In this document: positions 1 to 64,000 of the stretch, in pieces
Numbering within the stretch: the first letter of the stretch is position 1
How the letters are laid out: the number at the start of each line of letters is the position of its first letter
From: Microgenomates group bacterium
GTDB lineage: Bacteria; Patescibacteriota; Microgenomatia; UBA10105; UBA927
NCBI GenBank assembly: GCA_049287205.1
Contig: JBAQFJ010000001.1
Span: 943,653 to 1,007,652 of the forward strand
Direction: 5' to 3'
DNA: 64,000 bases
Made by a program: the position numbers and the translations under genes
Notes under the pieces: model-generated
Databases searched by the model: none
The model's input: the letters and a program-made list of their open reading frames with translations, nothing else
What the model was told of the DNA's origin: nothing

Positions 1-561
1 CATTATGGAGATTGTTTCATCGGAGCAAACCATATTAAAACAAAAACAAGTATTACGACTGATTATGCGTATGAAAATACGGAAGGACTCAATGAAAACG
101 GCTGTTGGGTGATCGCTGACAGTATTGCGGCAGGAAGAAATTTAATTGCAACTTTGAAGTCGCTTCTCGGGAAATATCACCCAAAGGAGTTGATTTTCAT
201 CGTTTCTATCGGCAATCGTTGGGGTATCAATGAAGTAAGCCGCGTCGTTTCCGAGTATCATGTTAAAGCAACGTTTGTTGTGTGGGGAGCGCTGTTCGGA
301 CTGAATCCCGAGAATCATTATGATGAGCCGTGGGGACTTGATGACTGTGAACCAATTGACCTCAGGGATCAAACAACATTCATTTCCATGTATTCAAAAG
401 ATTTATGTGTCGGCGGGGATTTTGGCAATGATTATTATTGTCCTGCACTCGCGCAAAAATTATATGAAAAACAGCTTGCTGATCTTCGTATCACGCCTAA
501 AATTCCGACAGCAAAACAGATCCGTGCTGTCTATACTTCAGATGAGATTTTGATAAGGTAA
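1..561 (+). CDS. C-terminal fragment of an uncharacterized protein (ORF is open from nt 1, so the gene starts upstream of the window)
   Basis: Frame 1 is open from position 1 to the stop at 561. I do not recognise the family. Confidence 0.4.
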   Translation, partial: HYGDCFIGANHIKTKTSITTDYAYENTEGLNENGCWVIADSIAAGRNLIATLKSLLGKYHPKELIFIVSIGNRWGINEVSRVVSEYHVKATFVVWGALFGLNPENHYDEPWGLDDCEPIDLRDQTTFISMYSKDLCVGGDFGNDYYCPALAQKLYEKQLADLRITPKIPTAKQIRAVYTSDEILIR

Positions 562-565
562 TACA

Positions 566-1957
566 TTACCTGATTCTTGATCCTATTGGAAGATCACTTC
601 CCGAAAGAAACACCGGCTTATTGTCTTTGTCATCGGCAGCCACAATCATCCCCTGTGATTCTTCTCCCATCATTTTGCGTGGGGCAAGATTGACAATAAA
701 GAAAAACTGTTTCCCTATAAAGCTGTCGGCTGTATATCCATATTGCCTGACGCCGGTAAAAATAACTCGTTTACCAAGATTGCCAAAATCTATATGAAGT
801 CGGATAAGTTTTTCACTTTTTTCGACATGTTCAGCTGACTCTACTTTTCCTACCCTTATATCGACAGCGGCAAAGTCATCGATGGTGATTGTTGATTTTT
901 TACCTTTTTGGATAGAATACGCGTTGCTTAACCCAATCGTTTCCCTTACTTCTTTCATTGTGCTTTCAGCAACAGCCATGGCCTTTTCTTTCCCTTTTGA
1001 AAGAATTCCTTTGACTAATTCCGGATTATTTTTCAGTTCTTCATACGAATCCCTCGCATTTTTAAAGTATACAAGCAGGGATTCATATAAATATTGTTTT
1101 ACTGCAACATCCGCTATTTGGCCCTTAGTATAGCTGGTTTTCATTTCGTCTACTTTTGCTTTTTCACCAAAAAAATCAAGGTAAGCAAACACCATGTTTC
1201 CCTCAATGTGACCAACGTCAGTAGCATGTGCACGCGTCGGATCAGTATACGTTCCCATCACCTGTTTTTTGATTGTGTCTTCTGAATCAAAAATGGAAAT
1301 GATGTTTCCCAAGGATTTGCTCATTTTCCGTTTTCCGTCAGTCCCTAAAACAGTTGCAACACTATCCGGAATAAACGCCTCAGGAAGTTTAAAGACCTGT
1401 TTTTTATATATGTGGTTAAACCGCTCTCCAACATCGCGGGCAATCTCTACATGTTGTTTTTGGTCTTTTCCGACAGGAACAAAATCCGGTTTGTAGAGAA
1501 GAATGTCAGATGCCATGAGAATCGGATAACTAAACAGCCCGACATTTATATCGTCTTCCGTGATATCTTTTTGGAGCTTATCTTTGTACGCATGGGCGCG
1601 CTTCAACAGTCCAAGCGGTGTGACATTATTAAGAATTGTCTGCAATTCCGGATGAAATCCTTCAAGATCAGACTGTCTGTAAAAAACAAGTCTGTCGAAT
1701 TCTTCAGGTGTTAAGAATCCTTTAAGGAGTGCCAGTTCATTGAGAATAAGCGATTCCACGTTTTTTTGTAATTGTCCTTTGTTTTGAATCGTGGTGAGGG
1801 CATGAAAATCAGCCACGAAAAGAAAGCACTCGTTTTCACGCGCCATTTCTATCGATTGTTTTACCATCCCTAAATAATTACCAATATGGAGACTTCCATC
1901 CCCGCTTGGTGTAATGCCTGATAATATTCGTTTCATATAGTTTTTCCTTTCTATCAT
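566..1957 (-). CDS. trpS: Tryptophanyl-tRNA synthetase with a C-terminal Myf/EMAP-II-like tRNA-binding OB domain
   Basis: N-terminal SGITPSG...HIGNYLG (TrpRS HIGH-like motif) and a KMSKS motif. The C-terminal ~110 aa (DIRVGKV...GKRVIFTGVRQYG...VNLAPRKMMGEESQGM) resemble the Trbp111/MetRS C-terminal tRNA-binding domain. The true start may be the internal Met at 1936. Confidence 0.8.
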   Translation of the reverse strand: MIERKNYMKRILSGITPSGDGSLHIGNYLGMVKQSIEMARENECFLFVADFHALTTIQNKGQLQKNVESLILNELALLKGFLTPEEFDRLVFYRQSDLEGFHPELQTILNNVTPLGLLKRAHAYKDKLQKDITEDDINVGLFSYPILMASDILLYKPDFVPVGKDQKQHVEIARDVGERFNHIYKKQVFKLPEAFIPDSVATVLGTDGKRKMSKSLGNIISIFDSEDTIKKQVMGTYTDPTRAHATDVGHIEGNMVFAYLDFFGEKAKVDEMKTSYTKGQIADVAVKQYLYESLLVYFKNARDSYEELKNNPELVKGILSKGKEKAMAVAESTMKEVRETIGLSNAYSIQKGKKSTITIDDFAAVDIRVGKVESAEHVEKSEKLIRLHIDFGNLGKRVIFTGVRQYGYTADSFIGKQFFFIVNLAPRKMMGEESQGMIVAADDKDNKPVFLSGSDLPIGSRIR

Positions 1958-2012
1958 TGTATCATTTGTTTTTATACTCGCGGGCGGGAGATAATCCCGC
2001 CCGCGTTGTCTC

Positions 2013-3314
2013 TTACTTCATTTTTCCACTCAAAAATGTTTCATACGCGCCGAGATCTAGAAGCCCGTGTCCTGACAAATTAAACAGAATGGTTTTCTTT
2101 TTCCCTTCTTTTTTTGCCTGTAGCGCTTCCACGATCATGTGTTTAATTGCATGGGCTGATTCCGGCGCAGGGATAATCCCCTCAGTTTCAATAAAAAGCT
2201 GTGCTGCAGCAAACACTTCTTTTTGATCATAGGCAGCCGCCTCAATAAGTTTTTTGTTGTACAAAAAACTCACCAGTGGTGAGACGCCGTGATATCTGAG
2301 CCCTCCCGCATGAATTGGTGAAGGCACATATCCACTGCCGACCGTATACATTTTCATGAGGGGTGTCATCCCTGCGGTATCACCATAGTCATAGCGATAT
2401 TTACCCTTCGTCAGTGACGGACACGCTGTCGGTTCAACAGCAATACAGCGTAACTTTTTTGTGTTACCCATTATCTTGTCTGCCAGAAATGGAAATGCGA
2501 CGCCTGCAAAATTGCTCCCTCCTCCACAGCAACCAATGATGACATCAGGATATTCGCTTACCTGTTCTAGTTGTTTTTTTGCTTCCTGACCAATGATGGT
2601 TTGGTGAAGCATCACATGATTGAGTGCACTTCCCAGAGCATACCGTGTATTTCTACCGGATACTGCAACTTCAATCGCTTCAGATATCGCCATCCCCAAG
2701 CTTCCATTGGTATGTGGATAGTCTTTCAAAAATTGTTTTCCACAAACAGTTTTTGTTGACGGGCTTGCGTGCACCACCCCTCCATAGAGATGTATGATAG
2801 TTTTTCTGTATGGTTTTTGGTCATAGGAACTTTGCACCATAAACACAACGCACTTCATTCCAAATAATTTGGTTGCAAGGGACAGTGCTGACCCCCATTG
2901 TCCAGCACCAGTTTCCGTCGTCAAGGTCGTTATGCCTTCCTTTTTGTTGTAATATGCTTGGGGTAAGGCAGTATTGAATTTATGACTTCCCACAGGCGAC
3001 ACCCCCTCATATTTTGCAAAGATATGCGCAGGTGTTCCCAGTCGTTTTTCAAGACGGCGCAGCCGTAAAAGCGGTGACGGTCTATATGTTTTATAGAGCT
3101 CATACACCTCATCGGGTATCGGCACTGTTTTTTCCAAGGTTGTTTCCTGACGTATAAGTTCGCGCGGAAAAATTGGTGCCAAATCCGCAGCTTGTAATAC
3201 CTGTTTTGTTTTCGGATGCAGATACGGATCCGGCAACCCTACCCCGTACTTTTTTAAGTAATAGGGTAAGTTCAGATATGTTTTTGCTAGTATTTCTTCA
3301 TTTTGTTTTTTCAT
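2013..3314 (-). CDS. trpB: Tryptophan synthase beta chain, long TrpB2-type (PLP-dependent)
   Basis: The PLP lysine motif VGSHKFNTAL and the GAGQWGSALS region are present. A length of 433 aa is typical of TrpB2. Confidence 0.8.
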   Translation of the reverse strand: MKKQNEEILAKTYLNLPYYLKKYGVGLPDPYLHPKTKQVLQAADLAPIFPRELIRQETTLEKTVPIPDEVYELYKTYRPSPLLRLRRLEKRLGTPAHIFAKYEGVSPVGSHKFNTALPQAYYNKKEGITTLTTETGAGQWGSALSLATKLFGMKCVVFMVQSSYDQKPYRKTIIHLYGGVVHASPSTKTVCGKQFLKDYPHTNGSLGMAISEAIEVAVSGRNTRYALGSALNHVMLHQTIIGQEAKKQLEQVSEYPDVIIGCCGGGSNFAGVAFPFLADKIMGNTKKLRCIAVEPTACPSLTKGKYRYDYGDTAGMTPLMKMYTVGSGYVPSPIHAGGLRYHGVSPLVSFLYNKKLIEAAAYDQKEVFAAAQLFIETEGIIPAPESAHAIKHMIVEALQAKKEGKKKTILFNLSGHGLLDLGAYETFLSGKMK

Positions 3315-3460
3315 AGTTTCCTTTTTTTAAATTTTTACACGTAAAAGTTAACGAATGAATCCGCCACGTCAAACGTGGCTTTATGCCACAGTAAGCGTGG
3401 AGATCGCGTTTGACGCGATGCCAGTATGTCCTCCATGGTGTTTGTGTATGGTGATGCATA

Positions 3461-3533
3461 GGCAGGAGCACCAGGATTTGAACCTGAAATAGGGATTTTG
3501 GAGATCCCTGTGATACCGTTTCACTATGCTCCT
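3461..3533 (-). tRNA. tRNA-Trp (anticodon CCA)
   Basis: Reverse complement is AGGAGCAUAGUGAAACGGUAUCACAGGGAUCUCCAAAAUCCCUAUUUCAGGUUCAAAUCCUGGUGCUCCUG(CC). It has a 7-bp acceptor stem, a D-loop with GG, anticodon loop CUCCAAA (anticodon CCA), a T-loop TTCAAAT and discriminator G. Confidence 0.85.
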
Positions 3534-3589
3534 AAAAAACAAATAGGCCCTTGTAAATCACTCAAAGACTTGAGTAACTTACAAGGGCC
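3534..3589 (-). terminator. Intrinsic terminator (minus strand) directly upstream of tRNA-Trp
   Basis: Perfect 11-bp inverted repeat GGCCCTTGTAA...TTACAAGGGCC (3546-3589) with a nested ACTCAA/TTGAGT stem. On the minus strand it is followed by TATTTGTTTTTT. Confidence 0.6.
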
Positions 3590-3630
3590 TACAAAAAAGG
3601 CGGTTCCACCTTGTTTCATCGTCCTGCCAT

Positions 3631-3653
3631 TAAAAAACTCCCTTTCGGGGAGT
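3631..3653 (-). terminator. Intrinsic terminator (minus strand) downstream of the tRNA-like CAT gene
   Basis: Minus strand reads ACTCCCCGAAAGGGAGT followed by TTTTTTA. Confidence 0.55.
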
Positions 3654-3862
3654 CATGATATAAGGCGGGAAAATCTTATTACATGCTCCGCTGAACGCGA
3701 CACATGGTGCTTTATTTTTACAGGTAAGCTTCTGGATGAGACATTCTTTCTTTGGAAAGATAGCCCTCTCAGCCTCGATTTTCATCGATAGGAAGATCCC
3801 AATCAATCTCCCTGTGGCATTTATTCACTTGGCAACTAGTATAACACACCTCGTCAAATTTG

Positions 3863-3932
3863 TTGCGGAGCCAGGAATCGCACCTGGTCTAGAAGATTAT
3901 GAGCCTTCTGTGCAACTTTACACTACCCCGCG
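3863..3932 (-). tRNA. Atypical tRNA-like gene with anticodon CAT (candidate initiator-like tRNA-Met, or a degenerate tRNA)
   Basis: Reverse complement is CGCGGGGUAGUGUAAAGUUGCACAGAAGGCUCAUAAUCUUCUAGACCAGGUGCGAUUCCUGGCUCCGCAA. It has a 7-bp acceptor stem with a C1xA72 mismatch, U8, anticodon loop CUCAUAA, a T-arm CCAGG/CCUGG and discriminator A. The D-loop is short (6 nt) and lacks the GG pair. The gene is flanked by a TATAAT-containing putative promoter and its own terminator. Confidence 0.45.
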
Positions 3933-4009
3933 GTTTGTTTAAAGAACAATGGTCATTATATCTGATTTTGACCATGCTGTATAGCGCGGGGTATACTAGA
4001 GTAAGATAT

Positions 4010-4513
4010 ATGAAATCTAAAAAAACATCTGTTTCATTCACAATCCCCTTCAGCATTGTTGTCTTTTTCATTACTGTTTTTGTTGGTTTTTTGATATATA
4101 AACAAACGGCAGTCAATGTTTTGGGTACCTCTGATACCGCAACCTCATTCTTGAAAGAAGCATATATCCCCTTAGGAACAGGTGTAAACAATGCAACCGA
4201 TTGGGTAGACGTCAAGGGAGTGGCTGCATATGTGAATACTGGTTCCTACGGAGCCATGAAAAAAGTAACTTTTGAAGTGAGTATTGGGGTGCCGTCCGGA
4301 AATCAGACAGCGTATGTGAGGCTATACAACGCGACAGATAAGCATCCCGTGTGGTATTCAGAAATGACCATGGCAGGTGTTGGCCCTGAACTCCTCATAT
4401 CAACGCCTGTCACTCTTGACAGCGGGAATAAGCTGTACCAGGTACATATGAAATCTCAGCTTGGTGCGACAACTAATCTTTTGCAAGCGCGACTACACAT
4501 TCTTCTGTATTAA
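4010..4513 (+). CDS. Hypothetical secreted or membrane-anchored protein (N-terminal signal anchor)
   Basis: Start taken at MKSKKTSVSF, followed by a hydrophobic helix. TTGACC-18-TATACT lies upstream. The longer ORF-track start at 3899 would overlap the tRNA-like gene. Confidence 0.5.
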   Translation: MKSKKTSVSFTIPFSIVVFFITVFVGFLIYKQTAVNVLGTSDTATSFLKEAYIPLGTGVNNATDWVDVKGVAAYVNTGSYGAMKKVTFEVSIGVPSGNQTAYVRLYNATDKHPVWYSEMTMAGVGPELLISTPVTLDSGNKLYQVHMKSQLGATTNLLQARLHILLY

Positions 4514-4555
4514 TGGTTGTTTTTGCCTGATAAATCCCGTACAATAGCTTCAATT

Positions 4556-4627
4556 GTCAGCGTAGCTCAGTGGTAGAGCAGCGCCTTCATAAGGCGTGTG
4601 TCGCAGGTCCGATCCCCGCCGCTGACA
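4556..4627 (+). tRNA. tRNA with anticodon CAT (elongator Met or Ile2-lysidine type)
   Basis: GUCAGCGUAGCUCAGUGGUAGAGCAGCGCCUUCAUAAGGCGU... with paired G1-C72, D-loop AGUGGUA, anticodon loop UUCAUAA and discriminator A. The T-arm has one A-C mismatch. Confidence 0.7.
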
Positions 4628-4632
4628 CAAGT

Positions 4633-4983
4633 TTAATAGAATAACCCCCACCAGATTTTCCAATTGGTCGTAGCACTGGTTTTTTTGAGTGTTTCCCCAT
4701 TCCCTAGTTCCTGATTTATCAGGATGATTGTTTCGCCTGGGCGCGCCATATTCAGCTTCATTCTTGCTTCAGACTCGATAAATTCCGGAGACCTCGTAAA
4801 TTCAAGTTTTTTTTGCAGTGCAGCTTCCCTTTTTTGAAGCTCCACAAGAATCTTTTCCCGATCTTCTCTGGCATTTTGTCGTTTTATCGTGGAAGAGATG
4901 GAAGAAATGAGGCTAATACACCCAAAAATGAGGCTAATTAACAGAAGTAATGGGAAAAATCGAACTATGGGTTTTTGCTTCAT
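4633..4983 (-). CDS. Septum formation initiator FtsB/DivIC-like protein
   Basis: N-terminal TM helix, a coiled-coil segment, and an ARMKLNMARPGETII signature of the FtsB/DivIC family. Confidence 0.6.
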   Translation of the reverse strand: MKQKPIVRFFPLLLLISLIFGCISLISSISSTIKRQNAREDREKILVELQKREAALQKKLEFTRSPEFIESEARMKLNMARPGETIILINQELGNGETLKKTSATTNWKIWWGLFY

Positions 4984-5048
4984 AGCTAATTTATTTTTTA
5001 TACCTTGTTATTGCTGTGCATATGTGATATTATAGGCTTTATCTTGCC

Positions 5049-5064
5049 TGAGGCAATTGCCTCA
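5049..5064. promoter_or_regulatory. Perfect 16-bp palindrome TGAGGCAATTGCCTCA about 30 nt upstream of the recombinase gene
   Basis: Read directly from the sequence. It could be an operator or a recombination-site half. Confidence 0.35.
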
Positions 5065-5095
5065 TTATTAGACCTGCTTCAAACATATACGCATT

Positions 5096-5956
5096 ATGAG
5101 TGTTGATCTTAAGGCTACAAATGAACAGTTTGTTGAATATTTAGCGTCTCGCAAGCGAGCACGTGCTACCATCGTAGCATATAAAAAAGACATTGACCAA
5201 ATGTTGACGTTTTTTCAGACTGCAGAGAAAAAAGCCATTGGGGACATCACAAAAGATGAAATTGACGCTTTTTTGAAGAAATTGACCAGTGACAGCTATA
5301 CCCCAAAATCAGTATCCCGAAAAATTAACTCCATAAAAACCTACTTCCGGTTTCTTAAGATTTCCAATATCATTGCCGCTGATCCAGCGCTTGAGGTAGA
5401 ACATCCAAAATATGATGTAAAACCGCCTCGGATTTTGTCTAAACTTGAATATCGTGCGCTTCGTGATGCATGCAGGGGCGATGTCCGCATGTATGCGATC
5501 GTTGAACTGTTTTTGCAGACAGGTGTCCGCATTGGAGAACTTGCGGCACTTATGGTTGTTGACGTGAAAGCTACGGAACTGCATATTGCCAGTCAAGAAG
5601 GTCATGAAGAGCGAATGGTACCTCTAAATAAGGCAGCGCTCGAGGCCCTCCATAAATACATGGAAATCCGAAACAGTGAGGCAAAAAGCAATGCGCTCTT
5701 TATCACAAAAACAGGTCGCCCACTTTTGATTCGAAATATCAGGACTGCAATTGACCGGTATTTTAGAATTGCTGGCATTGAAGGAGCAAAGGTAAATGAC
5801 CTTCGTCACACCTTTATCGCCCATCATTTGATGGCGGGCACTCCCATTATGACACTGTCAAAACTTGTCGGACACAAACGCCTTTCCACGACAGAAAAAT
5901 ATTTGGAGCTTATTAAGGGACAACAGTCTGAGAATGTGAAGCTTGAAGAGTTATAA
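5096..5956 (+). CDS. Tyrosine site-specific recombinase (XerC/XerD / phage-integrase family)
   Basis: C-terminal catalytic region LRHTFIAHHLMAGTPIMTLSKLVGHKRLSTTEKYLEL carrying the R...HxxR...Y signature. Length 286 aa. Confidence 0.8.
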   Translation: MSVDLKATNEQFVEYLASRKRARATIVAYKKDIDQMLTFFQTAEKKAIGDITKDEIDAFLKKLTSDSYTPKSVSRKINSIKTYFRFLKISNIIAADPALEVEHPKYDVKPPRILSKLEYRALRDACRGDVRMYAIVELFLQTGVRIGELAALMVVDVKATELHIASQEGHEERMVPLNKAALEALHKYMEIRNSEAKSNALFITKTGRPLLIRNIRTAIDRYFRIAGIEGAKVNDLRHTFIAHHLMAGTPIMTLSKLVGHKRLSTTEKYLELIKGQQSENVKLEEL

Positions 5957-5981
5957 CCCCAAGCGCTACAATACGTGAGTA

Positions 5982-8123
5982 ATGGATAAAGCGTACATCC
6001 CAAAATCATTTGAAGAGACGATCTATTCCTCGTGGGAACAGGATGGGTATTTCTCGCCGAAAAAAGAAGCAGGAAAAGATCCATTCTGCGTTATTCTTCC
6101 CCTTCCGAACGCAAACGGTGATCTTCACTTGGGGCATGCCATGTTTACGATTGAGGACATCATGATTCGGTATCACCGGATGAAGGGCGACGTTACGTTA
6201 TGGCAACCAGGATTTGATCACGCGGGTTTTGAGACGCAATATGTGTTTGAAAAATTTTTAGCAAAACAGGGAAAAAGCAGGTTTGACTACTCGCGGGATG
6301 AACTGTACAAAGCGATTTGGGATTTTGCTCAGTCTAATCGTGGCAGCATGGAATCACAACTTCGGCGTATGGGGTTTTCCTTAGATTGGCCGAGACTGAA
6401 ATTTCCACTCGACCCCGCAATCATCGAAATCGTGTATAAAACATTCAAAAAAATGCATGACGATGGACTTGTCTATCGTGGAGAACGGCTGGTAAATTAC
6501 TGTACAAAATGCGGCACAAGTTTTTCGGATCTTGAAGTGAAACATGTGGAACAAATTGATCCCCTGTACTATCTGAAATATGGACCGTTTGTACTTGCAA
6601 CAGTCAGGCCTGAAACAAAATTTGGTGATACTGCAGTGGCAGTTCATCCGACAGACAAACGATATAAAGACTATATCGGAAAAGACATCACATTTGATGG
6701 ACTTATCGGTCAGGTGACGCTCCATGTGGTTGCTGATGAAGCGGTGGATCCTGCGTTTGGCACAGGTGTCGTGAAAGTCACTCCTGCACATGATATGACG
6801 GACTATGAAATCAGCAAACGTCATAATCTCCCACTCGTGCAGGTGATTGGATTTGATGGGAAATTGACTGCCGTTACCGGTCCATATACGGGACTTCGCG
6901 TCAAAGCGGCGCGCGCAAAGGTTGTTGAAGACCTTACGGCAAAGGGACTCATTGATCACATAGATGAAGGATATGTGCATACGGTTGGAACGTGCTATAA
7001 ATGCCAAACAACGTTAGAACCACTTCCTATGTCTCAGTGGTTTGTAAAAATCAAACCGCTTGCAGATCGTGCGATTACTTCTATTACAAAAAAAGAGGTG
7101 TCATTTGTTCCAAAACGATTTGAAAAAACAGCAACCCAGTGGCTCACTGACTTTCATGACTGGAATATCAGCCGTCAAATTGTGTGGGGTATACGAATTC
7201 CTGCATGGCGCTGCGAAAGCTGTGCAAAAACGAATCCTGAGAATGAATGGATTATTACTGAGGGAAGTATTCCTGAAAAATGTCCGCATTGCGGCGGAAC
7301 AACGCTACAACAGGATGAAGACGTATTTGATACCTGGTTTTCCAGTGCACAGTGGCCGTTTGCGACCTTGCAGGCAAACAGTGAAAAATCGGATTTTGAA
7401 ACATTCTATCCGACATCGGTTATGGAAACAGGCTATGATATTTTACCGTGGTGGGTATGTCGTATGCTCATGGTGGGTCTTTATGTGACAGGTAAAGTTC
7501 CATTTAAAAAAGTGTATCTTCATGGGTTAGTTCGAGACAGTAAAGGTCAGAAAATGAGTAAAAGCAAAGGCAATGTAGTTAATCCGATTAAAATGGTGGA
7601 TTTATATGGTGCAGACGCTCTTCGTATGGCACTCGTGTTTGGAGCGGCAGCCGGAAATGATATATCCCTTTCTGAAGATAAGATTCGCGGCATGCGGAAT
7701 TTTGCCAATAAATTATGGAATATTTCCCGTTTGTTTTTGATGAATACCGAAAACAGTAAAGATCTCCTTTTTTATGATAAAACCATGAATAAAGATTTAG
7801 TGAAGAATGATCTAGAAATGCTAAAAAAACTTGAGGCAACTGTAAAAACGACAACAAAATATATGGATACGTACCGATATTCCGATGCGGCGCAAACACT
7901 GTATGATTTTACATGGCATACACTTGCTGATGAATATCTGGAACAGAATAAAGAACGATTTAAACAAGGAGACACACAAGCGCTTGCTGTCTATCGTCAT
8001 GTGCTTCTGGTTGTACTCAAACTTCTCCATCCATTTATGCCGTTTGTCACTGAGAGTATTTGGGGTCAATTACCACGAAAACAAGATACAAAACTGATTA
8101 TTTCTTCGTGGCCAACCGTATAA
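5982..8123 (+). CDS. valS: Valyl-tRNA synthetase (short form lacking the C-terminal coiled-coil)
   Basis: PNANGDLHLGHAMF (HIGH motif), WQPGFDHAGFETQ and KMSKSKGN motifs. Length 713 aa. Confidence 0.8.
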   Translation: MDKAYIPKSFEETIYSSWEQDGYFSPKKEAGKDPFCVILPLPNANGDLHLGHAMFTIEDIMIRYHRMKGDVTLWQPGFDHAGFETQYVFEKFLAKQGKSRFDYSRDELYKAIWDFAQSNRGSMESQLRRMGFSLDWPRLKFPLDPAIIEIVYKTFKKMHDDGLVYRGERLVNYCTKCGTSFSDLEVKHVEQIDPLYYLKYGPFVLATVRPETKFGDTAVAVHPTDKRYKDYIGKDITFDGLIGQVTLHVVADEAVDPAFGTGVVKVTPAHDMTDYEISKRHNLPLVQVIGFDGKLTAVTGPYTGLRVKAARAKVVEDLTAKGLIDHIDEGYVHTVGTCYKCQTTLEPLPMSQWFVKIKPLADRAITSITKKEVSFVPKRFEKTATQWLTDFHDWNISRQIVWGIRIPAWRCESCAKTNPENEWIITEGSIPEKCPHCGGTTLQQDEDVFDTWFSSAQWPFATLQANSEKSDFETFYPTSVMETGYDILPWWVCRMLMVGLYVTGKVPFKKVYLHGLVRDSKGQKMSKSKGNVVNPIKMVDLYGADALRMALVFGAAAGNDISLSEDKIRGMRNFANKLWNISRLFLMNTENSKDLLFYDKTMNKDLVKNDLEMLKKLEATVKTTTKYMDTYRYSDAAQTLYDFTWHTLADEYLEQNKERFKQGDTQALAVYRHVLLVVLKLLHPFMPFVTESIWGQLPRKQDTKLIISSWPTV

Positions 8124-8135
8124 TACCCAGGAAGG

Positions 8136-9077
8136 TTACTTAAATGTAATCGTTGCCACAATCGATTTAAATACTGCGTCATCTGCAGCAAAATCGGCCG
8201 TGATACCACTCGGCGAGAAGTGATTTATTTCAAATGAGAGTGTATCCGTTACTTCAATCATGTATCCATGCATCGTTGTAAATGTATACCCGCCAACGGT
8301 TGACCCTGTTGTGTCTGTCGTATATTCAGTTGCTTTTTTTCCGCCAACTGTCGTTTCTTTGGTTATGAGCGCTTTTCCTGACGCATCACTGATGATTTTT
8401 CCCCGATAATCAGCAAGCACTTCCCCTACTCCACGTGGCGCGATGGTGAGTCGTGTTCCACCCGATAAATATGTACCTTGTGATCCGCAGCTTGACCCAT
8501 CACATACCGGTGCCAATACTGTTCCCGGAAGACTCAGTTGGATGGTAGTAATAGGAGATCTTGTTGTTCCATGAACCGGATTATACTGCTTCCAAGCACT
8601 TGAGGAGGCAAGTGGTGTTGGTGTAGTGAATGTTTTTGGTATAGCAAGCACTGAAAGACTACTCTCTGTCGCCACCGCTGTGGTTGGCAGTATTTCAGCC
8701 GGTGCAGTGGTTGGAGTAAGAATGGTTTTTGTTGTGACTTTTGATTCAGAAGTTTTTGTAATGAGGGTACGTATCACACCGCTTAATGCATATCCCACAA
8801 TGAAAAGAATAAGAAAGATAAAAAATCCTTTGATGAATGTTTTTGGTGACCGTTTGTTTGACGGCACTACAGGTGTTTCAACTGATGGAGGGGACATTGG
8901 TTCTTCAGCAGACATGGCGGGTGGTGTTTCCGGTTGTTTTTCACTTTGTTCCTGAATTGGAGTAATTACCGGTGTTTCTTCGTATTGGATATCGGGTGTT
9001 TGTACTTTTGGTTCAAAAGAAGTTGATTCGTCATCCATAGTAATAATTATTGTTTCACGAGTTGGAAACAGTGTCAA
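8136..9077 (-). CDS. Hypothetical Thr/Pro-rich, membrane-anchored extracellular protein
   Basis: Single TM helix (FFIFLILFIVGYAL) and a low-complexity T/P/S-rich region. Confidence 0.4.
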   Translation of the reverse strand: MTLFPTRETIIITMDDESTSFEPKVQTPDIQYEETPVITPIQEQSEKQPETPPAMSAEEPMSPPSVETPVVPSNKRSPKTFIKGFFIFLILFIVGYALSGVIRTLITKTSESKVTTKTILTPTTAPAEILPTTAVATESSLSVLAIPKTFTTPTPLASSSAWKQYNPVHGTTRSPITTIQLSLPGTVLAPVCDGSSCGSQGTYLSGGTRLTIAPRGVGEVLADYRGKIISDASGKALITKETTVGGKKATEYTTDTTGSTVGGYTFTTMHGYMIEVTDTLSFEINHFSPSGITADFAADDAVFKSIVATITFK

Positions 9078-9095
9078 TCGTAAGAAGAGTGTCTA

Positions 9096-9659
9096 TTATG
9101 CCCGTTCGACATAGCTTCCGGTTTCAGGATCAATGGCAATCAGTTCACCTTCTTTGATGAACAGTGGAACAGTAACAATAGCGCCCGTTTCAACAGTCAC
9201 TGTTTTTGTGGCTCCTGACATGGTATTTCCCTTTGCACCTTCCGTTGCCTCTGTTACCACAAGTCGAACTTTTTTAGGAAGCCGAATACCAACAGCCTCT
9301 TCTTCGTGAACGAGCACCTGATACGTGTCATTTGGTTTCAGGAATTTAACGAAGTCGCCAAGTAATGTTCCTTTTACTGTTACCTGATCAAATGTCTGAT
9401 TGTTCATAAACACATAATCGTCCCCTTCGGGATAGAGATATTGCATTTCCTGCGTTTCAACAGGAAGCTCCTCAACGGATTCACCGGATTTGTATGTGAA
9501 TTCCTGTACTTTTCCTGTGGTGAGTGATTTTAACCGAGTTCTTACAAATGCCGAGCCCTTACCCGGGTTGACGCGCTGAAATTCCACAATTTGGTGCGGT
9601 TGATCTTTAAACGTGATGAATATTCCGTTTTTGAAATCTGATGTTGTTATAGAGGACAT
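9096..9659 (-). CDS. efp: Translation elongation factor P
   Basis: Start taken at the internal Met (MSSITTSDFKNG). The conserved loop NPGKGSA carries Lys at position 34. Confidence 0.85.
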   Translation of the reverse strand: MSSITTSDFKNGIFITFKDQPHQIVEFQRVNPGKGSAFVRTRLKSLTTGKVQEFTYKSGESVEELPVETQEMQYLYPEGDDYVFMNNQTFDQVTVKGTLLGDFVKFLKPNDTYQVLVHEEEAVGIRLPKKVRLVVTEATEGAKGNTMSGATKTVTVETGAIVTVPLFIKEGELIAIDPETGSYVERA

Positions 9660-9684
9660 GGAAGCTATTATCCCACGAACAGGC

Positions 9685-10722
9685 TTATTTTTCAAACAGT
9701 TCAACACTTGGAAAGAAGAGTGTGTCAGCAATACGAGTTGTGTCGGCAAATAACATGATCAGCCGGTCAAGACCGACTGCAATTCCGCTTGTGTCCGGCA
9801 TACCAACCTTCAAGCTTTCAATAAAATCATGATCATAGTCATAGGTCGTTTTTCCGAGACGTTTAATTTCTGTGAGCTCCCAGTCAAATCGATCCTGTTG
9901 TTCTTTCCAATCGGTCAGTTCTGTATAACAATCGCCCAGTTCGAGACCACCGATATACCATTCAAACCGTTCTGCATAGTTTGGATTCTCTTTTTTCTTT
10001 TTAGACAAGGCAGCGAGGCATCCCGGAAATTCATAAATAATTGTGGGTTGGGTTTTTCCCAAATGCGGTTCAATTTCGTTGAGGTAAATCTGATCGTAGA
10101 GTTCTTCCCATGTGTTTGTATCTTTTACAGTATACCCTTTTTGTGCGGCAATGCTTCTTGCTTTTTTGTTGTCTAAAAATTCGTCAAAATTGATGCCAGC
10201 CCATTTTTGGAATGCTTCCTTGATTGTTATTTTTTCCCAAACGCCTGCAAGATCAAATGTCACTCCCTGATATGTGAGTGTATTTCCATTGCCAAGCGCA
10301 TGATTTATAGATAACAGCATATTTTTGCAGTCATCCATGAGTGATGTGTACGTTGCTCCTACACGATACCATTCAAGAATAGTAAATTCCGGATTATGTG
10401 TGTGACTGTCTGTTTCCATGTTTCTGAAGCTTTTTGTGATGCTGTAGCAATTGCCGATGCCAGCGACAATGAGTTTTTTTAGTGCAAGCTCCGGAGAAGT
10501 GGATAAATATGCGGGTATACTTTTTCGGTCTCTATCTAGTAGTTTTGTTTCAAAGACATCAAGGTAGCTTTCTGCAGCAGGCGCCCCAAGGAGTAAAGGA
10601 GTTTCAACTTCATGAAACTGTTCTTTATCAAAGAAGGAACGCACTCTGCGAATGACGTGTTCTCGAACGAAATATCGATCCCAGAGTTTCGGATTTTGCT
10701 TTAATGCTTGCCAGGTTTTCAT
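9685..10722 (-). CDS. epmA: EF-P lysine-34 lysyltransferase EpmA (PoxA/GenX) paralog of the class II LysRS catalytic core
   Basis: Class II motifs FHEVETPLL and FRNMETDSHTHNPEFTILEWY are present and there is no N-terminal anticodon-binding domain. Start at MKTWQALK, where ATGA overlaps the upstream ORF's stop. The gene sits immediately upstream of efp. Confidence 0.65.
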   Translation of the reverse strand: MKTWQALKQNPKLWDRYFVREHVIRRVRSFFDKEQFHEVETPLLLGAPAAESYLDVFETKLLDRDRKSIPAYLSTSPELALKKLIVAGIGNCYSITKSFRNMETDSHTHNPEFTILEWYRVGATYTSLMDDCKNMLLSINHALGNGNTLTYQGVTFDLAGVWEKITIKEAFQKWAGINFDEFLDNKKARSIAAQKGYTVKDTNTWEELYDQIYLNEIEPHLGKTQPTIIYEFPGCLAALSKKKKENPNYAERFEWYIGGLELGDCYTELTDWKEQQDRFDWELTEIKRLGKTTYDYDHDFIESLKVGMPDTSGIAVGLDRLIMLFADTTRIADTLFFPSVELFEK

Positions 10723-10988
10723 GAAGACCGTTTTTTCTTTGTTGCCCTTTTTGCCATTGGTTTTGCGCCAATTCCTGCAAAAGCTCTCACGACAAACAAG
10801 AGATAACAAATTTCCAGAATTCCCACTGTGTTTACTACCAATAGTCCGATAAACCACCATTTTTCATTTCGTTTCGCGGCATGCCATAAGGCAAATCCTT
10901 TCCATGCAAGACTCCAAATCATTGTGGGAATAAAACCGATACTCATCCATGGAAGCATGTTTATTGTTTCTCCGTTTAGCCAGTGCAT
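10719..10988 (-). CDS. Small Trp-rich membrane protein (2 TM), translationally coupled to epmA
   Basis: 89 aa with two hydrophobic helices. Its stop overlaps the epmA start (ATGA). Confidence 0.4.
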   Translation of the reverse strand: MHWLNGETINMLPWMSIGFIPTMIWSLAWKGFALWHAAKRNEKWWFIGLLVVNTVGILEICYLLFVVRAFAGIGAKPMAKRATKKKRSS

Positions 10989-10997
10989 AGTCCCCCT

Positions 10998-11678
10998 TTA
11001 TTTCATAAGTCGGTATACCTTGGCTTTTTCTTTCAGCGCGGCATACCACGTTTGTAATTGTTCACTAACTTTTTGTGTAAGAATTGCTTCCCGTGCTTCT
11101 TTTTGCATTCCATCAGAGTCTGTTGCAATAAGGGTTGACGGGTTATCTGCAATGTATGTTGTCACCTCATCATCAGTGATTGTGATATCTTTTCCGATGA
11201 TTTTTGTAAGCTGCATCTGTAGTTTGATTTGCTGATCAAAATCTTCTTTCGTCATTCCCTGATAGCTCAAGACTTCCTCTAATGTGACATTTCCACCGAA
11301 ACTTGCAAGAATTTCTTGTTCTTTCGCTTCAATTTCTTCTTTTGACACGGTCACTTTTTGTTTTGCCGCCTCGTCGCTGATGAGCTGTTCTGTAATCATG
11401 TTTTCCAGTGTTTGTGTTCCATATCGTGATACAAGCGCTTTATTTACCGTTGATCTGAAAATAAGTTTATTATTCACTACTGCAGCTATGATAAGGCCGC
11501 GATTTACCGCGAGAATTCCAAGAATAATTACACCAAGAACGATTGCGATGATTCCTGTTTTTGAAATACCTGTCTGTTTCGAAGGCTCAACTTGGAATGT
11601 CGGAAGTTCACTAGGCATAAAAACAACTTTTTTTGCCTGTGAAATTCGTTTTTTTGCGGTTTTCATTTTCTTTGCCAT
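10998..11678 (-). CDS. Membrane-anchored SurA/PrsA N-terminal-domain-like chaperone protein
   Basis: N-terminal TM helix, then a SurA_N-like region (NNKLIFRSTVNKALVSRYG...). No obvious PPIase domain. Confidence 0.45.
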   Translation of the reverse strand: MAKKMKTAKKRISQAKKVVFMPSELPTFQVEPSKQTGISKTGIIAIVLGVIILGILAVNRGLIIAAVVNNKLIFRSTVNKALVSRYGTQTLENMITEQLISDEAAKQKVTVSKEEIEAKEQEILASFGGNVTLEEVLSYQGMTKEDFDQQIKLQMQLTKIIGKDITITDDEVTTYIADNPSTLIATDSDGMQKEAREAILTQKVSEQLQTWYAALKEKAKVYRLMK

Positions 11679-11771
11679 ATAGGTTGCTCCTTTTTAAACG
11701 GACAGATGAATCTTGCTATGGGTATCATCCTATCATGTTTTTGGGCGCGAAACAAGAAAAATCTTTTTTAA

Positions 11772-12473
11772 TTATGTTCTTTTTGCAGGGCAAAATTGTG
11801 CAAGTGCACACGTTTGACAAAGTGGATGCACTGCTCTGCACACCGCCCTTCCATGCTCAATGAGCTGATATGTGATGGTATTCCATTTTTCTTTTGGAAG
11901 TAATTGTTGCAGTTCACTCTCAATCTTTTCTGGTATCGCGTCTTTAATAAAATCGATTGTTTTGCGGGAAGTATCTGTGTACATGTATGTTTTTCCGCCG
12001 ATTGTAGGAAGTGACACCAAACGGAGCCGTTGACTTAAACGGATGACATGTGTATCAACAGCAATACCTTTTGTCACATTAAACGCGTTTGAAAGTACAA
12101 CATTTGCTGTTTTTCTTGCTACTCCTTTGATTGTAAGGAGCGATTCCATAGTTTTCGGCACTTCCCCTTTATACACGGCATTGATGCGTTTGGCCGCAGC
12201 GATAATATTTTTTGCTTTATTTTTATAAAATCCGGTTTTTTTGACAAGTGTTTCTACTGTATGGTTCGATGCAGATGCGATATCTTGTATTGTCGGATAC
12301 GTGGAAAATAACAGAGGGGTTACGCTGTTTACCATTTTATCTGTACATTGAGCCGAAAGCATGACGGCTACAAGGAGCTCCCAAGGAGACTGATACGTAA
12401 GCATAATATGTGCGTTCGGATAGTCTTTTTCAAGAATTGACAGAAGTGTATGTATTCGTACATCATCCTTCAT
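11772..12473 (-). CDS. nth: Endonuclease III (DNA glycosylase/AP lyase)
   Basis: HhH-GPD region (GVARKTANVVL) and a C-terminal CxxxxxxCxxCxxxxxC 4Fe-4S cluster loop. Confidence 0.8.
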   Translation of the reverse strand: MKDDVRIHTLLSILEKDYPNAHIMLTYQSPWELLVAVMLSAQCTDKMVNSVTPLLFSTYPTIQDIASASNHTVETLVKKTGFYKNKAKNIIAAAKRINAVYKGEVPKTMESLLTIKGVARKTANVVLSNAFNVTKGIAVDTHVIRLSQRLRLVSLPTIGGKTYMYTDTSRKTIDFIKDAIPEKIESELQQLLPKEKWNTITYQLIEHGRAVCRAVHPLCQTCALAQFCPAKRT

Positions 12474-12511
12474 ATTGCGTTATGACGCTCTGATCAATAC
12501 AATAAAAACAG

Positions 12512-13114
12512 ATGGCGCTTATGAATATTCTATCACGGATGCAAAAGCAGTTATTACCGCATATTTCCCGAATATTCTCCGCATTGCCAAATTTGTCTCA
12601 GTTCCGGTTTACCATATTAGCCTCATTTTTTGCTTTTGTGGCACTCAATGTTTGGATGTCCCGTGTGACTCCAAATGAGTTGATTATAGAGCGTATGGAT
12701 CTTCTCTCTTCCCCTTTTTCGAGCACCAATCACATCCTGCTAGGAAAGCAGTTCTATGCCTTAGGAAATATGTCGGATGCCACGAAAGAATTATATTTAG
12801 CTCGTCAGGTGTCTACGTTTTCACCTCCGTTTTCATTTTTTGTTCCCAGTGTGCTTGGTGCACAGTCAGAGCCGACCGATGTCTTAAGCGCGTGGGAACA
12901 AGACCGATCGTATACACATCGTGCATATTCGTTTTGGAAAACAGTCGTTGAGAAGAATCCGGACTATCGAGATGCATACATCACTCTTGCAAAAATTTGT
13001 CTTCGTCTGGATAAGCGTGATGCAGCAATCACGTATGTAAAAACAGCATATCTATTAGATCCTAATGACGAAATCATACAAGAATTTGCAGCGCAACTTG
13101 GGGTGTTACTCTAA
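12512..13114 (+). CDS. Hypothetical membrane-anchored TPR-like repeat protein
   Basis: N-terminal hydrophobic segment followed by helical-repeat-like sequence. Confidence 0.4.
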   Translation: MALMNILSRMQKQLLPHISRIFSALPNLSQFRFTILASFFAFVALNVWMSRVTPNELIIERMDLLSSPFSSTNHILLGKQFYALGNMSDATKELYLARQVSTFSPPFSFFVPSVLGAQSEPTDVLSAWEQDRSYTHRAYSFWKTVVEKNPDYRDAYITLAKICLRLDKRDAAITYVKTAYLLDPNDEIIQEFAAQLGVLL

Positions 13115-13118
13115 AGAA

Positions 13119-13787
13119 TTATTCTTCTTTTGTCTCTTCCGCTGGTGCCGCTTCGCCTTCTTTTGTCTCTTCCGCTGGTTTTTCTTCCCCTTCTGCAGCG
13201 TTTTCGGTTACTACCGGCTCCGGCTCCTTTTCCACAATAAATGCGCCAATTTTAACAACAATGAGCGTTGGGTCTGTTAACACCTCAACACCTGTTGGAA
13301 TGGTTAATTCTCCAACAATAATTTGGTCATTCACAGCGGCAAGTCCTGTAATATCGACCTCGATTTTTTCCGGAAGCTCAGCAGGCAGCGCCTCTACCTC
13401 AATATGATCCATTAACGGCATAAGCACGCCAATTTTTTCTTTGATTGCCATTGGTTCTCCGATAAGTTCTACGGGAACTTCTGCATGTACCTTTTCTTTC
13501 AAATTCACTTCATGGAATTCCACATGAAGAATCGCAGCTGTTATTGGATGTACCTGTACAGTGTGAATTAATACCGGGTGTTTTTTTCCTGTTATAGTAA
13601 GTTCGATAAGTCCAGTTTCCCCTGCTTCGTGGTAGACTTTTTTAAAATCCGCTGCAGAAACGCTGATTGTTTCTGGTTCAACGCCTTTACCATAGACCGT
13701 TGCAGGTGTTTGTCCATTTGCACGGACAGATTTAACCTGTTTACCTTTGATAGTACGGATTTCTCCCTGGAGTGTATGTGAACTCAT
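13119..13787 (-). CDS. rplY: 50S ribosomal protein L25 (Ctc form) with a repetitive acidic C-terminal tail
   Basis: N-terminal L25 fold sequence (GKGVEPETISV...). The tail is encoded by a 33-bp-period direct DNA repeat at 13126-13181. Confidence 0.7.
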   Translation of the reverse strand: MSSHTLQGEIRTIKGKQVKSVRANGQTPATVYGKGVEPETISVSAADFKKVYHEAGETGLIELTITGKKHPVLIHTVQVHPITAAILHVEFHEVNLKEKVHAEVPVELIGEPMAIKEKIGVLMPLMDHIEVEALPAELPEKIEVDITGLAAVNDQIIVGELTIPTGVEVLTDPTLIVVKIGAFIVEKEPEPVVTENAAEGEEKPAEETKEGEAAPAEETKEE

Positions 13788-13791
13788 AGTG

Positions 13792-16308
13792 CTATTCCTT
13801 TATAAAACGTATTTGTATGTCGGAATCTTCCAACATCGTGCTATTGTACTCGAGATACCCTTCGTTTGCAAGTGTTATGCCTTCAGATTTGCCTGTGTTA
13901 AGCAATTTCCAGACAGCCGGATACTGCACACGAATAATGGTTGGCACTGTATCAATTCCCGATTGTTTTTGTCCAAAAATATACAGATCAAATTGTTTTG
14001 AAATGGCTGTCTCTTTATTTGTATATTCATACTGTATGGAAACGGTTGTTTTTTGGGACGGTTCGAGCGAGAACGCAACCGCGACTACGGAAAAATCAGC
14101 GCGTGTTGTGTCAAGTTCCCCGTACGGAAATACGAGTGGCGTGTTTTTTTTCGTTGGTTTTGCAGGTACGGACATATTGTCGATAGTAAAATTTGTAATA
14201 TGCGCCTGAACAGGAACATAGAAGCGCATATAATTTTTGTATGCCCCACTCCCCACCTGATTGTTGGAGGTGTTCCGTATTATTCTTGTTATATTTTCAG
14301 TAATTTTTCCTGCAGCATCAATAGTAATGGCTCTTGTGTCATCACGTTGTATATAATAATTTGTTTTGTTCACTCCAAGATTGGATTCAATAATTGTGTT
14401 GTAATCAAATACGCATGGTGTCGCCACATCTTTACAGTACGTTTTACTCGGGATAATACCCGCCCACGCAAATTGTTTGGATAATTGTTGTGCTTCCGGA
14501 TGAACAAAATACATTTGTATATTTCTATTTCGTAAGGCTTCATCAATAATACTGAATGCCTGAATACCGGATAATTTTTTGTTCCCCAAAAATGACGTCA
14601 TTACCGTTTTGACTAAGTTTCCAAGGAAATCTTTTTTTTGTGTTGATCCGGGAAAAAAATCCGTTTGGGTATACGAGAAAGATTTTTCATAAAAGTTCTC
14701 AGCTGTAATGACGTCTTTTGTATCAAGAATTTGAATTGAACCGAGAATTTTTAAAATTTGTATGATAAGCGACGAGTTGATCGCGATGACACCTTGTACG
14801 GTTTTTCCTGTTTCCTTTTCATAAAACCACATTGCGCGTTTTGCAGCCTCCTCAAAATTTGGATCCCAATTGCTGTCCCTGAGATACCAATGCTCCTGTT
14901 CCATGATGTCACGAATGGGGTTTGGTGGGTCGACATGACCTCGCAGTTGTCCGTCGACTGCATAGACATCCTGCACTTCCATTGAGTTTATGACACCATC
15001 CTCAATTGACATTTCCATAATTGAACCAATAAATCCTCCGGTTGGCCGAAGTTCTGTGCTATTTTGAAAAAGAAACAACAGATGAAGCGGTTCTTTAAAG
15101 CCTGCGATGTACGGGTATAACAATAATAAACGTTCTGCAGTTTGCAGCCGAGTTCGCACAATCTCTAAAATATCGATTCCCTGTTCAGCCTTGATTGTGA
15201 TGGAGGGAATTGACAGTGGAAAAGGAGGATGTTTCATTATTTGTTCAATGAGACGGTATGACAGATCTAGGTTAGTATGGAGAGAAAATATTTGTGTTTT
15301 TAGTTTTTCAACCTGCACCACTGTTGTCGTTGCATCTGCCTTTGATAAATCCGTGGTGAAAAAGGACTGACTGAAATCAGTTGCTAAATTTTCTATTTCT
15401 ATTGTCGATGCAAGTGTTGCTGATACTTTTTCAAGCGTGGTAATACTATTGGTGTCTGCAATGGTGTCTTGATGTATAAGATGAAATAGTGTTTGCACGT
15501 ATGGGAGGAGTCTGCGTGCATGTGTTGACCAAGATTGCATGGAATGTGCCGGCTCCTTAATACAGGGAAGGTTTGGTTTTGTAAGACATAATGATTGCCG
15601 ATAGATAATAATCAGCATTGCGCCAAGCGAGACTACATAGAGACATATTGGCAGGAGGAATGAAAACAAAAGCAGGCTTAGGATTAGTCGAATTTTTCTG
15701 CTTTTACTTTTTTTCCGGTTATTCGGAATTTTCGTTTTAGATATTTCTTTCACTTCCTTTGTTAAAAATGTTTGCGCTATGGTGTGTGCAATTCGTTGTA
15801 TGTCATGTTGTACATCTGTTGTATTTTCCTTTTCCGGCTCACGTTGTTTAGGTGTTTTTTCAAACGACTGCGTTTCTGTTTCAGACTTTGTATTTTTTTG
15901 TATGGGCGCAGTTTGATAGTTTTTAATTTTCTGTGTCCCCGTAAAAAAAAAGTTGCAAAGTTTTTCGAGAACAGAAGCGGTAATGGGTTTTGGATCAATA
16001 AGTGCATATTTTGTATATGGGGAATTTAAACTGGCTACATCATCTTCGTTAACCTCCCATATGACACTCATAGCCTTTTGACTGGTAATTTTATGATTAT
16101 CGAGAATATATTTCACAAAGATAAGATCGCCAACAATAAGATGATATGTTGTGTATGCGCTTGGTGAAGAATTAATAAAAACCTGACATCCGTTTAACGC
16201 AAAGAATTCCCGTAACGGTTCAACATAGTTTTCATCAAGCGCGTCGATACGTACCACCGGTGATGCGATCGTTTCGTTATGAATTTCTGCTTTTGTGTCC
16301 GTTTTCAT
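13792..16308 (-). CDS. Large (838 aa) hypothetical protein: ~190-aa cytoplasmic N-domain, one TM, ~600-aa extracellular domain
   Basis: TM helix IRLILSLLLFSFLLPICLYVVSLGAMLIIIY. No recognised catalytic motif. Confidence 0.5.
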   Translation of the reverse strand: MKTDTKAEIHNETIASPVVRIDALDENYVEPLREFFALNGCQVFINSSPSAYTTYHLIVGDLIFVKYILDNHKITSQKAMSVIWEVNEDDVASLNSPYTKYALIDPKPITASVLEKLCNFFFTGTQKIKNYQTAPIQKNTKSETETQSFEKTPKQREPEKENTTDVQHDIQRIAHTIAQTFLTKEVKEISKTKIPNNRKKSKSRKIRLILSLLLFSFLLPICLYVVSLGAMLIIIYRQSLCLTKPNLPCIKEPAHSMQSWSTHARRLLPYVQTLFHLIHQDTIADTNSITTLEKVSATLASTIEIENLATDFSQSFFTTDLSKADATTTVVQVEKLKTQIFSLHTNLDLSYRLIEQIMKHPPFPLSIPSITIKAEQGIDILEIVRTRLQTAERLLLLYPYIAGFKEPLHLLFLFQNSTELRPTGGFIGSIMEMSIEDGVINSMEVQDVYAVDGQLRGHVDPPNPIRDIMEQEHWYLRDSNWDPNFEEAAKRAMWFYEKETGKTVQGVIAINSSLIIQILKILGSIQILDTKDVITAENFYEKSFSYTQTDFFPGSTQKKDFLGNLVKTVMTSFLGNKKLSGIQAFSIIDEALRNRNIQMYFVHPEAQQLSKQFAWAGIIPSKTYCKDVATPCVFDYNTIIESNLGVNKTNYYIQRDDTRAITIDAAGKITENITRIIRNTSNNQVGSGAYKNYMRFYVPVQAHITNFTIDNMSVPAKPTKKNTPLVFPYGELDTTRADFSVVAVAFSLEPSQKTTVSIQYEYTNKETAISKQFDLYIFGQKQSGIDTVPTIIRVQYPAVWKLLNTGKSEGITLANEGYLEYNSTMLEDSDIQIRFIKE

Positions 16309-16471
16309 AGAAGTTCGTGCATTGGAGCTATTGTATTATGACAAAAAGGAAACACGAAAACAACCTGATTATATAGCCTGCACATTATATTATTTTTGTA
16401 TCCCAACATGAGTGGCCCAGCAGTACTTGTTATACATTCGATGAAGACTCCAAGTGTGTAAAAATCAGCAC

Positions 16472-16921
16472 TTAGTTTGAAGCATCAAGCGCCTGGTTTA
16501 CAAAAAAGTCCGCCCGTTTATTGAGTTCCCGTCTGACAGCAGTGTAGATAACTTTTCCACAAAGAATCCGTTCAAGAGATTTTACTTGTGCGGCTAAAAT
16601 TTGCAGCTTTGTATCTTTAATTTTAAATGTTCCCATGAGTTGATTGACGACAAGCAACGAATCCAATATGAATGTGATTTGTTCCGCCTGTTCCCCTTTT
16701 GACTGAAGATATTGCAGCGCCTTGATGACTGCGGTATATTCAGCAACATTATTTGTTGTGTCCCCTATCTTTTCGCCAAATTCCGCGAGTAATGTTCCAT
16801 TTTTCTCTATTACAACGCCAATTGCAGCTGGTCCGGGATTGCCTCTTGCTCCCCCGTCTGTGTGAATGGTAAATGCATTATTCATGGCACAAGTATCGCA
16901 CTCCCGTTTCTCTTCTGTCAA
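16472..16921 (-). CDS. Ribonuclease H, type 1 (archaeal-like RNase HI family)
   Basis: DGGARGNPGPAAIGVVI and TNNVAEYTAVIKAL motifs. Confidence 0.7.
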   Translation of the reverse strand: MTEEKRECDTCAMNNAFTIHTDGGARGNPGPAAIGVVIEKNGTLLAEFGEKIGDTTNNVAEYTAVIKALQYLQSKGEQAEQITFILDSLLVVNQLMGTFKIKDTKLQILAAQVKSLERILCGKVIYTAVRRELNKRADFFVNQALDASN

Positions 16922-18153
16922 GCGCGTTTGATTGAAAAAAATGAAGTAAGGAGTATAAAAAGTTCAGAGATTAGGGTTATGTATGCCGCGGCCATGTATC
17001 CATACGTTGGAATAAATAGTATATTTGCAATAATGTTGAATACCATGGAAAGTGCATAAATTATCAACATTTGTTTCTGCCTTTTTTCAACAACCAACAC
17101 CCACATAGTTAATGAACTGAGATAGAAAATCGGCAGTCCAACAAGCAGCACTTTAAACGGAAGAATGCTCGAGACAAATTCCGGTTTAATCATGGTAATG
17201 AGCGGCGATACTATCCAGCCGGCAACAGCTACGAAAAGGGATAATAGAAAAAGTGCAATACTAGCGTTTCGAATTTGCGACCGCAGTTTTTTTTCGTCCG
17301 CTTCTTTTTTTGCACGCATGAGCGAAGGAAGCGCTGCATTCATAAAAAATGTTGGGATGACTAATGCCATTTCAAAAAATTTATACGCCAGTCCATACGT
17401 TCCAACCTCCATTGTTGATCTGGTAATTGTGAGAACGACGCTGTCTATTCTGAAATATACGACATTGAACAGCAGGGTAATTCCTAATGGCAGGGCAGTG
17501 AGCAAAAGTTTTTTTATCGTCTTCACGTCAACAGTGAGCGATGGTAAACCTGCGAATTTTTTGACAAAAAAAAGAGCAATGATTGTTGTAAAAAGGGAGC
17601 CGAGTAAAAATGCTAGCAAGCTCCCAAACACCATCGCATTTGGAAGAAGAATTTTTGTCAGCGCCAGAATACACACAAGCGTTACAAGCGAACCTGCAAT
17701 TGTTGCGTATGTGGCAAAGTCATATCGTAATCGTTCTTGAAAGAATGCGTTTGTAGTTGTGATAATCGCCTGAAATAGTACTGTTGGAGTGAACAGAATA
17801 ATTCCCATTTTTACCATTGTTGAGTAACCTTGTTCAGATGAACCGGGAAGAAATGTGGTAATTGCAAGGGTAATAAACATTAACAAAAGACTTAAAACAA
17901 ATCGGGTAGTAAATAAGGCATTTTTTAATTGTTTGTCTGTTTGTTTTTCTTTCAGTTGTAAATACGCAGCGTTGAGCCCAAAGTCACAGAATAGATAAAA
18001 GAATGCTACATAGGTCGTAATTTTTGTGAAGTCGCCGTAGCCATCAACTCCAAGTGCTCGAGCTAGAAGAATGCTGACAAAGAATGTTGTTCCGCCAGAT
18101 ATAATTTTCCCAATGATCTGCGCCAATGTGTTAAGCGCGATTGTTTTTTTCAT
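16918..18153 (-). CDS. Polysaccharide/oligosaccharide flippase (MOP/Wzx family)
   Basis: About 12 TM helices. N-terminal NTLAQIIGKIISGGTTFFVSILLARALG is typical of the PST family. Confidence 0.65.
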   Translation of the reverse strand: MKKTIALNTLAQIIGKIISGGTTFFVSILLARALGVDGYGDFTKITTYVAFFYLFCDFGLNAAYLQLKEKQTDKQLKNALFTTRFVLSLLLMFITLAITTFLPGSSEQGYSTMVKMGIILFTPTVLFQAIITTTNAFFQERLRYDFATYATIAGSLVTLVCILALTKILLPNAMVFGSLLAFLLGSLFTTIIALFFVKKFAGLPSLTVDVKTIKKLLLTALPLGITLLFNVVYFRIDSVVLTITRSTMEVGTYGLAYKFFEMALVIPTFFMNAALPSLMRAKKEADEKKLRSQIRNASIALFLLSLFVAVAGWIVSPLITMIKPEFVSSILPFKVLLVGLPIFYLSSLTMWVLVVEKRQKQMLIIYALSMVFNIIANILFIPTYGYMAAAYITLISELFILLTSFFSIKRA

Positions 18154-18170
18154 ACCTGCCTTCTATTGTA

Positions 18171-19430
18171 TCAGGAATTTTTTTTTAAGAAGGGGAGAGC
18201 AAAAAAACAGGTCATAAGCAGTTGCCCCTGTTGTACGGTAAAAGGGTAATGATCAATCAAACCTAGCAAGCAAAGTGCGATGCTAGGAATGTAGAGAGCC
18301 CATGCTCCTTGCGGTCGCTTCATTTTTTTGTATATATACGCAACAATTCCGATAAGAAGCACACCAATACTGCCGGTTTCACTGAGAAGCAGCAGATAAA
18401 TATTGTGTACCGGCTGTAAGAAATATAAATCCCGTATTTGTAGTATTGCAGGAAGATTTGGTAAAAACGTTCCAAGACCAATTCCTGTGTATGGATGGGA
18501 GAGAAATAATTGTAGTGCCGCTTGTGCCAGATCAAGACGTATAAAGACACTCTCGTTAGTTTTGTTCAGTGTTTGTATATATGGCCACGCAAACAGGAAT
18601 CCGAAGACGATTGTCATACTGCTCATGATCCAGATGACCCATTTTTTTTTCGTTTTTGACCATGCAAAAACTCCGATAAAAAGTGCAGTACCGATGATCC
18701 ATGCGCCTCTGCTAAATGTTATGCCAAGTGCGCATAGTCCAAAAACAATACTGGTAATAAGAAAAATTTGTGCAGAGAGTATACGCGTTTTTTTTAATTG
18801 GAGAAGAATAAGCGGAATTGTTGTTGCAAGAAAGCCTCCTAATATATTTGGATGGGGGAGCGTTGCATATGGTCTTAAGAGTTCTATACACTGTGTTTTT
18901 GAAGGCCAGCACCAGTTTACTTTTGCTATTCCCGGAGTGTCAATGGAAAATGTCCGTTCTCCCAAAAACCAGAATATTCCTCCAAGTGTGTGTTGCATGA
19001 AGAATTGTGAAATTGCGATAACGGAAGAATAGAGTAGTGCGATTCCGAAACAATAGACTGTTTTTCTCAATGATGGTTTAGAAACATATATAACATAGAA
19101 GAAAAGAATATATTCCAAAACTTTTGCCCATTTTAAAATGGAAAGTATTGGATTTGAAGAAAAGAAGCAATTCAGTGCAATTAAAGTGATCGTTATGAAA
19201 CTCACTAATTTGTATTGCCAAAAGGTTTTTACCAAATTTTTTATGGCGTTTGTTTGTGCAAACCACGTACAGATTGTGATGAGGATAGTAATGTCTGTGA
19301 GAAAAATGGTAGGTGACAGGTAGTCAACCCGTCTGCCTAGAACTAACGTCCAATCCGGCCAAAAATGAACCCCTAGTTGTGTTGGAAGTAATAGAACAGT
19401 CAGATAAAAAAACCACTCAAAGATGCGCAT
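18171..19430 (-). CDS. O-antigen ligase/polymerase family membrane protein (Wzy/WaaL-like)
   Basis: Polytopic membrane protein with a central large loop. Resembles the O-antigen ligase domain family. Confidence 0.55.
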   Translation of the reverse strand: MRIFEWFFYLTVLLLPTQLGVHFWPDWTLVLGRRVDYLSPTIFLTDITILITICTWFAQTNAIKNLVKTFWQYKLVSFITITLIALNCFFSSNPILSILKWAKVLEYILFFYVIYVSKPSLRKTVYCFGIALLYSSVIAISQFFMQHTLGGIFWFLGERTFSIDTPGIAKVNWCWPSKTQCIELLRPYATLPHPNILGGFLATTIPLILLQLKKTRILSAQIFLITSIVFGLCALGITFSRGAWIIGTALFIGVFAWSKTKKKWVIWIMSSMTIVFGFLFAWPYIQTLNKTNESVFIRLDLAQAALQLFLSHPYTGIGLGTFLPNLPAILQIRDLYFLQPVHNIYLLLLSETGSIGVLLIGIVAYIYKKMKRPQGAWALYIPSIALCLLGLIDHYPFTVQQGQLLMTCFFALPFLKKNS

Positions 19431-19470
19431 CTACCATCAAGTATAGAAGGGGAATGGTATCAGGTGCAAC

Positions 19471-19929
19471 TTACGCAATTGGTTTTGGAGTGATAATAAG
19501 TTTTCGATCACGCCCCTCACCCGCTGATTCTGTGCTCACGCGTTCATCACCTGAAAGGGTGAGGTGAATCACACGCCTTTCAGCTGCTGACAAGTGGGAA
19601 AGTTCAACCGGATTGCCGGTTGTAATGGCCCGTTCTGACGCACGTTGTGCCATGTACATAAGCGCTTCCTCCCGTTTTTCACGGTAATCGCCGACATTTA
19701 CATACACGCGTTCCCAAGTTCCTAATACTTTTGCGACAATCATACCGAGGATCATTTGAAAACTTTCGAGTGTTCTTCCGTGAAACCCAATGAGAAGACC
19801 TGTTTCTTCTGTATTAATGTTTACGCGGTGAGCGCCTGACTCATCCATGTCAACACTTACTTCTCCTGTAACTCCTAGGCGAGTCAAAAGATCTTCAGTT
19901 ACTTCTTTAATTTTTGCTGTTGGTTCCAT
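19471..19929 (-). CDS. Jag/KhpB-like RNA-binding protein (KH + R3H domains)
   Basis: C-terminal R3H motif (RRVIHLTLSGDERVSTESAGEG). Located downstream of yidC. Confidence 0.7.
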   Translation of the reverse strand: MEPTAKIKEVTEDLLTRLGVTGEVSVDMDESGAHRVNINTEETGLLIGFHGRTLESFQMILGMIVAKVLGTWERVYVNVGDYREKREEALMYMAQRASERAITTGNPVELSHLSAAERRVIHLTLSGDERVSTESAGEGRDRKLIITPKPIA

Positions 19930-19930
19930 A

Positions 19931-20719
19931 TTATTTTCCTTTATTTACCTGTAATTGCTGAATAATACCAAAAAGTCCGAAGATATTCCAGTACAAAGCA
20001 AGACCGATAGGCAGTTGGAATGCGAAGAATCCAAACATGATTGGTGTAATGAGCATCATTTGTTTTTGCATATCAGCCATTGTATCTTGTTTTTTCTCTT
20101 CGCCGGGTTTTGCCAGCTCCGTAGTTTTTGATGCCTTTGGCATCATCAGTTTGGACTGATAGAGTTGGAGAAGTGCCGTAATAACCGGAATCAACAGGAG
20201 CCACCAACCAAATTGTTGCCAGTCGCTTGGTTTTACACCAAGATTCATACCAAAGAATGTCACATCAAATGTAGTCACCTGTAGTGCTTTATTGTACACA
20301 ATGGCATTTATGTCCTCCATCATTTTTCCGGCATTTCCATTTCCCAGTACCTGATAAAACACATTGTAGAGTGCAATGAGGATAGGAAATTGGATGAGCG
20401 TTGGTAAACAACCTGCGGCGGGATTAACTCCATGTTCTTTGTACAACGCCATTTGTGCCTGCTGCAGTGCCTGTTTATCGTCTTTATGTTTTTTTGAAAG
20501 TTCATCCAGATGCGGTTTCATATCAGACATTTTCTTTGCGCTTTTGAGTTGTGCCTGCATCAGGGGGTAGAGAATAAGTCGAACAGCAATGGTGAGTAAA
20601 ATAATGGCAAATCCAAGTGGCCCTGGTAGATGAAGCCATTCACAGAATTTGTAAAAGACCATGAGAAGATTTGTAATTGGCCATACGAGCAGTTGATTCC
20701 AGATTGTTGGATTTGTCAT
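19931..20719 (-). CDS. yidC: Membrane protein insertase YidC (short Oxa1/SpoIIIJ-type)
   Basis: Five-TM core with a conserved first TM and amphipathic region. Its neighbours are yidD, rnpA and rpmH. Confidence 0.8.
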
Positions 20720-20961
20720 AATTTTTTGGGAATCGGGTCAAAACCGCCTTTATTCCATGGGTGACAGCGAATAATGCGTTTGAGCCCTAACCACGATCCG
20801 ATTATTATACCATAGCGATCGATTGCCTGATACGTATACTCACTGCAGGTTGGAGTAAACCGACATATCTTATCAGTCAGCCATACGTGTTTTGCAAGTC
20901 CTGTATCAAGCGAAAGATATTTTTGGTAGAACCGTATAGCAGAAAGAAAAAATTTTTTCAT
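20716..20961 (-). CDS. yidD: Membrane protein insertion efficiency factor YidD
   Basis: [19 protein letters not shown] motif. Confidence 0.8.
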
Positions 20962-21287
20962 GACAGAGAAGCAATATACGCTTCAATTGTTGTTTTTAGA
21001 TTTTGAAATGAACTGTATTGAATCGGCTGCATAATCTTACACACAATATTTTTTGGTGCGCTTTCCTTTTCAAGGAGCGGCAGAAATGCCATGGCAATTT
21101 GTTTTTTTATTTGGTTTCTTGTCACTGCCTTTTTGCTAAATTTTTTTGTGACAAGGATGCCAAGATGTGTATGTGACGACTCAGTGTTTATTGAGGTAAA
21201 TTGCATACCGTGTATTTGTGACCGAATGCCGTGGCGCATGGTTTGAATAAAATTCTTTTTTGGCAATCTGTATATAGACGGAAGCAT
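20958..21287 (-). CDS. rnpA: RNase P protein component
   Basis: Basic RnpA-like sequence and position between rpmH and yidD. Confidence 0.7.
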
Positions 21288-21342
21288 ATATCTATTATAC
21301 CTGAAAAAAGTGTACGCTGATGTTTTTGAAGACTATCTTGTG

Positions 21343-21483
21343 TTAGACAGTAAGCACTTTTCGCCCAGTTGCCCGACGCCTTTTCAAGACTCTTCGTCCA
21401 CCTTTTGTTTTCATACGAGTTCGAAACCCGTGTGTACGTGAACGTTTTGCTTTGCTTGGATGATAAACACGTTTCGTTGCCAT
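21343..21483 (-). CDS. rpmH: 50S ribosomal protein L34
   Basis: Manual translation gives [46 protein letters not shown] (46 aa). It is not in the ORF track because it is under 60 aa. Confidence 0.85.
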
Positions 21484-21555
21484 AGTCTGACTATTATACA
21501 CAAAAAACTACAGGTGATGCAATAACAAAACAACTGAAAATGATACAATGGGGGC

Positions 21556-22641
21556 ATGCGTATCGCTAAAACGACTCTACAGAAATTCCGGTTGTACGAA
21601 AAACAATCGTTCATTTTTTCTTCCGGTATTACGGTACTTGTCGGTCAAAATGCAATCGGGAAAACAAATATTCTTGAAGCAATCGCACTGGCAGCCGTTG
21701 GTAAAAGTTTTCGGGCTGTCAAAGACAGCGACATGATATTGTGGGGAAATGAACTTGCGCGGGTGACGCACACGATTGTTGACAAAAAAGGCGGTGAAAC
21801 AATACTGGAAATACTGTTGACAACAGGCATGGTACAGGGTAAAAAAACCCAAGGAAAAAAATATCTGGTCAACGGCATTCCCAGGCGTCAGGTCGATTTT
21901 GTGGGAAATCTTCATGCGGTGTTGTTTGCACCAACAGATTTAAAACTTGTTACAGAAAGTCCAAGCGTCAGGCGTGAGTATCTCAATACTGTGCTTGTGC
22001 AAGTCGATCGAGAGTATCGAAGGAATCTGCAATCCTATGAGCGTGGGCTTCGGCAAAGAAATTCGCTTTTAGACCGAATCAATGAAGGTGTCGCCGCGCG
22101 TTCACAATTGTTGTTTTGGGATCAGCTGCTCATAAAAACCGGTTCCTATATTTCGGAGAAACGAAAAGAATATATTGAAGCAGTTAACGCATATAGTCTT
22201 GATGACCTAACGTATCGTATTTTGTATGATCCCAGTATTATTTCACTATCTCGGCTTCTTCAATATGCGGATGAAGAAATTGCGGCAAAATCTACACTTG
22301 TCGGTCCGCAGCGTGATGATTTTCGATTTGAAAAAATCAGCACTGATGATATATATATTGACATCGCGCGGTTTGGATCACGAGGAGAACAACGGCTTGC
22401 TGTATTATGGTTAAAATTGGCGGAACTGACATTTATTGAGCAAAAAACCGGTGACAGACCAGTACTTCTTCTTGATGATATTTTTTCTGAACTGGATGAA
22501 GAAAGTCGTCACATTGTGTTTGCAGTTATTGATCAACAACAAACAATTATCACTTCTGCTGAGGAAGAGTTGTTGCCGATGCTTAAAAAAATCCATAACG
22601 CCGAAATTATTCAATTACCGGTCCGGCATGGAGTACAATAA
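21556..22641 (+). CDS. recF: DNA replication and repair protein RecF
   Basis: N-terminal Walker A GQNAIGKTNILEAI and the overall RecF/SMC-like layout. Confidence 0.8.
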   Translation: MRIAKTTLQKFRLYEKQSFIFSSGITVLVGQNAIGKTNILEAIALAAVGKSFRAVKDSDMILWGNELARVTHTIVDKKGGETILEILLTTGMVQGKKTQGKKYLVNGIPRRQVDFVGNLHAVLFAPTDLKLVTESPSVRREYLNTVLVQVDREYRRNLQSYERGLRQRNSLLDRINEGVAARSQLLFWDQLLIKTGSYISEKRKEYIEAVNAYSLDDLTYRILYDPSIISLSRLLQYADEEIAAKSTLVGPQRDDFRFEKISTDDIYIDIARFGSRGEQRLAVLWLKLAELTFIEQKTGDRPVLLLDDIFSELDEESRHIVFAVIDQQQTIITSAEEELLPMLKKIHNAEIIQLPVRHGVQ

Positions 22642-23437
22642 TAGTATGATTGACGCAGCGTTTATCAAAGATCATATACACGTCGCACATCCTGATTCCC
22701 ATAAAGGACAAAATGGAAGACTCCTTATAATCGGAGGGTCGGATTTATTTCATGCGGCAAGTATCTGGTCGTTAACCGTTGCATCCCGCATTGTTGATCT
22801 TGTGCATTTTGCATCCACTCCTGAAAATAATGAAATAGTCCAAAAAGCAAAAGAAGAATTTAGAAATGGTATTGTCATCCACCGTGATGCAATTCATACG
22901 TATATTGAAGAAGATGATTGTATATTAGTGGGTCCCGGGATGGAAAGAACTCATGAAACAAGAGAGATGGTTGATACATTGCTCAAAACGTACCAGCACA
23001 AACAATGGGTGATTGATGCGGGAGCTCTGCAAATGATGGATAACAAACTTATACCACAGCATGCAATTCTGACTCCGCATCATCAGGAATTTGCACTCCT
23101 CCAAAAAGGGAATAAAACCATCACCCCGCAGCAATTTGCAAAAGTTCATGAGTGTATCGTAGTGGAAAAAGGTCAAGTTGATGTGATAACGGACGGAGAC
23201 CGTACCGAAGAAATTTCAGGCGGGAACGCCGGAATGACGAAAGGCGGAACGGGAGATGTACTTGCAGGACTTATCGCCGCACTTGCCTGCACACATGATC
23301 CATTGTTTGCAGCTATAGCAGGGAGCTTTATCAATAAACGCGCTGGGGATGACTTATACACAACAGTCGGACCTTTTTTTAACGCAACTGACTTAGCCGG
23401 TCAGATTCCAAAAACAATGAAAACGCTTTTGTTATAA
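22628..23437 (+). CDS. ADP-dependent NAD(P)H-hydrate dehydratase (YjeF C-terminal domain / Nnr2)
   Basis: GGTGDVLAGLIAAL motif and a carbohydrate-kinase-like fold. Start at MEYNNSM overlaps the recF end. Confidence 0.7.
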   Translation: MEYNNSMIDAAFIKDHIHVAHPDSHKGQNGRLLIIGGSDLFHAASIWSLTVASRIVDLVHFASTPENNEIVQKAKEEFRNGIVIHRDAIHTYIEEDDCILVGPGMERTHETREMVDTLLKTYQHKQWVIDAGALQMMDNKLIPQHAILTPHHQEFALLQKGNKTITPQQFAKVHECIVVEKGQVDVITDGDRTEEISGGNAGMTKGGTGDVLAGLIAALACTHDPLFAAIAGSFINKRAGDDLYTTVGPFFNATDLAGQIPKTMKTLLL

Positions 23438-23453
23438 GCGCTTCTTCGTAGTA

Positions 23454-23714
23454 TTACGTTTCAATTTTTTCGTTGATTTTCATCAAAAGGTATGTCACAA
23501 GAAGTGCAAGTGCAGTAACAACCACTGCATAGACAAGTTGTGAGAATACGACACTTCCTTTTGGCATGTATGGTTTGATATACGTATCAATTGTCGCTTG
23601 TATTACCGTGTTCCATGCGAGTGCCGCAACGAGTCCAAAAGCGGCTGTTGATAGCGCTATCATTTGTTTGAGCATGGCACGCGCCATTGCCTTGGATTGT
23701 TTTTTGGTTTCCAT
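23454..23714 (-). CDS. Small membrane protein (2 TM; DUF5654-like)
   Basis: 86 aa with two hydrophobic helices. Confidence 0.4.
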   Translation of the reverse strand: METKKQSKAMARAMLKQMIALSTAAFGLVAALAWNTVIQATIDTYIKPYMPKGSVVFSQLVYAVVVTALALLVTYLLMKINEKIET

Positions 23715-23740
23715 ACCATTATTATATACCTATATCCTTT

Positions 23741-24784
23741 ATGTACACACCAACCTTCAATATCACCAATAAAATACTGAAAAACATCGGCATCATTGAA
23801 GCTGCAAAAGAAGTGATTGAAAATGCACCTCTTGTACCTGCATGGGAAGCAAAATTTCGGGAAGAGGCAATTGTGAGGACTGTTCATCACGGAACACACA
23901 TTGAAGGAAACGAACTTAATTTTACAGAAGCAGAAAAAGTACTTGCCGGAGCAAAAGTGGTAGGACGCGATCGGGATATTCAAGAAGTCTTAAATTATCG
24001 AAACGTCTTGAAATTTATTGAATCATATCAGGGGGATGCAATCGGTGATGAAACGGTAAAGCATGTGCATGCGCTTATTGCCGACAGGATATTGCCGGAA
24101 GCCGTTGTTGGTGAATACCGGAAATCTCAAGTGGTGGTAAAAAACAGTCAAACTGGAGAAATTACATTTCGTCCGCCGCCGGCAGTGGAAGTTCCTTTCC
24201 TTGTTTCTGACTTCTTGTTGTGGCTTAAAAATGCGGCACCTGATGAAATGCATGCGGCACTTAAGGCGGGAATCACCCATTATGAATTAGTACGTATCCA
24301 TCCATTTCTTGATGGAAACGGTAGAGCAGCGCGCGCGATTGCGACACTTGTTTTATTTCGGGATGGATATGATATTAAACGGTTTTTTTCACTTGAAGAA
24401 TATTATGATCGGGAACCGCTGAATTATTACAACGCGCTCCAGAGTGTTGCGACAGAGAATGGAAATTTAACGCACTGGCTTGAATATTTTACTGAAGGAC
24501 TTGCAATAGAACTTTCACGTATAAAGGAAAAAGTAAAAACACTGTCCACAGATCTTAAAATGAAAAAACAACTCGGCGGGCAGCAATTGACCCTCTCGGA
24601 ACGGCAAATAAAAATTGTTGAATTTATTCAGGAAAATGGATTTTTGCAGAATAAAGCATTTTTTGAATTATTCCCGATGATTAGTGAAGACACGGTGCTC
24701 CGGGAAATTAAAGATTTAATGAAGAAAGGCATACTTACAAAACAAGGATCAACAAAAGGTGTTCGCTATATCCTAAAAGGATAA
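23741..24784 (+). CDS. Fic family protein with a C-terminal winged-helix domain
   Basis: Fic motif HPFLDGNGRAARA. Start taken at MYTPTFNITNKIL. Confidence 0.8.
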   Translation: MYTPTFNITNKILKNIGIIEAAKEVIENAPLVPAWEAKFREEAIVRTVHHGTHIEGNELNFTEAEKVLAGAKVVGRDRDIQEVLNYRNVLKFIESYQGDAIGDETVKHVHALIADRILPEAVVGEYRKSQVVVKNSQTGEITFRPPPAVEVPFLVSDFLLWLKNAAPDEMHAALKAGITHYELVRIHPFLDGNGRAARAIATLVLFRDGYDIKRFFSLEEYYDREPLNYYNALQSVATENGNLTHWLEYFTEGLAIELSRIKEKVKTLSTDLKMKKQLGGQQLTLSERQIKIVEFIQENGFLQNKAFFELFPMISEDTVLREIKDLMKKGILTKQGSTKGVRYILKG

Positions 24785-24798
24785 CGCAATTTATACCA

Positions 24799-26520
24799 AT
24801 GACATTCCAGACGCTTGCTGTTTACGTTCAAAAACTTGAAAGCACTCCATCGCGTAACGCAATGACGCAGATTCTTGCTGACCTTTTTCTTCAGGCAAAA
24901 AATGACGAAATTGGAGAGCTATGCTATTTGCTGCAGGGGAGAGTAGCGCCTTTATATGAGGCAACAGAATTTGGTATTGCAGACAAGCTTATGATTCGAG
25001 CGGTTGCTATGGCATATGGAGTGGAAGAATCTCATGTGACAACACTTTTTAAAAAATATGGGGATTTGGGAATTGCAGCAGAGGAAATTGCGGGTGCTAA
25101 AAAACGATCTGTACAATACCAACTTCATGATGTGTTTTTTAAATTAAAAGCTGTTGCCATGATGGGTGGGGAGGGGTCACAGGAACAAAAAATTCAGGCA
25201 TTATCCGATTTATTCATTCATTCTGATTCACTTTCTGTCCGGTATCTTGTGAGGATTCCTTTGGATAAACTGCGTTTAGGGTTTTCGGATATGACGATGA
25301 TTGATGCGTTATCCTGGATGATTACTGGAACGAAAGCGCATAAAGATCAGATTGAGGCGGCTTATGAAGTCAGGCCGGATCTCGGGTATATCGCAACACA
25401 GCTTAAAATGCATGGTTTGCACGGGGTTTCCCATGTGAAACCTGTTGTGGGTGCACCGATTCTTGCAGCCCTCTGTCAGCGGCTTCCCAATGCCAGTGAA
25501 ATGATAAAGAAAATGGGAGAAGTAGATGTTGAACCGAAATATGACGGCGTGAGAACACAAATTCATTTCGACAGGAAAAACAAAAAGATTACTGTCTCGA
25601 GTTTTTCAAGAAATTTGGAAAATACAACAGCGATGTACCCGGAACTTGAGCATATAGCAGATCAAATTCATGCAGATGACGTTATTTTGGATAGTGAAGC
25701 GGTTGGGTATGATGAAAAAACACATCGGGTCATTCCATTTCAGGAAACTATGACGAGGAAACGAAAACATAATATTGCAGGGGCGACGCAGAGTGTACCT
25801 TTACGGTTTTTTGTTTTTGATATTTTAGAGAAGAATGGAGAGGATTTGATGGGTGTTTCTCTTTCAAAACGGCGGGATATTTTGGAACGCACCGTTATGA
25901 ACGGCCCAATTTTATCTGTTTCGCCGCATATTGTTACAGACAGCATTCAAACGCTCCGCGATTATCATACAGAGCAAATTACACTTGGTCTTGAAGGCGT
26001 CGTTGTGAAGAAATGGGAAGCGGTGTACGAACCGGGACGTCGCGGGTATACATGGGTGAAATTCAAAGAAGAAAATAAAGTGGGAAAACTTGCAGACACT
26101 GTCGATGCTGTAGTGATGGGCTATTACAAAGGGGAAGGGAAGCGGACGAACTTCGGTATCGGGGCATTTTTAGTGGGTGTTAAAAAGGGAGAATCATTTG
26201 TGACAATGACCAAAATCGGAACCGGAGTGACTGATGCACTATGGAAAGAAATGAAATTGTTGTTTGGCGCGTATGCATCAAAAGAGCAACCAAAAGCATA
26301 CCAGCAGGTTGATAAAATATTTATTCCAGATGTGTGGATAACACCTGAAATTGTTGTGGAAATTGCGGCAGATGATATTACAAAATCACCGTCACACGGT
26401 GCTAAATTTGCATTACGATTTCCAAGGCTTGTCAGAATTAGAACTGATAAAAACGCGAGTCAGGTAACTACAGTGAGCGAATTGGAAACCATGTATCATA
26501 ATCAGGAGTCAATACAATGA
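24799..26520 (+). CDS. ATP-dependent DNA ligase (archaeal/eukaryotic Lig type, 573 aa)
   Basis: Motif I EPKYDGVR, motif IV EGVVVKK and motif V WVKFK, plus an N-terminal DNA-binding domain. Confidence 0.8.
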   Translation: MTFQTLAVYVQKLESTPSRNAMTQILADLFLQAKNDEIGELCYLLQGRVAPLYEATEFGIADKLMIRAVAMAYGVEESHVTTLFKKYGDLGIAAEEIAGAKKRSVQYQLHDVFFKLKAVAMMGGEGSQEQKIQALSDLFIHSDSLSVRYLVRIPLDKLRLGFSDMTMIDALSWMITGTKAHKDQIEAAYEVRPDLGYIATQLKMHGLHGVSHVKPVVGAPILAALCQRLPNASEMIKKMGEVDVEPKYDGVRTQIHFDRKNKKITVSSFSRNLENTTAMYPELEHIADQIHADDVILDSEAVGYDEKTHRVIPFQETMTRKRKHNIAGATQSVPLRFFVFDILEKNGEDLMGVSLSKRRDILERTVMNGPILSVSPHIVTDSIQTLRDYHTEQITLGLEGVVVKKWEAVYEPGRRGYTWVKFKEENKVGKLADTVDAVVMGYYKGEGKRTNFGIGAFLVGVKKGESFVTMTKIGTGVTDALWKEMKLLFGAYASKEQPKAYQQVDKIFIPDVWITPEIVVEIAADDITKSPSHGAKFALRFPRLVRIRTDKNASQVTTVSELETMYHNQESIQ

Positions 26521-27458
26521 TAATAGTATTTTATGCCATTGCATTTCTCGTGTTGGGATTTGTGCTTGCAAAAAGCGCTGACTGGGTAGTAAAAGGCACA
26601 GCGTTTATCGCACATAAAGCACATATCAAGAGTTTTCTTCTTGGATTTTTAATCTTAGGGTTTGCAACGACAATCCCAGAAATGTTTGTTGCCTATCAGG
26701 CAGTCCATGACGGTGTACCTCAATTATCTGTCGGGAATCTTCTTGGGGGATCAATACTTTTGCTTTCTTTTGTTATGGGAGGAAGCGCAATTATCCTGAA
26801 GCGGATTAAACTTGATCACGGGTTGTCTATATTTGATATTGGCATGTCTTCCGCAGTCATTTTAGCACCAGCCATGGTGATATGGGATGGGAATCTGACA
26901 CGACCGGAAGGATGGATTCTCCTTGGTGTGTATGCAGCGCAACTGTTGTTTATCAATAAGGAACAGCATGTTGCCGACACTATGGAGCATCACGCCAAAC
27001 AAGTTTCGCACGCATGGCATGCATTGGGACTGCTTGCCGCAGGCCTTGTCGGTATGGCTATTGCATCACGGTATATTGTGACGATTGCAGAAATTGTTGC
27101 CAACATGTTTTCCATACCCGCATTTGTCGTCGGTTTATTTCTTGTGACCATTGGGACAAATTTACCGGAATTGACGCTCGCGGTTGAAGCAATCGTAAAA
27201 AAACAAAAAGATATTGCATTCGGCGATATCTTAGGTTCCAGTGTAATTAATACGCCTCTTTTAGGAATTATTTGTATTATCCGCCCATTTTCAATTCCTG
27301 ATCATGAACGGATGCAAGTAACGCTCATATTACTTGTTCTTGTCTCTCTATTTTTCTTTTGGGCGGCTGCAACAAAAAAAGATATAACAAGACGGGAAGG
27401 ATTCGTACTTTTTACCATCTATATTGCATTTATCTTGTTTGAAATGCTTCATATATAG
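26517..27458 (+). CDS. Ca2+/cation antiporter (CaCA family, YrbG-like)
   Basis: Two alpha-repeats (TIPEMFV and GTNLPELTLAVEA). About 10 TM helices. Confidence 0.7.
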   Translation: MIIVFYAIAFLVLGFVLAKSADWVVKGTAFIAHKAHIKSFLLGFLILGFATTIPEMFVAYQAVHDGVPQLSVGNLLGGSILLLSFVMGGSAIILKRIKLDHGLSIFDIGMSSAVILAPAMVIWDGNLTRPEGWILLGVYAAQLLFINKEQHVADTMEHHAKQVSHAWHALGLLAAGLVGMAIASRYIVTIAEIVANMFSIPAFVVGLFLVTIGTNLPELTLAVEAIVKKQKDIAFGDILGSSVINTPLLGIICIIRPFSIPDHERMQVTLILLVLVSLFFFWAAATKKDITRREGFVLFTIYIAFILFEMLHI

Positions 27459-27480
27459 CCGTATAATGCGATGTATACCT

Positions 27481-28305
27481 ATGGGAAAACCATTTTTTTC
27501 TGTTATCATTCCGGCGCTCAACGAAGAAAAGTTTTTACCAAAACTTCTTGAGAGTCTTTCTCATCAACATTTTACTGATTTTGAGGTCATTGTTGTGGAT
27601 GGAAAATCAAAAGACAAAACTGTCGCTGTTGCATCAACATATATTGGAAAAGTGCCAAATTTATCCGTGGTTGTTGCGGATCACGCCAGCTTACCGTATC
27701 AGAGAAATATTGGCGCGGATGCCGCGACGGGAGGGTGGCTCGTATTTATTGACGCAGATACTGTACTCTATTCTTATACATTGGAACGGTTATACACACA
27801 ACTTTCTGTTTCTGAAGAGTCATTCTTTACCACATGGTTTAGTCCTGATAGCGATGATATCAATGATGTGCGGTTAACGTTGTTTGCTATTTTCTTTATT
27901 GAATTATCAAAAACTGTTAAACGTGCCGTATCACCCGGTTCGTTTACCGTCGTAAAACGATCAGCATTTACTGCTATTAACGGGTATGATATTGAACACC
28001 CATTTTTGGAAGATCAGGATTTTTCCCGTCGTATGTCTACACACGGGTTTGAGCTTTCAATAATAAGGGAGACACTATATATATGGTCACTTAGACGCTA
28101 TCGAAAAGAAGGAACAGCGAAAGTACTGCAAGCATATACCCGGTCTATTTTGCCTGTGATTTTTTCCAAAAAAGTGCCAAAGAATATGAAGGGATATGAA
28201 ATGGGCGGACAAATATTTTCGAAGAAAAAAAAGAGTGTGAAAAAACCGTTATTAAAGGACACGGAACGAAAAATGAAAAAATTGATGCAGGAAATTTTTG
28301 AATAA
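27481..28305 (+). CDS. Family 2 glycosyltransferase
   Basis: FSVIIPALNEE...VIVVDGKSKDKT and the GT-A fold DxD region. Start at MGKPFF. Confidence 0.7.
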   Translation: MGKPFFSVIIPALNEEKFLPKLLESLSHQHFTDFEVIVVDGKSKDKTVAVASTYIGKVPNLSVVVADHASLPYQRNIGADAATGGWLVFIDADTVLYSYTLERLYTQLSVSEESFFTTWFSPDSDDINDVRLTLFAIFFIELSKTVKRAVSPGSFTVVKRSAFTAINGYDIEHPFLEDQDFSRRMSTHGFELSIIRETLYIWSLRRYRKEGTAKVLQAYTRSILPVIFSKKVPKNMKGYEMGGQIFSKKKKSVKKPLLKDTERKMKKLMQEIFE

Positions 28306-28311
28306 ACTCGT

Positions 28312-29628
28312 ATGCGAATTATTGCCGATCTTCATCTTCATTCACGATTTTCTAGGGCCGTTTCCCGTGAGATGACCATAAAAAATTTGTACGCTTCGGG
28401 TGTCCGAAAAGGAATAGGTCTTATTGCAACGGGAGACTGGACACATCCCTTATGGATGGGTGAAATTGAAAGTGAACTGGAAGAGATGGGAAACGGATTT
28501 TTGCAGCTAAAAGGAACAACGGAAGGTCCAAAATTTTTGCTTTCCACTGAAATATCCTGTATTTTTTCCCAGAATGGAAAAACAAGACGGGTGCATACTC
28601 TTATCTGGGTTCCAACCATTGCCTCAGCGATCAAAATCAGCCAGGAAATTACTAAACAGGGTGGTAATGTACTTTCAGACGGAAGGCCAATTTTAGGGTT
28701 TACCCTGATTCGCCTTGCTGAACTTGTGTTGACCATTGAGCCTAAGGCTCTTATAGTGCCTGCACACATTTGGACGCCGTGGTTTTCTGTGTACGGGAAG
28801 ATGGGCGGATTTGACAGCCTAAAAGAAGCATTTGGAGAATATGAAAAATATATTTATGCGGTGGAAACCGGGCTTTCAAGCAGTCCTGATATGAACTGGC
28901 AAATTGGAGAACTTGATACCCGTTCTATCGTATCGTTTTCTGATGCACACAGCGGTCCAAAATTAGGAAGAGAGGCAACGATATTTTCTTTGCCTTCGCT
29001 GTCATTTGAGTATCTTACTGCGGCACTGAAAAATTATAAAAATAATCCGAAACTTCCACACATTGAATCAACCATCGAGTTTTATCCCGAGGAAGGAAAA
29101 TATCATTACACGGGGCATAGAGACTGTCATATTCGTTTGACGCCTAAAGAAGTCGAAAAAAAAGGAACAACCTGTCCTGTATGTGGGAAGCCGCTTACTC
29201 AAGGTGTGATGCAACGCGTTTCTGAGCTTGCAACGAGACCCCTCGCATCAAATAAGACAACAACAGATGGAATGAGTCATTATGAAAATGTCGGGCATGC
29301 ACGTCCTCCATTTATCATGTTGGTGCCACTTATGGAAATTATCGCCGAAGCTCTCGGCAGACCCGTCACGAGTCCGAGGGTTCAAGAGCGGTATGACGCG
29401 TTAATTAAGGAATTTACCAGTGATTTTGCTATTCTTATGCATGTCTCTATTGAAGAAATTGCCCGGGTATCACTTCCTGAAATAGCAGACGGAATTAAAA
29501 AAGTCCGTACAGGAGATATTGTAATTGATCCCGGATATGACGGGGTGTTTGGCGTTGTGAAAATCTGGAAAAGTGAAAAAGATAGGGATCTCGTCTCCGC
29601 TGCGGGAGAACAGGAAAGTATATTTTAA
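28312..29628 (+). CDS. Endonuclease Q-like PHP-domain nuclease (TIGR00375 family)
   Basis: ADLHLHSRFSRAVSREMT, GTGDW, RRVHTLIW, PAHIWTPWFSVYG, LSSSPDM and FSDAHSGPKLGRE motifs, plus C-terminal Zn-finger cysteines (HYTGHRDCH...CPVCGKPL). The pattern matches my recollection of archaeal EndoQ. Confidence 0.6.
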   Translation: MRIIADLHLHSRFSRAVSREMTIKNLYASGVRKGIGLIATGDWTHPLWMGEIESELEEMGNGFLQLKGTTEGPKFLLSTEISCIFSQNGKTRRVHTLIWVPTIASAIKISQEITKQGGNVLSDGRPILGFTLIRLAELVLTIEPKALIVPAHIWTPWFSVYGKMGGFDSLKEAFGEYEKYIYAVETGLSSSPDMNWQIGELDTRSIVSFSDAHSGPKLGREATIFSLPSLSFEYLTAALKNYKNNPKLPHIESTIEFYPEEGKYHYTGHRDCHIRLTPKEVEKKGTTCPVCGKPLTQGVMQRVSELATRPLASNKTTTDGMSHYENVGHARPPFIMLVPLMEIIAEALGRPVTSPRVQERYDALIKEFTSDFAILMHVSIEEIARVSLPEIADGIKKVRTGDIVIDPGYDGVFGVVKIWKSEKDRDLVSAAGEQESIF

Positions 29629-29639
29629 CCTCTTTCTTA

Positions 29640-29725
29640 TTGACCTTCAAAAACAAATCGTGATACGCTGATATGTAGAACCCTCCTTCGTCCTCAATAA
29701 AAAGGACTACGGCGGGCGAAGGAGG
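29640..29725 (+). promoter_or_regulatory. Putative promoter (TTGACC-18-TACGCT) and 5' leader hairpin that sequesters the Shine-Dalgarno of the downstream DUF4870 gene
   Basis: CCTCCTTCG (29682-29690) pairs with CGAAGGAGG (29717-29725). The latter is the RBS AGGAGG, 7 nt before the ATG at 29737. An inner GTCCT/AGGAC hairpin sits in the loop. Confidence 0.45.
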
Positions 29726-29736
29726 TGAATTAATCA

Positions 29737-30069
29737 ATGGCGCAAACAAAAGCAAACAACGAAAATTTAATGGGCGCAGCAACATACTTGTTGGCGTTTG
29801 TTACCGGAATTATTTTTTTAATCGTTGAGAAAGAAAGCAAATTTATCCGGTTTCACGCAATGCAGTCAACCATCCTTTTTGGAGGAATTTTTATCGCAAA
29901 CATCGTCTTAGGATTTATTCCAATTTTAGGTTGGTTACTTGGTTTATTGTTGTCCCTCGCATCATTTATCCTTTGGATTATCTGTATGTGGAAAGCATTC
30001 CAAGGAGAAATGTACAAAGTACCATTTGTTGGTAATTTGGCAGAGCAACAATTAAAGAAAATGAAGTAA
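29737..30069 (+). CDS. DUF4870-family small membrane protein
   Basis: AATYLLAFVTGIIFLIVEKESKFIRFHAMQS motif. Confidence 0.6.
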   Translation: MAQTKANNENLMGAATYLLAFVTGIIFLIVEKESKFIRFHAMQSTILFGGIFIANIVLGFIPILGWLLGLLLSLASFILWIICMWKAFQGEMYKVPFVGNLAEQQLKKMK

Positions 30070-30155
30070 TGGATATCTCGCGAGATACCTATTCTCTATG
30101 ACACCACTTGCCTTGGAAGGGGAGTGGTGTTTATAGTAAGAGATAAGAAAGGGGT

Positions 30156-30788
30156 GTGCACATGAAAATAATTGTCGGACTTGGAAATCCCGGAAGTGAA
30201 TATCAAGATACGCGTCATAATATCGGGTTCATGACGATTGATAAACTGGCAAAAGAATTGACCCCGGAATCCGTTTCCTGGAAAGAAGAGGCAAAATTTA
30301 GCGCCATGACGACAAAAATTGGTGAAGTTGTTCTGGTAAAACCGATTACCTTCATGAATAATTCTGGCGTTGCCGTGTCTGCAATTATGCATTTTTTCAA
30401 ATTGACTCCCGCTGATGTCTGGGTGATTCATGATGATATTGATCTGCCGATTGGAAAAATTAGGATTCGCCAGAAGGGAAGCAGCGCGGGACATCGGGGC
30501 GTTGAGTCTCTTATTGCCGAACTTAAAACTGATGCGTTTGTCCGATTTCGTCTTGGTATCGGGCGGGGTAAGTTGTTTAGTAAAGGTGATTCGGATACGC
30601 AAGATATTGAAAAAGGAAACGCGGGGAAAGCGCAACACGGAAGGCATCAATGGGATATCTCATTTGTTCTTTCCAGGTTTTCTCAGGGAGAAGCGGGAAC
30701 GCTCAAACATTTGATTAAAAATGGAACGGAAGCCGTCCGTATTGCACTGAATGAAGGCATTGATAAGGCAATGACACGATTCAATTAA
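30156..30788 (+). CDS. pth: Peptidyl-tRNA hydrolase (with a C-terminal extension)
   Basis: MKIIVGLGNPGSEYQDTRHNIGF N-terminus. Confidence 0.85.
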   Translation: MHMKIIVGLGNPGSEYQDTRHNIGFMTIDKLAKELTPESVSWKEEAKFSAMTTKIGEVVLVKPITFMNNSGVAVSAIMHFFKLTPADVWVIHDDIDLPIGKIRIRQKGSSAGHRGVESLIAELKTDAFVRFRLGIGRGKLFSKGDSDTQDIEKGNAGKAQHGRHQWDISFVLSRFSQGEAGTLKHLIKNGTEAVRIALNEGIDKAMTRFN

Positions 30789-30822
30789 TCCGACCAATAA
30801 ATACCAATAAGTACCAATATAA
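30785..30822. repeat. Phased CCAATAA repeat block, copy 1 (AATCCGACCAATAAATACCAATAAGTACCAATATAATT) abutting a start codon
   Basis: Three about-10-bp-spaced CCAATA(A/T) units. Shares the 17-mer AATCCGACCAATAAATA and CCAATAAATACCAATAAG with copy 2. Confidence 0.6.
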
Positions 30823-30824
30823 TT

Positions 30825-31097
30825 ATGCAAAAAATGCAAAAGCTTGGTGACATTCTCCAGTTATTTAATCCTGTTGAGGATAAATACATTTCGCGTGAAT
30901 TTCAGAAATACGGTATCTATCTTGCGGAAACGTTGAACGATTATAAACATAGGGCGTTATATATTCGTCTTGCTAAAACTATCCCGCGTGCGATTCTTGA
31001 AAAAACGCTCAGCTTTGTAAAAGACGCAAATGCAACCAGCAAGCCGCGACTGTTTATGTGGAAAATGAAAGAGCTTAGACAGAAGGAAAAAGAATAA
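30825..31097 (+). CDS. Hypothetical 90-aa protein
   Basis: The ORF is bracketed by the two CCAATAA repeat blocks. No recognisable domain. Confidence 0.4.
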   Translation: MQKMQKLGDILQLFNPVEDKYISREFQKYGIYLAETLNDYKHRALYIRLAKTIPRAILEKTLSFVKDANATSKPRLFMWKMKELRQKEKE

Positions 31098-31099
31098 AC

Positions 31100-31152
31100 T
31101 AATAACCCAATAAATACCAATAAGCCAATAAATCAATCCGACCAATAAATAA
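31100..31152. repeat. Phased CCAATAA repeat block, copy 2 (four CCAATAA units) abutting the acylphosphatase start codon
   Basis: Sequence is AATAACCCAATAAATACCAATAAGCCAATAAATCAATCCGACCAATAAATAA. Confidence 0.6.
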
Positions 31153-31425
31153 ATGAAAACAATACGTCTTATTATTTCAGGGAGTGTGCAGGGGATAGGA
31201 TTTCGGAAATGGATCAAGCGACAAGCACAACGCGCGTCTGTAACAGGATGGGTTAAGAATAGGGAAGATGGGGCTGTGGAATCCGTTGTGCAGGGTGAAG
31301 CTGATGCAATTCAACAACTCATAATCCATATACATCAGGGCCCGCCGCTCGCGCTCGTAGAAGGTGTTTTTGAAGAACCAATAGAAGATGCTTCCAGATA
31401 TGAAGATTTTATCGTGATACAATAA
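31153..31425 (+). CDS. acyP: Acylphosphatase
   Basis: ISGSVQGIGFRKW motif and a 90-aa length. Confidence 0.75.
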   Translation: MKTIRLIISGSVQGIGFRKWIKRQAQRASVTGWVKNREDGAVESVVQGEADAIQQLIIHIHQGPPLALVEGVFEEPIEDASRYEDFIVIQ

Positions 31426-31432
31426 AAATAGT

Positions 31433-31900
31433 ATGCAAAAGCTCGTATCTTTTTTGCGTTGTAAACCCTTCTTTTTCTTTTGGATTACTCTTATTTATAT
31501 TGTTTTTGTGTATGTTGTGAAATGGAATATCCATCCGACGATACAAGCGGGATTGTTTATTGTTGGGGGTCTGATTGGGATGTATTTTTTGGAGGCGGCG
31601 GAGCGGTTTGTGCATCTTAATCCGTCTCCTTTCCGATCCATTGTGTTTGTTGCTCTTTTTTTGGCAGTTTCTTTTTTTGTGGTTACTTCGTCTGTTTCTT
31701 ATATTGCGTCAGGGCTGGTTCTCAGTATTTTTTTAACGCTTATATTGTGGCAATTTGGAGAATGGTCAACGGCTAAAAATCTTCATCGTTGGTATGTGAT
31801 GCTTGCTGATCCTGTATCACCCCGTGCACAAGTATGGATTCTTTGTTTTGAATTCGTATTTTTTGTTTTTCAAACAATTATTTTTATACAAAAGGCGTAA
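31433..31900 (+). CDS. Hypothetical 4-TM membrane protein
   Basis: Hydrophobicity pattern only. Confidence 0.4.
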   Translation: MQKLVSFLRCKPFFFFWITLIYIVFVYVVKWNIHPTIQAGLFIVGGLIGMYFLEAAERFVHLNPSPFRSIVFVALFLAVSFFVVTSSVSYIASGLVLSIFLTLILWQFGEWSTAKNLHRWYVMLADPVSPRAQVWILCFEFVFFVFQTIIFIQKA

Positions 31901-31904
31901 TGAT

Positions 31905-32399
31905 ATGTTGATTCAACATACTGATAGTATTTGGAAGTATTTATCAGAAGAACAACGCGTGCTCGCTGATGACGGGGCATTTTTGCTTGCTGACAGCCTC
32001 GTTCATAAGGATGCTGAGCCGACGGATTATTCTTATCTAGTATTTCCTTATGCAAAGCTGTACGAGGGGTTTTTAAAAGACGCATTTTTACAGCTCGGTG
32101 TGATCACAGCTCCTGATTATGCAAGTAACAGGTTTCGTATTGGAAGAGTATTGAATCCGAATATTACAAAACTCCTGCGAGGAAAAAGCGTGTTTGCGCA
32201 GCTTCGGAATCAATATGGCATTGAATTACCCGAACGTCTTTGGAACGCTTGGAAACAAGGAAGAAATTTAGTATTCCATTATTTTCCAACGAATGTGCAC
32301 ATGCTTTCCCGGGATCAGGCAATTACCACCATTGATATTCTTATCAGTGCAATGCGGGAACTGTTGGAGCGAACCCGCATTACAAAAAAAGGAGCTTGA
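31905..32399 (+). CDS. Hypothetical protein (164 aa)
   Basis: Start taken at MLIQHTD immediately after the upstream stop. No recognised domain. Confidence 0.4.
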   Translation: MLIQHTDSIWKYLSEEQRVLADDGAFLLADSLVHKDAEPTDYSYLVFPYAKLYEGFLKDAFLQLGVITAPDYASNRFRIGRVLNPNITKLLRGKSVFAQLRNQYGIELPERLWNAWKQGRNLVFHYFPTNVHMLSRDQAITTIDILISAMRELLERTRITKKGA

Positions 32400-32412
32400 A
32401 TAGCACGAGAGA

Positions 32413-33120
32413 ATGGATAATACTACAAATATATCTATGAAACAGGTACGTACGCAAAAAAAACACATACACGCGCATGTTTCAACAGAATGGGTGTTTC
32501 GATTCTGGGCGTGGCAGCTTTTATTTTGGGCATTATATCGCTATTTTTTCCACTTACCAGAATGGGCGGATGAGTTTGTGTTTAAGCCCCTTGTCTTTGT
32601 TGTTCCTGTGTTTTTATACGTCTTAAAAAAAGAACGATCCAGACTTATTTCGATAGGATTAACCAAAAAAAACTTGAGCAAAAACCTGCTTTTTGGTATG
32701 GGCATGGGAATTATCTTTTTCCTTGAGGGAATTGGGGTAAATATTGCTACGAACGGCACGCTTAAAATACAACAACTGTCTACAGTTGCAGGATACTCCG
32801 TAGGATTATTGACGCTTTTGTCACTGGCAACTGCGTTTTCTGAGGAAGTATTAAGCAGGGGATTTCTTTTTTCCAGACTCTACGCACAAACAAAACGACT
32901 GTGGTACAGCATTTTGCTGTCAACCGCTATGTTTGTGGCATTTCATATTCCTATTCTTGTCACCTCACTAAAATTTCAGGGACCAACACTTATTTTGTTT
33001 GTCGCAACAAGTGTGGTGCTTGCGATCGTTAACAGTATTATTTTCGTGCAGTCAAAGTCTTTGGTAACCCCGATCCTTATCCACTTTTTTTGGAATATGA
33101 CAGTTGCACTATTTCTTTAA
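32413..33120 (+). CDS. CPBP-family intramembrane metalloprotease (CAAX protease / Abi-like)
   Basis: FSEEVLSRGFLF (EExxxR), FVAFHIP (FxxxH) and HFFWN (HxxxN) motifs. Confidence 0.65.
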   Translation: MDNTTNISMKQVRTQKKHIHAHVSTEWVFRFWAWQLLFWALYRYFFHLPEWADEFVFKPLVFVVPVFLYVLKKERSRLISIGLTKKNLSKNLLFGMGMGIIFFLEGIGVNIATNGTLKIQQLSTVAGYSVGLLTLLSLATAFSEEVLSRGFLFSRLYAQTKRLWYSILLSTAMFVAFHIPILVTSLKFQGPTLILFVATSVVLAIVNSIIFVQSKSLVTPILIHFFWNMTVALFL

Positions 33121-33135
33121 ATCCGAAGTTCGGAT

Positions 33136-33897
33136 TTAACTTGCGGTCCAGCCGCCATCAATGTAGAGCGTTGCTCCTGTTGTGTAGCTTGCTTCATCAG
33201 ATGCTAAATAGACAACAGTTGCTGCGATTTCTTCTGCTTTACCAAATCGTTTCATAGGAATTCTTGCAATGAGCGTGTTATAAAAATCAGGCATTTGTTT
33301 CACGGCTTCGGTCATCTCTGTCTCAATAAACCCCGGACCGATTGCATTAACAGTAATGCCGTGTTGCGCAAACTCATCTGCGAGCGCTTCGGTTAGAGAA
33401 ACAACGCCGCCTTTGGACGCGCAGTAGTTTACTGCTCCTGCCATGCCGCTTCCGACACCACCTGACAGAATAGAAGCAATGTTTATGATTCGACCAAATT
33501 TATTTTTTATCATTTCTTTTGCTGCTGCTTGCGCAACAAAAAAATATGCTTTGAGATTCGTATCAAGGACCTTGTCCCATCCGTCACCAGTCATGTTGAG
33601 TGTCTGTTCAATGGATCCGACTCCCGCGTTGTTAAGGAGTATATCTAGTCGTCCAAATGTTGCAACTGTTTTTGCAACAGCGTTTGTCACATCTTCCTGT
33701 TGTAACACGTCCGTTGGAATGGCGATTGCATCGCCACCTGCAGCTTTTATTTCAGCAACAAGTGCGTCAAGCTTTTCAACGCGTCGTGCTGCAAGCGCGA
33801 CTTTTGCACCCTGACTAGCAAGCGCAAGTGCTGAGGCGCGACCTATACCACTTGAAGCTCCGGTGACGAGCGCAACTTTACCAGTGAGAGAAAACAT
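33136..33897 (-). CDS. Short-chain dehydrogenase/reductase (FabG-like 3-oxoacyl-ACP reductase family)
   Basis: KVALVTGASSGIGRA Rossmann motif and an SDR-typical length. Confidence 0.7.
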   Translation of the reverse strand: MFSLTGKVALVTGASSGIGRASALALASQGAKVALAARRVEKLDALVAEIKAAGGDAIAIPTDVLQQEDVTNAVAKTVATFGRLDILLNNAGVGSIEQTLNMTGDGWDKVLDTNLKAYFFVAQAAAKEMIKNKFGRIINIASILSGGVGSGMAGAVNYCASKGGVVSLTEALADEFAQHGITVNAIGPGFIETEMTEAVKQMPDFYNTLIARIPMKRFGKAEEIAATVVYLASDEASYTTGATLYIDGGWTAS

Positions 33898-33960
33898 ATA
33901 TATGTCCTTTCGGCTGAAAACCTAGGCAGCAAAATATGTTTTGTTGTCAGGTAGTCTGCT

Positions 33961-34587
33961 TTATTTTGTACTTGTTATTGCCGCATCAACTGCAACGATA
34001 AGGTCGTTGACGGTGTTTAACTGCAGTTTATTTCCATTCAGATAAAATGTCGGTGTTGCATTGACACCGATAGATTCACCTAACCGTACATCCTGATCGA
34101 TCAATGATTGTATTGCGTCTGCTTGCATATCCTGATTGAATGCTTCCATGCGAAGCCCAAGTCTTGCAGCTTCTGAGGCGATGAACGTGGTATTTAATTC
34201 TTTTTGTCCCAAAAACAGTGCGTCATGCATTTCCCAATATTTTCCCTGCAATGCGGCAGCTTCTGCAGCCCGTGCTGCAGGAAGCGCCATAGTATGTGAA
34301 GGGATAGGATAATTCCGATATACGAAGTACAATGAATCTTTGTATTTTTCCGTTAATTGTTTGACACTTGGATAGAATTGTCCGCACGCCGGACATTGAT
34401 AGTCGGAAAATTCAACGAGCCAAACGGGAGCATCTTTCGATCCTAACGTACGCATTGCATTTGCAGTGAGTATTTCTTTTGAAACCGGCTTTGCAGGTTG
34501 TGTCATAACAATCATTGCGATGGTGAGAATTATTCCTGTGATTGCAAAAATACCTAAGAACAGTTTTGTTTCCGATGTTAGTTTCAT
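33961..34587 (-). CDS. DsbA-like thiol:disulfide oxidoreductase (secreted thioredoxin fold)
   Basis: N-terminal TM or signal sequence and a CPAC active site (DYQCPACGQF). Confidence 0.7.
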   Translation of the reverse strand: MKLTSETKLFLGIFAITGIILTIAMIVMTQPAKPVSKEILTANAMRTLGSKDAPVWLVEFSDYQCPACGQFYPSVKQLTEKYKDSLYFVYRNYPIPSHTMALPAARAAEAAALQGKYWEMHDALFLGQKELNTTFIASEAARLGLRMEAFNQDMQADAIQSLIDQDVRLGESIGVNATPTFYLNGNKLQLNTVNDLIVAVDAAITSTK

Positions 34588-35054
34588 ACTTTTTTTGTGA
34601 GGGATAGGCTTTTAAGCGCTAAACCAAAAATAATATACATATTGACCGCTGAAATGCCACACCACATGCAAACGCCATGAATCAGGAACAGTTCTGTGTA
34701 GGTAAACCAAGAGACGAAACAGATACCAAACAGACCCATGCCGAAGATTCCCCAGAGTAATCCTTTATTTGTTTTAAATGTTCGAAGGAAAGATAAAATC
34801 ATTAAGAATGTATATCCGAGAACGCCAATGGCAGGCACAGGAATACCGAACGGGTAGGAGAGTGCGCTTTTTCTGACTGCTTCACATCCGCCACCACTTA
34901 AACACACAATACCAGTCTGTCTAAGGAAACTTTGCAGAACATAGACACCCATAATGAGGCCTGCAATAGAAAGAATAAAGATAATTCGGTTTATCGATTT
35001 TAATTGTGTATCCATAATAGTTCTATTATGCCATAGCATATAGAATCCCGCCAC
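34584..35054 (-). CDS. Vitamin K epoxide reductase (VKOR)-family disulfide-bond-forming membrane protein, the DsbB analogue
   Basis: Four-TM protein with a CxxC (VCMWCG) and loop cysteines (CLSGGGCEA). It overlaps dsbA by 4 nt. Confidence 0.6.
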   Translation of the reverse strand: MAGFYMLWHNRTIMDTQLKSINRIIFILSIAGLIMGVYVLQSFLRQTGIVCLSGGGCEAVRKSALSYPFGIPVPAIGVLGYTFLMILSFLRTFKTNKGLLWGIFGMGLFGICFVSWFTYTELFLIHGVCMWCGISAVNMYIIFGLALKSLSLTKKV

Positions 35055-37302
35055 GGCGGGATTTCAGGGTTTCTATTTCATATGGTGCTTCAATTTTTAT
35101 ACGTGAGAGCCTCGATGAGTTGAGTACAACAGACAGTGAACTTGCGGCCATTGCAAATGCGGCCATGGGAGGAGTTAATGTAACTCCAAAAGATGCACCA
35201 ACTCCCATTGCAATAGGGATGAGAATAATGTTGTATCCAAATGCCCACAAAAGATTTTGTCTGATTGTCTGCATAACACGTTTTGAAACGTGGATCATAA
35301 AAGGGATGCGATTCAATGAATCGGAAAGAATGGTCATATCAGCGGTTGCTTTTGCAATCGCAGTTCCTGATCCAATGGCAACACCGACATCGGATGCCGC
35401 AATTGCTGGCGCATCATTGATGCCGTCACCGATCATCATGATAATTTGATTATTACCACGGAGCTTTTCGATGATTCCTGCTTTTTCATCCGGTTTTACC
35501 CCTCCAATAACTTTTTCAATGCCAACCATATTCGCTTTGATTTTTGCACTTTCTTTTTTGTCGCCTGATAGGAGAATTGGTGTGATATGCATGGATTTGA
35601 GCGTTCCAATAACATGGGAAACTTCTGGTCGTAGTTCATCATCAATGGCAAATAGAGCAACAAGTTTGGTGTCATATGCAGCAAGAACAATTGTTTTTCC
35701 TGAATTGCGAAACTCGCTCAATTTTTGTTGTATATTTTTATCAATACGCACCGCATGTGACTGAAGAAACTGTTCTGTTCCAATAAAGATATGTTTATTA
35801 TGTGTTACTGCACTGATTCCTAATCCTGGGATTGCTGTAATCTGTTGTGGTGTTGTTTTGTCATGATTGATCTTGTTTGCTGTTGCCCATGTGAGGAGTG
35901 CTGTGGAAAGGGGGTGTTCGGATGCTGCCTCAACTGCAAAGAGTGTCGGAAGTACACTCGTATCTATGATGACTGTGTCTGTCACCACCGGTTTTCCTTT
36001 GGTGATTGTCCCTGTTTTATCAAATACTACAGTTGTTGTATTACCTGCGCGTTCTAGGGCATGGGCTGACCGAATTAGTACACCTGCTTTTGCAGCCCTG
36101 CCGACACCACCGATGACTGCCATAGGAGTGGCAAGTCCTAATGCACACGGACAAGCAACGACAAAAACCGCAATACTTTTTGCGATGGCGTCCACTGGTG
36201 ATCCCATGATAAGCCAAAATATGGCCGTTCCAACACCGAGGATAATAACAATAGGAACAAAGACAGATGAAATGGAATCAGCAAGTCGTGCAATTTCCGG
36301 TTTTGCATTTTGTGCATCGCGTACCAATTGTTGAATGTGAGACAACATCGTGTCTTTACCGACAGCACTCGCCTTCATACGGAGGACTCCTGTTGTGTTG
36401 ATTGTTCCTGCGATAAGCTCATCACCGATGTGTTTTTCCATAGGAATCGGTTCACCAGTTAACAGTGATTGATCAATTGATGACGCGCCGGACACAATGA
36501 TGCCATCAACAGGAATGCGTTCACCTGGACGAATTTCCAAAAGGTCACCAAGGATAATGTTTTCGGTTTTTGTTTCAACTATGTTGTTGCCGATTAATTT
36601 ATGACTTGTGATTGATTCGAGTTTGGATAATGCACGTATACTTTCGGTAGCACTATGTTTTCCTTTTGCCTCCAAGTATTTTCCGAGAAGGACAAGGGTA
36701 ATAATGACTGTGCTACTGTCATAAAACATTGCTTGTGGTAATCCTTCTGCTTGGCCAAGTAAAGTTGCAATAAAATGAAATACAGAATAACCGTAGGCGA
36801 TGGTAGTACCAAGAACAATCAGGGTGTCCATGTTGGTGGCACCGACTCGAAGCGCGCTTAATGCTCCTTGATAAAATCCCCAACCTCCATAGATTTGTAC
36901 AATCGTTGCAAGGAGTGTGGATGCATAAATAAGCGGTTCTTTCAAATTTGAGGGGATGGGGAATCCAAGCATGTCGGGAAGCGTAAAAAGTACGACGAGG
37001 AATGTCAGCATTCCATTGATGAACACGACTTTTCCCATACGTTGTACAGTATGTATGTGCGCTTCTTCCTTTTTTTCTTCTGACACAACTGCGTCATCTG
37101 AAATAATTGGTTTGTATCCGAGTGACGTAATGGTTTGTATCACTGTCGTGATATCATTTTTTGAATCGACATCCACAACAGCTTCTTCGCTTCCGTAATT
37201 TACATCGGCTCGTTGGACACCTTTGGTTTTTTTGAGCTGTCTTGCTATGAGCGTTGCGCAGGAAGCGCAATGCATGCCCATGATCGGAATGGTTTGTTTC
37301 AT
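35026..37302 (-). CDS. copA: Copper-translocating P1B-type ATPase
   Basis: N-terminal HMA GMHCASCA, CPC motif VVACPCALG, DKTGTIT and GDGINDAP. Confidence 0.85.
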   Translation of the reverse strand: MKQTIPIMGMHCASCATLIARQLKKTKGVQRADVNYGSEEAVVDVDSKNDITTVIQTITSLGYKPIISDDAVVSEEKKEEAHIHTVQRMGKVVFINGMLTFLVVLFTLPDMLGFPIPSNLKEPLIYASTLLATIVQIYGGWGFYQGALSALRVGATNMDTLIVLGTTIAYGYSVFHFIATLLGQAEGLPQAMFYDSSTVIITLVLLGKYLEAKGKHSATESIRALSKLESITSHKLIGNNIVETKTENIILGDLLEIRPGERIPVDGIIVSGASSIDQSLLTGEPIPMEKHIGDELIAGTINTTGVLRMKASAVGKDTMLSHIQQLVRDAQNAKPEIARLADSISSVFVPIVIILGVGTAIFWLIMGSPVDAIAKSIAVFVVACPCALGLATPMAVIGGVGRAAKAGVLIRSAHALERAGNTTTVVFDKTGTITKGKPVVTDTVIIDTSVLPTLFAVEAASEHPLSTALLTWATANKINHDKTTPQQITAIPGLGISAVTHNKHIFIGTEQFLQSHAVRIDKNIQQKLSEFRNSGKTIVLAAYDTKLVALFAIDDELRPEVSHVIGTLKSMHITPILLSGDKKESAKIKANMVGIEKVIGGVKPDEKAGIIEKLRGNNQIIMMIGDGINDAPAIAASDVGVAIGSGTAIAKATADMTILSDSLNRIPFMIHVSKRVMQTIRQNLLWAFGYNIILIPIAMGVGASFGVTLTPPMAAFAMAASSLSVVLNSSRLSRIKIEAPYEIETLKSRRGGILYAMA

Positions 37303-37580
37303 GATTTCTTTTCCATCACTTTCATGACTTCATCAATTACTTCTTTTTCATTGCCCTTTTTAATAGCGTCAGACACGCAGGTTTGTAAGTGATTTTTAAG
37401 AATGATTTGGTCAATTTGACGAAGCGCTGATTGGATAGCGAGGGATTGATGGATGATATGGATACAATAATGACCGTCTTCTACCATAGAGATAACCTTA
37501 TCAAGTTGGCCTCGGGTAATTTTTAACCGATGAAGGATGGTATGTTGTACACTTTTGTCTCGTGGTATTCCTTTTGGCAT
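37299..37580 (-). CDS. csoR: CsoR/RcnR-family metal-sensing transcriptional repressor
   Basis: 93 aa with C/H/C ligand positions (YCIHIIHQ...QTCV). It overlaps the copA start by 4 nt. Confidence 0.7.
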   Translation of the reverse strand: MPKGIPRDKSVQHTILHRLKITRGQLDKVISMVEDGHYCIHIIHQSLAIQSALRQIDQIILKNHLQTCVSDAIKKGNEKEVIDEVMKVMEKKS

Positions 37581-37608
37581 AGTGAATTCCTTTTCATGAA
37601 AGAGGCAC

Positions 37609-37639
37609 TTGACTTATATCCCCCCCATAGGGATAGAAT
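37609..37639. promoter_or_regulatory. Candidate CsoR operator overlapping a TTGACT-19-TAGAAT promoter in the csoR / permease-copZ divergent region
   Basis: GC-tract pseudo-palindrome TATCCCCCCCATAGGGATA between a -35-like and a -10-like hexamer. Confidence 0.4.
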
Positions 37640-37656
37640 AGAGAGGTTATCAACGA

Positions 37657-38691
37657 TTGTCAATAGTAGTATTTATGCCAAATTTGTATCTTATTTTTTT
37701 GACAGGACTTATCACAGGAGGCATTGGTTGCATGGCAGTGCAAGGGGGACTTCTTGCAAGTATCATTGCGACGAGACAGGTAAAAGAACACACTCTCAAG
37801 AGTACGCTTTGGATTGTTTTGATATTTTTAATTGGGAAGATCTTCGCATATACATTGCTTGGATTTGCACTGGGGTGGGTGGGTTCATTTTTTCAAATGA
37901 CGGTTATAACCCGAGTAGTTCTCATGGTGGTAGCATCGCTGTTTATGATTGTGACGGCTTTGAATTTATTCGAGGTGCATCCGATATTTCGTCGTTTTGC
38001 TATACAGCCGCCGAAGTTTTTTTATAGATTTGCACGAAAAGAATCAAAAACACTTGATTGGTTTGCACCACTTTTTGTTGGAGTTCTTACTATATTTCTA
38101 CCGTGCGGAACAACACAAGCGATGATGGTGACCGCACTCCAATATGGAAATCCTGTATTATCGGCAAGTATTTTATTAGTGTTTACCTTAGGGACCGTGC
38201 CTTTATTTATACTGTTTGGCGTGTTGATACAGGCTGCATCTGTTGTGTTTACGAAGTATTTTGCGCCGATTGCCGCGACGCTTGTCATTGGACTTGCAGT
38301 ATGGAATTTGAGTAATGCAGCTGCCATCAGCGGATTTGACGTACGTGAAATAACGAAGCCAATGGTTTGCCAACTTGTGTATTGTGATGAGATTGTGGGG
38401 AATACACAGCAAAAACAAGTAGCCACAACGACACCCATAATTACGATTAACGCCACGTCTTATACCATTGATAATCCACATATCAAAGCCGGATCAGAAG
38501 TGAAATTGACGGTGAAAAATGTTCGTGGGGGCGGCTGCATACAATTTTTTACAATACCAAAACTACGTATTGAGAAAACAATTGCGGTGGGCGAGGAAGA
38601 GATACTGGTATTTACGGCTCCCAAAGAAAAAGGATCCTTGCCATTTATGTGTAGTATGGGTATGTATCGGGGAGCGTTTATCGTTGAATAG
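37657..38691 (+). CDS. Putative metal-transport permease with a C-terminal soluble metal-binding-like domain
   Basis: Six to eight TM helices with CxxC-like cysteines in the first TM (GGIGCMAVQGG). It lies in the copper operon next to copZ. Family uncertain (TauE/CcdA-like). Confidence 0.35.
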   Translation: MSIVVFMPNLYLIFLTGLITGGIGCMAVQGGLLASIIATRQVKEHTLKSTLWIVLIFLIGKIFAYTLLGFALGWVGSFFQMTVITRVVLMVVASLFMIVTALNLFEVHPIFRRFAIQPPKFFYRFARKESKTLDWFAPLFVGVLTIFLPCGTTQAMMVTALQYGNPVLSASILLVFTLGTVPLFILFGVLIQAASVVFTKYFAPIAATLVIGLAVWNLSNAAAISGFDVREITKPMVCQLVYCDEIVGNTQQKQVATTTPIITINATSYTIDNPHIKAGSEVKLTVKNVRGGGCIQFFTIPKLRIEKTIAVGEEEILVFTAPKEKGSLPFMCSMGMYRGAFIVE

Positions 38692-38698
38692 GAGGAAT

Positions 38699-38902
38699 AT
38701 GACAACAATACAATTAAAATTATCTGGTATGCACTGTGTGAGTTGTTCACTGCTGATTGAGGGGGAGCTAGAAGATATTGGGGTGCAGGCAAAGGCAAAT
38801 TACGCAAAACAGTTGGTAGATTGTACGTACGACGAGGAAAAAATTGATGTAAAAAAAATACAGGAAGTGATTGAAAAACTTGGGTACAAGGTGGTCAGTT
38901 AA
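38699..38902 (+). CDS. copZ: Copper chaperone CopZ (HMA domain)
   Basis: MTTIQLKLSGMHCVSCS motif (GMxCxxC). A GGAGG RBS precedes it. The ORF-track start at 38519 is too long. Confidence 0.75.
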   Translation: MTTIQLKLSGMHCVSCSLLIEGELEDIGVQAKANYAKQLVDCTYDEEKIDVKKIQEVIEKLGYKVVS

Positions 38903-39328
38903 TCAGTTTTTCAGCGTCAGCAAATAGGTCTCAAGTTGTTTGAGGGCGTCGTCCTCTGAAGAAAAAGGAATTTCTTTTTTTACAGCAGGACACCCCCTGA
39001 GCATACGACTGACTCTGTCAGTCTTCTCATAGAGAAGGACAACGGGTTTGCCGGTTTGATGTGCATGTTCTACCTCAATACCAGTGCCTGTGGTAGGTTC
39101 GCCGACATAGGCAATCATGATGTCGCTTTTGTCGAGCGCAGCAATGTCCCGGTTGTAGACGTCTTGAGAAGAGACATCAGGATTTGCATCCGGATCAGTG
39201 CCGTTTAAAAATGCCCAGAAGTAGGTAAACCCGAGATTTTCGGCAATAGCAGCCATTTTTTTGTAAAACGATTTCGTTTTATCGGGTTTAGGTAAATCGT
39301 TGAGCGCGCCGGCAAAAAATATATGCAT
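38903..39328 (-). CDS. Nucleoside 2-deoxyribosyltransferase-like protein
   Basis: IFFAGAL N-terminus and IAYVGEPTTGTGIEVEHAHQTGKPVVLL, typical of the NDT family. Confidence 0.45.
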   Translation of the reverse strand: MHIFFAGALNDLPKPDKTKSFYKKMAAIAENLGFTYFWAFLNGTDPDANPDVSSQDVYNRDIAALDKSDIMIAYVGEPTTGTGIEVEHAHQTGKPVVLLYEKTDRVSRMLRGCPAVKKEIPFSSEDDALKQLETYLLTLKN

Positions 39329-39415
39329 ATTGTTCTTTGTTCCTGTAAGAAATATAGTATACTACTTATGCAAGCCACGCAATTTTATTATCGTACTGAT
39401 GTTTGAAGGAGGAAT

Positions 39416-39736
39416 ATGACAGATATAACGTTAACTGATCAAAGTTTTGATGAACTCGTAATAAAGAGCGATGTTCCATTTTTAGTTGATTTTTGGGCAG
39501 TGTGGTGCGGACCATGTCAGACACAGGGGCCGATCATTGAAGAAATTGCGACAGCTTTTGCAGGAAAAGCAAAAGTCGGAAAAGTGAATGTTGATGAGAA
39601 TCCGCAGACAGCCGGAAAATACGGCATCATGTCTATTCCAACGCTTATGATTTTTAAAGGCGGTGCCGTTGTTAAACAACTTATTGGACTGCAGAGCAAA
39701 GAGATGATTGTTTCAGAATTGAATAAACTGGTGTAA
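39416..39736 (+). CDS. trxA: Thioredoxin
   Basis: WCGPC active site. Confidence 0.9.
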   Translation: MTDITLTDQSFDELVIKSDVPFLVDFWAVWCGPCQTQGPIIEEIATAFAGKAKVGKVNVDENPQTAGKYGIMSIPTLMIFKGGAVVKQLIGLQSKEMIVSELNKLV

Positions 39737-39741
39737 TTTTT

Positions 39742-40671
39742 ATGTACGACGTACTCATTATCGGATCAGGACCTGCAGGATATACAGCTGCTATTTATTC
39801 GTCCCGTGCATTTTTAAAAACGCTCGTTATTTCAGGGTATATTCCCGGCGGACAACTGACCACAACAACAGACATTGATAATTTTCCCGGATTTCCAAAA
39901 GGCATCATGGGACCGCAACTGATGACGGACATGGGGGAGCAGGCAAAGCGATTTGGGACAGAGTTTGTGACAGATGCGGTAACAACCATTGAAACAAATA
40001 CCGATGGAACATTTGCAGTGAAAACAGGAAATGGTGCGTATCAGACAAAATCCATTATTATCGCAACAGGAGCGCAGGCGAAAGAATTGGGTACCCTCGG
40101 GGAAGAGCAATATCGGGGGAAGGGAATCAGTTATTGTGCAACCTGTGACGGGTTTTTTTTCAGAGAAAAACACGTTATTGTCGTCGGCGGCGGGGATACA
40201 GCAATGGAAGAGGCAACGTTTTTGACGAAATTTGCCGCGCACGTCACAATCCTGCATCGCAGGGAAGAATTCCGAGCAAGCGCCATCATGCTAGAGCGAG
40301 CGAAAAAAGATCCAAAAATTTCATTTATGACTAATACTGTTATTGAATCGTTTACGGGAGATATGAAGCTAACTGGAGTGAAATTGAAAAATACAGTGAC
40401 AAATGAAGTGACAGAGATGTTGATTGATGGCGTGTTTGCGGCTATCGGACATACGCCCGCAACAGGATTTTTAAAAGATGTCGTGACGATGGATGAAAAA
40501 GGATATGTCATAACAAAAAAAGGCGATGTGGTAGAGACTGCAACATCAGTTGAAGGAATTTTTGCCGCAGGAGACTGTGTTGATACGCGCTACCGTCAGG
40601 GAATTGTTGCGGCGGGGACTGGTGCAATGGCAGCGATCGATGCGGAACGATATCTGCAGGATAAAACATAA
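39742..40671 (+). CDS. trxB: Thioredoxin-disulfide reductase
   Basis: CATC redox centre (CATCDGFFF) and FAD/NAD GxGxxG/A motifs. Confidence 0.85.
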   Translation: MYDVLIIGSGPAGYTAAIYSSRAFLKTLVISGYIPGGQLTTTTDIDNFPGFPKGIMGPQLMTDMGEQAKRFGTEFVTDAVTTIETNTDGTFAVKTGNGAYQTKSIIIATGAQAKELGTLGEEQYRGKGISYCATCDGFFFREKHVIVVGGGDTAMEEATFLTKFAAHVTILHRREEFRASAIMLERAKKDPKISFMTNTVIESFTGDMKLTGVKLKNTVTNEVTEMLIDGVFAAIGHTPATGFLKDVVTMDEKGYVITKKGDVVETATSVEGIFAAGDCVDTRYRQGIVAAGTGAMAAIDAERYLQDKT

Positions 40672-40673
40672 TC

Positions 40674-41360
40674 ATGCAAACACCAGCACTTCATACCGCG
40701 CGAATTAAACACATCCAAAAGCTTACAGACACAGTGTATGAATTTACCTATACTTTTCTTGACACAACACCGATGCAGTTTTCTGCTGGCCAGTATGGAA
40801 CGGTAATTATTGACAGCACCAATCGGAGACAATATTCGTTTTGTTCTGATCCAAAACACACCGATACGGTAAGCATGGTGATTGATACAAAACCGATGGG
40901 GCCGGGGTCAATGTATTTCCTTTCAAAAAAAATAGGGGATGCTATTCAGATGCTAGCGCCACTAGGAAATTTTGTTCTTGAACCAAGCCCAAGAAAGAAG
41001 CTTTTTGTCGCGACAGGAACGGGAATTGCACCGATCAAAAGTATGATTTTAGACGCGATACAAACAATGCCGATAATATTGCATTGGGGGCTTCGACATG
41101 AAACAGATATGTATTGGGACAAAGAATTTACCGAGTTAGCCAAAAAGCATCCTACATTTCAGTACAATCTTGTGTTGTCAAAACCAGAAACGCAATGGCA
41201 GGGGAAAACCGGTCATGTCACAGATCATCTTGCGGAAGTGGATGAATTGTTAGATACTGATTATTACCTTTGCGGAAACAAACAGATGATTTCTGATGCG
41301 AAGGAACTGCTTCTTGCCCACCATGTCCCTGATGGACAGATTAAAACAGAAATGTTTTAA
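40674..41360 (+). CDS. Ferredoxin-NADP+ reductase-like FAD/NAD(P)-binding oxidoreductase
   Basis: RQYSF FAD-binding motif and GTGIAP NAD(P)-binding motif. Confidence 0.6.
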   Translation: MQTPALHTARIKHIQKLTDTVYEFTYTFLDTTPMQFSAGQYGTVIIDSTNRRQYSFCSDPKHTDTVSMVIDTKPMGPGSMYFLSKKIGDAIQMLAPLGNFVLEPSPRKKLFVATGTGIAPIKSMILDAIQTMPIILHWGLRHETDMYWDKEFTELAKKHPTFQYNLVLSKPETQWQGKTGHVTDHLAEVDELLDTDYYLCGNKQMISDAKELLLAHHVPDGQIKTEMF

Positions 41361-41394
41361 TAATTATTCATTTTTTTAGGAAGGATGTATTGTT

Positions 41395-42663
41395 ATGGTT
41401 ACTATCAATCCATTTGAAAATGCAATGAAACAGCTGGAAAAGGCAGCTGTATTTGTTGGAAAATCCCACTCCGTTCAAACTTCGCGGGATGGAGAGAATT
41501 TGGAAATTCTCAAACAACCTCAACGTATACTCAATGTGACCATTCCTGTGAAGATGGATAATGGAAGGACAAAAATCTTCCAAGGATATCGCGTGCAGTT
41601 TAATAATGCCAGAGGCCCATATAAGGGGGGCATTCGTTTTCATCCACAAGTGTCTCTTGATGAAGTGAAAGCATTGTCGTTTTGGATGGCAATGAAATGT
41701 GCTGTAGCTGATCTTCCACTTGGCGGCGGGAAAGGCGGGGTGATTGTTGACCCAAAAACATTGTCGACGAGTGAACTTGAACGGTTGTCTCGGGGGTATG
41801 TCCGCGCGATTTCTGACAATATAGGGCCTTCTAAAGATGTACCGGCGCCTGATGTAAATACCACAGGACAAATTATGGGATGGATGGTGGATGAATATAT
41901 TAAACTCCAGCAGAAAAAACTGACAAAAAAAGAAACACTGAAATTACGGTCAACATTTACCGGAAAACTCATCAGTGATGGGGGAAGTGAGGGGAGAGAA
42001 GAAGCAACAGGACTTGGAGGACTGTTTGTGTTGCAAGCCATGCTCAAAAAAATGAAATTGTTAGGCAAATTAACTGCTGCAGTACAGGGGTTTGGAAATG
42101 TGGGGTATAACATTGCAAAATTCTTGCATGAACAGGGTTTTGTTGTTGTAGCAGTCTCTGACAGTAAAGGCGGTATATATAATAAGGAAGGATTAGATCC
42201 AGAGTCAGTACTTGCTGTTAAGAAGAAAACAGGCACACTTCCACGCATCGGAAAAGCAATTACAAATGCAGCATTGCTAGAGCTTCCGGTTGACGTACTC
42301 GTTCCATCTGCACTCGAAAGCGTCATCACAAAGGCAAATGCCACAAAGATCAAGGCGCGGGTGATTTTGGAAATGGCAAACGGACCGATCGCGTCGGAAG
42401 CAGACAGTATCCTCTACAAAAAGGGGATCGTGGTGATTCCTGATATTTTGGCCAATTCCGGCGGCGTCTCGGTTTCCGCATTTGAATGGGAGCAAAACCT
42501 GAAAGCACAACATTGGACAAAAAAGGCAGTGAATGCCAAGCTTAAAACGAAAATGGAAAAGGCTGCAACTGATATCTGGGTTATGGCGAAGAAGATCAAG
42601 ACTGATCTTCGCACTGCAGCGTTTGTCGTTGCATTGGAACGAATCTTAAAAGCAATGAAGTAA
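41395..42663 (+). CDS. Glutamate dehydrogenase (Glu/Leu/Phe/Val dehydrogenase family)
   Basis: [14 protein letters not shown] catalytic glycine-rich motif and a C-terminal Rossmann domain. Confidence 0.85.
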
Positions 42664-42671
42664 TACGTTTG

Positions 42672-43055
42672 TTATGCGTCGCCAGTGAATTTTTGTCCAA
42701 ACGCCTTTTTTGCGTTGCGTTCAACTTCTCTCCAATCTGGCTCACCGCGTTTTTGGGGAATTACCTTTTCTTTTTGTACTCCTACGTGTTTTGCGCGTTC
42801 AACCAATGCATCAAGATGTTGAAATCTGTTTGTTATAATTGACTGTTGATCATGTTTTGGAAGCGTAGAAAGAATAAGTGCCTCACTGAAGCTAAAAGCG
42901 ATACCAACAAACTGAGTACCTGAAGGGTTATTCTCAGGCGACATGGCTCTTATAGTAAGAAAGAAAGAGGTATATCGCAATGCAGCGCTGTGATGTATAT
43001 CACTAGCGGTACATTCCTTGTTGACATGACTGGTAAACTTGCGTAGAATATACAT
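42672..43055 (-). CDS. Doubtful hypothetical ORF. Its 5' part overlaps a strong plus-strand promoter, and the true start, if any, may be the internal Met at 42944.
   Basis: No recognised domain. Confidence 0.25.
   Translation of the reverse strand: MYILRKFTSHVNKECTASDIHHSAALRYTSFFLTIRAMSPENNPSGTQFVGIAFSFSEALILSTLPKHDQQSIITNRFQHLDALVERAKHVGVQKEKVIPQKRGEPDWREVERNAKKAFGQKFTGDA
43021..43049 (+). promoter_or_regulatory. Sigma70-type promoter TTGACA-17-TAGAAT for the rRNA operon leader or a small RNA
   Basis: Read directly: TTGACA tgactggtaaacttgcg TAGAAT. Confidence 0.55.
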
Positions 43056-43206
43056 TTGCTCGTGTAAGGGTATACTTTTTTATTGATTTCTCGTTCGTTT
43101 CCAAGAGAAATGAGTAAAAAATTATTCATGACAAGACACACACCATATAACCGAAAGATAAACGGATTTTTGCCGTGGTGATCTTCTTTCATGGATAACG
43201 TATGAA

Positions 43207-43230
43207 CCCCGCACAGGCGGGGTTTTTCTT
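43207..43230 (+). terminator. Intrinsic terminator or attenuator (CCCCGC-ACAG-GCGGGG followed by TTTTTCTTT) between the promoter and tRNA-Ala
   Basis: GC hairpin plus a T-run on the plus strand, about 160 nt downstream of the promoter. Confidence 0.55.
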
Positions 43231-43310
43231 TGCCCTTCGAAGTTTTAACGAAGGAGGGTAATGGACCCCTCGCACATTTTTAAAGTTGGACGACACACTC
43301 TCTGGGTTTC

Positions 43311-43383
43311 GGGCCCGTAGCTTAGCTGGTAGAGCGCATCATTTGCAATGATGAGGTCACCGGTTCGAATCCGGTCGGGTCCA
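43311..43383 (+). tRNA. tRNA-Ala (anticodon UGC)
   Basis: GGGCCCGUAGCUUAGCUGGUAGAGCGCAUCAUUUGCAAUGAUGAGGUCACCGGUUCGAAUCCGGUCGGGUCCA with a G3:U70 pair. Confidence 0.9.
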
Positions 43384-43935
43384 CAATAAAAAGTTCGTTT
43401 CGCGGGATAAGCGATTACTGAGTAATCTTTTATCTCGCGACAAGAGCGCGTCGTCGCGTAAACCGCGACAATAGCACTTTTACAATATCAATAGTATCTT
43501 CCTTTATAAATAGGACAAGGAAGATACATGGTTTTTTTGAATGAAATATGAGTAGTTACATCGTAAGGGATAATCTTAAATGTTGATTACCTGTTACGAT
43601 GACATTTCGTTGGGCGACAATTTTTTTATTAAATGAGTCGAGAAAAATAGAGCAAAGCGCGCTAATTAATTTTAGCTCCTTTGTTCTCTGCAACGCTTTT
43701 AAAGTTGATAATGGATGCCCTGGGTATTCATGCCGAGGAAGGACGTATATGACAGCGATATTCGTCGGGGAGGAGTCATAATCCTGTGATCCGGCGGTTT
43801 CCGAATGGGGAAACCCGTCTAGTGAAGAACTAGTCAATGTACGATGAAGATAACCGAAAGGTTGGGATAGTCGTATGTAGGATACCGGGCGAACTGAAAC
43901 ATCTCAGTAGCCTGAGGAATAGAAATCAAGTACGA

Positions 43936-43967
<32 letters not shown>

Positions 43968-45684
43968 AAGTCTAAACCACAGCGCAAGTTGTGGGGTTGT
44001 AGGGCTTTCGATCTGGAATGCAATTGGTGATAACAGAATACCGTGGAATAGGAAACCAAAGAACGTGAAAGTCGTGTATGTGAAATTACCAATTCTCCTA
44101 GAGAGTTCCTAAGTACCATGGACCACGAAGGGTCTGTGGGAATCTGGGTCAACCACGATCCAAGACTAAATACATGAATGCACCGATAGTGAACAAGTAC
44201 CATGAGGGAAAGGTGAAAAGCACCCCGGAAGGGGAATGAAATAGTACCTGAAATTATCAACTAACAAACAGACGAAGTCCTGCAATCGCAAGATTTGGAT
44301 AACGTCGTGCCTATTGAAGAATGAACCGGCGAGTTGCCCAGTACGGCTTTGCTTAATCAAGTAACCCTTGAGGAGGCGTAGTGAAAGCGAGGTCTAATTG
44401 ACCGATTATGTTGTACTGGACAGACCCGAAACCAGGTGAGCTAACCATGAGCAGGGTGAATGTTGACGAAAGCCAACAAGAGGCCCGAACTCGTCAGAGC
44501 TGCAAATCTGTGAGATGACTTGTGGTTAGGGGTAATATGCCTATCGAACCTGGAGATAGCTGGTTCTCCCCGAAATATATTTAGGTATAGCGGTTACTAA
44601 TTCCCGGAAGGGGTAGAGCACTGAATGATACGTGTTTCGCAAGGAATACGCATCAATCAAACTCCGAATACTTTCCGTGATACCGTAACTAGTCAGACAT
44701 GCACGGCTAAGCGCGTGTGTCAAGAGGGCAACAGCCCGGACTTACATCTAAGGTCTCTAAGTGTGTGCTCAGTGGTTAAGGAAGTTATGAATTTAAGACA
44801 CCCAGGAAGTTGGCTCAGAAGCAGCCACCTTTTAAAGAACGCGTAACAGCGCACTGGATGAAATTCGTAGCGCCGAAAATGAACGAGGCTCAAGCACGCC
44901 ACCGAAGATTAAGATGTGCCGTAAGGCACGTGGTAGGGGAGCGTTCTGTTCTGCGGTGAAGGTTAGGCTGTAAGGCTGACTGGAGCGGACAGAAGTGAGA
45001 ATGCCGGTATGAGTAGCGTTTGGAAGTGAGAATCTTCCATGCCGAATGCGCAAGGTTTCCGAAGCAACGTTCGTCGACTTCGGGTAAGTCGGATCTAAGC
45101 CGAGGCCATTATTTTGATGGCGTAGGTCGATGTATAAACGGTTTATATTCCGTTACTATAGTGTATTGATTAAGACACAAAGGAATGACAATGAGGGATT
45201 TGTTGATGTCTCGCACTCGCGGGATCTAAGCATTAAAGTAGTGAGGACTGGTAAATCCGTTCTCATGTTTAACTAAAGATGTGGGGGAGTTTGAGGAGCA
45301 ATCCGATGACAACATCAATCGTTTCTTATTCGAGAAAAGTTTCGTTGTGAAATACATTGTATCCGTACTAATAACCAACACTGGTGCGCTGGTAGAGTAT
45401 ACCAAGGCAAGCGGGCGACAGCAGTTTAAGGAACTCGGCAACAAAAACTAGGTGTAACTTATTGGAGATACCTTACCTAGAGCAATCTAGGTCACAGTAA
45501 ACGACACTATGCAACTGTTTAACTAAAACACAGGTCTCTGCGAAGCGGAAACGCAACGTATAGGGGCTGACACCTGCCCAGTGCCGGTAAGTTAAAAATG
45601 GTCGGTAAACAAAAACGTAAGTTTTTTTAGCTGGCTTTTTAAGCTCCGGTGAACGGCAGCAGTAACTATAACTGTTCTATGGTA

Positions 45685-46292
45685 AATTTTCGTTGCTATA
45701 GTGAGGTAGACAAACCTCTCTTTTATTCCCCGTGCAAAAGGAAGGCGGGATAAAAGAAAAATTGTGCTAAATGCTGGAAACTCTGAGTATCTTGTGCTAC
45801 TATGTGTTATATGACACATAGTGAAAAAGCATCAAGTGCAGACAATCAGCAGGAAAGATTGGATCCGTGGTGGATTGTAGGATTTGTTGATGGAGAAGGA
45901 TGTTTTTCCGTTAGTACGTTTAAAAATTCAACTTGTTCAAGTGGGTTTCAAACTCTTTATGAGTTTGTGGTCACACAAGGAGAAACGAGTAAACGAGCTA
46001 TGGAAGCAATCAAAACTTATTTTGGTTGCGGAGCGATTTATATAAATCGCAGACATGATAACCATCATCACGATCTTTTACGATATTGTGTACGAAAGCA
46101 GGAAGATTTGAAAACAAAAATCATCCCGTTTTTCAGAAAATATCCATTACAATCTGCAAAACAAGAACAATTTGAGACATTTTGTCAAAAATTGTTTGAT
46201 CCAAAATCCTCAACGACTATACGCACAACTCGGTAAAACGAGAAGATATAGTCTGATCTTCATGGCGACATGAAGTTAACAAATTTTTATGA
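45685..46292 (+). other. Group I intron in 23S domain IV, after GGTA and before GCGAAATTCC (E. coli ~1931 site), carrying a LAGLIDADG ORF
   Basis: The exon sequence is interrupted between ...AACTGTTCTATGGTA and GCGAAATTCCTTGTCGGG. Boundaries are accurate to within 1-2 nt. Confidence 0.7.
45802..46236 (+). CDS. LAGLIDADG homing endonuclease (single-motif, I-CreI-like), intron-encoded
   Basis: VGFVDGEGCF motif. Located inside the 23S intron. Confidence 0.8.
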   Translation: MCYMTHSEKASSADNQQERLDPWWIVGFVDGEGCFSVSTFKNSTCSSGFQTLYEFVVTQGETSKRAMEAIKTYFGCGAIYINRRHDNHHHDLLRYCVRKQEDLKTKIIPFFRKYPLQSAKQEQFETFCQKLFDPKSSTTIRTTR

Positions 46293-46912
46293 GCGAAATT
46301 CCTTGTCGGGCAAGTTCCGACCCGCACGAAAGGTAGAATGACATAGTGACTGTCTTAAACTGTTACCCGGCGAAATTGAAATGGCTGTGAAGATGCGGCC
46401 TACTCACACATGGACAAAAAGACCCCATGAAGCTTTACTGCAATTTGGCACTGAAGAGTTTATTTTAACTGTCGAGTATAGGTGGGAGCCTTCGGGCGAA
46501 CAATGGAATACCACTCTTTAAAATGAATGAATCTTACTTACTCCTACATAAAAATCTAGGAGCAGGACACTGTCTGATGGGCAGTTTAACTGGGGAGGTT
46601 GCCTCCAAAAGTGTAACGGAGGCGTGCAAAGGTTGGCTAATCCTGAATGGAAACCAGGACGTGTCGTGCAAACGCGATAAGCCAGCTTGACTGCGAGACG
46701 TACATGTCGAGCAGATGCGAAAGCAGGCGTTAGTGATCCTCGATACCCTCGTGGGAGGGTTCGGGCTTAACGGATAAAAGCTACTCTGGGGATAACAGGC
46801 TGATCGCTTCCGAGAGTCCATATCGACGAGGCGGTTTGGCACCTCGATGTCGGCTCATCCTATCCTGGGGCTGTAGAAGGTCCCAAGGGTCCGGCTGTTC
46901 GCCGGTTAAAAG

Positions 46913-46948
<36 letters not shown>

Positions 46949-47310
46949 AGACCTTAGTGGAATAGACGCCACTATAACGAGCTGTCCATCCTTTACCGTT
47001 CTAGAATCTTTGTATATCGAGAAATTTTAAAGGATCCCGCAAAACAATACTAATTATATTGAATGCGGGAATAAATCTGACTAATTGCTGGAAACACTCA
47101 GTATCTAATACTACTTTTAAAAAAAGTAACAATGTATTAGTGGAGTCAATCAGCAGGGAAGGCCCCGCCTTGGCGGGGAACCCTCAGAGACTATATGTCA
47201 GATCTGGCTTCGCCAGAAAGATATAGTCCGAACTGTATGGCGACATACAGACTGCAGCAGAAATGCGTGCAGAGTCGTTTTTACATCAAAAAACGATATT
47301 AACATTATTG
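46949..47310 (+). other. ORF-less group I intron in 23S domain V, inserted after GAGACAGT and before TCGGTC (E. coli 2593 / I-CreI-type site)
   Basis: The exon resumes with TCGGTCTCTATCC...CTAGTACGAGAGGACCG. The intron ends in G. It shares an AAGATATAGTC...ATGGCGACAT core-like block with intron 1. Confidence 0.7.
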
Positions 47311-47754
47311 TCGGTCTCTATCCTGTGTGAGCGTTCGATTCTTGAGGGGAGTTCTCTCTAGTACGAGAGGACCGAGAGGAACAGATCCCTGGTTTGCCTG
47401 TTGTCACCCTGAGAGGTGGCACCGCAGGGTAGCTAGATCTGGAAGGGATAAGTGCTGAAAGCATCTCAAGCACCAAGCCCACCCCAAGATGAAGAATCGT
47501 TGAAGATCCGTTGTAGATGACAACGTTGATAGGCGAGAAGTGTACGCACCGTGAGGTGTTCTAGCTTACTCGTACTAATTGATCGAATGTTGTGGAGAAC
47601 AAAGGAAGATTTGTTCTATTCCCAAACGATATGAACATCGCCTCTGGGATCAGCAACAAGATTATCCCTTATGTGTAATTACTCATTCAAAAAGTGTGAA
47701 TATTGATATTAACAATTAAATATTGGTAAAATAGCGAATCGAGAACCGCTCTAG

Positions 47755-47882
47755 AGTTCTCCAGTTTTTTGAGCGACGTGGCACCACCCGATCCCATCCC
47801 GAACTCGGAAGTGAAACGCGTTAGCGCTGACAATACTTGGTCCGCGAGGTCCTGGGAAGATAAGTCAAAGCTGGGGAACTGT
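47755..47882 (+). rRNA. rrf: 5S ribosomal RNA (boundaries approximate)
   Basis: CCCATCCCGAACTCGGAAGTGAAACGCGTTAGCGCTGA core, and a helix I GTTCTCCAG/CTGGGGAAC extended into a long processing stem. Confidence 0.7.
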
Positions 47883-47897
47883 GGAGCGGTTTTTTCG
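47871..47897 (+). terminator. rRNA operon terminator: the 3' arm of the long 5S-flanking stem followed by TTTTTT
   Basis: CTGGGGAACTGTGGAGCGG pairs with CCGCTCTAGAGTTCTCCAG (47742-47760). It is followed by TTTTTTCG. Confidence 0.5.
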
Positions 47898-48000
47898 TGG
47901 AAAAAAAATAACACCCTTACCTTGATCGAAAATCGATCTTCCGACTTGTCGGAATGAACAGGTAAGAGTGTCGGATTGAGTTTGTTCAATCGTTGGGAGA

Positions 48001-48453
48001 TTATCCAATGCCAATACAAAATGCGGCAGAATCCAGGCGTTTTAGCCACACATTTACCGCCATTGGTTTTCCAATTTGGGTTGGAAAATATATGGGAACG
48101 ATGCGTTCTTTTACCAGTTGATTGATTTTTTCTTTGAGTAGTGTCAGATCAGCTGTTCTGCTCCAATCCATAAAGTCACTATTATTGGCGCTCCATTCAA
48201 CGGTTATAACAACCCCATATGCTGAATCAGCTTCTTCTAGATGTGGTTTACGAACAATGAGTACGTCATCACCTGTTGCTTCAAATTTCAGTAAACCAAC
48301 ATTGATAAGGAGTTGTTGCAATGCTTTCCGATATGCAACAAGATTGCCGTTTAATGCTATTCCAGGTTCAAAAATATCTGTTCGAACGTCTCCCATTTTA
48401 TCCTCCCGAACACTATATAAATTTAGGTGTTTACCACGCGTTTGTGTTGACAC
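48001..48453 (-). CDS. Hypothetical protein (150 aa)
   Basis: No recognised domain. A hairpin-rich region lies downstream of its stop. Confidence 0.4.
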   Translation of the reverse strand: MSTQTRGKHLNLYSVREDKMGDVRTDIFEPGIALNGNLVAYRKALQQLLINVGLLKFEATGDDVLIVRKPHLEEADSAYGVVITVEWSANNSDFMDWSRTADLTLLKEKINQLVKERIVPIYFPTQIGKPMAVNVWLKRLDSAAFCIGIG

Positions 48454-48483
48454 CTGCGATTGTATTGCCTCAATTTCAGCAAC

Positions 48484-48512
48484 TTGACAGCATCATACGC
48501 GTATCCTATAAT
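48484..48512 (+). promoter_or_regulatory. Consensus sigma70 promoter TTGACA-17-TATAAT upstream of the TrmB-like regulator
   Basis: TTGACA gcatcatacgcgtatcc TATAAT, about 25 nt before the ATG at 48537. Confidence 0.6.
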
Positions 48513-48536
48513 AGAAGCAAACATCTGTTCGTTTAT

Positions 48537-49340
48537 ATGAACAAACAAATACTTTCTACTCAGCTTGAACAATTTGGTCTTGATGAAATTGAGGTTCAAA
48601 TATACCTGAATTTACTCGAAACTGGTGCTAAGACTCCTCTTGATCTTTCTCGTGAAACAAACATTAATCGAACAAAGATATATCGGTATCTTGATCGCTT
48701 GAAGGCAAAAAAGCTTGTTGAGGAAGTCAATTCCGGTCGAGGGATGCATTTAAAAGCATCAGATCCTGAAAATTTACAGATTTTGCTTCTCGAAAAAGAA
48801 CATCAAATAACATCACAAAAAGAATTGCTTCCAGGTTTGCTTCAAGAGCTTACTAAAATACCAAATACGCAGCAGTCATTTTTTGAGATGAAACAATATC
48901 ACGGAGATGACGGGCTCAAACAAATGTTATGGAATTGGTCATCAGCAAAAAAAGAGATTTTATTATATGGGTATCAGACAATGAATGAGATTGTCGGAAG
49001 GAAATTTGCTGAAATGCTCCGTGAGGAGCAGGTAAAAAAGAAGATTACTGTTTATGAAATAGAAGAGGAAATTGATCAAGGTAATTTTACCGGTAAATTT
49101 ACCTATACTGATGTTCAAAATTGGGGTAAGTATTACACTCCTCGATATGTTGATCCAAAATTGTTAAAAATACGGCAATATACAGGTATTTATAATAATA
49201 CGGTTTGCATCATGAATTGGGATCATGGTGTGAAAGTGGGAGTCGAAATTATCAATGAGGTGTACGCTTCAATGCAAAAACAGCTGTTTTGGAACACCTG
49301 GAATCAGATAGGGGAAAAGCCGATTCATTCCAAAAAGTAA
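48537..49340 (+). CDS. TrmB-family (winged HTH) transcriptional regulator
   Basis: N-terminal FGLDEIEVQIYLNLLETGAKTPLDLSRETNINRTKIYRYLDRLKAKKLVEE wHTH. Start at MNKQILS. The longer ORF-track start overlaps the minus-strand ORF. Confidence 0.65.
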   Translation: MNKQILSTQLEQFGLDEIEVQIYLNLLETGAKTPLDLSRETNINRTKIYRYLDRLKAKKLVEEVNSGRGMHLKASDPENLQILLLEKEHQITSQKELLPGLLQELTKIPNTQQSFFEMKQYHGDDGLKQMLWNWSSAKKEILLYGYQTMNEIVGRKFAEMLREEQVKKKITVYEIEEEIDQGNFTGKFTYTDVQNWGKYYTPRYVDPKLLKIRQYTGIYNNTVCIMNWDHGVKVGVEIINEVYASMQKQLFWNTWNQIGEKPIHSKK

Positions 49341-49347
49341 CTTCTAT

Positions 49348-49376
49348 TTGGCAAATAGCCTCATTTCCTGTATAAT
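49348..49376 (+). promoter_or_regulatory. Promoter TTGGCA-17-TGTATAAT (extended -10) upstream of rpsA
   Basis: Read directly from the sequence. Confidence 0.55.
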
Positions 49377-49412
49377 ACCCCTATTCCAATAGAAAGGCGG
49401 AAATAATAATTA

Positions 49413-50597
49413 ATGGCACCAAAGAAAAAGTTCGATAAACAAACTCCAAAAGTCGCGGAGGAAATTGCGACAACGAAAAAAGAGGAAGTAAAAACACCTC
49501 AACCCCCGAAGAAGATCACAGCAACCACGATGGAAGAGCTCTTGTCTCAGACAGGCTATTCCCTCAAAGGCCTCAAAAAAGGTGATGTGGTGGAAGGCAC
49601 TGTGACACGTGTTACTCCAAAAGAAGTTACGATTGAAATCGGTGGCAAAACCGAAGGTGTGGTCATTGACCGCGAACTGGAAAGCTATCGCGATACGATT
49701 TTAGCCTTGAAACCGGGTGATACCGTAACCGCACTCGTTATCGTCGCAGAAAACGATCGAGGACAATCCGTACTTTCCCTCAGGAAAAGCATTTTTGAAA
49801 AACAATGGAATGGGCTCACTGACAAGCAGAAGAGTGGGGAAGCCATTGAAGTGCTCCTAAAAGAGCTTGTTCGTGGCGGTATGCTCGTTGATTGTGGCGG
49901 ACTTCGTGGATACATCCCACAGTCACAATTTGACAGTGCAACAAGTAAAACTCTTGATAAAATGGTCGGCCGTCGTATGGCTGTCAAAGTCATGGAAGTT
50001 GATCAGGCATCAAACCGTTTGATCTTCTCCCAACGCGCAATGACCGAAGAGGCAAATCTTTCCAAACAGAAAGAACTTTTGGAACTTATTAAAGTCGGCG
50101 ATACCGTGGAAGCAAAAGTAACAGGTGTTGTGCCATTTGGTGCATTTGCCAAATTCTCCGTGGAAAAAGACGGAGAAAAGCATGATATTGAAGGTCTCAT
50201 CCACATTTCTGAAATTGCGTGGGAAAAAGTTGAAGATCCAGGACAATACATCAAAGCCAATGACACCGTGAAGGTAAAAGTCATCGGCATTGATGAAAAA
50301 TCAGGGAAGATGACGTTGTCACTCAAACAATTATTGCCAGATCCATGGGAACATGTCCTTGATATGTTCGAAAAAGATACACAAGTCAAAGGGACAGTCT
50401 CCCGTGTATCTCCATATGGCGTCTTTGTGAATCTTTCACCGGGTATTGACGGACTCATCCATATTTCCAAGATTTCCCCAGGGGAAGAACCGAAAGTTGG
50501 CGATGCAATCACAGTGAACATCGAAGATATTCAGCCAGACAAACGAAAAATTAGTTTGTCCATGACGCTTACTGAAAAACCAATTGGGTACCGGTAA
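49413..50597 (+). CDS. rpsA: 30S ribosomal protein S1 (four S1 domains)
   Basis: Repeated S1 OB-fold signatures (GDVVEGTVTRV..., GDTVEAKVTGV..., GTVSRVSPYGVFV...). Confidence 0.8.
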   Translation: MAPKKKFDKQTPKVAEEIATTKKEEVKTPQPPKKITATTMEELLSQTGYSLKGLKKGDVVEGTVTRVTPKEVTIEIGGKTEGVVIDRELESYRDTILALKPGDTVTALVIVAENDRGQSVLSLRKSIFEKQWNGLTDKQKSGEAIEVLLKELVRGGMLVDCGGLRGYIPQSQFDSATSKTLDKMVGRRMAVKVMEVDQASNRLIFSQRAMTEEANLSKQKELLELIKVGDTVEAKVTGVVPFGAFAKFSVEKDGEKHDIEGLIHISEIAWEKVEDPGQYIKANDTVKVKVIGIDEKSGKMTLSLKQLLPDPWEHVLDMFEKDTQVKGTVSRVSPYGVFVNLSPGIDGLIHISKISPGEEPKVGDAITVNIEDIQPDKRKISLSMTLTEKPIGYR

Positions 50598-50608
50598 ACC
50601 ATACTTTT

Positions 50609-51298
50609 ATGGCATTTGAGAATATCAGACCACCTCATATTGAGGTCGGCACAATCGTCCGAAAGGTTCCTATAACACCTGACGTTAAGCAGATGATCGG
50701 TGAATCATTGCTGACGCGACTGAATCCTGATAATGAATCGCATATATTTGCGGCGCATCGGCTTGACAGGAAAAGTGCAGAAGCCGGACTTCTTACTACA
50801 GATGGCAAACCCGAGTTACTTTCAGCAGAAGATTTCAGGAATTGGACGCACGCAGGAGACACACGGGAGAATCCGTGGAGAAAATTAGACCTCGTGCAAC
50901 AGGAAGGTGATATGAAAGCGACGGGATTTATCAATTCTTATGCGCCCGAGCGTGGTGTGAAGAAAACCCTTCTGGAACATGGTGCGATTACCAATAAAAA
51001 AGCAGTCATTGATGAAATTGAATGGTATATGCCGGAAATGACTGAAATAAGTGAAAATAAGATAGTGATGCAACATATGTCTGACAGATTTAAACACGGA
51101 ACGGATGTCGTCACGCATTGGGTCGATGTGGGGGATATCAACGACGATATACGAGGGTTACACAAGCAACTTGGATTTAAAGAAGTATATAAGCAATCCT
51201 ACATGGGCGAGGAAGAGGACAGTATTTGTTTTGTCGCTGACCGTTCTTCTTTTGCCCGCGCGATGCTTGAACAATTAGCTGCTCCGGCCGGAAAATAA
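50609..51298 (+). CDS. Hypothetical protein (229 aa, possibly GNAT-like fold)
   Basis: No confident motif. The beta-rich C-terminal half weakly resembles acetyltransferases. Confidence 0.35.
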   Translation: MAFENIRPPHIEVGTIVRKVPITPDVKQMIGESLLTRLNPDNESHIFAAHRLDRKSAEAGLLTTDGKPELLSAEDFRNWTHAGDTRENPWRKLDLVQQEGDMKATGFINSYAPERGVKKTLLEHGAITNKKAVIDEIEWYMPEMTEISENKIVMQHMSDRFKHGTDVVTHWVDVGDINDDIRGLHKQLGFKEVYKQSYMGEEEDSICFVADRSSFARAMLEQLAAPAGK

Positions 51299-51320
51299 AG
51301 ACGTGATATAATCCTCTCAC

Positions 51321-52628
51321 ATGAAGCAACGGTCCTCATTTGTGTGTCAACAATGTTCTGCAGAGTTTCCGCAGTGGTACGGGAAATGCCCAAACTGTGA
51401 TTCATGGAACTCACTGGTCGAGACGGTAAAGGAAAGTGAATCAACATCCTCAGGAGCATTCCACAAAAAAGTTATCAATGCGACTGCTCCCCAAAAACTC
51501 TCCGCTGTAAAACACATTGAGAAAAATCGTCTCAAAAGCGGGATTCCGGAATTTGACCGCGTGATGGGTGGGGGGATTGTTCCCGGATCTGTCACTCTTC
51601 TTGCCGGAGACCCCGGAGTCGGAAAATCAACATTGCTTCTTCATGTTCTCTCACCAATCGGTGGACTTTATGTTTCCGGTGAAGAATCGAGTGAACAGAT
51701 TAAACTTCGTGCAAAACGAATGGGAATTGACGGGGAAAATATCATGGTTCTTGCAGAAACGGTCTTAGAGGGCATTACAGAGGCTCTTTCAAAAAACACC
51801 TCTTTTCCTCTTATTATCATTGATTCCATTCAAACAATAGCCTCAAATGAACTTGAAGGGATGGCTGGATCAGTAGGACAGATCAGATATTGTGCTGAGG
51901 AGCTCGTGAATTTTGCAAAATCAAAAGGTGTTCCTATTCTTATCATCGGACACGTTACCAAAGAAGGGGAGATTGCGGGACCAAAAGTTCTCGAACATAT
52001 GGTCGATACGGTTTTGTATCTTGAGGGAGAACGGTATCAGGATGCAAGAATATTGCGGACTCTCAAAAATCGGTTTGGTGCAGTTGAAGAGGTGGGAATT
52101 TTTGAAATGAAGGAAAATGGACTGAAGGAGATAGCCAATCCTTCCGAGCTATTCTTGCAAGACCGAGTAAAGAATGTACCTGGGTCGGTTGTGACGGTAA
52201 TTCTTGAAGGCACCCGTCCACTTTTGGTTGAAATTCAGGCTTTGGTGGTACCAAGTCAGATACCGATTCCCCGCAGAGTTGCAAACGGTTTTGATTACAA
52301 TAGACTACAACTTCTGATTGCGATTTTGCAGAAACGATGCGGGTTGCCACTTGGTACATCAGACGTTTTTGTCAATGTGAGCGGTGGATTAAAAATTACA
52401 GAGCGTGCGTGTGATTTGGCCGTAGCTGCCGCGATAATCAGTTCATATAAAAATATCGCACTCGACACAAAAACGGCATTATTTGGTGAGGTAGGACTTC
52501 TTGGAGAGGTGCGGCATGTGGGGCAGGAAGAGCGTCGGGAAAAAGAAGCAAAACGTTTAGGATTTACGACCGTACTTGCCAGCAAAACCACAAAAAATCT
52601 TCAACAACTGCAGAAAATTTTGCAATGA
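51321..52628 (+). CDS. radA: DNA repair protein RadA/Sms
   Basis: N-terminal C4 zinc finger (CQQCSAEFPQWYGKCPNCDSW), Walker A GDPGVGKSTLLL, and a C-terminal Lon-like domain. Confidence 0.85.
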   Translation: MKQRSSFVCQQCSAEFPQWYGKCPNCDSWNSLVETVKESESTSSGAFHKKVINATAPQKLSAVKHIEKNRLKSGIPEFDRVMGGGIVPGSVTLLAGDPGVGKSTLLLHVLSPIGGLYVSGEESSEQIKLRAKRMGIDGENIMVLAETVLEGITEALSKNTSFPLIIIDSIQTIASNELEGMAGSVGQIRYCAEELVNFAKSKGVPILIIGHVTKEGEIAGPKVLEHMVDTVLYLEGERYQDARILRTLKNRFGAVEEVGIFEMKENGLKEIANPSELFLQDRVKNVPGSVVTVILEGTRPLLVEIQALVVPSQIPIPRRVANGFDYNRLQLLIAILQKRCGLPLGTSDVFVNVSGGLKITERACDLAVAAAIISSYKNIALDTKTALFGEVGLLGEVRHVGQEERREKEAKRLGFTTVLASKTTKNLQQLQKILQ

Positions 52629-52633
52629 GGACT

Positions 52634-53419
52634 TCAAGGGTGCGATTCATTAAACGCCGTGAGACGTTGTAATGCAGATTCAGATTGGAAAAACCAAGCA
52701 AGAGATGCAGTAAACGGATCATTTCCCTTTCCAATTTGTTGAAATAATCCAGTTGCCCAATCATTTCGAAGAAGTTTATCAGGATATTTGGCTTTAGAGT
52801 TGTAGAATATTGGAGTGATTTTTTGTAATGCTCTGATGTTTTCTTCCGGCAGATGGGGAATTTTTATATACCGAGTTACTCCAATGACGCGACCAGCATA
52901 TATATCAGGCACATATATTGCACTGTTTTTTTCAGACGATCTAATTACATCCCAATTACGGTGTTCAAATTGTTTGGTTTCCTGCGTTGGATTTTTGCTT
53001 ATTTCTGTGGAGATTTCTCTATATTGTTTCATTATCCAAGAGACAGCTTCGCTGTCACAAAAATCTTTCCGTTCAAGTGTGTTGAGAATATTTTGTTGAA
53101 GATCAATCGGTTCTTCCTGGAAATTAAGAAAAACTGAATCTGCAAGATTAGTAAGCACTGCTTGTGTTTCTTCCGGTTTTTTAACTTTTCCCAAAAGGTG
53201 GTAGAGTAAACTAGTTCTTTCGCCGTCTTCTCTTATCATTGCGTTGAATGTGAATTCTTTTTGATACGCATCAGCTATATCGACCATGTTGGAAAATGTT
53301 TGTGGGCTTAAAAAATTTGAATATGCTGTAAAGAGTCCTTTGGCGAATGGGGGAGAAGTCGGTTCATATCCGAGATGTTCAAGTGTGGGCACTCGATCCT
53401 GACTTTCGATTGGAGCCAT
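52634..53419 (-). CDS. Hypothetical protein (261 aa)
   Basis: No recognised domain. Confidence 0.4.
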   Translation of the reverse strand: MAPIESQDRVPTLEHLGYEPTSPPFAKGLFTAYSNFLSPQTFSNMVDIADAYQKEFTFNAMIREDGERTSLLYHLLGKVKKPEETQAVLTNLADSVFLNFQEEPIDLQQNILNTLERKDFCDSEAVSWIMKQYREISTEISKNPTQETKQFEHRNWDVIRSSEKNSAIYVPDIYAGRVIGVTRYIKIPHLPEENIRALQKITPIFYNSKAKYPDKLLRNDWATGLFQQIGKGNDPFTASLAWFFQSESALQRLTAFNESHP

Positions 53420-53564
53420 GTAAAAGATGAGTATACCACCATTTTTTGTAAATGCAAGCTATGAGTATATATACTATCCAATACTTCGGTATTTTCCTTA
53501 TTTTATTAGTATTTTTTATTATTTTCAGATTCGTTTCATTGTTTCTGTGGTACAATGGGATTCG

Positions 53565-54356
53565 ATGAAAAAAGGAATTATTCAACCGGTTGTTCAGAAG
53601 CGCGCAGAAAAAAGTGTAACGCCGTCATCTGCGTTTACCAAGGAACTTGCGCAGGAGATTGTGCGTAATCTTACTGCATTTGGAAAATTGACAGCCCGAC
53701 CATTTCAAAAACGTACCCACCCACTAGCCAAGAAAAAATCAATACCGCCAGTTGGTGAATACCCAGTGCTTGTGGATACGAGTGTCCTTATTGATGGAAG
53801 AATCCTGCCGATTGTAAACAGCGGGTTTTTTGTGGCTACACTTATCGTCCCACAATTTGTGCTTGCAGAGATTCAGCATATTGCCGATAGCGCCGATATG
53901 ATCAGACGTTCAAAGGGAAGACGGGGAATGGACGTGGTGAACGCCTTAAAAAATCAACGGGTGAATGCAGGAGTGAAAGTGAAAATTGTGGCGGATGATC
54001 CGCAGGAGATCAAAGAAGTCGATCATAAGCTTGCATATTTGTCTAAACTTTGGAAAGCACGGCTTTTAACCGTTGATTTTAATCTTGCACAGATGGCCCG
54101 TGCGCAGGGTGTAAAAGTATTGAATGTGAATGATCTTGCACAAGCGCTTAAAGTTGCGCTCATTTCCGGCGAAGAGTTAACCGTAAAGATCACGCATAGT
54201 GGAAAAGAACGGAATCAAGGGGTCGGGTACTTGCCCGACGGAACCATGGTGGTGGTCGAGGATACCAAAGAGCGGATAGGACAAGATGTGGTGGTGGTTA
54301 TTACAAAAGTACATCAGACGCCCGCAGGACAGTTATTCTTCGCACGGCTTAAATAA
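53565..54356 (+). CDS. PIN + TRAM domain protein (YacL-like)
   Basis: PIN N-terminal acidic residues (VLVDTSVLIDGRI) and a C-terminal TRAM OB-fold (VGYLPDGTMVVVEDTKERIGQDVVVVITKV). Start at MKKGII, preceded by a TACAAT -10 element. Confidence 0.65.
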   Translation: MKKGIIQPVVQKRAEKSVTPSSAFTKELAQEIVRNLTAFGKLTARPFQKRTHPLAKKKSIPPVGEYPVLVDTSVLIDGRILPIVNSGFFVATLIVPQFVLAEIQHIADSADMIRRSKGRRGMDVVNALKNQRVNAGVKVKIVADDPQEIKEVDHKLAYLSKLWKARLLTVDFNLAQMARAQGVKVLNVNDLAQALKVALISGEELTVKITHSGKERNQGVGYLPDGTMVVVEDTKERIGQDVVVVITKVHQTPAGQLFFARLK

Positions 54357-54592
54357 TCCTCTCATCGTAGAACACGTCTTTATAAAAGACGTTCGCATAG
54401 GTATGTTCAACTTCGTAGTTGTTCTCGCTCACTAAGAGACAATGTCAATTACAGTAAAGATGTATGTTTGAGGCGTACTATGACATTTTCTGTTCTTTTT
54501 TAAAGCCGTATTCTACGCTTTTTTGAATATTTCTCCATATATATAGGAAGGATAGGGGAAAGGGGTTATCCTGAAGTTATCCACAAAAAGTT

Positions 54593-54889
54593 TTGAAAAT
54601 ACAAAGAGAGCGTAATGACAATATAATTATCATTAAAATAACTATAAGACTATGGTTTTTGACAGCAATATTTCCTATGGGACTTGACAAGGTCGAGAAA
54701 AAGGTTTTCAATGAATATATGTCAGTAAAACTACTGCTCAAGCAGATGGGTTTGGGAAGTTCAGGAGATAAGGCTAAGGCGCGGCTATCTCCGATGGTTC
54801 GTGAGCGCCAATCGTTTGAATCTGAGGTTCGGCGACAATTTGTCGAACTGAAGAAAAAGGGAATCAGTATTCCCGTATTTACGTTATAA
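54593..54889 (+). CDS. Possible small protein. The real start may be an internal Met (MGLDK or MSVKLL, 56-70 aa).
   Basis: The ORF is followed 30 nt later by a clean intrinsic terminator. No recognised domain. Confidence 0.3.
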   Translation: MKIQRERNDNIIIIKITIRLWFLTAIFPMGLDKVEKKVFNEYMSVKLLLKQMGLGSSGDKAKARLSPMVRERQSFESEVRRQFVELKKKGISIPVFTL

Positions 54890-54920
54890 CAAACAGTATT
54901 TACTAGCAGATTTGGGGGAA

Positions 54921-54950
54921 AAGACCACCGATGAGGTGGTCTTTTTTGTT
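54921..54950 (+). terminator. Intrinsic terminator AAGACCACC-GATGA-GGTGGTCTT followed by TTTTTGTTT
   Basis: Read directly from the sequence. Confidence 0.7.
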
Positions 54951-54988
54951 TCAGGAATTACTCAGGAAAGAGTAGGAAAATAGAAGAG

Positions 54989-55005
54989 GATTTGGGTTTG
55001 GGTCA
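54989..55005. repeat. 17-bp repeat GATTTGGGTTTGGGTCA, copy 1, in the non-coding island
   Basis: An identical 17-mer occurs at 55147-55163. A related AGCAGATTTGGG occurs at 54905 and 55143. Confidence 0.6.
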
Positions 55006-55146
55006 AAGGTGTTCCACCACATTTTCCTTCTCGCCTTAGTTCATTCGAACTGCGGCTCGAAGAGCGATTGTTGGCGGACAATAAAGACTAATTTCGAAGA
55101 CTCAATAAGTCTTTATTGCATTAAAAAAGCATCACTACCGCTAGCA

Positions 55147-55163
55147 GATTTGGGTTTGGGTCA
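55147..55163. repeat. 17-bp repeat GATTTGGGTTTGGGTCA, copy 2
   Basis: Identical to copy 1. Confidence 0.6.
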
Positions 55164-55508
55164 CCTTTTTCAAGATGATTTTGCTACGAATAGTAATGCT
55201 TTTCTTTTGGATATTGCCGTAAAGCAATATCTTATACCGCAGAATAACGAAAATGAGTAAATGTTGTCAAATTTTTTTTTGAAGCTAAATTATTTCACGC
55301 GGATTGTTGGAATGGCAAAATTTCATGATGAATTTCACGCCATAAAAAAAGTCGAGATATGCTGTATGGGAAATAGTTTGCCTGCCCAACAAACTATTCC
55401 CCGTACAAAACACCTCGACCGTTTTTTTTGAAAAAAGATTTTTTATAAAAATCTTATAGTTTGCCGATTGTAACGCGACAACGGGAAGTTGTCAATTAGG
55501 GAGATGCC

Positions 55509-56780
55509 CTATAACGATTCTTTTTTTAGGAGAGTGTGTGCAGCAAGTTTTCCAAATTCCACTGCATAGTTCGTTCCGCGATCCCATGGATAGATAGAAT
55601 CAAGATTTGCCAGATATATGTGTTTGTATGGTGTGACAATTACAGGTGCACACTTCGAATAATTGCAGGTATGCACGGGCTGCGCGTTAGGAACGGTAAA
55701 TAGAAACATGTTGGTGATATCTTTTTTTGAAAAATGAGGAGCAATTTTTTTGAGGTATGGGAAAAAGAGTGCTAGCAGTTCCTCTTTCGTTTTTGTAATG
55801 AATGCATGACCATCCGGCAGATAATTGCCGACATAACAAATATGGTTTCCTCCATAGTGGGATGACGCAATCATATTTGTGTGATCAACAACTGCCAAAA
55901 ATGGAAATGATCGGTCGTTAATGTTGAGCCAATACGTCTTGTTGAGTATTGGTTTTTTTGTTTCAAGAATGAGTGTTTGCGCCCAAAGGTGTGGAATTGC
56001 AAGTAATTGTTTTTTGTAGTGTTCGTCAAACCCGCCGATTGCCGCGGCAATTGAGGAGGGGACAGTATAGAGGATTGCATCAAACTGACGCTCATTGATG
56101 AGAAATCCGGTTGTCGTTTTTTTGATTGCTGTTATTGTGGTATTTGTCAGTATAGTGCCGCTATTTTTTTTGACAGCGTCTGCTAGCACTTCAACAAACC
56201 GAGAAAATCCGCCTCGAAAATACCCGAGACGGGGGGTTCTTTTGTAGAGTCTCGCCCAAAGCCAAGATGCTGCCACTTTGTCTGCGAATGGCCCAAATTT
56301 TGCGTCCAAGAGCGGTTCCCAGATCCGCTGCCATGCAATTTTACCGTTGATAATCTGAAATAATTTTTTTGCTGTGATGTGTTCGAGTGGCTTCCAAAAT
56401 GGATTGCATTTCATGAGGGCCGCAGTCATCCCCGTTCTTACGCGATCAATAAACGGCAATCCCGGGAATTTTAAAATAGTGAGTGGTGTGTCAAATGGAT
56501 GTTGCTCGCCATTAAGATATATAGAAGTGGTTGGGGAGAGGATAAGCATATCGTTTTTTAGTCCAAGTTCACGGGCAAGACTGATGAGTGCGCGGTCGTT
56601 GGTAAAAAAATGGTGATAGGTTTTTTCCAATTTCCAGCTCCATGAGGCGCTAGAAAAACCGTTTGCGAGTCCTCCGAGTGATTCATCCTTTTCAAACACA
56701 GTAACCGCGGCACCGCGTTTAGTGAGTTCATATGCGGCACTTAGCCCTGTGATCCCGCCGCCGATGATTGCAACATTCAT
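55509..56780 (-). CDS. FAD-dependent oxidoreductase of the UDP-galactopyranose mutase (Glf) / amine-oxidase-like superfamily
   Basis: N-terminal MNVAIIGGGITGLSAAYEL...VFEKDESLGGL dinucleotide fold, and TYHHFFTND resembling the Glf GAHIFHTND motif. Length 423 aa. Confidence 0.5.
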   Translation of the reverse strand: MNVAIIGGGITGLSAAYELTKRGAAVTVFEKDESLGGLANGFSSASWSWKLEKTYHHFFTNDRALISLARELGLKNDMLILSPTTSIYLNGEQHPFDTPLTILKFPGLPFIDRVRTGMTAALMKCNPFWKPLEHITAKKLFQIINGKIAWQRIWEPLLDAKFGPFADKVAASWLWARLYKRTPRLGYFRGGFSRFVEVLADAVKKNSGTILTNTTITAIKKTTTGFLINERQFDAILYTVPSSIAAAIGGFDEHYKKQLLAIPHLWAQTLILETKKPILNKTYWLNINDRSFPFLAVVDHTNMIASSHYGGNHICYVGNYLPDGHAFITKTKEELLALFFPYLKKIAPHFSKKDITNMFLFTVPNAQPVHTCNYSKCAPVIVTPYKHIYLANLDSIYPWDRGTNYAVEFGKLAAHTLLKKESL

Positions 56781-56874
56781 ACTGGAAGAAATTGTAGCAC
56801 AAACAGAGCGTGATACTGTTTGTTTTATTGCTAGACTGAGACATTCACGATATACTTATGTTCGGAATTCTTGT

Positions 56875-57768
56875 ATGTTTCGCTTATTTCAAAAAACGCT
56901 TTTGTATCAGCTTCTTTTTCTTCTTCGTCCGTGGCATTGGGTGAAAAATATCGCAGTCTACGTGCCTATTGTGTTTGCCGGACTTTTGTTTACCTCAGCT
57001 GCTTTTTGGCAAACAACCATTGCGTTTCTTTCCTTATGTTTTCTTTCGTCATCACATTACATTATCAATGACATTGTGGATGCGCCAAAAGACAAGCTAG
57101 ACAGCAACCGGAAACATCGTCCTATTGCATCCTCCGCAATTTCTGTGGAACTTGCATGGTTTGTATGGTGTGTCTGTGTCGGTATCGGATTTTTTATCGC
57201 CTCGCAACTGGGGAGTTCATTTTTTATTGTCGCTCTTACCTATTCGTTTGTTCATTATCTTCTATTATTTATTTTCCGTCATATGCCCATTCTTGATATT
57301 ATGGCGCTTGCAACAGGATATATACTCCGAATATTTGCGGGTGAAGTCGCATCGGATATTCATATATCCATTTGGCTTGCACTTTCGGCATTTTCTCTTG
57401 CCCTGCTGTTTGCTGTTTCTAAACGGAGACATGAATGGAATATGAAACAGGCAACTGTTGTGAAAGAACGGTATTCTGAACGATTGCTTGATACGTACAT
57501 AGCTGTTTTTGCAACCTCATCATTTCTTTCCTATACGTATTTTACGTTTCTTTCGACGTTTTCGTTGGAGGGGGTGACGGGAGCCGGTAGAAAATGGCTG
57601 ATGATAACAACCCCATTTGTGTTATATGGCATACTTCGGTTTCTTCAGCAGCTGTATGAAGAAAAGCAAAAAACATTTCAACGATTACTGGTGACTGATG
57701 CGCCACTTCTGATTACCGCATTTGGGTGGGGAATATCAGTACTCGTCATCATCTACGGATTGCGCTAA
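56875..57768 (+). CDS. UbiA-family prenyltransferase resembling decaprenyl-phosphate phosphoribosyltransferase (DPPR synthase, Rv3806c-like)
   Basis: NDIVDAPKDKLDSNRKHRPIASS (NDxxDxxxD...RPIAS) motif and about 8 TM helices. Start at MFRLFQ; the ORF-track GTG start at 56722 overlaps the upstream gene. Confidence 0.6.
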   Translation: MFRLFQKTLLYQLLFLLRPWHWVKNIAVYVPIVFAGLLFTSAAFWQTTIAFLSLCFLSSSHYIINDIVDAPKDKLDSNRKHRPIASSAISVELAWFVWCVCVGIGFFIASQLGSSFFIVALTYSFVHYLLLFIFRHMPILDIMALATGYILRIFAGEVASDIHISIWLALSAFSLALLFAVSKRRHEWNMKQATVVKERYSERLLDTYIAVFATSSFLSYTYFTFLSTFSLEGVTGAGRKWLMITTPFVLYGILRFLQQLYEEKQKTFQRLLVTDAPLLITAFGWGISVLVIIYGLR

Positions 57769-57771
57769 AAT

Positions 57772-58365
57772 GTGATGCATATGACTCCACGACACCCGCA
57801 CTCCACAAAACCCATTCGTATAGGATTGGATTTTGACGGGGTTGTTGCAGCAAATCCGCTTCGTATTGTTCGCGGTCCGATTACATTCATTAAACGTCAT
57901 ATTTTCAAAAAGAAAAAAACGGAATTTTATATTCCGACATCGCCCCTCATGAAATTTGCGTTTTGGTTGCCGCACCAATGGAGTGTTTTTCCGGGGTACG
58001 GTGTAGGGATACTGAAACAATTGGTTCATGAAGGGAATGTGGAAGCATGCATTGTCAGCGGCAGATACGGGTATCTGGATGCACAGATTCCCATTTGGTT
58101 GAAGCGGCGTGGGCTGGATAAGACGTTTACTGCCGTGTATGCAAATGAGAAGAATGAGCAGCCGCATATATTTAAAGAACGGATGCTCAAGAAACTGCAG
58201 TTGGATTATTTTATTGAGGATAATTTGGATATTGTGCTGTATCTGGCACCGCGTGTGAAAACAAAAATTTTATGGATTTACAATAGTTTTGACTTCGCCT
58301 TTCCGTATGATGCAAAATATGCATCTGTTTTTCAGGCACTCAAAACACTTATGGCGCATCGGTAA
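57772..58365 (+). CDS. HAD-superfamily phosphatase
   Basis: IGLDFDGVV (DxDG) motif I. Located directly after the UbiA-like gene. Confidence 0.55.
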   Translation: MMHMTPRHPHSTKPIRIGLDFDGVVAANPLRIVRGPITFIKRHIFKKKKTEFYIPTSPLMKFAFWLPHQWSVFPGYGVGILKQLVHEGNVEACIVSGRYGYLDAQIPIWLKRRGLDKTFTAVYANEKNEQPHIFKERMLKKLQLDYFIEDNLDIVLYLAPRVKTKILWIYNSFDFAFPYDAKYASVFQALKTLMAHR

Positions 58366-58371
58366 ATACCA

Positions 58372-59904
58372 GTGCTATATTCTTTGATTGAAAAAACAAT
58401 GAGTTTTTTTAAAAAAAATCAGGATCGCATAGTGTTATGTGCCATATGCATTGCTTTTTTTATTGTCGGACTCTATCGATTAGATACACTTCCCGGAGAA
58501 TGGTTTGGTGATATCTCCATAGTAAATAATTATGTAAGCGAGATTTTAGCGGGAAACCATCCATTCATTTTTGTTACGAGTGCGGGCCCTGTATATTTTT
58601 ATTGTATTGCTCCGATCATTTATCTTGTTGGTGCCTCATTTTTGACGTATAAATTGATTTCCTTAAGCGTTGGAGTTGTTGGCATCGTTGTTATCTATCT
58701 TTTTGCCCGAGCGCTGTTTTCTTCCCGTATTGCCCTCATCACCTCCTTTCTTACCGCCTGTTCATTCTGGTATCTCGTGTGGGCAAGACTTGGTAACTAC
58801 AACATCTGTGTTCCTATTCTTACAGCGTGTATGCTGTATTGTTTTTTGAAATATGTGCATGGTCATCATTTTCGTTGGCTTGCAGGAAGCATTATTGCTT
58901 CTGGATTCGGACTGTTTTTATATGCAGGCACATTTGTATTGCCCGTTGTGTTGTGTGCGTTGTATTTGTACGACCTTGTTTGGCAACGGAAAAAAATGGA
59001 GTGGAGGCAGATATGGCGGATGGCATGTTGGTATCTCCCTATTTTTACCTTGTTTATGTTGTTGCTTTTTTTGAGTGCCAGGCAAGAAGCAGATGGGTAT
59101 TTAGGAACGAAACTCATCGATACATTTTCCTTACCGCTTGGTGATTTTTTGTTGCAGTTGGGGCGAAATGCCTTTCGTACCCTGACCATGCTACATCTTG
59201 AGGGAGACATTGTGTTTCGGTGGAATATTCCTGCCAAACCTCTGATCGATACGGTAAGCGGGATAGTTTTTATTTTTGGTGTGCTGTTACTGTTTATTCA
59301 AAAAAAATCCTGTCTGCCATATATTGTTATTCCTGCGTGTCTTTTACTTATTCCTTCCATACTTCCCGGTCATCCGGCAATTGAAGTCCCAAGTAGTCCT
59401 AGGACACTTGCTATTCTTCCATTTGTATTTGTCAGTATTGCGTACGGCATCGATTGTATGTATGTTTTTTTCAAAGAAAAGATCGGGCCTTTTGGCGGCA
59501 AGATATTGTTGCTCGCTCTATGTGTAGTGATTTTATATTTGAATATGTATGCGTATTTTGTTCAGTATCCAACTCACTTGCCAAACAGGAATGTACCGTA
59601 TAGCAAACTCATTGCCGCGTTTATCGACACAGTCTCTACAGAAACACCGGTGTATATAACTGCCTTAGAGTGGGGAGAGTGGGGACAACCGGAATATGAC
59701 GGAATTTATTATGCACTGCAGCATAGAGATAGAATACTGAGTACCGATGTGCCGACATGCGATCTCGTCGGCACAGCATTTGTTGTTATCGCCTCACCGT
59801 ATCAACAGGAAGAAGTATCTGTATTGCAGTCGTGTATACCGACTGCAACCATACGGGAGCACAGAAAAAATGGTCAGCTAGTCTTTTTGTCGCTTACGAA
59901 TTAG
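58372..59904 (+). CDS. GT-C fold membrane glycosyltransferase (ArnT/PMT_2-like, GT39/GT83)
   Basis: About 11 TM helices, a first extracytoplasmic loop with PGEWFGD, and a C-terminal soluble domain. Confidence 0.55.
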   Translation: MLYSLIEKTMSFFKKNQDRIVLCAICIAFFIVGLYRLDTLPGEWFGDISIVNNYVSEILAGNHPFIFVTSAGPVYFYCIAPIIYLVGASFLTYKLISLSVGVVGIVVIYLFARALFSSRIALITSFLTACSFWYLVWARLGNYNICVPILTACMLYCFLKYVHGHHFRWLAGSIIASGFGLFLYAGTFVLPVVLCALYLYDLVWQRKKMEWRQIWRMACWYLPIFTLFMLLLFLSARQEADGYLGTKLIDTFSLPLGDFLLQLGRNAFRTLTMLHLEGDIVFRWNIPAKPLIDTVSGIVFIFGVLLLFIQKKSCLPYIVIPACLLLIPSILPGHPAIEVPSSPRTLAILPFVFVSIAYGIDCMYVFFKEKIGPFGGKILLLALCVVILYLNMYAYFVQYPTHLPNRNVPYSKLIAAFIDTVSTETPVYITALEWGEWGQPEYDGIYYALQHRDRILSTDVPTCDLVGTAFVVIASPYQQEEVSVLQSCIPTATIREHRKNGQLVFLSLTN

Positions 59905-59977
59905 CGTACCTTGTTTTCAGATGAAGCAGTTTTTGTCTGTGCTATACTGTGTGAATTGTTTTTCGCATTGATTTTTT

Positions 59978-61021
59978 ATGAAAGATACGCGTCTATTTTT
60001 GGTAACCGGCGGATCAGGATTCTTGGGCATTAATTGTATAAGGTATCTTCTTCATCGGGGTTGCCGTGTGCGTTCGCTTGATATAGCGCCATTTACGTAT
60101 CCTGAAAAAACCCGCGTTGTTTCTCTTGTTGGAGACATTCGTGACAAAAAAACGGTAGAACAAGCGATGCGCGGTGTGGATGTGGTTGTTCATTGCGCCG
60201 CCGCACTTCCTTTGTACACAAAAGAGGATATTTATTCAACGGAAGTGACTGGGACGGAAATCGTTTTGGCTGCAGCAAAAAAACTGCATATTTCGTGCGT
60301 TATATATATTTCTTCAACCGCTGTTTATGGTATTCCCGACCATCATCCGATTGTAGAAACTGACCGCATGATCGGTGTAGGTCCGTATGGTGAAGCCAAA
60401 ATACAAGCAGAAGCGCTATGTCGGCGTGCAAGAGCACAAGGCTTGTGTGTACCAATCATCAGACCAAAAACATTTGTCGGCCCCGAACGGTTGGGGATTT
60501 TCGGGATGCTGTATGACTGGGCATATACAGGGCACGGGTTTCCGATGATTGGGTCGGGGAACCACCGGTATCAACTGTTGGATGTGGAAGACTTATGCCA
60601 GTTTATTTATCTTGTAAGTTGTAAACCAAGGGACGTGGTAAATACTGAATTTAATGTCGGCGCTTTGAAATTTGGAACAATGCGTGAAGATTTTCAGTCT
60701 GTATTAACCCTTGCGGGACATGGAAAAAAAATCATTGGTTTTGCCGAACAGCCTGTTATCTTTGGACTGAAGGTGTTGGAAGCACTGCACTTGTCGCCAG
60801 TCTATGAATGGATTTATGAAACTGCAGGAAAAGATTCGTTTGTTTCGATTGTAAAAGCTCAAAAAATTGGTTACAAGCCTCAGTATTCCAACAGTGATGC
60901 GTTGAAACGGAATTATATGTGGTATGTGAAGAATTTGCCGAGTTTTGCTCGTACGACGGGTATATCACACCGTGTGCCGTGGGGACAGGGAATTTTGCAG
61001 TTTGCCAAGTTATTCTTCTAA
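59978..61021 (+). CDS. NAD-dependent epimerase/dehydratase (extended SDR)
   Basis: LVTGGSGFLGINCIRYLL Rossmann motif and the YGEAK catalytic YxxxK. Confidence 0.75.
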   Translation: MKDTRLFLVTGGSGFLGINCIRYLLHRGCRVRSLDIAPFTYPEKTRVVSLVGDIRDKKTVEQAMRGVDVVVHCAAALPLYTKEDIYSTEVTGTEIVLAAAKKLHISCVIYISSTAVYGIPDHHPIVETDRMIGVGPYGEAKIQAEALCRRARAQGLCVPIIRPKTFVGPERLGIFGMLYDWAYTGHGFPMIGSGNHRYQLLDVEDLCQFIYLVSCKPRDVVNTEFNVGALKFGTMREDFQSVLTLAGHGKKIIGFAEQPVIFGLKVLEALHLSPVYEWIYETAGKDSFVSIVKAQKIGYKPQYSNSDALKRNYMWYVKNLPSFARTTGISHRVPWGQGILQFAKLFF

Positions 61022-62671
61022 TGTAATCGGAGTAAACACACCGGTTTTTTTGAATATCATAATTTTCGGATGGTCATAGACGGTAAACGATTCATCGGCC
61101 ACGCTGTCATTGATTTGCATGTTGGTAAACGGTAATGTCGGATAATTTTCAAACGTTGCAACTTTTGTAAACCCGAGGGATCCGGAAAATAATTTATGAT
61201 AATACATCGCTGTTGTTTTGTAGCATTTGTCTTTTGGCAATCTGCTGCAGTTTGTCAATTTCATAAGTGGGGTATAGAGTCTGTTGCTTGCGATGATAAT
61301 GTAGTCTGTTTCACTTAACACCTGATTGACAGTGTCCCATTTTTCGTTTGTATCCGTTTCATAGAGCGCTAGTTCACGTACAGCATAGAGGGAAGCAAAT
61401 CCGATCGGCAACGCGTCGTCCCAATGTTCAAGGGCGATGACCGCGCCTTTTGCAATGTTTGTTTTTATCCATGCTGTTGCTGTGACCCGTGTGTTCGGCA
61501 CGGTGTATATTGTCATGAAGGTCATTGTCCACAGAAGTATAATTCCGGTACAAATACCGTAGATAAGCACACTTTTGTTGCGGGATAGAGTATGAGTACA
61601 TTTTTGTATCAATAATGCTGCAAAGATTGTCAGTAGTGGATATATAGGAAGCATATATCGCATAAATCCGATGGCAAACCGTCCGACAGTTGCTGTATAG
61701 ATCCAAAAAAAGGAAAGGAGAAGAATAGCGGGGAAGTGTTTTTCTTTTATTGTGTGCAGTGTTGCATAGATGATTCCTACGATCGATAGCGTGCCAAGCA
61801 GTATTCCTTGTCCCCAAAGCAGGATATTTTTTAGTTCATATATATAGGGAATTTTTCCGACATATTGGAGGGTATAGGGGAATGTGAACGCGTTTTTTGT
61901 CATGGTTTGTTGTGCGATTATTTGCTGCTTGAATGAGACAAAATCAAAAAATGCGAATGGTTCTGAAACAAAAAATGTATACAGTGTCGCTCCACCGATG
62001 CATGCTGCATGGGTAAGTGTCTGTTTCCAACTGTTTTTCCATTGGAGAGCGAGGGTTATGCCGATTGGAATACATAATATTGTTGCACTTATTTTTGTTG
62101 CAAGCGCAAGTCCGCATGCAACACCAATATACAGCGCATTGGAGATGGTTTGGTGTTGGTGGTATCGAAGGATGAGGAGGAGGGTGAGCATGGAAAAAAA
62201 TGTGAGGAGTGTATCAACCGCGTAAAAATGGCTGAGTTGTATGGGAAGAACAGAGATGGCGTACCAAAGTGAGCCAAACCACACCGTGTATTTATTTTTA
62301 GTTAATCTGCGAAGAATATAATATATGCAACAGACAGACCCGATATCAAATACTCCCGACAGTATTCTTCCAAGAATGTAGATTTTGTCGTAGCTTGCAA
62401 ACCGTATGTCGAACATTCCGCCGATTGCTCCTGTAAGTTTCAACAGATAGAACGGGAAACTTCCATAGGCAAAAAAGTGCGGATTCATGTCTTGGTGAAC
62501 GTTTAACTGTTCGACGGTCATGAGAATCATCCGTTCATCCGGATGAAGATGGTTCCCCTGATCCCAATCAAGACCTGTGAATCTGAAGACGGCGGCAATG
62601 CCAAGAATTGCAATCAATAGTATGAATGATTTAATTCGTGGTTTCATGGTAATTGCATGACTGAGCGACAT
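61010..62671 (-). CDS. GT-C fold glycosyltransferase family 39-like (PMT_2 / ArnT-like)
   Basis: LHPDERMI (DE motif) in the first loop and about 11 TM helices. Confidence 0.6.
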   Translation of the reverse strand: MSLSHAITMKPRIKSFILLIAILGIAAVFRFTGLDWDQGNHLHPDERMILMTVEQLNVHQDMNPHFFAYGSFPFYLLKLTGAIGGMFDIRFASYDKIYILGRILSGVFDIGSVCCIYYILRRLTKNKYTVWFGSLWYAISVLPIQLSHFYAVDTLLTFFSMLTLLLILRYHQHQTISNALYIGVACGLALATKISATILCIPIGITLALQWKNSWKQTLTHAACIGGATLYTFFVSEPFAFFDFVSFKQQIIAQQTMTKNAFTFPYTLQYVGKIPYIYELKNILLWGQGILLGTLSIVGIIYATLHTIKEKHFPAILLLSFFWIYTATVGRFAIGFMRYMLPIYPLLTIFAALLIQKCTHTLSRNKSVLIYGICTGIILLWTMTFMTIYTVPNTRVTATAWIKTNIAKGAVIALEHWDDALPIGFASLYAVRELALYETDTNEKWDTVNQVLSETDYIIIASNRLYTPLMKLTNCSRLPKDKCYKTTAMYYHKLFSGSLGFTKVATFENYPTLPFTNMQINDSVADESFTVYDHPKIMIFKKTGVFTPITLEE

Positions 62672-63971
62672 CGTATACGTTCATTCCCGTTGTTGTATTG
62701 GTGTATAGATTTACAAATTCATTTTCAAACAAGACATTGTTTGGTTGAAGAAATTGTTCCGGGGTACGGGAAAGTTCTATATACCCGATATGGTACTTTT
62801 GCAATAAATAACATGCTTTTTCTTTGTTGGTTGCTTCATAAATGGATTTTTGCTGCATTTCCCGTTTTGTCTGATTATATCCGTATGACCATGTAAAGTA
62901 GGTATATCCCGCAAATATTTTTCTTCCGGCAAGAGACGCCGGGTGATAGAGCCATGTGCTGTTTAAAATAACGGCATCAGGCGGAGTGTTGGTGCGGAAA
63001 AATTCTACATCCCGGTTATTAGGCGCATCCTGCATCGATCCTTTTGTTTCATTGAAAATAGGGAACAGATCAATGATGCCGGAAAGAGTTAAAATAAATG
63101 CCAATAAGCCAATAACCCAATAACTTAATATACGGATGATTTTAGATGAAGATTTTTTGAGCCAGTCAAAGATTTTGACCAATCCATGTGCGGTAAGTAA
63201 GTTGCCGACGATAATAAAAAAATTAAAGAATTTGTGATTATTGATCATATCAGGAGAAAACCGCCACAGATTGGGTGCAATAAACAGTAGCAGTAAGGGA
63301 ACGATGAACAGAATTTTAACTTTTTTTGGTGCGACAATGAATCCGAAGGGAATCATAACAAACGAAAGTCCGAGATTTTGCCACCAAAATACCACAATGG
63401 AACGCAGTGTGAGCGGATTGTGCACAAGATAGCCTGGATCAAAGGTGATAGTACCAGACAAGCCAATAAGCTTTGTATACACGAAAATACTTGGAATACT
63501 GATGAGTGCGGCACAAAGGAGGGGGATACGAGATTTTTTTTGTATGATGCAGATCCACAGAAGCCAAATTCCTGCAATAAGGGCAGCTGCTTGGTTTAAA
63601 AAAAGCAGGGTAATCATGGAGAGTGCAATGCTGCAGGAGAGCAGGAATCTATGGACTTTTGACTGCATGGTATTTGTCTTGAGTGTAAGCAGTATTGTTA
63701 TGAGTACCAGTGCATACGACAATCCAAGATGTCGTTGATTTGTATAGATATTCATTGTCCAGAATGCGCTTACAAGTCCTCCATCCCACGGGCCGAATGC
63801 CGGAAACGCGGTATTTGTGACAATATCCTGCAGTGTATGGGATGAAAGCGGATGTTTTTCAAAAAATCGTACAAAGGACAGTGACCCATTAAAACAAAAA
63901 AGGAGTACGGCAATGGTTGCAGTTGCATAGCGAGAGAACAGTTTTTTTGCCATGAGTGCAATGGTAAGCAT
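62631..63971 (-). CDS. Polytopic membrane protein, putative GT-C-like glycosyltransferase (may extend beyond the window)
   Basis: About 10 TM helices plus a C-terminal soluble domain. It overlaps the downstream GT-C gene by 41 nt. Confidence 0.4.
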   Translation of the reverse strand: MLTIALMAKKLFSRYATATIAVLLFCFNGSLSFVRFFEKHPLSSHTLQDIVTNTAFPAFGPWDGGLVSAFWTMNIYTNQRHLGLSYALVLITILLTLKTNTMQSKVHRFLLSCSIALSMITLLFLNQAAALIAGIWLLWICIIQKKSRIPLLCAALISIPSIFVYTKLIGLSGTITFDPGYLVHNPLTLRSIVVFWWQNLGLSFVMIPFGFIVAPKKVKILFIVPLLLLFIAPNLWRFSPDMINNHKFFNFFIIVGNLLTAHGLVKIFDWLKKSSSKIIRILSYWVIGLLAFILTLSGIIDLFPIFNETKGSMQDAPNNRDVEFFRTNTPPDAVILNSTWLYHPASLAGRKIFAGYTYFTWSYGYNQTKREMQQKSIYEATNKEKACYLLQKYHIGYIELSRTPEQFLQPNNVLFENEFVNLYTNTTTGMNVYDVAQSCNYHETTN

Positions 63972-64000
63972 GAGTGCGGAAAGACCAAATACGCTCAGTG

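Follow-up and report, generated by a model that had tools for sequence, protein, structure and literature searches.

A hairpin predicted to mask the ribosome-binding site of a DUF4870 gene appears to be a reduced member of a covarying leader RNA family in Microgenomates

The gene for a small DUF4870 membrane protein in a Microgenomates genome is preceded by a short leader in which the Shine-Dalgarno (SD) sequence faces a complementary upstream strand, and the question raised by this locus is what such a hairpin is for. An earlier note on the window (the whole stretch of 64,000 nucleotides that was analysed) had read it as a possible translational riboregulator, be it an RNA thermometer or a switch responding to a ligand or a protein. 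Taken alone, an SD-masking hairpin is ordinary; the importance of the locus lies in what its follow-up revealed, namely a well-supported structured RNA family without an Rfam counterpart in the CPR/Patescibacteria, organisms with small genomes and little non-coding DNA in which almost nothing is known about gene regulation. The family precedes an unusually conserved DUF4870 membrane protein, and at least one copy lies before pth and two are followed by no recognised gene. The features of the window leader are given below.

29640–29645, plus strand: −35 hexamer TTGACC of the DUF4870 gene promoter, recognised by sequence and conservation
29661–29669, plus strand: extended −10 element TGaTACGCT, its hexamer set 18 nt after the −35 hexamer, with the TG at 29661–62 and TGrTACGCT kept across the clade
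29681–29690, plus strand: C-rich 5' arm CCCUCC (29681–86) followed by UUCG (29687–90), the P1 5' strand of the family and here a perfect anti-SD (29682–29690)
29690–29707, plus strand: inner stem-loop of GUCCU (29690–94), loop caauaaaa and AGGAC (29703–07), from sequence and fold
29711–29716, plus strand: GGCGGG, the P1 3' strand of the family and conserved partner of the 5' arm, from alignment counts and the alignment to the family model R1
29717–29728, plus strand: CGAAGGAGG (29717–25), the 3' arm of the SD-sequestering helix, containing the SD AAGGAGGUGA (29719–28)
29737–30069, plus strand: DUF4870 (PF09685) small membrane-protein gene, 110 aa, under the leader

The complementarity on which the earlier note relied is borne out by the sequence: CCTCCTTCG (29682–29690) is the exact complement of CGAAGGAGG (29717–29725), with 26 nt between them, and the intervening loop does hold the GTCCT (29690–29694)/AGGAC (29703–29707) hairpin, closed by an 8-nt loop. 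The inner and outer stems compete because G29690 is used by both. RNAfold lengthened the outer stem to 12 bp (29682–29693 with 29714–29725, one pair being G.U) at −22.7 kcal/mol (z = −2.7, with 3 of 200 shuffles folding equally well), and an inverted-repeat search of the window recovered identical 12-nt arms. The SD, the full match of which is AAGGAGGTGA (29719–29728), is predicted to be wholly paired within this leader hairpin, as had been proposed. The spacing from AGGAGG to the start codon had been put at 7 nt and is in fact 11 nt, the motif ending at 29725 and the ATG beginning at 29737.

How far does this exceed chance? The stem by itself is not rare, given that the window contains 90 inverted repeats with stems of 9 bp or more inside 60 nt, and copies of CCTCCTTCG occur there at chance level (9 against 7.4 expected). 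The SD-opening cost of the window was reached by 35 of 1000 composition-matched shuffles of the 41-nt leader, the shuffle mean being 5.0 kcal/mol, and the predicted accessibility of the SD was the lowest for the DUF4870 gene (0.00, with two others at 0.01) among 19 crudely predicted SD-bearing genes of the window. Alone, the hairpin is modestly beyond chance; its conservation supports it. It is a real structure of the 5' untranslated region, situated directly downstream of a conserved promoter, and by folding it is predicted to mask the ribosome-binding site that serves the small DUF4870 membrane protein. An intrinsic terminator or attenuator was rejected, no terminator-like site being found in 29300–30400, where the stem is followed by UGAAUUAAUCAAUG with no U-tract.

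The promoter itself, TTGACC (29640–45) and TACGCT (29664–69) separated by 18 nt, was missed by a strict consensus scan; it is credible because about 14 related loci preserve nearly every base of it, with TTGACC unchanged in the window, L083, L084, L003, L005, L010, L088, L089, and L094 and near-variants elsewhere. The distance from promoter to stem, earlier put at about 10 nt, needed slight revision, the −10 hexamer ending at 29669, 12 nt before the stem. Going by the usual promoter spacing, the transcript would start near 29675–29678, some 4–7 nt before the stem.

Downstream of the leader, the DUF4870 gene is flanked by an MJ0043_C-domain gene on its upstream side and by pth (peptidyl-tRNA hydrolase) on its downstream side. 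Its protein product is 75–98% identical across hundreds of sequences from metagenomes that carry the label Candidatus Gottesmanbacteria, Microgenomates or Patescibacteria, and the window protein is 98% identical to that of L003, a locus without the hairpin. Judged from such comparisons, the protein is under strong purifying selection. Forty-eight positions were invariant in 30 DUF4870 sequences, the flanking genes being only about 65–80% identical in nucleotides, a conservation that is unusual. About 160 orthologous loci were collected, 80 from species-representative genomes and 80 from metagenomes, and the nearest of them (L003, L083, L084, and L085) stem from different species or genera, since their flanking gene is only 77–81% identical to that of the window at the nucleotide level. 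Between DUF4870 and pth, a hairpin of ACACCACU...AGUGGUGU followed by UUAU was also noticed at 30101–30130, with a promoter-like site (TTGCCT-18-TATAGT, 30108–30137) just after it, for which reason the two genes may be separate transcription units.

Comparison of these orthologous loci placed the window hairpin within a conserved, covarying leader RNA family, which lies on the gene strand between the conserved TTGAC/TGnTAnnnT promoter and the SD of the DUF4870 gene, a position that the window hairpin shares. Four leader types were found between promoter and SD. In the first there is no element at all, and about 22 nt separate the transcript start from the ATG. The small form reads CCCKCC-UUC-[inner stem]-UAC-GGMGGG, followed by CRAR-GGAGGUGA; in a third type, the small hairpin is succeeded by a second hairpin, P4 (cuAAGAAACRCU...AGYGUUUCUaag). 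The large form, which reaches about 120–135 nt in full, has P1 drawn around a domain of roughly 60–100 nt (helices P1b, P2, and P3), with or without P4, and its P1 begins about 4–11 nt after the −10 element, much as the window stem does. The small and large forms are tied together by L095 and L102, in which a small hairpin carries the flanks of the large form (gattaGCCC.CC... and ...GG.GGGTCTAAGAAAC).

The large form is, by its alignment, a solid structured RNA with the anatomy and covariation of a functional one. Twenty-three large-form leaders were aligned with 28 consensus pairs, 22 of which had undergone compensatory changes. When 39 distinct large-form sequences were aligned to the model, 96.4% of the cells paired, as against 77% with shuffled columns and 37–49% with slid partners, and changes on both sides were seen in 23 of the 28 pairs; the covariation score of 0.43 compared with 0.14 in shuffled alignments, none of 500 being as high. 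This second alignment was fitted to the model and somewhat favours the structure, the margin being large nonetheless. The G.U pairs of the large form point to transcription from the strand of the gene. Loop motifs of the larger RNA recur in L007, L016, L026, L035, L095, L100, L102, and others (AUUCGUA in P3, ACUCGUAAAACUCGUAA in P4), with CCUUCG present in the small hairpins; such recurrence might be a sign of a protein-binding RNA.

Being devoid of the internal domain P1b-P2-P3 and of P4 (29681–29725), the window hairpin scores only 9.5 bits with R1, which aligns 29678–29739 through P1 and the SD tail. It retains UUC (29687–89), GUCCU/AGGAC, and UAC (29708–10), that is, the inner stem of the small form flanked by the UUC/UAC internal loop of the family, and the inner stem covaries in other loci (AUCCC/GGGAU in L153, GC/GC elsewhere). 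Position, strand, the CCCKCC/GGMGGG arms, the UUC/UAC loop, the covarying inner stem, and the CRAR-GGAGGUGA tail are thus common to the window and the R1 family (alignments A2, A3, and A4); the window copy differs in lacking P1b to P3 and P4, in a U.C mismatch within P1, and in a predicted fold in which the SD is paired. On this comparative evidence, the window hairpin is homologous to the P1 hairpin of the covarying leader RNA family.

The earlier note had recognised no Rfam family in the hairpin, and none was found by cmscan, the search of 29400–30200 at E up to 10 giving five chance-level matches only. Nothing relevant was returned for 12 orthologous loci, the whole window, or the 55010 region, nor for two large-form leaders at E up to 5. 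A search of the full-text literature on DUF4870 and on riboswitches or RNA motifs of CPR or Patescibacteria yielded no description of the leader RNA, and the family, which has no Rfam match, appears not to have been described previously.

Which of the two helices open to the C-rich arm is the conserved one? Two competing folds were counted in alignment A4, made up of the 10 small-form leaders that lead straight into the SD and share the consensus CCCKCC-UUC-[stem]-UAC-GGMGGG-CRAR-GGAGGUG. In the family fold (P1 and the first two inner pairs), 96.3% of the cells were paired, and its covariation of 0.375 compared with 0.186 in shuffled alignments (0 of 500 as high) and at most 0.067 with slid partners. 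The pairing of P1 changes in concert between the C-rich arm and the proximal GGMGGG (CCCUCC/GGAGGG, CCCGCC/GGCGGG, and CCUGCC/GGCAGG), and the variable pair (K:M, columns 8–37) is G-C in four leaders, U-A in four, and otherwise in two, the window and L083. In the window, P1 comprises arms 29681–86 and 29711–16 with five of six pairs formed, U29684 facing C29713; the same U.C at the variable pair recurs in the large-form L128 and L130.

The pairing of the arm with the SD fared otherwise. Conservation or covariation of this stem in orthologues, the test named beforehand, was not borne out: 86.7% of the cells were pairable against 84.4% in shuffled alignments, a value matched by 64 of 500 shuffles; pairing is usually possible between a C-rich arm and a G-rich SD. 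The covariation of the anti-SD:SD helix in the same 10 leaders was 0.183 against 0.151 shuffled, with 58 of 500 as high. Covariation between the variable base of the arm and the central base of the SD (CCGCC-GGUGG, CCUCC-GGAGG) was rejected upon a hand count of about 40 element-bearing loci, 21 being compatible where 18.6 were expected. As far as the alignments tell, the SD pairing is not the conserved pairing, and there is no sign that evolution maintains it; the masking of the SD looks like a local peculiarity of the window genome.

This peculiarity is also apparent in the SD-opening cost, taken as the free energy required to keep the SD unpaired and computed for about 100 distinct orthologous leaders from their inferred transcript starts. 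The window leader, at 9.4 kcal/mol, was the highest of these, followed at 8.4 kcal/mol by the small-form leader L140, which is independent and also carries U at the variable position, and most orthologous leaders lay below 4 kcal/mol. The sister hairpin in L083 costs 3.0 kcal/mol, and it spans together with the hairpin-less L003 and L084 a range of 2.8–3.4; L083 has A in place of G29718, a single base which flips its predicted fold to the family fold. For the window, the SD-masked fold was computed at −23.6 kcal/mol, as against −14.6 for the family fold, the best of those that leave the SD free. Raising the temperature through 10, 20, 37, 50, 60, and 70 °C lowered the opening cost of the window leader to 11.4, 10.7, 9.4, 8.5, 7.9, and 7.1 kcal/mol respectively, and with so much still to be paid at 70 °C the thermometer idea of the earlier note fell. 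Of the broader proposal of a translational riboregulator, the predicted masking of the SD holds; the thermometer is discarded, the reduced hairpin bears no sign of a ligand, and the SD helix is without covariation.

The history of the leader bears on its function. In a neighbour-joining tree of the gene, which is short and resolves weakly, the leader types are interspersed, and the window and L083 stand beside L085 (large form, P1 being UCCGCC/GGCGGA) and the element-free L003 and L084. Between the window and L083, both stems are identical, five of the eight loop bases differ, and the flanking genes share about 80% of their nucleotides; stems unchanged while the loop diverged argue that the hairpin is under selection in the window lineage. 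Small hairpins in distant lineages share a UUCGC...GCUAC core and are on that account not independent random deletions. The simplest history, read from the alignments, would be that, in an ancestor of the small or the large form, a G in the P1 5' arm changed to U without compensation, breaking one P1 pair and creating CCUCC. Leaders at one site range from the full-size RNA through a bare hairpin to nothing, a natural series in which to ask how leaders are lost or simplified and how one substitution in an existing stem may create an anti-SD.

The family extends beyond this one site. A further copy within the window is the following.

55010–55129, plus strand: second, full-length family copy (P1, P1b, P2, P3, and P4), matched by R1 at 68.3 bits, E 1e-15

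It folds on its own into the family structure (−36 kcal/mol, z = −3.5), matches no Rfam family, has A.C at the variable position of P1, and is followed by no SD or recognised gene. At the syntenic site of the relative L294, only the 3' half of the RNA plus P4 is kept. In L105, the DUF4870 copy is joined by another, consisting of P1–P3 and a P4-like hairpin (1950–2100), immediately ahead of the pth ATG, which shows that the leader RNA is not exclusive to DUF4870; tandem copies were seen in L091, L100, L105, and L110. In orthologous loci totalling about 470 kb, nearly every R1 match (E up to 1) lay just upstream of the DUF4870 start, the exceptions being the L091 tandem copy, the L105 copy before pth, and two weak matches (L073 and L129), and a regular expression for the small module likewise matched almost only DUF4870 leaders in 630 kb. 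No further copies were detected within about 10 kb on either side of the DUF4870 gene in five long loci from three distinct genomes, nor any R1 copy in 703 kb of viral contigs, all of which contain a conserved 14-mer of the family. A dispersed or mobile high-copy repeat was accordingly rejected, the RNA being low-copy and tied to the DUF4870 locus. Pairing in trans of the 55010–55129 RNA with the anti-SD arm was rejected as well, 21 of 300 shuffles giving as good a duplex. In L078, an antisense small module, TCCTCCTTCGCTAAAGCTTCGGAAGG, with a P4-like hairpin was observed on the minus strand (1895–1938) of the DUF4870-pth spacer, with no gene downstream.

What, then, does the window hairpin do? 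The reading preferred here, held at about even chances, is that it represents a reduced member of the leader RNA in which an uncompensated U in P1 has given rise to a stable, probably constitutive, translation-damping hairpin. The family sits between the promoter and the DUF4870 SD in many Candidatus Gottesmanbacteria and related Microgenomates, with the C-rich CCCKCC pairing with the proximal GGMGGG to close P1 around a short inner stem or a large domain. In the window and L083, the arm has U and its partner has kept C, giving the U.C mismatch and an arm that reads CCUCC, an anti-SD; with UUCG facing CGAA, the arm pairs perfectly with the SD region. The 5' arm presumably being transcribed first, the hairpin would close once the SD is made, and 30S binding would be strongly reduced at all physiological temperatures, such that translation of DUF4870 would be damped constitutively by the element, which would incidentally also serve as a stable 5'-terminal stem and not be a sensor. 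Several observations sit uneasily with constitutive damping. Near-complete occlusion of the SD is surprising for a conserved protein unless something opens the stem; the U.C left uncompensated in the window, L083, L128, and L130 could mean that anti-SD pairing is selected, in favour of a regulated switch; and the 87% of SD-helix cells pairable in small-form leaders may make bistability a property of the family. The extreme opening cost could also be partly accidental, 3.5% of shuffles matching it, and one base (A for G29718 in L083) is already predicted to flip the fold. A regulated two-state switch, in which the 5' arm toggles between GGCGGG (SD free, on) and the SD (off) as a protein, small RNA, or small molecule recognised by the family, acting in trans, binds or stabilises a P1-type hairpin with its conserved UUC/UAC loop, is possible but somewhat doubtful. 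Two mutually exclusive helices do use one strand, and the two duplexes are near-isoenergetic in L036 (−12.6 vs −13.2 kcal/mol), L159 (−12.8 vs −13.5), and L140 (−12.4 vs −15.7), values for G-arm leaders being left out because there the SD side overlaps the P1 3' arm. The 87% pairability is accompanied by register 0 being the best among the slid controls, the UUC/UAC internal-loop bases are conserved in lineages scattered over the gene tree, and the larger RNA of the family has a riboswitch-like anatomy with strong covariation; the mismatch favouring SD pairing has persisted in front of a gene whose highly conserved protein must still be expressed. Translational platforms of the anti-SD/anti-anti-SD kind are established, the Vibrio vulnificus add adenine 'on' switch being an example, and the window leader resembles them in that one strand can pair with its P1 partner or with the SD, the formation of P1 freeing the latter, and in its position in the 5' untranslated region directly before the SD. 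It departs from the add type in having no aptamer domain, a family without a known ligand, an SD pairing without covariation, and no Rfam riboswitch match; where a riboswitch would have a covarying aptamer upstream, the window hairpin comprises P1 and a 5-bp inner stem (9.5 bits) with the family's internal domain gone. Switching is further disfavoured by the lack of association between the variable base of the arm (G/U) and the central SD base (A/U), about 21 of 40 loci being compatible against 18.6 expected, by a window off-state favoured by 9 kcal/mol, a large gap for any factor to bridge, by loop sequences that are not conserved, and by the want of a candidate partner, the pairing of the 55010 RNA with the leader being no better than in shuffles. 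A bolder form of this idea, in which the hairpin is the minimal form of a new CPR class of cis-regulatory RNA (the 120–135-nt, four-helix DUF4870/pth leader, also present at 55010–55129) that senses a ligand or protein and moves the C-rich P1 strand between its G-rich partner and the SD, the window copy being a working yet strongly off-biased platform, is more tentative and rather unlikely; were the family indeed a sensor, it would amount to a new class of regulatory RNA and offer a clue to the role of DUF4870.

At the other extreme from a switch, the hairpin could be a decaying relic of the larger leader RNA, under little if any selection for a function, its SD complementarity being the accident of a C-rich strand beside a G-rich SD. 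The interspersion of leader types across the gene tree fits such decay, as do the nearest relatives L003 and L084 with no hairpin at all, the half-deleted copy at the 55010-syntenic site, by which copies of the leader RNA are seen to decay, the shuffles, whose mean cost is 5.0 kcal/mol and of which 3.5% attain 9.4, and the SD helix without covariation. A relic is improbable all the same, given that both stems are unaltered between the window and L083, whose flanking genes are about 80% identical, with five of eight loop bases changed, that distant small hairpins share the UUCGC...GCUAC core and covary in a manner not expected of random deletions, and that neutrality is unlikely for a −23 kcal/mol stem covering the SD of a gene so strongly conserved. 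Equally improbable is that the stem, or P1, serves mainly to shield the mRNA at its 5' end against 5'-end-dependent RNases, the masking of the SD being a side effect. Stable 5'-terminal stem-loops stabilise mRNAs such as E. coli ompA, through its 5' untranslated region, and B. subtilis aprE, through its leader. Like them, the window stem is a stable hairpin a few nucleotides (about 4–7) from an inferred 5' end, the P1 of the large form being about 4–11 nt after the −10 element, and selection for a stable stem whatever its interior would explain how P1 outlasted the internal domain. The ompA and aprE stems exclude the SD, however, whereas the 3' arm of the window stem is the SD itself and the stem is part of a larger covarying family; moreover, the transcript start is itself an estimate, a stemless leader of about 22 nt suffices for many orthologues, and protection of the 5' end leaves unexplained the conserved internal loop, the covariation of P2–P4, and the copies that lie away from the 5' end (L105 before pth, the tandems of L091, L100, and L110, and window 55010). 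As for a thermometer, in which warming would melt the stem and free the SD, the pairing of the SD inside a leader hairpin provides no more than a general resemblance to the ROSE and fourU elements. In these, the helices are short and imperfect and melt over a few degrees, whereas the window helix is perfect, GC-rich, and 12 bp long, with contiguous, mostly G-C pairs without mismatches that are predicted to stay closed at 70 °C (the opening cost falling from 11.4 to 7.1 kcal/mol between 10 and 70 °C). No ROSE, fourU, or other Rfam thermometer was matched at E up to 10, and the relatives come from groundwater, sediment, and lake metagenomes; a thermometer is scarcely credible. The constitutive damper is the reading retained as the preferred one.

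Several further observations were made in the window. The 55010 copy sits in a non-coding gap of about 560 nt, which extends from a terminator-like hairpin (54919–54945) to a convergent FAD-oxidoreductase gene (55509–56780, minus strand). It is flanked by perfect 17-nt direct repeats, GATTTGGGTTTGGGTCA, at 54989–55005 and 55147–55163, and a second repeat of 14 nt, CTAGCAGATTTGGG, is found at 54903–54916 and 55141–55154; L294 lacks the first repeat together with the 5' half of the RNA, the downstream stretch ...GCATTAAAAAAGCATCACTACCGCTAGCAGATTTGGGTTTGGGTC being identical. Duplication, insertion, or recombination are possible origins of the flanking repeats. A 35-nt block, GCTACGAATAGTAATGCTTTTCTTTTGGATATTGC, at 55176–55223 (plus strand) is identical in L294 at about 4562–4610 (minus strand), the neighbouring oxidoreductase protein being only 75% identical there. 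More speculatively, a hydrophobic peptide of 15 aa might be encoded in the region of this block, as MILLRIVMLFFWILP in the window and, with TTG as the start codon, as LLLRIVMLFFWILR in L294; no SD is evident for it. At 55344–55426, a 37-nt inverted repeat, 78% complementary with a 9-nt gap, is followed by a T-run and may, from its sequence, represent a structured element, either a large terminator acting in both directions or one of another kind. Elsewhere, no 16S rRNA gene was found in the window; the 23S rRNA gene (43688–47597) spans 3910 nt against a model of 2925 positions, with a group I intron (77 bits) inside it at 46993–47250, and the 5S rRNA follows at 47760–47876.

Follow-up and report, generated by a model that had tools for sequence, protein, structure and literature searches.

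CCAATAA repeat arrays directly upstream of two consecutive start codons in the pth-orfX-acyP operon of a Microgenomates bacterium

The pth-orfX-acyP locus and its two repeat spacers

The stretch of DNA that was analysed, hereafter the window, was 64,000 nucleotides long and belonged to an uncultivated, ultra-small Microgenomates/Gottesmanbacteria-like bacterium of the Candidate Phyla Radiation (CPR). Two repeat spacers were located in an operon in which pth, orfX and acyP all lie on one strand. The features of the locus were as follows.

30070..30140, + strand, conserved non-coding region 5' of pth, with a promoter-like match at 30108-30137
30162..30788, + strand, pth (peptidyl-tRNA hydrolase; Pfam PF01195, E=3e-59), first gene of the operon
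30789..30824, + strand, upstream repeat spacer (block 1), 36 nt, period 10 nt, 2 G in 36 nt
30825..31097, + strand, orfX, conserved orphan protein of 90 aa outside all Pfam and NCBIfam families
31098..31152, + strand, downstream repeat spacer (block 2), 55 nt, 2 G in 55 nt
31153..31425, + strand, acyP (acylphosphatase; Pfam PF00708, E=5e-25), after the second array

The pth gene was called as 208 aa in relatives, and the product of acyP was 90 aa long, as was that of orfX. The gene order pth-orfX(-acyP) was kept across Gottesman-, Levy- and Woesebacteria, with orfX directly adjacent to pth in 60 of the 85 loci, mostly without any repeats. orfX was a single-copy gene with more than 2,300 homologues at 63-95% identity; searches of Pfam, NCBIfam and PDB sequences gave no match and Foldseek gave no hit. 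Its start carried a 9-nt tandem duplication (ATGCAAAAA ATGCAAAAG) with two ATGs (30825 and 30834). Among 20 aligned homologues, 9 started level with the second ATG (30834) and the remaining 11 had an N-terminal extension of 3-4 residues. The remaining neighbours encoded membrane proteins, and no regulator or Rep gene was found among the neighbouring genes.

The non-coding region 5' of pth contained an imperfect palindrome (GGATATCTCGCGAGATACC), a hairpin (CACCACTTGCC...GGGGAGTGGTG) and TTGCCT-18-TATAGT. It was nearly invariant in 7 species while the adjoining non-coding positions diverged, and it probably comprises the operon promoter and the terminator of the gene before it. Both arrays are presumably transcribed and the start codons behind them used.

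The upstream spacer was made up of TCCGA + CCAATAAATA + CCAATAAGTA + CCAATATAAT + T and the downstream spacer of A CTAATAAC CCAATAAATA CCAATAAG CCAATAAAT CAATCCGA CCAATAAATAA. The heptamer core of both was CCAATAA followed by 1-3 variable bases, with three CCAATA(A) units upstream, four downstream and degenerate units besides. Two exact repeats common to the blocks had been noted beforehand and both were recovered, the 17-mer AATCCGACCAATAAATA at 30787-30803 and 31135-31151 and the 18-mer CCAATAAATACCAATAAG at 30794-30811 and 31107-31124. The upstream copy of the 17-mer began inside the stop codon of pth (TAA, 30786-30788) and shared two bases with it. At up to 3 mismatches the 18-mer had 4 matches compared to 0.10 expected (0/100 shuffles). 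CCAATAA itself occurred 21 times in the window against 14.05 expected, hence with no window-wide enrichment, and 6 of the 21 copies were packed into 370 nt. Tandem Repeats Finder (TRF) called the arrays at 30793-30819 (period 10, 94% matches) and 31093-31149 (period 8, 67% matches). No further non-coding CCAATA cluster was found in the 64-kb window or in approximately 500 kb of related loci. A third CCAATAA cluster at 63101-63123 was rejected as a further copy of the element; it was ordinary coding DNA rather than an insertion, and encoded a conserved transmembrane segment (YWVIGLLAF) of unchanged length compared to 14 homologues.

Units started at 30794, 30804 and 30814 in block 1 (spacing 10, 10) and at 31107, 31117, 31125 and 31142 in block 2 (spacing 10, 8, 17). 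The helical phasing of about 10 bp originally proposed for both blocks therefore stood for block 1 (lag-10 autocorrelation p=0.004) but not for block 2 (p=0.26). The arrays had also been placed 2-3 nt before the start codons, whereas the gap was 1 nt at both blocks: block 1 ended in CCAATATAAT-T-ATG and the 17-mer copy in block 2 stopped 1 nt short of the ATG at 31153. The absence of a conventional ribosome-binding site was borne out, with no GGAG, GAGG or AGGA in either spacer. Both arrays were intergenic and in forward orientation on the coding strand, and the spacer G content of 0.06 was the lowest among 49 upstream regions.

The acyP region from -35 to +25 was predicted to be the least structured among 49 genes (MFE 0.0 kcal/mol), while the orfX initiation region reached -6.1 kcal/mol and ranked 26 of 49 for lack of structure. 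On neither strand did the arrays fold better than shuffles, and an Rfam search produced no family at the gathering or E<=5 thresholds. A candidate UACCAA/UUGGUG pairing around the orfX start was discarded because it was lost in the related loci L003 and L207.

Conservation and origin of the arrays

The window and the loci L001 and L002 come from independent assemblies of one species, three in all, and were identical as far as each assembly reaches; only L001 spans both arrays, as L002 breaks off within the downstream one. Compared to L211, L003 and L207, the upstream array differed at 0/36, 2/36 and about 3/36 positions, whereas the third codon positions had diverged by 43-45% (about 44%); the binomial P values for array against third-position divergence were 4e-10, 6e-7 and 3e-6, respectively. 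Block 1 kept a length of 35-36 nt in four species. Homologous downstream arrays were 48 nt long in L207, 64 nt in L003 and 31 nt in L210 and differed between species by unit-sized indels; in the alignment with L207, 7 of 47 positions were mismatched (P = 2e-5). The codons flanking the arrays diverged right up to the array edges, and in another spacer the unconstrained parts diverged freely. Near-identity at about 44% third-position divergence shows that the arrays, where present, are held nearly constant by selection. A recent gene-conversion tract is an unlikely source of this identity since synonymous differences lay 6 nt or less from where the array begins or ends. The proposal of a shared cis-element is thus upheld to the extent that the blocks are homologous, selectively constrained and set in an unusual start-codon context without Shine-Dalgarno sequence, and the data support a single family of homologous cis-elements.

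In most relatives the same junctions were tight. The pth-orfX spacer measured 5 nt or less in 28 of 60 loci and 15 nt or less in 36 of 60, and the orfX/acyP junction was commonly an ATGA overlap or a gap of 1-7 nt. The upstream array was absent, with a spacer of 1-3 nt, in L212, L210, L205, L206, L213 and L217, of which L205, L213, L217 and L206 served as outgroups for the pth-orfX junction. In L211, L212 and L203 the downstream array was absent and orfX and acyP overlapped by ATGA. Since junctions of 1-5 nt or overlapping junctions prevail among relatives, the arrays arose secondarily, by insertion or expansion, and the ancestral cistrons can be reconstructed as overlapping or tightly coupled, with no arrays between them. 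The arrays were limited to some species of one small clade and occurred independently, with one found without the other in L211 and L210. This patchy distribution within the clade requires several gains or losses.

Short tandem arrays in Microgenomates and known repeat systems

Tandem arrays of 7-10 nt were abundant in Microgenomates. In 452 kb of Microgenomates loci, 106 such arrays were found compared to about 7 in shuffles, an approximate 15-fold excess in which period 7 dominated; shuffled windows yielded only 0-2 arrays. Eleven of 17 start-proximal arrays ended 10 nt or less before the start codon. Arrays located 5' of start codons showed no G/C strand asymmetry across Microgenomates (8 vs 8), and general G-depletion was not found, so that a G-poor leader is not a general rule for the class. 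Heptamer arrays were also observed in frame, within protein loops of variable length; some of the ORFs concerned that were labelled 'pth' are phosphoribosyltransferase genes, and the observation holds for other genes. This wealth of 7-nt arrays, some of them within protein loops, bears on variation in reduced genomes. In public metagenomes, perfect (CCAATAA)n arrays were common and often adjoined other heptamer arrays. The metagenome matches listed were mostly such perfect arrays, unrelated to the present element and from other organisms. Among the listed non-coding CCAATAA arrays, the strand that reads CCAATAA had a gene start within 30 nt in 24 cases and the other strand in 7.

Heptamer-type repeats at start codons are known in a few bacterial groups and their function was never established. 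The arrays described here extend them to the Candidate Phyla Radiation, for which a full-text literature search found no report of start-abutting repeats of this type. The closest system is that of the TAACTGA direct repeats of marine Beggiatoaceae and some Cyanobacteria and Bacteroidetes (MacGregor 2015, PMC4679880). These occur as 2-6 forward-oriented copies a few nt 5' of start codons, overlap the expected ribosome-binding site, usually without a Shine-Dalgarno sequence, and form 169 dispersed sets in BOGUAY; their function is unproven, with a translational role through S1, Csp or CsrA-like binding proposed (PMC4679880). The CCAATAA arrays likewise had tandem units of about 7 nt at start codons without Shine-Dalgarno sequence, and the unit holds a stop triplet. 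However, the TAACTGA repeat is a strict heptamer, whereas CCAATAA was followed by 1-3 variable bases to give a period of 8-10, and only two sets, both around one gene, were seen in 64 kb, unlike the dispersed sets of BOGUAY. The host also differed in being a CPR bacterium. In addition, the CCAATAA arrays could be shown to interrupt intercistronic junctions that were once coupled and to persist with little change from species to species, points that lay outside the TAACTGA study.

Cyanobacterial short tandemly repeated repetitive heptanucleotides (STRR) were reportedly described by Mazel and colleagues in 1990. Long simple sequence repeats (LSSR) of prokaryotes have units of 5-11 nt (Mrazek 2007, as summarised in PMC4679880). 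Both resemble the present arrays in being heptamer-dominated and mostly non-coding, with lineage-specific units and no established function. As a rule they are longer and closer to perfect, and they are scattered over the genome, whereas the CCAATAA arrays were short, degenerate, locus-specific in the sample and conserved in sequence. STRR are long, near-perfect heptanucleotide arrays at many loci per genome; the CCAATAA arrays were 27-57 nt long by TRF, with 67-94% matches, and occurred at two adjacent loci only.

Phase-variable simple sequence repeats may also tune expression from the 5' region of a gene, as with the AGAT repeats between promoter and start of Moraxella uspA2 (cited in PMC4679880) and those of Haemophilus (PMC12721329). 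Such repeats consist of perfect units whose number changes from strain to strain, whereas the CCAATAA units were imperfect and the same in three assemblies. The repeats of Borg extrachromosomal elements are described as evolving fast, having formed recently and being almost entirely missing from the host (PMC9879509). Like the arrays of Microgenomates, they are described there as both intergenic and in frame, in variable low-complexity protein segments. In contrast, the two CCAATAA arrays are old, being common to species with saturated synonymous divergence.

Possible functions of the arrays

The arrays are tentatively read as unstructured intercistronic platforms for translation initiation without a Shine-Dalgarno sequence, which a protein that binds single-stranded RNA may occupy. 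On the polycistronic mRNA they would replace translational coupling by an independent start, offering a G-poor, structure-free tract of A, C and U only that ends 1 nt before the AUG. The ribosome might load directly on the array by S1- or standby-type binding. Alternatively, it might cross the array after terminating on the upstream cistron, by 70S scanning and re-initiation; 70S scanning has been named as an initiation mode (PMC9031893). Conservation at the level of the units suggests that the CCAAUAA sequence may be read by a single-strand-binding protein; candidates would be a protein with a cold-shock domain, an S1-like protein or orfX. A purely compositional need for the absence of G and of structure requires no base-by-base identity, so that the platform calls for such a sequence-specific protein as a further assumption. 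The mid-ranked structure of the orfX initiation region and the patchy presence of the arrays in the clade speak against the platform, and close relatives express the same genes from junctions of 1-5 nt or overlapping ones, so that in principle these genes can do without the arrays. Should the translational reading hold, the arrays would be a compact, testable model of Shine-Dalgarno-independent initiation inside operons.

A function at the DNA level, as operator or internal promoter, is considered rather unlikely. Here the direct repeats would be double-stranded sites, one per helical turn, for an OmpR/PhoB-like or iteron-like regulator, and the last unit of block 1 would supply a TATAAT -10 box driving a short-leader orfX transcript that starts near the second ATG. 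OmpR/PhoB-type operators and plasmid iterons consist of direct repeats once per helical turn (10-11 bp), and block 1, with three direct repeats, a conserved 6-7-bp core and an exact 10-bp period without indels in four species, is similar. The strong conservation is likewise typical of protein-binding sites. The TATAAT hexamer at 30818-30823 lay 1 nt before the ATG at 30825 and 10 nt before that at 30834, the latter inside the range of 6-11 nt between TAnAAT box and start codon at other genes of the window. However, the TGn extension present at most putative promoters of the window was missing, the hexamer was degraded in L207 (TATTTT) and L203 (TATAAG), and promoter geometry was lacking, with neither a sigma-70 -35/-10 pair nor an intrinsic terminator detected in either spacer. 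Block 2 contained no -10-like TAnnnT hexamer, its spacing was irregular, and its unit-sized indels between species would break helical phasing. Moreover, no cognate regulator or Rep gene adjoined the locus. Leaderless starts carry a -10 box about 6-8 nt upstream of the start codon, and the leaderless start that had also been suggested is weakly supported, since the spacers are intercistronic and the conserved promoter region of the operon is upstream of pth; for orfX, the TATAAT of block 1 may nevertheless serve a short-leader internal promoter.

Autoregulation by orfX is improbable. As a small nucleic-acid-binding protein it would bind the arrays on either side of its gene, as mRNA or DNA, and feed back on translation of orfX and acyP. 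The protein was 63-95% identical across lineages with unrelated array units or no arrays, to which sequence-specific recognition fits poorly, and the test for array enrichment at the flanks of orfX rests on crude gene calls and phylogenetically non-independent loci. A broader version, thought slightly less probable still, is that arrays in Microgenomates are kept preferentially beside orfX, a universally conserved protein of 85-95 aa whose fold is akin to that of small RNA-binding domains such as the PHAX RBD, and that the CCAATAA blocks serve as operators in a hitherto unrecognised module of translational feedback in CPR bacteria. The protein would then bind single-stranded repeat tracts on its own mRNA, with clade-specific units (CCAATAA, GTCTTAC, CTCTAAA and others).

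Equally doubtful is that the arrays are a functionless slippage product, in which neutral simple sequence was seeded by stop-codon contexts and tolerated as spacer. The occurrence of 7-10-nt arrays throughout Microgenomates genomes, including in frame, the many close relatives without the arrays and the whole-unit variation of the downstream array would agree with it, as would the unit-like stop-codon contexts TCAATTAA of pth and GAATAAA of orfX. However, neutrality predicts that the arrays diverge as much as other unconstrained non-coding positions, which was contradicted in the four lineages compared. Near-invariance between species close to synonymous saturation is incompatible with neutrality and argues for functional elements rather than slippage debris. 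Copy number did not vary among the three same-species assemblies, and the imperfect units would now be poor slippage substrates.

Finally, insertion or duplication of orfX as a mobile cassette, with the repeats as target-site duplications or att-like sites, is highly improbable: a 17-bp exact direct repeat brackets orfX and both ORFs encode 90 aa, but the duplicated cassette originally envisaged is refuted by the fixed and mostly repeat-free synteny of an ancient single-copy gene, by the unrelatedness of the two 90-aa proteins (an acylphosphatase and a protein of no family) and by the presence of either array without the other.

Structure and setting of the two arrays

Two short repeat arrays were located in the spacers on either side of orfX, a 90-aa ORF in the following gene order:

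28312-29628, + strand, TIGR00375/MJ0043_C-family gene
29737-30069, + strand, DUF4870 membrane protein
30162-30788, + strand, pth
30825-31097, + strand, orfX (90-aa ORF)
31153-31425, + strand, acyP, acylphosphatase
past acyP, + strand, additional small genes

The original prediction of a 17-mer and an 18-mer shared by both blocks was confirmed, with the sequence as described and exact copies in each. In the window, the 17-mer AATCCGACCAATAAATA had two exact copies (30787-30803 and 31135-31151) and the 18-mer CCAATAAATACCAATAAG had exact copies at 30794-30811 and 31107-31124. At ≤3 mismatches, the 18-mer produced 4 matches against 0.10 expected, which was equalled in 0 of 100 shuffles. Both arrays were also called by TRF. 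CCAATAA showed no over-representation window-wide (21 copies against 14 expected), and six of the 21 copies fell inside 370 nt.

The upstream block (30789-30824) reads TCCGA CCAATAAATA CCAATAAGTA CCAATATAAT T and showed a clean period of 10 nt (lag-10 autocorrelation 0.62, p=0.004), whereas unit starts in the downstream block (31098-31152) were spaced 10, 8 and 17 nt without significant periodicity (p=0.26). The description 'helically phased' is therefore valid for the upstream block only. In both spacers the ATG was 1 nt past the array end, and the two G per spacer gave the lowest G fraction among 49 upstream regions. Neither spacer had a Shine-Dalgarno-like tetramer. A third CCAATAA cluster, CCAATAAG CCAATAAC CCAATAAC on the + strand (63101-63123, 8-nt period), was rejected as a copy of the element and considered a coincidental look-alike, as it is coding, inside a minus-strand membrane-protein gene, encodes the conserved transmembrane helix YWVIGLLAF and showed no insertion compared to 14 homologues.

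The window has a G+C content of 41.6% and genes for 23S rRNA, 5S rRNA and four tRNAs. The host can be assigned to the CPR/Patescibacteria because the orfX product was identical to an NCBI hypothetical protein of 'Microgenomates group bacterium' and its nearest relatives are labelled Gottesmanbacteria. The 23S rRNA gene (43688-47597) was 3.9 kb long compared to the 2.9-kb model and carried a group I intron at 46993-47250; the 16S gene was absent upstream of it and a tRNA-Ala was found at 43311-43384.

A total of >2,300 relatives of orfX were present in the databases, the best 120 at 77-100% identity, and no Pfam or NCBIfam family was matched. A one-genome-per-species scan gave 80 orfX loci, and close relatives added by exact protein look-up brought the set to 85. 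Since pth was immediately 5' of orfX in 60 of the 85 loci and the second 90-aa ORF, acyP, is an acylphosphatase unrelated to orfX, the idea of a duplicated cassette carrying the 90-aa ORF was rejected. The 5' end of orfX is a 9-nt tandem duplication, ATGCAAAAA ATGCAAAAG (30825-30842), which produces two in-frame ATGs; among 20 aligned homologues, nine begin at the second ATG (30834) and 11 have a short N-terminal extension, so that either ATG may be the one in use. The duplication was common to the whole subclade, array-less species included, and in the latter the junction TAATATG forms a TAnnnT hexamer 7 nt 5' of the second ATG. In pth, the RLGIG motif is followed by an insertion of ~25 aa (GKLFSKGDSDTQDIEKGNAGKAQHGRHQWD; 30570-30650) that was kept across the subclade.

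Distribution and constraint among related species

The arrays are insertions of derived origin in junctions that were tight. Of the 60 loci with pth upstream, heuristic gene calls put the pth-orfX spacer at no more than 5 nt in 28 loci and at no more than 15 nt in 36, and the orfX stop often overlapped the acyP start (ATGA) or was a few nt away. Close relatives were compared as species with an orfX at least 91% identical to that of the window. The outgroups (L205, L213, L217 and L206) had TAA-T-ATG or TAA-GGT-ATG at the upstream junction and 5-19 nt at the downstream one.

The upstream array was present in the window and in the related loci L211, L003 and L207, and absent in L212 and L210. In the sister species L203 (identical to L219 and L204), the pth-orfX spacer (L203 2452-2500) was diverged, 49 nt long and kept only the last unit GTACCAATATAAGT, with a G+C-rich segment (GCCCCGCCGGCAGG) replacing the first two units; it represents an array in decay or else a state that preceded the array. 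The downstream array measured 55 nt in the window, 48 nt in L207, 64 nt in L003 and 31 nt in L210, while L211, L212 and L203 showed an ancestral-looking ATGA overlap instead. The two arrays occurred independently and either was found without the other. Third-position distances separated clade A (L207, L211, L212), clade B (window, L210, L203) and L003 alone. Each array is thus patchy inside clades, which calls for several gains or losses. The stop-codon contexts of pth (TCAATTAA) and orfX (GAATAAA) resemble the repeat unit, which suggests that the arrays may have arisen by their reiteration.

In pth and orfX, the window and L211 had diverged at 45% of third codon positions, yet the two had identical 36-nt upstream arrays; L003 had 2 differences from the window's array and L207 about 3. 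With third-position divergence as the neutral proxy and as the minimum for the neutral rate, binomial P was 4e-10 (L211), 6e-7 (L003) and 3e-6 (L207). For the downstream array, the window and L207 differed at 7 of 47 aligned positions and by one 8-nt indel (P=2e-5). The identity of the arrays is unlikely to reflect a recent conversion tract because synonymous differences were found as near as 6 nt to the array edge. A further spacer of the operon combined conserved elements (promoter and hairpin) with adjoining positions that diverged freely, which indicated that non-coding DNA here is not generally slow-evolving. For the species of the window, three assemblies made independently were identical over the stretch that each one covers, thus the arrays are not hypervariable. 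The repeats are real and exceed chance, and the arrays are under selective constraint.

Possible role in translation initiation

Both spacers sit between co-oriented genes and no terminator-like or promoter-like site was detected in either. No RNA structure was predicted in the spacers, no Rfam family was matched, and the acyP initiation region was the least structured among 49. The spacer upstream of pth (30070-30140) was nearly invariant in seven species, with GGATATCTCGCGAGATACC as an imperfect palindrome, CACCACTTGCC..GGGGAGTGGTG as a hairpin and TTGCCT-18-TATAGT, and is probably a terminator with the operon promoter or operator.

A role of the arrays in Shine-Dalgarno-independent initiation inside the operon is plausible but unproven. 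The arrays would be transcribed as intercistronic RNA and would swap translational coupling for an independent, Shine-Dalgarno-less start. The ribosome may attach straight to the unstructured A/C/U tract, or may scan across it as 70S after termination; 70S scanning has been named among initiation modes (PMC9031893). A sequence-reading single-strand-binding factor is postulated because a composition requirement alone would not keep every base. Cold-shock-domain proteins would be a natural candidate: each covers 6-7 nt, and binding to ATTGG/CCAAT 'Y-box' cores has been reported for them.

A DNA operator or internal promoter at the arrays would agree with the strict phasing of the upstream block and with a TATAAT 10 nt 5' of the second orfX ATG, a distance inside the 6-11 nt TAnAAT-to-start range at other window genes. 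However, this hexamer has no -35 and no TGn and is degraded in L207 and L203, and the downstream block has neither hexamer nor regular spacing. Neutral slippage debris is contradicted by the array conservation.

Many window genes had a (TGn)TAYAAT/TATACT box 6-11 nt 5' of the ATG without Shine-Dalgarno, and others had a clear GGAGG. Such boxes (genes at 5982, 16918(-), 20958(-), 21556, 31433, 51321, 52634(-), 55509(-) and 59978) suggest frequent leaderless or very short-leader mRNAs.

Comparable arrays in other genomes

Of the systems described so far, the closest is that of the direct repeats with the heptamer TAACTGA in Beggiatoaceae, some Cyanobacteria and Bacteroidetes, which occur in 2-6 forward copies a few nucleotides from the start codon, where Shine-Dalgarno is rare, and have a proposed translational role with Csp, S1 and CsrA-like proteins as MacGregor's candidate binders (PMC4679880). 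The CCAATAA arrays share this anatomy but have a heptamer core followed by a variable 1-3-nt spacer, are locus-specific within the sequence available (64 kb of the source genome) and occur in a CPR lineage. Full-text literature searching turned up no earlier description of repeats like these from CPR or Patescibacteria.

A census of 79 Microgenomates loci with full orfX (452 kb; TRF, period 5-12, at least 2.8 copies, non-redundant) found 106 arrays against 4-10 in dinucleotide shuffles, an approximate 15-fold excess. Period-7 arrays accounted for 67 of the 106 (about 1.6 expected), the same heptamer bias as summarised for prokaryotic long simple-sequence repeats (PMC4679880). Units varied by genome, with some recurring (GTCTTAC, AGCTATC, AATTCAA). 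About half of the arrays were in frame within long conserved ORFs at variable-length loops, such as the segment 5' of the IAYTIEFYP motif in the MJ0043_C-family protein. Seventeen non-coding arrays had just one start codon nearby; 11 of these ended ≤10 nt away from it, and no G/C strand bias was found among the 17. By crude gene calls on phylogenetically non-independent loci, arrays were ~3x as frequent in orfX-adjoining spacers (17/83) as in other spacers (18/241); four ORF-length thresholds gave odds ratios of 3.2-3.9 and p values of 0.0003-0.002. Another clade, made up of L006, L028 and L044 with L058 as a looser member, had (G)TCTTAYNG x3-4 immediately 5' of the orfX ATG, retained although synonymous divergence was saturated.

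Tandem arrays in related loci
L034, 393-481, tandem-array example
L017, 695-997, tandem-array example
L008, 2516-2609, tandem-array example
L056, 5308-5823, tandem-array example
L006, 2966-2994, (G)TCTTAYNG array
L028, 2621-2655, (G)TCTTAYNG array
L044, 2973-3000, (G)TCTTAYNG array

The matches listed from a metagenome scan with three consecutive CCAATAA units (L083-L202) were mainly perfect heptamer arrays of unrelated organisms, some with cyanobacterial hallmarks. Among these listed matches, perfect (CCAATAA)n was widespread on unrelated contigs and often abutted arrays of other heptamers, and non-coding arrays had a gene start ≤30 nt away on the CCAATAA strand in 24 cases compared to 7 on the opposite strand. 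Finally, AATTAAA/AATTCAA heptamer arrays encode the pth loop after the RLGIG motif in the Levybacteria-like loci L077 and L080.

Follow-up and report, generated by a model that had tools for sequence, protein, structure and literature searches.

The stretch of DNA analysed here, a 64-kb window, contains an island bounded by a PIN-TRAM gene (53427–54356) and a FAD oxidoreductase gene on the minus strand (55509–56780). As a preliminary description had stated, the ORFs between these two genes all fall short of 100 aa, the longest mechanical one having 98 aa (54593–54889). Judging from the features described below, the island appears to be a conserved regulatory module in Candidatus Gottesmanbacteria, a CPR lineage without cultured members, and comprises three genes: one for a small protein and two for small RNAs, sRNA-1 and sRNA-2. 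We infer that all three are transcribed. All RNA ends given for the module are predicted from sequence. The three conserved genes are common to ~30 related Gottesmanbacteria loci (designated by L numbers; L001–L003 are 100% identical to the window), and the order S1, RadA, PIN-TRAM, small ORF, ~450 nt of non-coding DNA and oxidoreductase is kept across relatives. The comparison with related loci that had been proposed earlier found the island elements conserved across 23 non-redundant close-clade loci: the DnaA-box block, the promoters, the hairpins and three of the repeat copies (A, B and D) vary little or not at all, and the features of the island thus exceed chance. In distant family members these elements are retained as well, their sequences varying or co-varying. 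Identity in the sRNA-2 block is 79–98% in loci spanning the whole block, versus 70–93% for the small ORF. The island had been called AT-rich, which holds in direction (37.4% GC vs. 41.6% for the window), although the difference is modest.

ARAGORN detected no tRNA or tmRNA in the island. The covariance search suggested at the outset returned no Rfam 15 family at the gathering threshold, and the matches at E≤10 (microRNAs, isrD, Phe leader, EF0408_EF0409) were sub-threshold and at chance level; Rfam searches of seven related loci and of an expanded version from L038 returned nothing. A ~200-nt lineage-specific segment (54364–54564, assigned to neither strand) separates the conserved module from the PIN-TRAM stop and is common only to L021 (78% identity over 206 nt); the other relatives have ~10 nt in its place. 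Two further mechanical ORFs, 55009–55260 and 55261–55431, have no Pfam match and were rejected.

The small-protein gene (54719–54889, plus strand) encodes a basic protein of 56 aa (MSVKLLLKQMGLG...KGISIPVFTL) with a pI of 10.7, a net charge of +7, a GRAVY of -0.26 and a maximum 19-residue hydropathy of 0.14, and without a transmembrane segment. It belongs to a new family of at least 592 proteins, with 33 close homologs and 75 cluster representatives. Searches against Pfam, NCBIfam and PDB sequences gave no significant match; among the 120 family members listed, none has a Pfam domain, and source names, where given, are 'hypothetical protein'. In codons 25–56 the entropy is 1.1 bits at the third position versus 0.13–0.34 bits at the first two, and this pattern, together with the 592 family members, identifies the small ORF as coding. 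It is single-copy, strictly syntenic in its place beside the PIN-TRAM gene and radA, and subject to strong purifying selection throughout the family. An ORF of 56–98 aa had been suspected here, and the 56-aa gene is genuine; of 25 loci with the upstream ATG, 10 have in-frame stops that close the 98-aa extension. Since the same stops interrupt a 71-aa reading (MGLDK...) and the stretch is a promoter, both longer readings were rejected. The AF2 model of the protein has helices at residues 3–9 and 25–46 (pLDDT 77), amphipathic or charged in character. The linker of this basic helical protein is disordered.

Upstream of the gene, a predicted promoter (54671–54718, plus strand) consists of TTTCCTATGGGAC joined to a -35 TTGACA (54684–54689), a 17-nt spacer, TTCAAT (54707–54712) and 6 nt before the ATG. 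The TTTCCTATGGGAC-TTGACA element is invariant and the spacer variable, and the geometry TTGACA-17-TTnAnT-6-ATG/GTG is free of indels in 26 of 28 loci checked, the exceptions being L038, with a different -10 hexamer, and L043, with a long 5′UTR. This geometry implies a leaderless mRNA, which probably starts at or very near the ATG at 54719; L037 and L040 have GTG at the leaderless start position. The -10 hexamer (TTCAAT, TTGAAT or TTTACT) is without the canonical A at position 2. At the other end, the intrinsic terminator noted earlier was recovered (plus-strand stem 54919–54929/54935–54945, then a T run), and its stem shows compensatory changes in relatives (GACCACC/GGTGGTC vs. GACATCC/GGATGTC).

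Farther upstream lie tandem DnaA-box-like sites (54565–54585, plus strand), a degenerate GTTATCCTG (54565–54573) followed by the block AAGTTATCCACA (54574–54585). The consensus box TTATCCACA (54577–54585) and its GTTATCCTG variant are both where they had been reported. The block is unchanged in 22 of 23 close-clade loci (TAGTTATCCACA in one), and it is retained, partly as ACTTATCCACA, in the distant L038, L040, L042, L043, L068 and L069. DnaA may bind these sites. Between them and the promoter are two further conserved elements (54606–54652, plus strand), visible as conserved alignment columns: (T)AGAGCGTAA at 54606–54615 and AACTATAAGACTA at 54640–54652. Part of the second, AACTATAAGA, recurs at the predicted 5′ end of sRNA-1 (inverted repeat I12, 54640–54649/55452–55461).

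Should the island then be read as a replication origin, a partition site, a decayed mobile element or a pseudogene remnant, as had partly been proposed? A consensus DnaA box with a degenerate neighbour, a slightly low GC content, and an abundance of repeats and lineage-specific insertions could suggest so. Yet GC skew does not switch at the island but is positive on either side of it, and its cumulative minimum within the window falls near 3–5 kb. The suggested motif search found 31 window matches to the DnaA box at ≤1 mismatch against ~20 expected, not clustered at the island, so that a single box is unremarkable alone. No dnaA was found among the ORFs checked, which covered the island flanks (RadA, PIN-TRAM, oxidoreductase) and 0.1–10.9 kb near the skew minimum (tRNA synthetases, integrase). 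An oriC would be expected to have several clustered DnaA boxes with an AT-rich unwinding element, a skew switch and, usually, dnaA/dnaN nearby; the island has one consensus and one degenerate box and no skew switch. The parS palindrome tGTTNCACGTGAAACa has no match in the island at ≤3 mismatches, and the ATTTCACGC repeats are half-site-like only. Against a mobile origin, blastn, tblastx and covariance-model searches found no second copy in the 64-kb window, there is no transposase and there are no terminal repeats at the island, and its position is syntenic in all relatives, with purifying selection. A profile of the 56-aa protein matched nothing among IMG/VR viral contigs, and 23 exact IMG/VR matches to a 16-mer from the sRNA-2 stem can be put down to chance, since none fits the covariance model. 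We give this group of explanations a negligible chance of being right. The other early suggestion, a regulatory or small-RNA island, agrees with the two conserved minus-strand sRNA genes that accompany the small-protein gene.

The first of these, sRNA-2 (~115 nt, minus strand, 55121–55235, running from about 55235 to 55121), has its own predicted promoter, covarying hairpins and a terminator with a U6 tail. Its predicted fold comprises a 5′ hairpin (55231–55210), a long stem (55203–55182 with 55146–55125) and an inner hairpin (55178–55161), capped by GAAA here and by GNRA-type loops (GCAA, GCGA) in most relatives. Next to the inner hairpin lies an unpaired C-rich seed of 14–15 nt, ACCCAAACCCAAAUC (55161–55147). 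In a 23-locus alignment (A3), 97% of cells are paired and 10 pairs show double changes, a result matched by 0 of 500 shuffles. The minimum free energy is -40.2 (z -8.2) for the minus strand versus -33.2 (z -4.2) for the plus strand, and three invariant U·G pairs can form on the minus strand only; both observations favour the minus strand. No conserved plus-strand ORF crosses the block, and a reading frame that does cross it closes after ..ADLGLG in most loci. A search with covariance model R1 found exactly one sRNA-2 copy per locus, and wherever the flank was long enough the RNA was detected adjoining the small ORF. The sequence of the long stem is invariant, even in distant loci with a different seed; such constancy goes further than termination would require and may point to a protein partner outside the antisense model. 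From these features, sRNA-2 is predicted to be a real minus-strand RNA gene and an autonomous unit.

The sRNA-2 promoter (55241–55285, minus strand) has an A-tract or UP-like element GCTTCAAAAAAAAA (55285–55272), a -35 TTGACA (55270–55265), an 18-nt spacer and a -10 TATTCT (55246–55241); the hexamers are kept in 21 of 23 close-clade loci and the spacer is variable. In L069 the sRNA-2 gene is on the other strand and is preceded by a candidate promoter, and in L035 its terminator abuts the small ORF, resembling a bidirectional terminator. Between the two sRNA genes is a conserved region (55286–55343, minus strand) with two CGTGAAAT repeats, which possibly serve as regulator sites for the sRNA-2 promoter. 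These are the two ATTTCACGC copies of the preliminary description, the second of which starts at 55332 rather than 55343 (the first is at 55292).

The second gene, sRNA-1 (~117 nt, minus strand, 55344–55460, from about 55460 to 55344), is predicted to form a 5′ hairpin (55456–55436) and a long imperfect hairpin (55426–55390/55380–55344) that ends in a U7 tail. The long hairpin has an invariant GGGCAGG loop, its apical GUUGGGCAGGC being invariant. A 21-locus alignment (A6) supports 25 pairs, with compensatory changes in 13, and some other loci have expanded nested versions. The minus strand again folds better (-48.5, z -9.1, vs. -36.4 for the plus strand), and the conserved G·U pairs can form on the minus strand only. 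The promoter (55467–55495, minus strand) combines TTGACA (55495–55490), 17 nt and TACAAT (55472–55467), agreeing with consensus at 11 of 12 positions; the TTGACA-17-TACAAT promoter proposed earlier is therefore present, at 55495→55467 and not at 55477–55506. Consensus-like -35 and -10 hexamers with a variable 17-nt spacer occur in 21 of 21 loci (19 exact). In L037, L040, L042, L068 and L069 the sRNA-1 gene is on the other strand, and its promoter moves along with it. We considered whether sRNA-1 could act as a sponge for sRNA-2, with which it has by inspection only ~5 bp of complementarity; the idea was dropped because the sRNA-1 loop stays GGGCAGG where the sRNA-2 seed changes (L043). It would rather be a second autonomous structured RNA, whose partner is most likely a protein or an off-locus target.

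The repeats of the preliminary description, namely two identical 17-mers GATTTGGGTTTGGGTCA at 54989 and 55147 (the sole window matches at ≤3 mismatches, with 0.32 expected) and CTAGCAGATTTGGG in two copies at 54903 and 55141, are seed-complement copies. Site A (repeat copy A, 54730–54756, plus strand, ACTACTGCTCAAGCAGATGGGTTTGGG) is a predicted sRNA-2 binding site: it covers nt 12–38 of the ORF and is complementary to the seed and the adjoining 3′ arm. The predicted duplex has -40.3 kcal/mol (z -7.3), equalled by 0 of 300 shuffles, and the wobble positions of codons 1–14, the site A zone, are almost frozen (0.13–0.28 bits). Site B (copy B, 54903–54918, plus strand, CTAGCAGATTTGGGGG, within 54903–54950) is a second predicted target just 5′ of the mRNA terminator, with a predicted duplex of -32.6 kcal/mol (z -6.5), again with 0 of 300 shuffles as good. 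These scores come from seed-restricted runs with shuffles; RNAduplex on full-length RNAs gave uninformative long duplexes. A variable spacer (54951–55117, assigned to neither strand) with TTCAG..TCAG and a purine-rich element separates the mRNA from sRNA-2. It contains copy C (54989–55005), which on the plus strand is perfectly complementary to the sRNA-2 seed over 17 nt and is also present in L034 and L018, and an optional module (55041–55117) also found in L012, L036, L026, L023 and L034. This module includes the 11-bp inverted repeat CAATAAAGACT/AGTCTTTATTG reported before, whose arms lie at 55079–55093 and 55104–55118. Copy C and the optional module are missing from many relatives.

In the close clade of the window the seed and both targets are invariant, and the repeats there could be kept alike by gene conversion, not by selection for pairing. 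Among the more variable loci, site A co-varies with the seed in L036, L038 and L042, and site B does so in L036, L037 and L038. The seed CCUAAGUCUGCUA of L036 is matched by UAGCAGACUUAGG in the 3′UTR and UUAGGUUUGGG in the ORF, the seed CCCAAUUGCUAGCGG of L037 by CCGCUGGCAAUUGGG in the 3′UTR, and in L038 one U is missing from seed and site B alike. L043 has an unrelated seed, CCUCUCUCGUCUAG, and its long 5′UTR carries the matching UAGACGAGAGA close to the predicted 5′ end. In L028 an extra ORF is inserted, yet site B is still at the transcript end. The best sRNA-2 duplex in L069 is at ORF nt 11 despite the gene being on the other strand, so RNA complementarity is kept rather than the orientation of a DNA repeat. 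Some distant members show weak pairing or none (z -1.5 in L040, -1.4 in L069, and -0.1 in L068, with no convincing target). Both sRNA genes have a promoter, a terminator and structure, as expected of base-pairing sRNAs, and sRNA-2 alone also has a seed and seed-target covariation.

These data bear on two alternatives. If the repeats and conserved blocks acted as DNA operators for the flanking genes, without functional sRNAs, motifs that lack an RNA explanation would be accounted for: the DnaA box, TAGAGCGTA, AACTATAAGA, the CGTGAAAT repeats and the TTCAG repeats. We regard this as very improbable given the signatures of RNA genes (compensatory changes, GNRA-type caps, strand-specific G·U pairs and promoter-plus-terminator units), the occurrence of sRNA-1 with its promoter, and in L069 of sRNA-2, on the other strand, and the wholly different seed of L043, to which the mRNA has changed to match. 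Alternatively, sRNA-2 with its invariant long stem and sRNA-1 with its invariant loop could, instead of acting as antisense regulators, bind or sequester a protein, possibly the 56-aa protein, with sites A and B as binding-site mimics for autoregulation. The constant sRNA-2 stem in distant loci where the seed differs would fit, as would a basic, helical protein with a disordered linker, the absence of covarying complementarity between sRNA-1 and either the mRNA or sRNA-2, and the constant linkage of the genes for the protein and both RNAs. But sites A and B are complementary to sRNA-2 and not similar to it as RNA, which makes structural mimicry impossible, and seed-target covariation is what base pairing predicts; nor does the 56-aa protein have a detectable RNA-binding domain in Pfam, NCBIfam or PDB searches. 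Such an arrangement seems to us improbable.

The reading we consider probable, with some reserve, is that the small-protein mRNA is repressed post-transcriptionally by sRNA-2 through antisense pairing. In this mechanism sRNA-2 would be transcribed convergently with the mRNA from its own strong promoter and would fold with a hairpin at its 5′ end and a long terminator stem from which the seed is presented. Pairing at nt 12–38 of a leaderless mRNA would occupy the ribosome landing zone and block initiation, and could also yield a double-stranded substrate for cleavage. The 3′ site might provide a fast first contact or control the stability of the 3′ end. The net outcome would be repression of the small protein, relieved when mRNA synthesis outruns sRNA-2, for example upon induction through the upstream sites.

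A narrower version of antisense repression would make the locus a true type I toxin-antitoxin system, with the 56-aa protein as toxin and sRNA-2 as RNA antitoxin. An ORF of fewer than 60 aa does lie beside a complementary antisense sRNA, and the window has convergent promoters and direct repeats, recalling the convergent transcription across DNA direct repeats in par of pAD1 (PMC7472228). Only in L035 does the sRNA-2 terminator abut the ORF, in the manner of a bidirectional terminator; elsewhere the two terminators are separate. The product is not a hydrophobic, membrane-active toxin with a transmembrane helix (or the PXXXG of Fst); hydrophilic type I toxins do exist, RalR (PMC4041452) and SymE (PMC1891008) being reported examples. 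The gene is also single-copy, strictly syntenic next to radA and under family-wide purifying selection, and the protein is absent from the viral contigs searched. Synteny, selection and hydrophilicity point to a housekeeping regulator more than to a module for addiction or defence, and we think a true toxin-antitoxin system unlikely.

To our knowledge, CPR bacteria, which are uncultured and have tiny genomes, have hardly any post-transcriptional regulation described. The locus adds two covariation-supported sRNA families outside Rfam and a ~600-member small-protein family outside Pfam, all three candidates for annotation resources, and it yields a pairing model that can be tested, in which an apparently leaderless mRNA is targeted at two sites. 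More generally, it indicates that the 'empty' long intergenic regions of streamlined CPR genomes can carry dense RNA genes. Were the DnaA-box link true, replication status would be tied to an RNA-gated effector; we know of no characterised replication-status checkpoint in this lineage. A bolder proposal, for which we see only a slim chance, is that the small protein is a lineage-wide, DnaA-set and sRNA-gated effector of a replication or DNA-damage checkpoint, in one of the first recognisable CPR sRNA circuits. DnaA would then report replication status via the invariant box and the antisense sRNA would gate translation of the leaderless mRNA, making a functional analogue, from unrelated parts, of SOS-induced type I toxins or Sda; sRNA-1, which some species have in expanded nested form, would belong to that circuit as a new class of structured RNA.

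Among known systems, sda of Bacillus subtilis encodes a small checkpoint protein and has DnaA boxes in its promoter. The gene described here likewise encodes a very small helical protein and lies behind a consensus DnaA box outside the origin, DnaA binding being predicted in our case. There is no sequence similarity to sda, for which we know of no sRNA partner. Neighbour-encoded type I sRNAs repress toxin mRNAs through a reported ~15–25 nt of complementarity (PMC3919570, PMC4041452), and symE/symR is reported as a cis-encoded type I pair with a non-membrane protein (PMC1891008). As in tisB/istR-1, zorO/orzO and ralR/ralA, the sRNA is encoded beside its predicted target without overlap; unlike in pairs of the tisB/istR-1 type, the predicted pairing involves two sites, one at the 5′ end of the coding sequence and the other in the 3′UTR, and the protein family is unrelated. 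For several such type I toxins a LexA box mediates induction by DNA damage; the upstream box here would be analogous, but DnaA-like. The closest parallel in layout is par of Enterococcus faecalis pAD1, in which the fst mRNA RNA I and the antitoxin RNA II are transcribed convergently across DNA direct repeats, so that the two RNAs are complementary, at the translation start zone and at the 3′ end/terminator (PMC7472228). In the window, copies A and B similarly face copy D. No relation by sequence or Rfam exists (RF02637 scores 19.6 bits vs. a gathering score of 440, at chance level), and the protein, in contrast to Fst, is hydrophilic and basic, without a transmembrane helix or PXXXG motif. The apparently leaderless mRNA lacks a 5′ stem-loop for SD sequestration, the two RNAs end at separate terminators (L035 excepted), and the sRNA gene can sit on the other strand (L069). 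Also unlike par, the locus always includes a second sRNA gene and is vertically inherited in a CPR lineage.

The island (54357-55508), between the PIN-TRAM gene and the FAD oxidoreductase gene, reads as carrying genes of a new small-protein family and of two small-RNA families that are likewise new; in this CPR lineage they are predicted to form a module under antisense control. The preliminary description had offered a regulatory or small-RNA island, a decayed mobile element, or an origin- or partition-like region; comparison with related Candidatus Gottesmanbacteria loci (L-numbers below) bears out the first, recovering a conserved 56-aa gene and two conserved sRNA genes. The finding is real, and a generic intergenic island would be of less interest. 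Every feature was recovered when re-derived from the sequence: the DnaA box in its consensus and variant forms, the pairs of 17-mers and of CTAGCAGATTTGGG, the inverted repeat of 11 bp, the terminator and the promoter on the minus strand. Most coordinates stood, but two were displaced by ~10 nt (the second copy of ATTTCACGC is at 55332 and the promoter at 55495→55467), and the AT-richness holds, if mildly (GC 37.4% vs. 41.6%).

The gene order S1, RadA, (hypothetical), PIN-TRAM, small ORF, ~450 nt of non-coding DNA and FAD oxidoreductase, the last on the minus strand with its 3' end towards the island, is kept in relatives, and distant relatives retain the RadA, PIN and small-ORF portion. This synteny speaks against decayed or junk DNA, as does the failure to find a second copy of any island sequence in the window. 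An origin is contradicted by a positive GC skew to either side of the island, with the cumulative minimum near 3-5 kb, and by DnaA-box-like 9-mers dispersed over the window without clustering. A motif search found no parS in the island. On these grounds the origin, partition-site and junk readings were rejected.

Several other features of the region were recorded. A parS-like near-palindrome, TGTTTCACGAGAAAGA, with two mismatches to the consensus, lies at 48644-48659, ~6 kb upstream of the island. Close to the window's cumulative GC-skew minimum, a tRNA cluster is adjoined by a tyrosine recombinase (XerC/D-like or integrase; 5096-5956). The 3.9 kb 23S rRNA (43688-47597) contains a group I intron (46993-47250) and is flanked by tRNA-Ala upstream and 5S downstream; the 64-kb window has no 16S rRNA. 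The ~200 nt that separate the DnaA boxes from the PIN-TRAM stop codon (54364-54564) fold well on both strands and are common only to L021 (78%), being absent from other relatives. In L011, the sRNA genes are separated from the oxidoreductase by an insertion of three small genes (4948-5788), one of which is ParE-toxin-like.

The small ORF (54719-54889, plus strand) is a genuine 56-aa gene. At codons 25-56, third-position entropy is ~1.1 bits vs. 0.13-0.34 bits at positions 1 and 2, the signature of purifying selection on a protein. The mechanically called 98-aa ORF has 33 close homologs, and a profile search extended the family to at least 592 proteins (75 cluster representatives at 50% identity) of 43-135 aa, sharing the C-terminus ...ERxxFExEVRxQFxxLKEKGLSIPVFTL. 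None of the 120 members listed has a Pfam domain, source names, where given, are 'hypothetical protein', and the 56-aa protein matched nothing in Pfam, NCBIfam or PDB sequences. It is basic (pI 10.7), without a transmembrane segment, and its AlphaFold2 model (pLDDT 77) has a short helix at the N-terminus, joined through a disordered linker to a long one (25-46). The upstream extension (MGLDK...) was rejected, given in-frame stops in 10 of the 25 loci with the upstream ATG, and the presence of the promoter in that stretch.

That promoter consists of an invariant TTGACA, a variable 17-nt spacer, TT(C/G/T/A)A(A/C)T lacking the usual A at position 2 of the -10, and exactly 6 nt before the ATG. Because this geometry, indel-free in 26 of the 28 loci checked (GTG replaces ATG in two), would put the transcript start at the start codon, the mRNA is probably leaderless. 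The distant member L043 instead has a ~190-nt 5'UTR with a Shine-Dalgarno sequence. Upstream, an invariant AAGTTATCCACA is kept across the whole family, usually with a degenerate GTTnTCC one helical turn further upstream. The 10-mer AACTATAAGA occurs ~70 nt upstream of the small ORF (54640-54649, plus strand) and again at 55452-55461 (minus strand), the predicted 5' end of sRNA-1; since both copies are conserved in relatives, they suggest a common protein-binding or initiation element. On the 3' side of the mRNA terminator (54951-54988), most loci conserve a TTCAG-N6-7-TTCAG repeat and, after it, a purine-rich element, GAGGAG(A)AUAG.

The non-coding block 55118-55275 is more conserved than the small ORF (79-98% vs. 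70-93% identity among loci spanning the whole block), and its minus strand reads as a putative RNA gene, sRNA-2 (~55235→55121), by alignment, covariation, folding and a covariance model. The alignment opens with an A-tract, TTGACA, a freely varying 18-nt spacer and TATTCT. A covarying 5' hairpin follows (GAUAUUGC/GCAAUAUC, GGUGUUGC/GCAAUACC, GGUUUUCGU/ACGAAACC), then a long stem with a covarying inner hairpin, capped in most loci by a GNRA-type loop (GAAA, GCAA, GCGA), an unpaired 14-15 nt, ACCCAAACCCAAAUC, and a U6 tail. By RNAalifold and pair counting, 97% of cells are paired and 10 pairs doubly changed, a result matched by none of 500 shuffles. The strand is indicated by three U.G pairs in the long stem, each in 22 of 23 loci, which on the plus strand would become A.C mismatches, and by folding energy (-40.2 kcal/mol, z -8.2, vs. 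-33.2, z -4.2); no plus-strand reading frame through the block is kept across loci. The covariance model finds exactly one copy beside each family member examined, including six distant ones. Neither sRNA matched an Rfam family. A sub-threshold overlap of sRNA-2 with RF02637 (EF0408_EF0409, the E. faecalis par-locus RNA; 55077-55234, minus strand; 19.6 bits vs. a gathering threshold of 440) is at chance level, a curious coincidence beside a par-like layout. Next to the sRNA-2 terminator lies an optional module (55041-55117; present also in L012, L036, L026, L023 and L034) that contains a CAATAAAGACT/AGTCTTTATTG hairpin. In L026, L023 and L036 it further includes a copy of the sRNA-2 arm in inverted orientation, ACTATTCGTAGC; the module could be a further small RNA or what is left of a duplication.

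Since sRNA-2 is transcribed from the opposite strand, its seed, whose plus-strand image is repeat copy D (55141-55163), is complementary to plus-strand copies A (54730-54756, within the small ORF), B (54903-54918, directly 5' of the mRNA terminator) and C (54989-55005). At site A, the predicted pairing extends over ~25 bp with one 2x2 internal loop (-40.3 kcal/mol, z -7.3); at site B it reaches -32.6 kcal/mol (z -6.5). Synonymous sites in codons 1-14, within which site A falls, are nearly invariant (0.13-0.28 bits), an additional constraint at the RNA level. Seed and sites also covary across relatives: L036 has seed CCUAAGUCUGCUA, site B UAGCAGACUUAGG and site A UUAGGUUUGGG; L037 has seed CCCAAUUGCUAGCGG and site B CCGCUGGCAAUUGGG; L038 has lost the same U from both seed and site B; and a variant seed in L042 retains its match to site A. 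In L043, the seed is the unrelated CCUCUCUCGUCUAG, and its match, UAGACGAGAGA together with a portion of the arm next to it, is found close to where the long 5'UTR is predicted to begin. In L028, an extra ORF stands between the small ORF and site B with its terminator, and these last two remain at the transcript end. In L069, ORF and sRNA-2 gene share a strand, a candidate promoter lies upstream of the sRNA-2 gene, and the best duplex is still at ORF nt 11; what is kept is thus RNA complementarity in trans, rather than convergent transcription or the orientation of the DNA repeats. For L040 and L069, the duplexes are no better than shuffles (z about -1.5), and duplex prediction gave no convincing target in L068. 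Within the window's clade, where everything is invariant, gene conversion may lie behind the repeats. Perfect seed complements outside the mRNA, namely copy C (also in L034 and L018) and UUUGGGUUUGGGCU in L042 (~3205-3260, directly following a TTGACA-17-TACAAT promoter), could serve as decoys or further targets.

The minus-strand promoter of the preliminary description precedes the second predicted RNA gene, sRNA-1 (~55460→55344, minus strand). Consensus-like hexamers at 17-nt spacing flank a variable spacer in 21 of 21 loci, exactly TTGACA and TACAAT in 19 of them. The long hairpin has 25 consensus pairs, 13 with compensatory changes; its outer stem differs wholly in sequence between lineages with pairing kept, and the apical GUUGGGCAGGC is invariant. 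G.U pairs and energy favour the minus strand (-48.5, z -9.1, vs. -36.4). Because TTGACA-17-TACAAT precedes the core on the other strand in L037, L040, L042, L068 and L069, sRNA-1 appears to be an autonomous gene; the L038 core is on that other strand too, with a weaker -10 (TAAAAT). For its role, we favour protein binding or an action elsewhere than at this locus. In L034, L018, L023, L013, L037 and L038, sRNA-1 is expanded to 250-330 nt: within or next to the GGGCAGG loop of the first core hairpin there is another complete one, along with a GC-rich hairpin, which could reflect structural expansion or a self-targeting insertion.

In the mechanism we propose, sRNA-2 would pair with the 5' coding end of the leaderless mRNA and with its 3' end, blocking ribosome loading, triggering mRNA decay, or both, so that the small protein would be made only if mRNA output exceeded that of sRNA-2. 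DnaA, acting as a transcription factor at AAGTTATCCACA, is a plausible input. This kind of mechanism is already known, while the parts are new and their function and expression here are predicted; new features would be the predicted leaderless target, the dual sites, the companion RNA and the DnaA box. The 56-aa protein is not the hydrophobic toxin expected of a type I toxin-antitoxin system. A chromosomal regulator fits the module better than such a system, because of strict synteny, single copy, family-wide purifying selection and the absence of the family from viral contigs. A search of the available literature for Gottesmanbacteria together with sRNA or antisense found no publication. In layout, the island is closest to par of pAD1, and it also resembles neighbour-encoded pairs such as zorO/orzO and ralR/ralA.
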